Below, piece by piece: positions 1-20,065 of a stretch of 20,065 bases of DNA (the stretch's first letter is position 1; each line of letters opens with the position of its first letter). Location: contig NC_057755.1 of NCBI RefSeq assembly GCF_004010195.1, forward strand, positions 1,019,023 to 1,039,087, in the 5' to 3' direction. The position numbers and the translations under genes are program-made. Under the pieces are notes generated by a model that was given only the letters and a program-made list of their open reading frames with translations, had not been told where the DNA came from and made no database searches. This DNA comes from Chiloscyllium plagiosum (Eukaryota).

Positions 1-917
1 AATGTCATATTTTGCTATTTGAATTTTGCATTTTTTGCTGATTCAATGTCCAAGTAAAATTAGAATGTTTACAAAACATGACAAGGAATTGTTGGTTTTC
101 CAAACTGAGGTATAAGAGGCTCATTGAATGAAGAGGTTCTCAGTGTATCATCACAGATAGTCCTCAGATAATGGGTTGTTACTTTACTGATGAAAGAACA
201 TTTTCTCAGCTCAGTTCGCATTCTCCTTTGAATAATTACATCTGCTCAAATGCAACAACTCATATTTTTGGTAATATAGTGAGCAGTTGATTGTGGGTAA
301 TCCGAGATGGAGGACCGGAAGTAATTGTGTCTGTAACACGTTCTCCTTTGCTGAGCTAATTTAGGTAACAGGGCTCGTGTCGTTGAATTCCGGGAAGAGT
401 CATTTATTTTTGCAAGCTGTTGCATTATTGTGGATCGTTGGGGGGAAAACATTGGATCAACATCTCTTTCGAAAGGAGGAAGTGACACAAAGGTGGAGAC
501 AACATGGTCAGAGAGGGAGAGAGAAGGGAACATATACTGTAGTCTGACACACCAGTGAATCTGCACAGCTACTGTACTTGCTGTTTGAGTTCACGTATTT
601 CTGGGCATCAGAGTGCACCTGAACAAAATGAACAAACAACAAACATCACAGCTGACCTTGGAGAAACCTGTGTGGGAGAGTTCACAGCACGGGAGCAGAT
701 AAGAGCACCGTTTTTATGTCTAATTTTACTGATTTCTTTTTTTGTAAATCGATCGTAGTAAATGGGATGGGCTTTCTTTGGTTGTATGTTTATTTATATA
801 AGGCTCTTGATTAAAGTTGAAAATATTTAAATTGGCACTAAGTTACCATGGAGAAGTGTGTTTAAAAGCAGTAGTACTCTGTCATTTCCTGAGTCCAGAA
901 ATTGATAAGGTTCAAAG

Positions 918-1729
918 ATCACCCTTCGTAGAGTGATGAGCTCTTCCTGACAGATGTCGGAGATTCGGGAGAGTTTCCAAGTGACTGATGATTAAGTATG
1001 TTTGCCTTCGAATCCTATCAAATCACATTGATTAGAGCAGAGGGGTAGAGACAATGGGGAACGTAAAGGAGCTGGAGTGTGTAATGAATAGCAGGTACAG
1101 AAAGCGAGAAAAGTCGAGATACCGTTAGGCTGCATCCAGGAAAGGTAGGGGAGGAGGCGGGTAGTGCAGGAGTCTGCTGTAGATAGCACTGTCTAAAATA
1201 AATATTTTTTTTTTGAAAATGTAGGGGAAGATAGACTCTCAAGGGAATGTAGTACAAAAACAGCCAAGTTTCTGGTACGAGTCAGACTCCAATGTAACGA
1301 GGGGTATGTCAGGTTCTAAATAACCAGTTGTGTTCGTTAACTGTCTAGTCAGATGCACAGACAGATATTTCTGCAACCAACAGCGAGAAATCAGAATGGA
1401 GTGTCTCTTCGTGGTGCAGGGGGCAAGGATATCTCAGAGAGAACGTAGAAAATTCTGAGGTGGGAGTGGGACCAGCCGTAAGTCATTGAATAAATTGGAA
1501 CTAACGTTACTGGAAGGGAAAAGGATGAGATTCTGAAGGGAGAACACAGAAGGTTCAGTAATTCAAAGGGATGTCTTCTGGGGTAGTAATGCAGTACATG
1601 GAATATTGGAATCTCTTCTGGGGAAGAATTGGCCTGTATGAGATGGACTGAATGCACCTGAATTGGAAAGGGACTAATTTACTGTGAGGAAGATTAACCA
1701 AAACTGCTCAGGATCATTCCAGCCAGTGA
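918..1729 (+). pseudogene. CR1 ORF1 remnant (zinc finger/leucine zipper + SGNH/GDSL-type esterase)
   Basis: Manual translation gives IGTNVTGREKDEILKGEHRR (esterase block III, ~1494-1555) and YWNLFWGRIGLYEMD*MHLNWKGTNLL (block V DxxH, ~1604-1685). Many stops and indels. Aligns with 17836-18442. Confidence 0.8.
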
Positions 1730-1899
1730 GTTCGGAATGAGGGGCATGGACTTGGATGGGAGAAGGGAGGTTTAGTGGTGGCGGGGATCCAGGGAGATAG
1801 TGAGGAAAGAGATCAGTCTGAGACTGTTACCATTTGGAAAAGGAGAAAGTCAAACACTCAGGGCAGGCAGGAACAAAACAGAGGATGAGGTATTACAGA

Positions 1900-2860
1900 T
1901 ACATTAAATTGTATTTACTTCCATATAATATGCGGAACAGGGAAGTCTGATGAACTGAGGGCGTGGTTCTGAGCATGGGACTGCGATGTCACAGCAATTA
2001 CACAGATGTGTTTCAGGCATTGAGAGGACTGGAACCTTAAATTTGCAGGAAGGAAAGAAGGTTGACAAGAGAATTGGGGGAGCTATGTTTTTAGTAAGCG
2101 ATAACATAATGGCTGTACTTGGGGAGAGTATTCCTTGGAATACAGTCAGGCAGTTTATTTTGGTGGAACTGAGAATGAAGAGAGGGATGATCACTTTTAG
2201 GCATTGTATCTGGACCCCCCAGTAGTCAGTGGGAAGTTCCCCAATGATGAAAGACGAATGTCTGCTGAAACCAATCTTCTTCTCCAAGCTTTATAAAGGC
2301 AAACGTAAAAGATGCGAACAACAGAAGAGGTTAAAAGACGTTTTAAAAGCCAACGTGAAGAAATGTAACATCGACATTAACAACTGGGAAACCAGTGTCA
2401 AGGTCAGGATACTCTGACAAACCATCATCCAAGAAGGAACAGCAATCGTTGAAGCAACAAATGTACAGAATTAGAAGAAACGAGGAGAAAACGGAACGCG
2501 TGGCAGCAACAACCAAAGCCCGACCCGCCATCTGGAACTCCTTGTTCTGAATGCGGAAGAACATTAAAAAGCGAGATTGTTCTCATACGCCAAGTGAGTG
2601 CCCATAAATAGATCAACGGAACAAAGACCATCATCCTCGACCTCGAGGCATAACCACGACGACGACAGGTCAGTGTGAAATTGAGAAACAAATTTGTCAG
2701 GTGTTCTGAGTTATTTGTAAGAATAATAGTTTTGTAATGGCAGAGGATTGCCACAGAGATAAGTTTTGAATGGAGAGGAATTTTAACGTCCGTGTATGAA
2801 AATTTTCTCATTCAATATGTGGATATACCGACGAGAAAAGTTGCCAAACTTGACCTCCTC
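1900..2860 (+). pseudogene. CR1 ORF2 APE endonuclease remnant, split by an RTE insertion
   Basis: LNCIYF..GKSDELRAWF*AWDCDVTAIT; GGAMFLVSDNIMAVL; ILVELRMKRGMIT. After the insertion: EIEKQICQ and YENFLIQYVDIPTRKVAKLDLL (ORF track 1986.., 2792..). Confidence 0.85.
2236..2666 (+). mobile_element. 5'-truncated RTE-clade LINE 3' end (BovB/AviRTE-like architecture)
   Basis: Translates MKDECLLKPIFFSKLYKGKRKRCEQQKRLKDVLKANVKKCNIDINNWE (RTE post-RT motif) and then PCSECGRTLKSEIVLIRQVSAHK* (decayed C2H2 finger). Short 3' UTR with hairpin CCTCGA-cc-TCGAGG (2635-2648) and an (ACG)n tail (2656-2666). Flanked by TSD GTCAGTGGGAA (2225-2235) / GTCAGTGTGAA (2669-2679). Confidence 0.85.
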
Positions 2861-4520
2861 GAGTCATGGAGTCATAGAAGTGTACAGCACGGAAACAGAC
2901 CCTTCGGTCCAACTTGTCCATGTCGACCAGATATGCCAATCCAATCTAGTCCCCCTTACCAGGGCTCGGCCCATAACTGTCCTAATCCTTTCTATTCACA
3001 TACCAATCCAGATGTCTTTTAATTGTTGCAATTGTACTCGCCCCCAACATTTCCTCTGGCAGTTCTTTCCATGTACGGACCACCCTCTGCATGAAAAAGT
3101 TGCCCCTTTGGTCTCTTTTCTATCTTTCGCCTCTCACCCTAAAACTATACCCTCTACTGCTGGATTCCTCCATTTCAGGGAAATGACTTTGTCTATTTAT
3201 CCCATGAATGCCCCTCATAACGGCATCCCTCAGCCACCGACGCTCCAGATAAAAACAGTCCGAGCCTATTCAATCTCTCCCTGTAGCTCAGAACCTACAA
3301 ACCTTGGCAACGTTCTCGTAAATCTTTTCTAAACCCTTTCAAGTTTAACAACATCTTTACGAAAGAAAGGAGAGCAGAATTGCACACAATATTCCAGTAG
3401 TGGCCCCACCAATATCCTGCAGAGCCGCAAAATGCCCTCCCAACTCTTCTACTCAATACTTTGACCAATAAAAGGAAAATTACTAAAGGCCTGCTTCATT
3501 ATCCTATTTACCTGCCACTCCAAATTCAAGGAGATATGAACCTGCACTCCAAGGTCTTTTTGTTCATCAACACTCCCTTGGACCTTACCATTAAGTGTAT
3601 AAGTCCTGCCCAAGATTTTTTTTTCCTAAAATGCAGCACCTCACATTTATCTAAATTAAATTCTATCTGCCTCATCTCATTGGCCCATCTGATCAGCATC
3701 CCATTATAATCTGAGGTGACCTTCTTCGCTATCCACTACATCTCCAATTTTGGTGTCATCTGGCAATTTACGAACTGTACCTTGTATGCTCTCATCCAAA
3801 TCATTTGTATAAATGATGAAAAGTAGTGGACCCAGTAATGATCTTTGTGGCACTCCACTGGTCACGGGCTCCAGTCAGAAATCAACCATCCATCACCAAC
3901 CTCTGTCTTCTACCTTTGAGCCAGTTCTGTATGCAAATGTCTAGTTCACCCTATATTACATGAGGCTAATCTTGTTAACCAGTCTACCATGGGGAACATT
4001 GTTGAACGCCTTACTGAAGTCCACATAGATCACGTCCACATCTCTACTCTCATCAATACTCTTCGTTAGTTCTTCAAAAAACACAATCACATTTGTGAGA
4101 AATGATTTCCCACACACAAAGCTATATTGACTCTCCCTGATCAGTTCTTCTCTTTCCAAATACATGTACATCCTGTCCATCAGGTCTATTGTTCCCTTAC
4201 TTGTCCTTACCACCTTTCTTAAACAGTAGCTCCAAGTTAGACAATCTCCAGACTTCCAGGACCTCACTTGTGACTAGATATGATACAGATAACGCAACAA
4301 GAGGCCCAGAAATCACTTCCCGAGCTTCCCATAATTCGAGTGTACACCTGATCGTTTTAATGCGTTTCAAGACATTCAACAATTCCTCCTGTGTACTATG
4401 GACATTTTTAAGATGTCACCATCTATTTTCCTACATTCTATATCTTCCATGTCATTTTCCACTGAACATACTGGTGCAGAATTCTCGTTTAGTATCGCCC
4501 ACTTCTCCTGCAGTTCCACA
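2861..4520 (-). mobile_element. 5'-truncated CR1 LINE, antisense, nested in the host CR1
   Basis: Begins with the reverse complement of the CR1 tail (GAGTCATGGAGTCATAG). Minus-strand ORFs give RT motifs IRESQYSFVCGKSFLTNVIVFFEELTKSIDESRDVDVIYVDFSKAFNNVPHGRLV (3956-4267) and LWEAREVISGPL..WRLSNLELLFKKGGKDK (4197-4382). Confidence 0.9.
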
Positions 4521-4529
4521 GAAACACCG

Positions 4530-5538
4530 TACAAAGAAATTGAGGGTTTGGTTAAGAAAACGAAGGAAGCATATGTCAGGTAGATACAGGATAGATCGAG
4601 TAAATCCTTAGAAAGTAAAAAGGCAGTAGGAGTATGCTAAAGAGAGAAATCAGGAGGGCAAAGGGGGGTTCTGAGAAAACTTTGGCAAGTAGGATTATGG
4701 AGAATTCAAAGTGATTACATAAACACATTAATTAGACAATAGCGTGATGAAGGAGAGAATTGGACCTCTCAAAGATCAGCAATGCAGCCAAACTGTGGAA
4801 CGCCATGAGATGGGTGTCATTGTTTACTGTGGAGAACGATATAGAAGATATTGTATGTGGGGAATGATGGTGACAGATTGAAGAATATCCATAATACAGA
4901 GGAGGAGGTGTCGGATGTCTTAAACTATATAAAGGTCGATAAATCCCCAAGGATGATCAGGTGTGTCCTCGAACCCCATGGGAAGTGAAAGAAGTGATTA
5001 GTGGGACCCTTCCTGAGATATTTGTATTATTGATAGTCACAGGTGAGAGGCTGGAATACTGGAGTTCTCTGACGTGGCGCCGGTATTAAAGGAAGGTGGT
5101 AAGGTAAATCCAGGGAACTATAAACTAGTTAATTTTACATCTATTGTGAGTAAGTTGTTGGAGGGTGTCCTGAGGAATAGGACTTGCATGAATTTGGAAA
5201 GGCACCGACTGTTTAGGGATATTCAGCGAGGCGTTGTTCGTGGTACATCATGTTTCACGAACTTGACTGAGTTTTTTGAAAATGTAACAAAGAGGATTGA
5301 TGAGGCCGGAATGGTCGACATGATCTATATGTGTTTCAGTGAGGCGATCAACAGGGTTATGCATGGTAGACTGCTTAGCAAGGTTCGACCTCGTTGAATC
5401 CAGGGAGAACTAGCCACTTAGATACAGAAGTGGTTTGAAGGTCGAAGACAGAATTTGGTGGTGGAGGATTGCTTTTCAGCTTGGATGCTTGTGGTCAGTG
5501 GTGTGCCACAAGGATCGGTGCTGTGTCCACTCTTTTTC
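4530..5538 (+). pseudogene. CR1 ORF2 tether and reverse transcriptase remnant (host element)
   Basis: KEIEGLVKKTKEAYVR; ORF 5074-5397 PVLKEGGKVNPGNYKLVNFTSIVSKLLE...CFTNLTEFFENVTKRIDE...; then VSGVPQGSVLCPLF at ~5493-5538. Confidence 0.9.
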
Positions 5539-6571
5539 TTTGTTTTTAATCATTTATAGGATTTAGGCGTTGCTGGCTAGCCAGCATTGATAGCTCATCC
5601 CTATTTGCCCTTGAGAAGGTGGTGCTGAGCTGCCTTCTTGAATCGATACAATGTAATTCCTGTGTGTTTACACATAATGCCAGGAGGGAGGAAATTCAAG
5701 GATTTTCACCCAAAAACTGTGAAGGTACGGTGGCATATTTCCAAATGAGGGTGGAGAGTGGGTTGGAGGGATACTAGCAGGTGGTGGTGTTCCCAAGTAC
5801 CTACTACCCTTGTCCTTCTAGATAGAAGTGGTCGTGTGTTTGGATTGTGCTGCCTAAAAACCGTTGGTGAATTTCTGCAGTGCATTTTGTAGAGTGGACA
5901 CACTGCTGCTATTGAGCGATGGTGGTGGAGGGATTCAATGCTTGTGAATATGGTGTCAATCAAGCTGGTTGCTTGGTCCTGGATGATGTCAAGCCTCTTG
6001 AGTGTTATTGGAGCCACCCCTATTCAGGCAAATAGGGATCTTCCATTACACTCCTGACTTGTGCCTTGTCGAGGGTGGCAAGAATTTTGTGTCACGAAGT
6101 GACTTACTCACCACAGTATCACTAGTCTCTGACCTGCTTATGTTGACACTGTGTTCATGTGGTGAGTCCAGTTGAGTTTCTGATCACTGAACCCCAATAG
6201 TGTTGACAGTGGGGGTTCAGTGATGGCAATACCGTTGAATGTCAAGGGTCGGTGGTTAGAATGTCTCTTACTGGAGACGGTCGTTGTATTGCATTTGTGT
6301 GGCGGTAATGTTACTTGCCACTTGTCGGTCCAAATCTGGATATTGTATAGATCTTGTTGCATTTGAGCTGGGAGAGCTTCAGTATCTCAGGATTCGCTAA
6401 TGGTTCTGAGCATGGTGCAATCATCAGCCAACGCCCCCTCTTCTGACCTTATATCACAGAGAAAGTCGTTGATGAATCTGCTGAAAATTGTTGGGCCGAC
6501 GACACTACCTTGAGGGACTCCTGCAGAGATCTCCTGGAGCTGAGATGACTGTCCCTCCACAAACACAATCA
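5539..6571 (-). mobile_element. 5'-truncated LINE of a distinct CR1/L2-group family, antisense
   Basis: Minus-strand RT motifs SAGVPQGSVVGPTIFSRFINDF..ALADDCTML (6387-6572), QQDLYNIQIWTDKWQVTL..HKC (6138-6362) and LKRLDIIQDQA..SLHHHRSIAAVCPLYKMHC (5706-6017). Its 3' end (T-rich on +) is at ~5539-5580. The host CR1 frame (PLF / IYINDL..ADD-like) resumes at ~6572. Possible short TSD TTTTTC at 5533-5538 / 6572-6577. Confidence 0.87.
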
Positions 6572-7493
6572 TTTTTCATCATTCATATAACGACATGGAT
6601 GTGAACTCAGGATGTACAGTTAGCGTGCAGATGACAGCAAAATTGTAATTGCAGTGGACAGGGAAGAAGGACACCTCAATGTACAATTGTATTTTGATCA
6701 GGTGGGTAAATGGGCTGATGAGTGACAGATAGAGTTTAAATTATTTAAATGTGAGGCGCTGCAAGTTGGAAAGGCAAATCAGGGCAGAATGTACACATTT
6801 AATGATAATGCCCTGGAGAATGTTGCTGGCCAAAGAGAACTTGGAGTGCAGGTTCATTGTTCCTTGAAAGTGGTGTTTCAATGGATAGGACAGTGAAGAA
6901 GGTGTTTGGTATGCTTCCCTGTATTGGTAACAGCAGGATATTGTTTTCGCCATTTTTGGAATAACGTGTACATTTCTGTTCTCCCTCCAAAAGGGAGGAC
7001 GTTGTGAGACTTGAAAGAAGTTCAAAAAAGACTTACAATGATGTTGCCAGTGTTGGAAGGTTTGAGATACAGGGAGAGGCTGAAAAGGCAAAAGATAGTT
7101 TCCCCATAGATTCGAGGACCGAGAGGTGACTTTATGGAAGTTTATAAACTCATGAGGGGCATGGACAGTGATAATAGATAAAGTCTGTTTCCTAGGGTGA
7201 CGGAGTCCAGAACTAGAGGACATAGAGTTAGGGTCAGAGGGGAAAAGTTTAAAAGGACCGAAGGCCAACTTTTTCACGCAGAGCGTGGTACATATATGCA
7301 ATGCACTGCCAGAGTGAGTAATGGAGGCCAGTGCAATTACAATACATAAAAGGTAGCTGAATGTTCAATTGCATGGAAACTGTTGATGGGGAAATGAGGG
7401 CAAATTTGACTAGACTAATTTAGGGTATCTGATCAGCATGGATTATACGGGCAAAAGGATCTATTCCCATACTGTATATCTCTATGACTCCAT
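6572..7493 (+). mobile_element. 3' part of the host CR1 (RT C-terminus, 3' UTR, tail)
   Basis: Decayed IYINDL / ADDSKI motifs at ~6580-6645. The typical CR1 C-terminal sequence AGAACTAGAGGACATAGAGTTAGGGTCAGAGGGGAAAAGTTTAAAAGG is at ~7209-7256, and the tail TCTATGACTC is at 7481-7490. Confidence 0.88.
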
Positions 7494-7611
7494 ATCTGCA
7501 CGGTAGTCAAAGAGAAGTACAACAAATGTCCTAGATGAATATCAGCACTTTAAATATCAATCTTTTTTTTAGAAATGAATACCGGTCTTTATCTTGCAAT
7601 GACACAGTCTT

Positions 7612-7750
7612 ATGCAGAAAGAAACCTGAGGTGATGTTTTGAGTTCTGATGAACAGTGATTCCATTAACTCTGTTTCTCTCCCCACAAATGCTGTCATAC
7701 GTGCTGTATTTTGCCAGTTACATATCATTCTGTTTCACGGTTTTAGCATT
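7612..7750. mobile_element. Highly decayed Penelope-derived fold-back element
   Basis: The left arm GCAGAAAGAAACCTGAGGTGAT is roughly complementary to the right arm ATTAACTCTGTTTCTCTCCCCAC, around a central CTGATGA (7646-7652). Same layout as 15405-15612. Confidence 0.45.
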
Positions 7751-8308
7751 CAAATCCCTTTCATTTATTTCAAAAAAATGTTTCACTTCCCAACCTGCCT
7801 CCCAGAAAGAATTCTTAGAATCAGAGAATCGGACTGGACAGAAGAGATCCTCCATTCTATCCAGTTTGTGCTGTCAAAGCGACACGAAATTTACACGCGT
7901 CCCAGCGTCCAGCACTAAACTCATTTTGAGTAAAATGACGCTTCAAGTGTTCACCCAGGTGTTTTTTTTAAAAAAAACCTTGTGAGGTTTCCTGATTCCA
8001 CGATTCTCCCAGTCACTGAATTACCAGACTTCCATCACTCTCTGAGTGAAAGCCTCTTCCTCAAATCCCCACCAGTCCTCTTTCTTTTCATCTTAATAGA
8101 TATGCCCTACCCATTCCCATCATCTGTCGAATTCCTGCCCACACTTAGACAAACGGAGGATTGAGCAGCTTCGAAATGGGTCAGGCCATTGGAACTGTCC
8201 TCTTCAAACCTAACATCTGAGCACTCCCAGCTGACCCAATTAGGTGCTAAGATCCTGCATTGCTGTCTGATCGAAACGGACAATGTTTGATCAGTAATTT
8301 CCAATTTC

Positions 8309-8332
8309 CATTTTGCCTTCTGTCTCTTTCAG
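8309..8332 (+). promoter_or_regulatory. 3' splice acceptor (polypyrimidine tract + CAG) of the GPCR coding exon
   Basis: CATTTTGCCTTCTGTCTCTTTCAG lies immediately before TT AAT GTC..., i.e. (V)N of TM1. Phase 1, matching the phase of the donor at 14036. Confidence 0.75.
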
Positions 8333-9224
8333 TTAATGTCCTGGTGATGTTGATGCTCCACGTGGAAAGTGTCGTCTTTTTAACTGCACAACGCGCTGCC
8401 TGGTGGCTATGGCAACGTTGGTCTACTTGTTCATTTTCAGGACGATCATATTATGGCAACTCAAATTCTTTTACTTCCCACGGTGTTTCCTGGATCTTAC
8501 CCATGTGTGTAGTGCTGTCTTTCTCCTGGTCATGGCAAAAACAGACTGTTCCATCTGATTCACTGTCCTTTTTTTTTTATCGTTTTGTGGCCATTTTCTG
8601 CCTGAAAATGAAGAGAAAATATTGGACAGAGAAATCCTTGGCTGTGGCTCTCACGATAACTGGCATTTTGCTCTGTTAAAAAAAATACTTGTTTCTATTT
8701 TTGGTTTAAACCAGTGAAGACAATTGACGATGTTCCGTGGTTGTGCCAAACAAAGTCAAGTTATTTTACTGTTCTCGGATGGCTGGGATTTACGTGCTTT
8801 GATATTGTCCCATTCATGTTAATTCTGTTGATGAATATTCTGAAGGACAGGTACGTTTTAGTGGAGAGTCTAGTCCTCAAGGGCCTGAGGGGTCATTGGA
8901 AGGGAGAGAGTCGCAAAGATACGGAGATGGAGTGCTGGAGGAAGTCAGTGATTTACCTCCTCAACATAACCATCAGCTTCATATTTCTGTGGTTAGCATA
9001 CGGGTGAAATTATCTTGTACTTTGGCATTAAAGGAATGAATACTGCGAACTATAAATATCTAGTCGATTTTAAGTCTGTCGGAGAAATGCTGAAGGATTT
9101 CAGCTGCAGCACAAGCACATCATTTTATGCACTGAGCCTGTTCAAGTGGAGAACGAAGTTCAGGAATGCGGTTCACCAACTGATCACGTAAACTCTTCAC
9201 TTAATGATTCAGCAAAACAACTGA
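8333..9224 (+). pseudogene. Class A (rhodopsin-family) GPCR pseudogene, main (second) exon; shark-expanded 'GPR139-like' orphan receptor family
   Basis: Frame-corrected translation: (V)NVLVMLML/RGKCRLFNCTTRCLVAMATLVYLFIFRTIILWQLKFFYFPRCFLDLTHVCSAVFLLVMAKTDCSI*FTVLFF/YRFVAIFCLKMKRKYWTEKSLAVALTITGILLC/NTCFYFWFKPVKTIDDVPWLCQTKSSYFTVLGWLGFTCFDIVPFMLILLMNILKDRYVLVESLVLKGLRGHWKGESRKDTEMECWRKSVIYLLNITISFIFLWLAYG*/LYFGIKGMNTANYKYLVDFKSVGEMLKDFSCSTSTSFYALSLFKWRTKFRNAV. It has a 7TM hydrophobic pattern with YRFVAI at the DRY position. Lesions: frameshift ~8358, TGA 8556-8558, poly-T slip 8569-8578, poly-A slip/TAA 8677-8679, TGA 9005-9007, TAA 9189-9191. The family name comes from recalled motifs, not a search. 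Confidence 0.88.
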
Positions 9225-9449
9225 CAGAGCTCAAGAGGCAGCCGCAGTGTTCCTCGTGCAGGAATTACATTTGTACAGCCAGGAATCCGTCAGCACAATC
9301 ATATGTATCTGAGTATAACACCCAGCGGTGGATGGGAAGGAAGGGTAACACCTAGGGTCACCATTCACCACGCTCAGGAACAAATCAGATTGTCAGGAAT
9401 CAGACAATCTGATTGACTGACAGATTGTCACATACGGGGACACACAGCC

Positions 9450-9645
9450 AATGAGCAGCAGGAAGCCATTCAGCCCTTCGGGTCTGGTTCTCCTAACATA
9501 GCAGAAGATCGTGGCTCATCCAATTGTAACGTCAAACCTGTATTTCAATGTGCCTTTGAGGATCATTCACGTCCACCCCACAAAGCCACCAGCGAAAACC
9601 TGAAAAATAATTTAACCACCCTCGCCTTCAACAATACTGAAGGAC
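9450..9645 (-). mobile_element. Old CR1-type 3'-end fragment, antisense
   Basis: GAGCAGCAGGAAGCCATTCAGCCCTTCG...AAGATCGTGGCTCATC resembles the reverse complement of a CR1 3' terminal stem-loop region. Heavily diverged. Confidence 0.5.
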
Positions 9646-10034
9646 GTAATAAAAGGGACAGCAGGGACTGCCAGGGGCAGGGCAGGATGGAAATGTGCTG
9701 CAGGCGTGATTTGAAATATCGGACTGGCTGTGAGTGATGGGTTCAGCTGGAACATTAGGTCTTCATGGACTGCCATGTGGATAAGTGTTAAAGACAGGAA
9801 ATTGGGTTATCTGCATTACCTGTGCAAGGGAGGAGGGGAAGGGCAGAATCTATACCTCCTGCACCATGATGATTGTCAGACTCTCTCTGTTCAGCTCAGA
9901 ATAAACACTTCATTCCAGCAAGAGAAAGATTGTGATCAGCTCATCTGTATGTGTATTATTTTATTCAGTTTTCTTTATTTTTCAGAGAGTTTCTTGAGCC
10001 CAGCTCCTGTATCCTCCCATCACAAGGATATTGC

Positions 10035-10325
10035 CATCTCTCTATTTCTCTGCCTCTTTCTGTCTGTCTTGTCTCTTTCCCTCCCTTCCTCTCTTTCTCT
10101 GTCTCTGTATCTCTCTCCCTATCTCTGAATTTCTTGCTGTCAGTCTCTCTTTTCATGTGCCTCTCTTTCTGTGTGTGTGTGTAAGCCCCTCTCTCAATCG
10201 CTTGGTGTGTCTGTCTGGATTTCTCTCGCTCTCCTCTGCCTCTGTCCCTTTATCTCGCTCTCTGTCTATCTCTGTCTCTCTCTATGTCTCTCTGTCTGTC
10301 TTTCTCTCTGTCTCTTTTTTCTCTC
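10035..10325. repeat. Degenerate (CT)n/(CTGT)n low-complexity tract with a short (GT)n
   Basis: Directly visible pyrimidine-rich simple repeat; it produces the Leu/Ser-rich spurious ORFs in the track. Confidence 0.9.
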
Positions 10326-10599
10326 GTCGACTATTTCGAACATTTGTTATCTGAGTTCCGTAATTGTTCACGTGCATTGGCTCAAATCCATTCCTGATCT
10401 CTTCATTCATTGATTTTACCCCAAAACACAAAATCTCTCTGCAAACTGTCTGCTTCCCTCTCCCAACTTGACTTCCCATCTATTTTTGTCCGATCTGTAA
10501 ATCTGGCAACAGTACGTTCACTTCCTTAATCAGTCATTCAAATGCACATTATTGCACGTTTCATAACGTACGTATAATATACACGACTCATTCTTGTAT

Positions 10600-11065
10600 C
10601 GATCTATTTGTGTATAAACATTGCTTTGCATTGGAACTGATCCTGTTTACATGTAAATATTCATCTGCATTGAAACCATTTCTGTTTATTAATAAACATT
10701 TTTTAATGGGAACTTTGCTTATAAATATAAATATTGTTATATTTGGTAACTGTTCGTAATTATAGTTAAGTCCTGTTTTGTTTTTGAGCTGTTCACGCTT
10801 TTGCATAATCATTTTTGTGTCTTGGAATCTCTATAGCTGATATACAAACATTGCCATGCATTCGAGCTTTAATGGTGAATAGATGTAATATCGTGCTTCG
10901 GAACTGTTTACGTGTGCATAAATATTGTCATGTATTGGAACAGTTCGTGTTTATGTGTACTGTTCTGTAATTGAACTGATCATGTTTGTGAATAAATATT
11001 GTTGTGTATTGGAGCTGTTCCTGTTTATATATAAACATCAGTGTGCGTTGAAGCTGTGCCTGTCT
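10600..11065. repeat. Degenerate ~39-bp minisatellite, about 12 units
   Basis: Unit approximately TAAATATTGTTGTGTATTGGAACTGTTCCTGTTTATGTA. The TAAAYAT anchor recurs at 10615, 10654, 10693 and at 10993, 11032 (39-bp spacing). Confidence 0.8.
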
Positions 11066-11269
11066 CCGAATCATCAGCGACACTGTGTCTGACCATGTAG
11101 TGTGAATGCTGAGCTCCTTCGGTGCTTTGGGATGGATGTGCAGTCCCTGTGCCTGCTGGAAGGGCAGCTGCACACAGAAGCATCGGTCACATTTTATCGG
11201 TTATGTGGAATAAATAGGCAGAGAAATCTGATTTCTCATTATATATTCGGGGAACAATAACTGAAGAGC

Positions 11270-11645
11270 ACCGGGGAAGAGAGAGAGTAGACGTTAAAGA
11301 GTGTAATAGACAGACAATTCAAGAGCGAATAATTTGGAAAGGATTAAACTGACGGTAATAAGGAGAGGGTTAGATAGAAAGTAATAGGAAATAGATTTTT
11401 TTAAAAAAAGGAAAGATGAGTAGGGTTAAATATAGGAGCAGAGGATGTAATTTAAAACAAAGTAATAGAGAGATGTGTAAATGAAGAGATATGGAAAGAA
11501 GACTGAATACATGCAAAGCGTTAAAGAGAGGGGAAATGGAGAGGATGTAATTCAAAGTAATAGGAGGAGAGATATATGCAGATATATACAGTGGAATGAA
11601 GTGTGTTGACTTTGGGGATCACGGGGAGAGGGTTAATGCAGGGAA
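11270..11645. repeat. Purine-rich low-complexity / decayed tandem repeat
   Basis: A/G-rich tract with recurring AAAGTAATAG (~11377, ~11459, ~11554), GAGGATGTAATT (x2) and GAGAGGGTTA (x2). Confidence 0.5.
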
Positions 11646-11774
11646 AGATGTAATGGTTATAACAAGGTCAGCCAGATGGATCTCAAAGTCCCCCTTACAT
11701 GCCATCCGGTCCCCACAAAGTCCCGTCGTTCTTTAGCTTTCTGTAGTTGTTTTGCATTGAAAAAAAGTAGTCAG

Positions 11775-12920
11775 TTCTATTGTCCTCTGCGGCATTGATT
11801 CGATGCCAAGTGTACCCTTCCTCAGATGAGGCGACCAAAACTGGGCCTACTCCTCCAAGAGTGGGCATTTCCAGTCTCCATGGAATTGCAGAACTGCGTT
11901 ATTCCGTCCTGAGCTCAAGTCGATGATCTCCAAAGTAGCATTTGCCTTTCTCATCTCCTGCTGCACCTACACATTGGTTTCCAGTGACTCAGGAATAAGG
12001 ACAGAGAGATCCCTTTTGGTGTTCAAAACTTCTCAATCCCTCTAATGCGTCAAAAATTCTTTCAGTTTATTTCTCCTCTAAAAAAATCGCTAACATCACA
12101 TTTATTTATGTTCCAACTGCCATGTTATTGCTCAGACACTCCATAAACTCCTCATTCAGAATGCAACTATACAACGATAATGCAATTATCACTCTCTGCA
12201 ATATTACATCTGCAGTGATCTACAGTAAGCAATTATGCAGACTGAATCTGACCCAATCATGGAACACTGTTTGAAATATGAAGATGAATTTCATGAATAT
12301 TGAGATGCCGAATACCTGACGCAGTGAGAGGCTACTGTCAAAGGCAGTGCATTTGTAAATAAAGGGTGATTTTTGACAGGATGCCGGCCTCTGAAGAGTT
12401 ATTTCGCAAACCAGACATTGTTGGTGTAACTGTGAACCAGGACCATGGGCTCTTCACTTCCGGACTTTCCGATTCCTGCACCTGTCCAATCCTAGAAAAG
12501 CCTACACCCCAAGTTATGCTGAAGTTGTCCTGTGACGTTCTCGATGCTAAGCGCTGTTGAGAAAATATACAATCCTGGATTCTGAACTGAAATGAAAGAA
12601 GAATGCCTCCCGATTTTGTACATTATATTGATCAGATTATTTTCTACTCATTCACTCACGGAAACTGTCTTTCCTCTGTTCAGCGTTCCTGTGTACTCCT
12701 TGCTTATTACAGATCCAAATAACATTGTGCCATCAACAAATATCACACATGATTCCATCTTCTCAATCATTGATACTGATTATAAATGGCTGTGTCTTGA
12801 CATTTGATCCTTGTGGCACTCACTAAGACTACCACCACAACATGAAAATGATACATTTATTCCTGCTCTCTGGTATCTCTCCATTATCAGTCCTCACACC
12901 ATGTCCCATTTCCCTATCAC
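11775..12920 (-). mobile_element. Old CR1 ORF2 fragments, antisense, in two pieces (11775-12142 and ~12645-12920)
   Basis: TTCCTCAGATGAGGCGACCAAAACTG (reverse complement encodes QFWSPHLRK, the CR1 VQFWSPY motif), CATTTGCCTTTC and TAACATCACATTTAT. The second piece contains TGATCCTTGTGGCACTCACTA (reverse complement of the VPQGS motif). Confidence 0.7.
12272..12406 (+). mobile_element. Possible internally deleted solo-LTR-like remnant
   Basis: Terminal inverted repeat TGAAATA (12272-12278) / TATTTCG (12400-12406), with AATAAA at 12358-12363 near the right end. It sits between the two CR1 pieces. No TSD seen. Confidence 0.35.
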
Positions 12921-13561
12921 TACACATCTCATGGACAACAGTGACACCTGCTCAAATACTGCCAGAATTTGACATTTCTGCATCTTTGTGTGTGCAAATC
13001 CCTCGTTGACCTCACTCCACCATCGTGCTTGATGTTGTTTCATTCCATCATCAGTCAGATCTTTTAGGGTTCTTCTCAGTATATGTGAAATACACTGTAA
13101 TGAACAGAGAATATCACATCCACATATACTGCAGCACAAATCATGTGTGTCTCATGACAACTCTGAAACATGACCAGGGCACTGTTATCCTGGTAGGAGG
13201 ATCCGTATTGATCGGAACTTATGCAACCTTTGAGGTGACTTATTTTATCTGTTTCAATTATTGACTGAATTGGAAAGTTATATTTGATTCTGAAGCTATA
13301 TCCACACAGAATGAGGAATTCTATAGCGATGTGGGATTTATTAAAACCTACAATGCGTCGTCGATATTAACCAACTATCATCCCGTCAGGCAACAGCCGC
13401 TGATAACCCGGGAAGTGACACCCCAGTGTTGAGAAGAACGTTTCCTACAGAGATACCCAACAAGCGGAATTTAAATTCCAAATGATCAAAGTCAGGAGAA
13501 GGACGACCCTGTATTAAATTGAGATTTCAATATTTGTTAGATGGTGTTGAATTACAAAGCA

Positions 13562-13700
13562 GGTACACAGTGATTCAGTGATTAGCCCTGCTGCCTCATA
13601 GAGCCAAGTTGTTATTGGTGGTTGGATACCCTTAAAGGTTTGCTCTGGACTCGATGGGCTGAATGGCCTGATTCCACATTGCAAAGATTCTATGATTTTA
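13562..13700 (+). mobile_element. HE1-type tRNA-derived SINE with a large internal deletion
   Basis: tRNA-like head CAGTGATTCAGTGATTAGCCCTGCTGCCTCATAGAGCCA (A-box remnant 13571-13581; B-box missing) joined to a CR1-like tail GGACTCGATGGGCTGAATGGCCTGATTCCACATTGCAAAGATTCTATGATT. Confidence 0.8.
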
Positions 13701-13968
13701 TTTGATGTCCGTTTGCCAATGTTTGTTATTGACCGAGTGAGATTTGGATCATCGAATAATGTCAGGTCTAATAATACCCTACAACAACTGGGAGTAAAGT
13801 CACGACTGTCACCTGTTTGTTCAAATTCTTATATCATTGAATTGAACTACATTGTAATGTAACATTTCCCCAGGCAATGTCAGCAGATAGAAATGAAAGG
13901 CTTTGAGATTGTGTCACCTCGGTATTGAGTACAGAGAGATCGCCTGCACAAAGAGCTTCAGGCAGAAA

Positions 13969-14035
13969 ATGACGTTCTCATTTGGTCATTTGTGGACAAT
14001 ATTTTAGACGACCTTTCCGTTTGTAACAATTCCTG
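13969..14035 (+). pseudogene. Short first coding exon of a second GPCR paralog ('GPR139-like'), with a premature stop
   Basis: GAAAATG start; translates MTFSFGHLWTIF*TTFPFVTIP followed by G|GTAAGT (perfect donor at 14036). 67 nt gives phase 1, which would join a TT-AAT exon like the one at 8333 to make the TM1 'IP-VN' motif. TAG at 14005-14007. Confidence 0.68.
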
Positions 14036-15404
14036 GTAAGTGCCTTGCAAACTTGAATTTATGTGAATCTTGCTGAGGATTATCTGCGGGTTCACTCTGC
14101 CACTGACAACGATACATGGGCATGTTGTCATGTTGTGCCAAAAGCCACACAATGGCAGACGTTCAGTGACTTAGTCTCAAATTATGGACACCCCTTGGAA
14201 TCCCCAGCATCGCTGATTCCACAGGAATTACCTTGGAAATTATTCATCTCTTCTGGGAACTTTCAGAAATCATCTCTATTTCAATCGAAGACTACAGAGA
14301 ATTTCGATGGAATGAAGAAAAGGAATCACTTTGGAAATTATACGCATTTGGATTTTTAGATGGAGAGTACAAAGTCATTTAGATTGCTTTTGTTTCTTTT
14401 TTTTGAGTGAATAAGCAATGGGCTTCTCTGATCATCTGAAGTCAATGGTTTACTTGAAGTTATTTCTGTAATCACAGAGGTTTGTTTTAAAAACTATGTT
14501 TGGGATTTGACTACAGGCAGATTGGCTTTGTCAACGACTGAACCTTTGTTTATTTTTGATACCTTACAACCCAGAATGGTATTAATGGAGCCTGAAAGAT
14601 ATTTTGGAGAGTTCTGGAAATTGCGATTATGGAAGAAAGCCGTAACTGAGAAAGCATTACATTCATTTCGTCATTTCTTTTAGCTACTGCAAGACCCTGA
14701 GTGGATGTATAGATCAGCGATCATGCAAAGGAAATGAAAGTTTCTATCAATTCCATTGCCTTGGAATGAAAATCTTATGTTGGTCCCAGACAGAAGTGTT
14801 GTCACAAAAAAAAGTTGTGAAGAGAGTGTTTAAAGCTGAGTACGTTAACATTCAGGTATGTGGGAGCTCCAGGAAGAAATTTACTGTAGTTTCAGTTTAG
14901 AAATGGCAATCACAAGTCATTTAACCAAGTGATAGATACAGGGAGTCTTGAGTGAGTTTTATGTGAGGGTTGCTTTCTTTGGACGGCACCGGGAGCCGTG
15001 CTTAGTATGATTTCTAGAAGTTGCATCCTTTTATGCCATTTGTGCATTGTTTTGAGGTTAATGGGAATTATACATTTATGCTGTGTTCATTGCCTTTGAA
15101 ACTGCATTATAAGTACGTAGTTGCATTTATTCTATTTTGTCTTCATTTTTTGTAAGAAACTTCTGTTTTGTTGTGGAAGCAATATTTGCAGCATTGTGTG
15201 TTTACGATTCAGCAAGAGATCACATTGTTAAATCAATACAAATGAGGTTGAAATCCATCAAGCTGGGTTTTTATCGATGATCTGGCTTGTTCTGTAATTA
15301 ATCAGCTGGTATCAGAACAGAAGTGAGGCTATTAAATACTTAGACACACTCCCGATGAACGTATAAACTAACCCCACACTTCAAGTAGGTTGTGTCACAA
15401 CTAT

Positions 15405-15612
15405 GAGACAGTGACGTCTGCAGATGCTGGAGATCAGAGTTGAGAATGTATTGCTGGAAAAGTACAACAGTTCAGGCAGCACTCGAGGAGCAGGAAGATT
15501 GATGTTTCAGCCCAGAGTCCTGATGAAGGGCTCTGGCCCGAAAAGTCCATTTTCCTGCTCATTGCATGCTGCCTGACCTGCTGTGCTTTTCTAGCAATGC
15601 ACTGTCAACTGT
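15405..15612. mobile_element. Penelope-like-element-derived palindromic (fold-back) repeat
   Basis: Arm 15438-15517 is the reverse complement (about 80% by eye) of arm 15531-15610; the centre is TCCTGATGAAGGG. Confidence 0.82.
15514..15552 (+). ncRNA. Degenerate minimal type I hammerhead ribozyme motif (Penelope-type)
   Basis: CTGATGA (15520-15526) + extra A + stem II GGGC-TCTG-GCCC (15528-15539) + GAAA (15540-15543) + AGTC, with a GTC cleavage triplet at 15545-15547. The palindromic ACGT stem III and stem I are mutated, so it is probably inactive. Confidence 0.6.
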
Positions 15613-15843
15613 GTCCCAAGTTTATCTTTCCAGATCCATTATATGCTCCAGACCCTGATCAGACATCCACGCTGAGTTGTAATTCCATCTTACCCCTCTC
15701 AAAGTTACTACTCTTACTCTGCACCACAGTAATCATAAAATGCATTCTCTCACACCCTGCCAGACCTGTAACTCTGGAACTAAATGAGACACTGGGTTGC
15801 GGATACATATGCTGTTTATTTAACAGTTCTGGTGATCTCCGAG

Positions 15844-16000
15844 AAGAAAGTGAGTACCGCTGATGCTGGAGTCCAGAGTCGAGAGTGTGTTGCTGGGAAC
15901 ACACAGCAGGTCATGCAGCATCCGAAGCAGGAGTTTTGACATTGAGGACATAAGCCCTTCACCAGGGCTTAGTCTCCAGCTCCTCGGATGCAGCCTGACA
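15844..16000. mobile_element. Second copy of the Penelope-derived fold-back repeat (partly deleted right arm)
   Basis: GATGCTGGAGTCCAGAGTCGAGAGTGTGTTGCTGGGAACACACAGCAGGTCATGCAGCATCCG matches 15423-15490. AAGCCCTTCACCAGG is an antisense decayed CTG(A/G)TGAAGGGC core. Short return arm CTCCTCGGATGCAGCCTGAC. Confidence 0.8.
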
Positions 16001-16019
16001 TTTTTTTCATTACCGAGCA

Positions 16020-16510
16020 GTGAGGACAGAATTGCTATAAGGAGAGGACAGACGGGATTTACAACAATGATGTCAGTATGTGGAAATTACTGCATCATTG
16101 AGGAAAGATGCATAAGTTGGTGTCATTTTCCCTGAACAGAGATGCATGAGATTTGACGTGATTGGGATTTACAAAAGCATCAGAGTGTGGATTGGACACC
16201 TGTCTCCCCGAACGAAGAACCACTTACCAGGAGACACAGAGTGAACAAAATTAATGGGAGGATTTTGAAGGACATGAGGCCTACTATTTCATTGAGAAGA
16301 TAATGGTTCAACTGGAATTCACTGCCTAGTTTCAATGGAGGCTTGAGGTGACCAACCTTAACTCATTTTAATGAAACTTGCAAATGCAAGTGAAGTGTAG
16401 AAATCTTCAACGCTGTGGACCAGGTGTTGAAAAGTGGGATCAGCATAGTTGGTAGTTTATCAATTAATTCAGACTTAAATGACCTGTTTCAGTGCATAAC
16501 ATTCATACAT
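16020..16510 (+). mobile_element. Old CR1 3' fragment
   Basis: Collinear with the CR1 C-terminus at ~6995-7490: GATTTACAACAATGATG, ACCAGGAGACACAGA, CTGGAATTCACTGCCT, AAAAGTGGGATCAG. Heavily diverged. Confidence 0.6.
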
Positions 16511-17104
16511 TTCCGTGCGGTTGCAGAAAGACTGAGGAGTGCTAAAGTGAATTCGCTTGTGGGGGTGGGGGTGGGGGTAGGTGAAATGGTCTGTTTCTGT
16601 ATTGTCCATTTCAACTACTGGATCACTATGGATTGTTAAAGTGTATTCCCGAGGGCTGTGGCTACCTTCCAGTTGTTCGCTGTAGAAGTGTTTCTGGCTT
16701 CATACTTCTTATAATGTAGAAAGCAACTTTACATGTGGAGGAGGAATGTTAACTGAGGTTCGAACATAAGAATGTATGAATTCGTTAGTTTAATATTCAT
16801 TCCATTGTTTGGTTGTCTCATTATAATGGAAAGTTTTTATAAAAGAAGTATTATGAAGTCTTGTACTGTCGATGAACTGCTGAGTACTCGGAATATCAGT
16901 TTACATGTAATTGCCCCGACATAATTAGAGTGTCAGAGAAACCTGATTTTTGCCATGCTATATTTTATCATACAATGTATTATACATTCAGTAAATGCAG
17001 TAGTGAACTGTCTGCTCTGCTCTGCATTGTGTAGTTTATTCATAAAATATCAATAAGCACATTCCAAAACGTTTTGAGTCAGGTAATGCAGGGAATGCAA
17101 CGAA

Positions 17105-18442
17105 AAGTTCACATCTCCCTATTTGCATTTTACATTATTTGCTGTCTGAATGTACAAGCCGAATTAGAACATTTCCGACACTTGACAAGGAATTGTTCAC
17201 TTTCCAATACAAACTATAAGGGATTCAGTCAGTTAACAGAACTTCAGTGTATCATCACAGAGAAGGGTCAGATTGTGGTTTGCACCTTTAATGATGAAGC
17301 AAATCTTTTCAGCTCAGTTAGCATTGCCCGTCAAACAATCACATTTTCTGAAATGCAATAACTCATGCCTTTGTAATTTAGTGACCAGACGATTCCAGGT
17401 AATCCTAATTGGAGAAAGGGAAAAGATTGTGGCTGTGAGAGCTGATCCTTGTTTAAGGTATTTCAGGTATCGGCGCTGATGTACACAAAATCCTGGAAGA
17501 GTAATTATTGTTTTATGAGCTATTGCATTGCTTTAGAAATCTGGGGAAATGAAAGATCAAAGCAACACAATTTATAAAAGGAGGGTCATGTGTGGGAGAG
17601 TTCATAGCATAGGAGCAGCTAAGTGCATGGTTTTTAAGTGTAATCTTGCTGACTGTTTTTGTGTACATCGACAATACTAAGGAGATTGAGTTGTGATTGA
17701 GTATAGGTTTTATTGAGATCTGTCTCTCCATTAAAATATTACAAATAAAAAGCACAAGTACAATGTTAGCCTTGAGCTGTGTCTTTTAAATCAGTAAGAC
17801 TATTTTCTGTGCCTGTCGATTATCGAGGGGCAAAAATCGCCTTTAGAAGAGTGATGTACTCTTCTTGTTGGATGTGGGAGATTCTGGAGAGTTTCCATGT
17901 TACTGATGATTCTGTCTACAGTAAATATGTTTGGTTGTGAATTCTATCATATCGCATGGATCTGCTGGAGCAGGAGTTGGAGACAATGAGGAATTTTTAG
18001 GAGCTAGGGAGTCTGATGGATGGCAGCGACAGGAAGTGAAAACAAAAGCACACTTCATCAGTTAGATGGGTTATCCCAAGAAAAGGCAGGAGAGGGAAAT
18101 GTGTACTGCAGGAGGCTCCTGTGGCTGCACCCATCTTAAACAGGAATGCTGTTTTGGAAAATGTCGGGTGAGATAGACTCTTTGGGAAATGTAGCACGAA
18201 CAGCCAAATTTTTGGGACCAAGACTGGATCGAAAGTAATGAGGGGTACGTCAGGTTCAAACGATTAATTGTGAAAGGGGAATCTCTCGTCAGTGACACAT
18301 ACAGACGTTTCTGCATCCAAGACCGCGTATTACCTCTTGGTGCCAGTATCAAGGATATCGTGGAGAGCGTGCAAAATATTCTAAAAAGCGAGTGGGATCA
18401 GCAGAAGGTTAATGTGTGCATTGGAACTAACAACATAGGAAG
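17105..18442 (+). repeat. Paralogous copy of window 1-~1520 (flank + CR1 5' region + ORF1 remnant)
   Basis: Exact anchors TGACAAGGAATTGTT (79-93 / 17183-17197) and TCAGTGTATCATCACAGA (140-157 / 17244-17261), offset 17104; TGTGGGAGAGTTCA (671-684 / 17591-17604), offset 16920. ORF1 remnant from 17836: IAFRRVMYSSCWMWEILESFHVTDDSVYSKYVWL*ILSYRMDLLEQELETMR. Confidence 0.88.
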
Positions 18443-19932
18443 GTGCAGGAAGCAAGGGTTTAAATTCATGGATCACTGGGGTATGTTTTGTGGTAAGCAT
18501 AAATTATACAAGAGAGACAGTTTCCACCTTAATAGGTTGGGGACCAGCATTCTGGCAGGCTGGTTTGGTACTGCAAAACAGCTGCGTTTAAACTAAGTAG
18601 CGGGCGGGGGGAGGGGACAAACTGGATGTTTAAGAAGGAAAATGAAGGAAAAGTTAGAACAAGGGGAGTCAAGAAAGACAACTGTATCAATGAAGCAGAA
18701 AACTCAAAAAGGGATCATGCTGCAAGGTTGAGTTAAAAAGCAGTTGATGGGAAACGTGAGGGCAATAACAAATTAAAAATACTATATATGAATGCACGAA
18801 GCATTAGAAAGAAGATGGATGAGCTTGAGGCTCTTTTGGAAATTGGCAGATACGATATTGTGGGGATAACTGAGGCGTGACTTCAAGTGGACAGGGCCTG
18901 GGAAATGAATACTCAAGGCTACACGTGCTATTGTAAGGACAGACTGACGGGCGGGGTATGTGTGGCCATGTTGGTAAGGGATGATATTCAGTCCCTTGCG
19001 TGGGAGGACATAGAATCAGGCGATGTAGAGTCAGTATGAATAGAGCGGAGAAATTCTAAGGGTAATAAGACCTTCTTGAGAGTTATCCACAGGCTCCCAA
19101 ACAGTAGTCTGGATGTCGGATGTAAGTTGAATCAGGCGCTGAAATTGGCCTGTCGCAAAGATGTTACTACAGTTGTTATGGGGGATTTCAACATGCAGGT
19201 AGACTGGGAGAATCAGGATGGTATTGGACCTCAAGAAAGAGACTTCGTGGAGTGCCTCCGAGATGGATTCGAAGAACAGCTGGTGCTGGAGCTTACCAGG
19301 GAGAAGGCAATTCTGGATATGGTATTGTGCAACGAACCAAAATTGACCAGGGACCTCGATGTGATGGAGCCATTGGGAAGTAGTGGCCATAATACAATAA
19401 ACTTCAATCTGCAAATTGAGAGGGTGAGGGTACAATTGGAAGTGACAATATTTCAGTTGAATAAAGGGAACTATGAGGGAGGAGCTGGCCAAAGTTCAAT
19501 GGCTCAATACCTTAGCAGTGATGACAGTGGAGAAACAATGGCAGATATTTCTGGGTATAATGCAGAAGATGCAGGATCAGTTCATTCCAAAAAGGAAGAA
19601 AGATCCTAGGAGGAGGACTGTGTGGCCGTGGCTGACGAGGGAAGTTAAGAAACATATAAAGTTAAAAGAGAAAAAGTATAACATAACAAAGATCAGTGGG
19701 AAAACGGAGGATTGGGAAGCTTTTAAAGAACACCAAAGGATTACTAAGAAGGAAATACGCAGAGAAAAAATGAGGTACCAAGGTAAACTGGCCAAATATA
19801 TAAAGGAGGATAGTAAAAGCTTTTTTTTTAGGTATGTGAAAGGCAATAAAATGGTTAAGGCTAAAATTGGGCCCTTGAAGACAGAAACAGGGGAATGTAT
19901 TACGGGAACAAAGAAATTGCAGAAGAATTATA
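18443..19932 (+). mobile_element. Younger CR1 LINE of a different family: end of ORF1 esterase + ORF2 APE endonuclease and tether
   Basis: ORF1 end CRKQGFKFMDHWGMF..LYKRDSFHLNRLGTSILAG (stop 18596). ORF2 reads LKILYMNARSIRKKMDELEALL..YDIVGITEA*, VVMGDFNMQVDW, TREKAILDMVLCNEP, PLGSSGHNTINF, WPWLTREVKKHIK. Few lesions: TGA 18878-18880, TGA 19037-19039, frameshift ~19473. Confidence 0.92.
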
Positions 19933-20065
19933 TTTCCAGTGCGAGCAGCAGCGAAGGTAAGACCGTTTGGTTTTAAAAGTACTTACCGGTAGCGGGCAGG
20001 GGTGTTTTTTTTTTCTCTTTCACTCTCTCTTCACAGAAAGAGCGGAAGCACCAGGGGGAAGTGAC
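19933..20065 (+). mobile_element. Probable 5' UTR of a further (CR1-like) element interrupting ORF2; runs off the window
   Basis: ORF2 similarity stops abruptly after KEIAEEL. The sequence becomes CpG-retaining, with a GGTAAG...CTTACC inverted repeat (~19956-19987) and GAGCGGAAG / GGAAGTGAC motifs. The identification is by resemblance only. Confidence 0.4.

Follow-up and report, generated by a model that had tools for sequence, protein, structure and literature searches.

Two decayed exons of a receptor family expanded in sharks and rays, and the genes from which they probably derive

A stretch of 20,065 nucleotides from the genome of Chiloscyllium plagiosum (hereafter the window) contains one second exon and one first exon of what looks like the same kind of receptor gene, on the same strand and with the first exon downstream. 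How could such an order have arisen, and what did the genes encode? An earlier note on this DNA, made from the letters alone, proposed a head-to-tail array of dead two-exon receptor genes. Exon 1 lying downstream of exon 2 on one strand implies two neighbouring genes, and on the strength of this order the exons are likely to be parts of two separate tandem genes, here called pseudogenes A and B; that these belong to an array would be inferred from the same order.

Exon 2 of pseudogene A (8333..9224, forward strand) corresponds to a G-protein-coupled receptor (GPCR) of class A from late TM1 through TM7 and helix 8, as seen by tblastn, frameshift-aware alignment and a family profile. It is preceded by the end of the intron of gene A (8300..8332, forward strand), a polypyrimidine tract with an AG acceptor whose AG ends at 8332, so that the frameshifted seven-helix exon behind a clean acceptor was found as the earlier note had described it. 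The RefSeq models P0004-P0006 and P0013 wrongly take this same intron end as N-terminal protein. P0004 matched the window with an E of 7.5e-64 over three frame segments, a fourth segment having an E of 4e-17 (tblastn). A frameshift-aware search of 8333-9224, as the earlier note had proposed, gave 60% identity to bamboo and epaulette shark proteins (170/283 residues with P0004, 169/280 with P0007), and the exon scored 331 bits against the family profile when each break was bridged with an X. Pfam 7tm_1 (PF00001) matched no single-frame piece of the window; among intact relatives it gave 44.8 bits for P0004 and 72.3 for P0017 (cut-off 30.5). The exon carries four frameshifts (about 8359, 8574, 8677 and 9011-9017), two premature TGA stops, one at 8556 and the other at 9005, and a deletion of 15 nt close to 8803, residues 2.50, 3.49 and 7.49 are changed, and its letters are nearly the same in contigs of a second run from the same organism. 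That 8333-9224 is a pseudogene exon 2 of a rhodopsin-class GPCR is practically certain. The end proposed for it, 9224, coincides with the older family stop (TGA, 9222-9224), although the closest subfamily stops at TAA 9189-9191; likewise, the motifs quoted earlier are those of the family consensus, whereas the window itself reads TRCLVAMA, IDDVPWLC and DTEMECWRKS. Downstream lies a probable 3' UTR remnant of gene A (9225..9653, forward strand), its extent suggested by the first AATAAA at 9648; paralogous contigs also match 9220-9340 and 9403-9524 (contig mapping).

Exon 1 of pseudogene B (13969..14035, forward strand) begins with ATG and comprises 22 codons plus 1 nt for the N-terminus and the first half of TM1, equal in length to the family exon 1, and the splice donor GTAAGT of gene B follows (14036..14041, forward strand). 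With its 67 nt it ends in phase 1, G joining TT to give the Val of P|VN; in the family, too, exon 1 measures 67 nt, ends in phase 1 and meets exon 2 at P|VN, the family exon length being derived from proteins, not DNA. The ATG-started exon, its donor and the matching phase were therefore all seen, together with an in-frame TAG at codon 13 that was absent from the earlier note; both exons, as claimed, are dead. Taken as protein alone, exon 1 scores -0.3 bits, versus 25-63 for 45 true exons, and ranks 7th among 39,988 sites and first among the 2,244 with a GT in register. Counting against it, only 4 of its 22 residues match the consensus, whereas blocks of equal length taken from exon 2 have 7-14 matches. 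Its best family match, P0080 (6/22), belongs to the sister clade of the window's exon 2. The codon model gives 9.4 bits, inside the range of shuffled-window maxima (6.3-17.5), which is chance level. Shuffling the window 300 times produced 225 sites with an equal score, none of which had a GTRAG donor, and ATG-N64-GTRAG occurs once in the window, at exon 1.

When 4-8 upstream codons are included, exon 1 takes first place in the window; 200 shuffles yield 0-1 sites that score as well and none with GT. These codons, from a 5' UTR remnant of gene B that resembles sequence 5' of the ATG in relatives (13945..13968, forward strand), add 6.6-9.0 bits, a value as high at 0.02-0.06% of window positions. 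The upstream model was built from 10 relatives whose gene models extend 5' of the ATG; a first UTR model from three relatives, picked after the likeness had been seen, gave the same result as this one under the looser rule. A model that reads through the donor, which could have served as a comparison, was looked for and not found. Exon 1 thus becomes significant once donor and 5' flank are added, protein or codons alone being insufficient, and homology of 13969-14035 to the family exon 1 is very probable.

What family is this? The databases label the relatives 'probable GPCR 139', as the earlier note had expected, and the ESM Atlas carries the same automatic names. Altogether, 1,681 of 2,528 candidates passed the family search, and the best 120 of these are all shark or ray proteins; Heterodontus contributes 72, and 32 lie on one 74.47-Mb scaffold. 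From the organism of the window (organism A), one DNA run has 572 contigs that match a 1.8-kb stretch without exon 1 at 80% or more, as do 478 in organism B and 301 in organism C, counts of contigs that are not copy numbers. The claim of a multi-copy family is borne out by these figures, and the family is an elasmobranch expansion. Clustering, also claimed, holds at the scaffold level in relatives: in addition to the 32 matches above, seven Chiloscyllium accessions fall on one scaffold within 68 accession numbers, though scaffold sharing and accession closeness say nothing of adjacency or orientation. A genuine-looking exon 1 is present in 57 of the 120 database models and a recognisable one is absent from 63; a good number of the models could thus be faulty or describe dead genes. 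In the tree, which was built without true GPR139 or GPR142 sequences, the window copy falls in a clade of six together with proteins of Chiloscyllium and Hemiscyllium (SH-aLRT 100), the shark family groups with an amphibian-sturgeon gene (SH-aLRT 99), and the next branches out are the coelacanth XP_005988539.1 and teleost matches. This nearest outside relative occurs once per species among those found, the 25 matches including 20 amphibian clusters, each from another species, and one sturgeon. No holocephalan was among the named matches of a search not specifically targeted at holocephalans.

The intact members have the features of class A receptors, namely N1.50, D2.50, DRx and NxxxY (P0017 model and motif table). 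The P0017 model shows seven helices and helix 8 at a pLDDT of 79.9 and best matches peptide receptors (Foldseek); GPR139 is absent among the 49 matches listed. Conservation of the signalling residues D2.50, DRF, N7.49, Y7.53 and C3.25 reaches 98-100% in each of the two elasmobranch sets. Variability was compared among 26 cavity positions, from lists which we take to be ligand-pocket sites, the other outer-half TM positions and the inner-half ones. Entropies in these three classes were 1.48, 0.83 and 0.36 bits in Heterodontus paralogs (permutation p 0.0003), 1.52, 1.04 and 0.47 in 43 other elasmobranch proteins (p 0.005), and 0.24, 0.44 and 0.48 in 20 amphibian orthologs. Outside Heterodontus, a first list of pocket positions showed no significant difference from the other positions of the outer half (p 0.10). 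Entropy describes variability only and is not a test of positive selection. Hypervariable pockets in sharks beside conserved ones in amphibians are the pattern of a ligand-diversified repertoire, which is new here, and the copies probably do differ in ligand specificity. Together with the many copies and the pseudogenes, this hypervariability agrees with the birth-and-death history that had been proposed.

On the account that we slightly favour, the window would contain a 3' exon left by one dead gene and, on the same strand, the 5' exon of its dead neighbour, both genes belonging to an expanded receptor repertoire for which external chemosensing is the role that we tentatively put first. An old GPR139/GPR142-like lineage would have given rise, by expansion in sharks and rays, to this two-exon rhodopsin-class family, its copies being born by duplication, often clustered, and dying by frameshift and nonsense mutation; the locus in the window makes no receptor. 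The intact members would form a repertoire with a common G-protein-coupling inner face and many different ligand pockets, each copy perhaps tuned to other small dissolved molecules. By analogy with the wider clade, these ligands could be amino-acid derivatives or short peptides, which is a tentative suggestion; this clade is described in PMC8557429 as preferring aromatic ligands. Equally tentative is the placing of the receptors at a sensory or barrier epithelium for the detection of external chemical cues rather than in immune or other use. RNA records on the 1.8-kb stretch, which excludes exon 1, number 6 of 12,955,460, all partial and none 95% alike, and the two reads at 8578 carry the paralog letter. 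Speaking against this role, a catshark brain-plus-olfactory top-50 list (PMC11979771) includes no GPCR at all.

The same locus anatomy could belong to a repertoire for immunity or microbe sensing in leukocytes, skin, gill or gut, comparable to the formyl-peptide and MRGPR clusters. Immune GPCR clusters with birth-and-death evolution are established, pocket hypervariability and clustering fit such a use equally well, and among solved structures the closest folds belong to peptide and chemokine receptors, even if that reflects general class A likeness. In sequence, however, the family is closest to GPR139 and not to chemoattractant receptors, and we regard an immune role as possible but rather unlikely.

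It is less probable still that the window contains a single broken gene, 13969-14035 being either an orphan remnant or the exon 1 of that very gene, moved there by a rearrangement or an assembly error. The sequence seen ends at the window borders, exon 1 is not annotated in the models of the closest relatives, and the sister-clade origin of the best match P0080 would suit this reading, while the presence of many relatives per scaffold speaks against it. A direct repeat (5-1517 versus 17109-18443, 66-69% identical, about 17 kb apart) would fit a duplicated intron, yet LINE sequence makes up most of it and it has no diagnostic value. It was not accepted as proof that a tandem duplication had taken place: the homology ends at 1517/18443, LINE copies of independent origin in the window are no less similar (66%), and from about 17850 the repeat is, by its motifs, CR1-type LINE ORF1. 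Rfam had no matches in the window.

Two separate neighbouring genes remain the likelier reading, and one may ask whether their multiplication was of any use. A mostly neutral, repeat-driven amplification, with constraint relaxed, most copies dead and few functional, might be suspected from the LINE-rich window, from the death of both its copies, from the additional deletions in organism B's counterpart and from the 63 models lacking a recognisable exon 1. Relaxed constraint would not spare the inner face, which is as conserved in the paralogs (0.36 bits) as in the single-copy amphibian orthologs (0.48), and the pocket of the paralogs varies six times more than that of these orthologs. The same sites vary in Heterodontus and in other species (Spearman 0.85), and a neutral origin is accordingly improbable. 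Finally, that the family consists of GPR139 orthologs or recent duplicates with a neuronal (habenula) role, as the database labels, human GPR139 as best PDB sequence match and the shared two-exon gene might suggest, is highly improbable given a score of only 47 bits with about 29% identity (78/271), the loss of the pocket residues E3.32, F3.33, H5.42, R6.51 and N7.39, and the closer position of amphibian, coelacanth and teleost GPR139-like genes. At those five positions the commonest Heterodontus residues are L/S, R, D, Y and Y/F/W, W6.48 being kept. Human and zebrafish GPR139, by contrast, are 70% identical, according to PMC7318219. Judged by identity and pocket residues, the family appears not to be orthologous to GPR139.

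This class A family, of which one shark alone has at least 72 distinct proteins and whose pocket varies in an OR-like way, has apparently been hidden behind a wrong automatic name. Class A odorant receptors have been described as scarce in sharks, with 4-9 each of OR, TAAR and V1R in the catshark and V2Rs (34 in that species) accounting for much of shark olfactory expression (PMC10116579). A further, unrecognised elasmobranch chemoreceptor repertoire from a GPR139-like ancestor, in some species outnumbering these V2Rs, is a speculative prospect, to which the window's two dead copies matter only as evidence of turnover. The family is apparently unstudied: no description of the shark expansion was found in literature that left most subscription papers and some supplements outside the search. 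In at least one shark genome paper, the pipeline drops families above 100 copies (PMC12361510), and such a filter could help to hide this one.

Among known systems, the nearest is the amphibian and sturgeon 'probable GPCR 139' (e.g., XP_069092602.1 from Pleurodeles), which is 32-33% identical to shark members and groups with them in the tree, but has one cluster per species, the conserved pocket (0.24 bits) and P6.50 in 80%. GPR139 and GPR142 share N5.58 and the lack of Pro at 7.50 with the family, GPR139 being the best sequence match of known structure (E 2e-11) and, as reported in PMC7318219, likewise a two-exon gene; in contrast to them, the shark family is multi-copy, with pocket residues that differ and vary and P6.50 lost, and has a Cys at 3.25 where the aligned GPR139 has none. 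In the same neighbourhood are GPR210A/B, orphan receptors of coelacanth, gar and fishes that stand close to GPR139/142 (Rinne et al., 2019; PMC6504862), in a paper whose text makes no mention of sharks and of which one supplement file holds one GPR210 table row and neither of two Ensembl coelacanth ids. With the OR, TAAR, V1R and V2R repertoires, the shark family has in common clusters, pseudogenes and a variable pocket on a conserved signalling core; it is a member of none of them, matching Pfam 7tm_1 only, having an intron that splits TM1 and being closest to GPR139.

The earlier note described a frameshifted seven-transmembrane exon behind a clean splice acceptor, and this description holds for exon 2 of gene A, at 8333-9224 on the forward strand. 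The acceptor ends at 8332, and the frameshift-aware search proposed in that note aligned the exon with a family relative at 60% identity, with four frameshifts (about 8359, 8574, 8677 and 9011-9017), two premature TGA stops (8556 and 9005) and, in TM5, the loss of 15 nt. With X placed at the breaks, the exon scored 331 bits on a family profile built from 47 relatives. A single-frame query from it (residues 110-225) found two of 18 candidates, both Chiloscyllium punctatum proteins carrying the label 'probable GPCR 139' given in the note; one of the two matches 8361-9188 of the window (E 7.5e-64). No further exon 2 was found across the whole window. RefSeq models for the nearest relatives (P0004-P0006), and likewise for P0013, misread the conserved intron end at 8245-8332 as N-terminal protein.

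In a public DNA run from the window's own organism, three contig pieces span 8285-9374 with 2, 2 and 1 letter differences and one gap. If this gap falls in the poly-T run, that single frameshift varies between individuals, and the remaining lesions stand. Loose contig ends at 8808 show paralogs that retain the 15 nt deleted in gene A. The counterpart in a second organism is about 96% alike and has its own 20-nt gap (by length arithmetic), while that in a third (about 95% alike, 350 nt compared) seems to have neither the 15-nt deletion nor the 1-nt insertion. Decay is therefore still under way.

Exon 1 of gene B, also on the forward strand, begins with an ATG at 13969 and runs for 67 nt in phase 1 to a splice donor at 14036, so that part of the earlier claim (an ATG-started 67-nt exon with matching phase) stands. 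The exon 1/exon 2 junction gives Val (G+TT), and family proteins typically have a Met 22 residues ahead of their P|VN junction, which is the length of the window exon. The exon carries an in-frame TAG in place of the family Tyr. As protein it is weak, scoring far below true family exons, and a codon model of it alone did no better than shuffles. The match is nevertheless significant because the donor is exactly in register, as in none of 225 shuffle sites, and the codons upstream of the ATG resemble UTR sequence that is read through in relatives (rank 1 across the window; 0-1 such sites in 200 shuffles). Its best single match, at 6 of 22 residues, is P0080, whose clade is sister to the one containing the window's exon 2; that exon 2 has a long branch in the tree. 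Judged from sequence, 13969-14035 is very probably homologous to the family's exon 1.

Both window exons are real and dead. Because exon 1 comes after exon 2 on the same strand, two genes are the simplest reading; their tandem arrangement, drawn from exon order within the window, is likely, if unproven. Between them lie a CT-rich low-complexity tract (10036-10327) and a decayed minisatellite (10592-11076, period about 39 nt). A direct repeat (5-1517 and 17109-18443), spaced about 17 kb and 66-69% identical, reaches the window start; it includes a CR1-type LINE ORF1 together with some 740 nt on its upstream side. It could reflect duplication of an intron carrying an old LINE, or else be two copies of a LINE whose 5' UTR is long. 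A pair of old LINE reverse transcriptases (2850-4473 and 4818-7510), 66% alike, lie in opposite orientation. At 18440-20065, a LINE ORF1 with a deletion near 18445 runs on into an endonuclease region that is better kept (Exo_endo_phos_2 of Pfam at E 9e-5) and seems to come from another LINE subfamily. Short interspersed-repeat-like copies (15406-15613 and 15845-16019), in direct and inverted pairs, had zero Rfam matches.

The multi-copy family proposed earlier was borne out: a search starting from P0004 retained 1,681 of 2,528 candidates. Among the best 120 of these 1,681, all were from sharks and rays, and Heterodontus francisci had at least 72 on 20 scaffolds, at least 32 of them on one; three species showed family members on shared scaffolds with close accession numbers. 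Contigs matching the 1.8-kb stretch around exon 2 at 80% or more numbered 572, 478 and 301 in the three organisms, figures that are not copy numbers and owe part of their size to repeats at the ends of the stretch. Annotation of the family is poor, since only 57 of the best 120 models show a recognisable exon 1. Misleading automatic names include opsin BCRH2-like, CCR3/CCR8-like, vasopressin V2-like and capa receptor-like.

With a threshold of E 1e-30, a profile search returned 132 representatives; nine of ten divergent ones looked up were elasmobranch, and the nearest outsiders were salamander, coelacanth, teleost and amphioxus proteins. The salamander protein as query gave 25 hits, among them 20 amphibian clusters, each from another species, one sturgeon, and no amniotes or teleosts. 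This GPR139-like orphan gene (P0234, P0293-P0312), found in frogs, salamanders, a caecilian and sturgeon, has a conserved pocket and is a candidate route to the ancestral ligand. In a tree of 73 rows (hand-chosen among some 300 collected proteins and built by a quick search with SH-aLRT as the sole support measure, true GPR139 absent), it groups with the family at SH-aLRT 99. Genes of coelacanth and teleosts fall outside this group, and catshark P0209 is ambiguously placed at the node.

The predicted model of one family protein, P0017, has seven helices followed by helix 8, with the second outer loop folded as a beta-hairpin, and matches peptide receptors in structure comparison. P6.50 and W4.50 have been lost from the family, which conserves Lys at 4.56. 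At positions that we take to line the cavity, placed by generic helix numbering, Heterodontus paralogs (n=72, mean identity 76%) have an entropy of 1.48 bits versus 0.83 at other outer-half and 0.36 at inner-half sites (p 0.0003; entropy p-values are descriptive only, the rows sharing kinship). The effect persists in 20 subsampled paralogs (1.31), whereas in amphibian orthologs (n=20, 79% identity) the order is reversed (0.24, 0.44 and 0.48). The first cavity list was drawn up after the alignment consensus had been viewed; the result was unchanged with a second, generic one. Outside Heterodontus, the positions of the first list did not differ significantly from other outer-half sites (p 0.10). 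Sites variable in Heterodontus also vary in 43 other elasmobranch proteins. The family shows the pattern of a repertoire, one signalling face being combined with many pockets, and intact members probably work in this way. As for ligand class and tissue, these we infer; the wider clade prefers aromatic amino acids and peptides, according to the parts consulted of PMC8557429 and PMC12208981.

A single-cell RNA run with the same species label and no tissue label held 6 partial matching reads among 12,955,460 records, none 95% alike. Catshark olfaction is described as V2R-dominated in the portions seen of PMC10116579 and PMC11979771. No description of the shark expansion was found in the accessible literature, nor in the portions seen of PMC12294341, PMC12361510 and two preprints; it is apparently undescribed. 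The interest lies in the family rather than in the two window copies: it is a large, mislabelled expansion of elasmobranch receptors whose pocket has diversified.

Human GPR139 is the family's top PDB sequence match, yet at 47 bits and about 29% identity, and its pocket residues are not retained in the family. Human and zebrafish GPR139 orthologs share 70% identity in the part consulted of PMC7318219, and we reject the identification of the family as GPR139. Rinne et al. gave the name GPR210 to orphan receptors that lie close to GPR139/142 and occur in coelacanth, gar and fishes; the text makes no mention of sharks (PMC6504862, seen in part). GPR210 is at most a candidate counterpart of the shark family.
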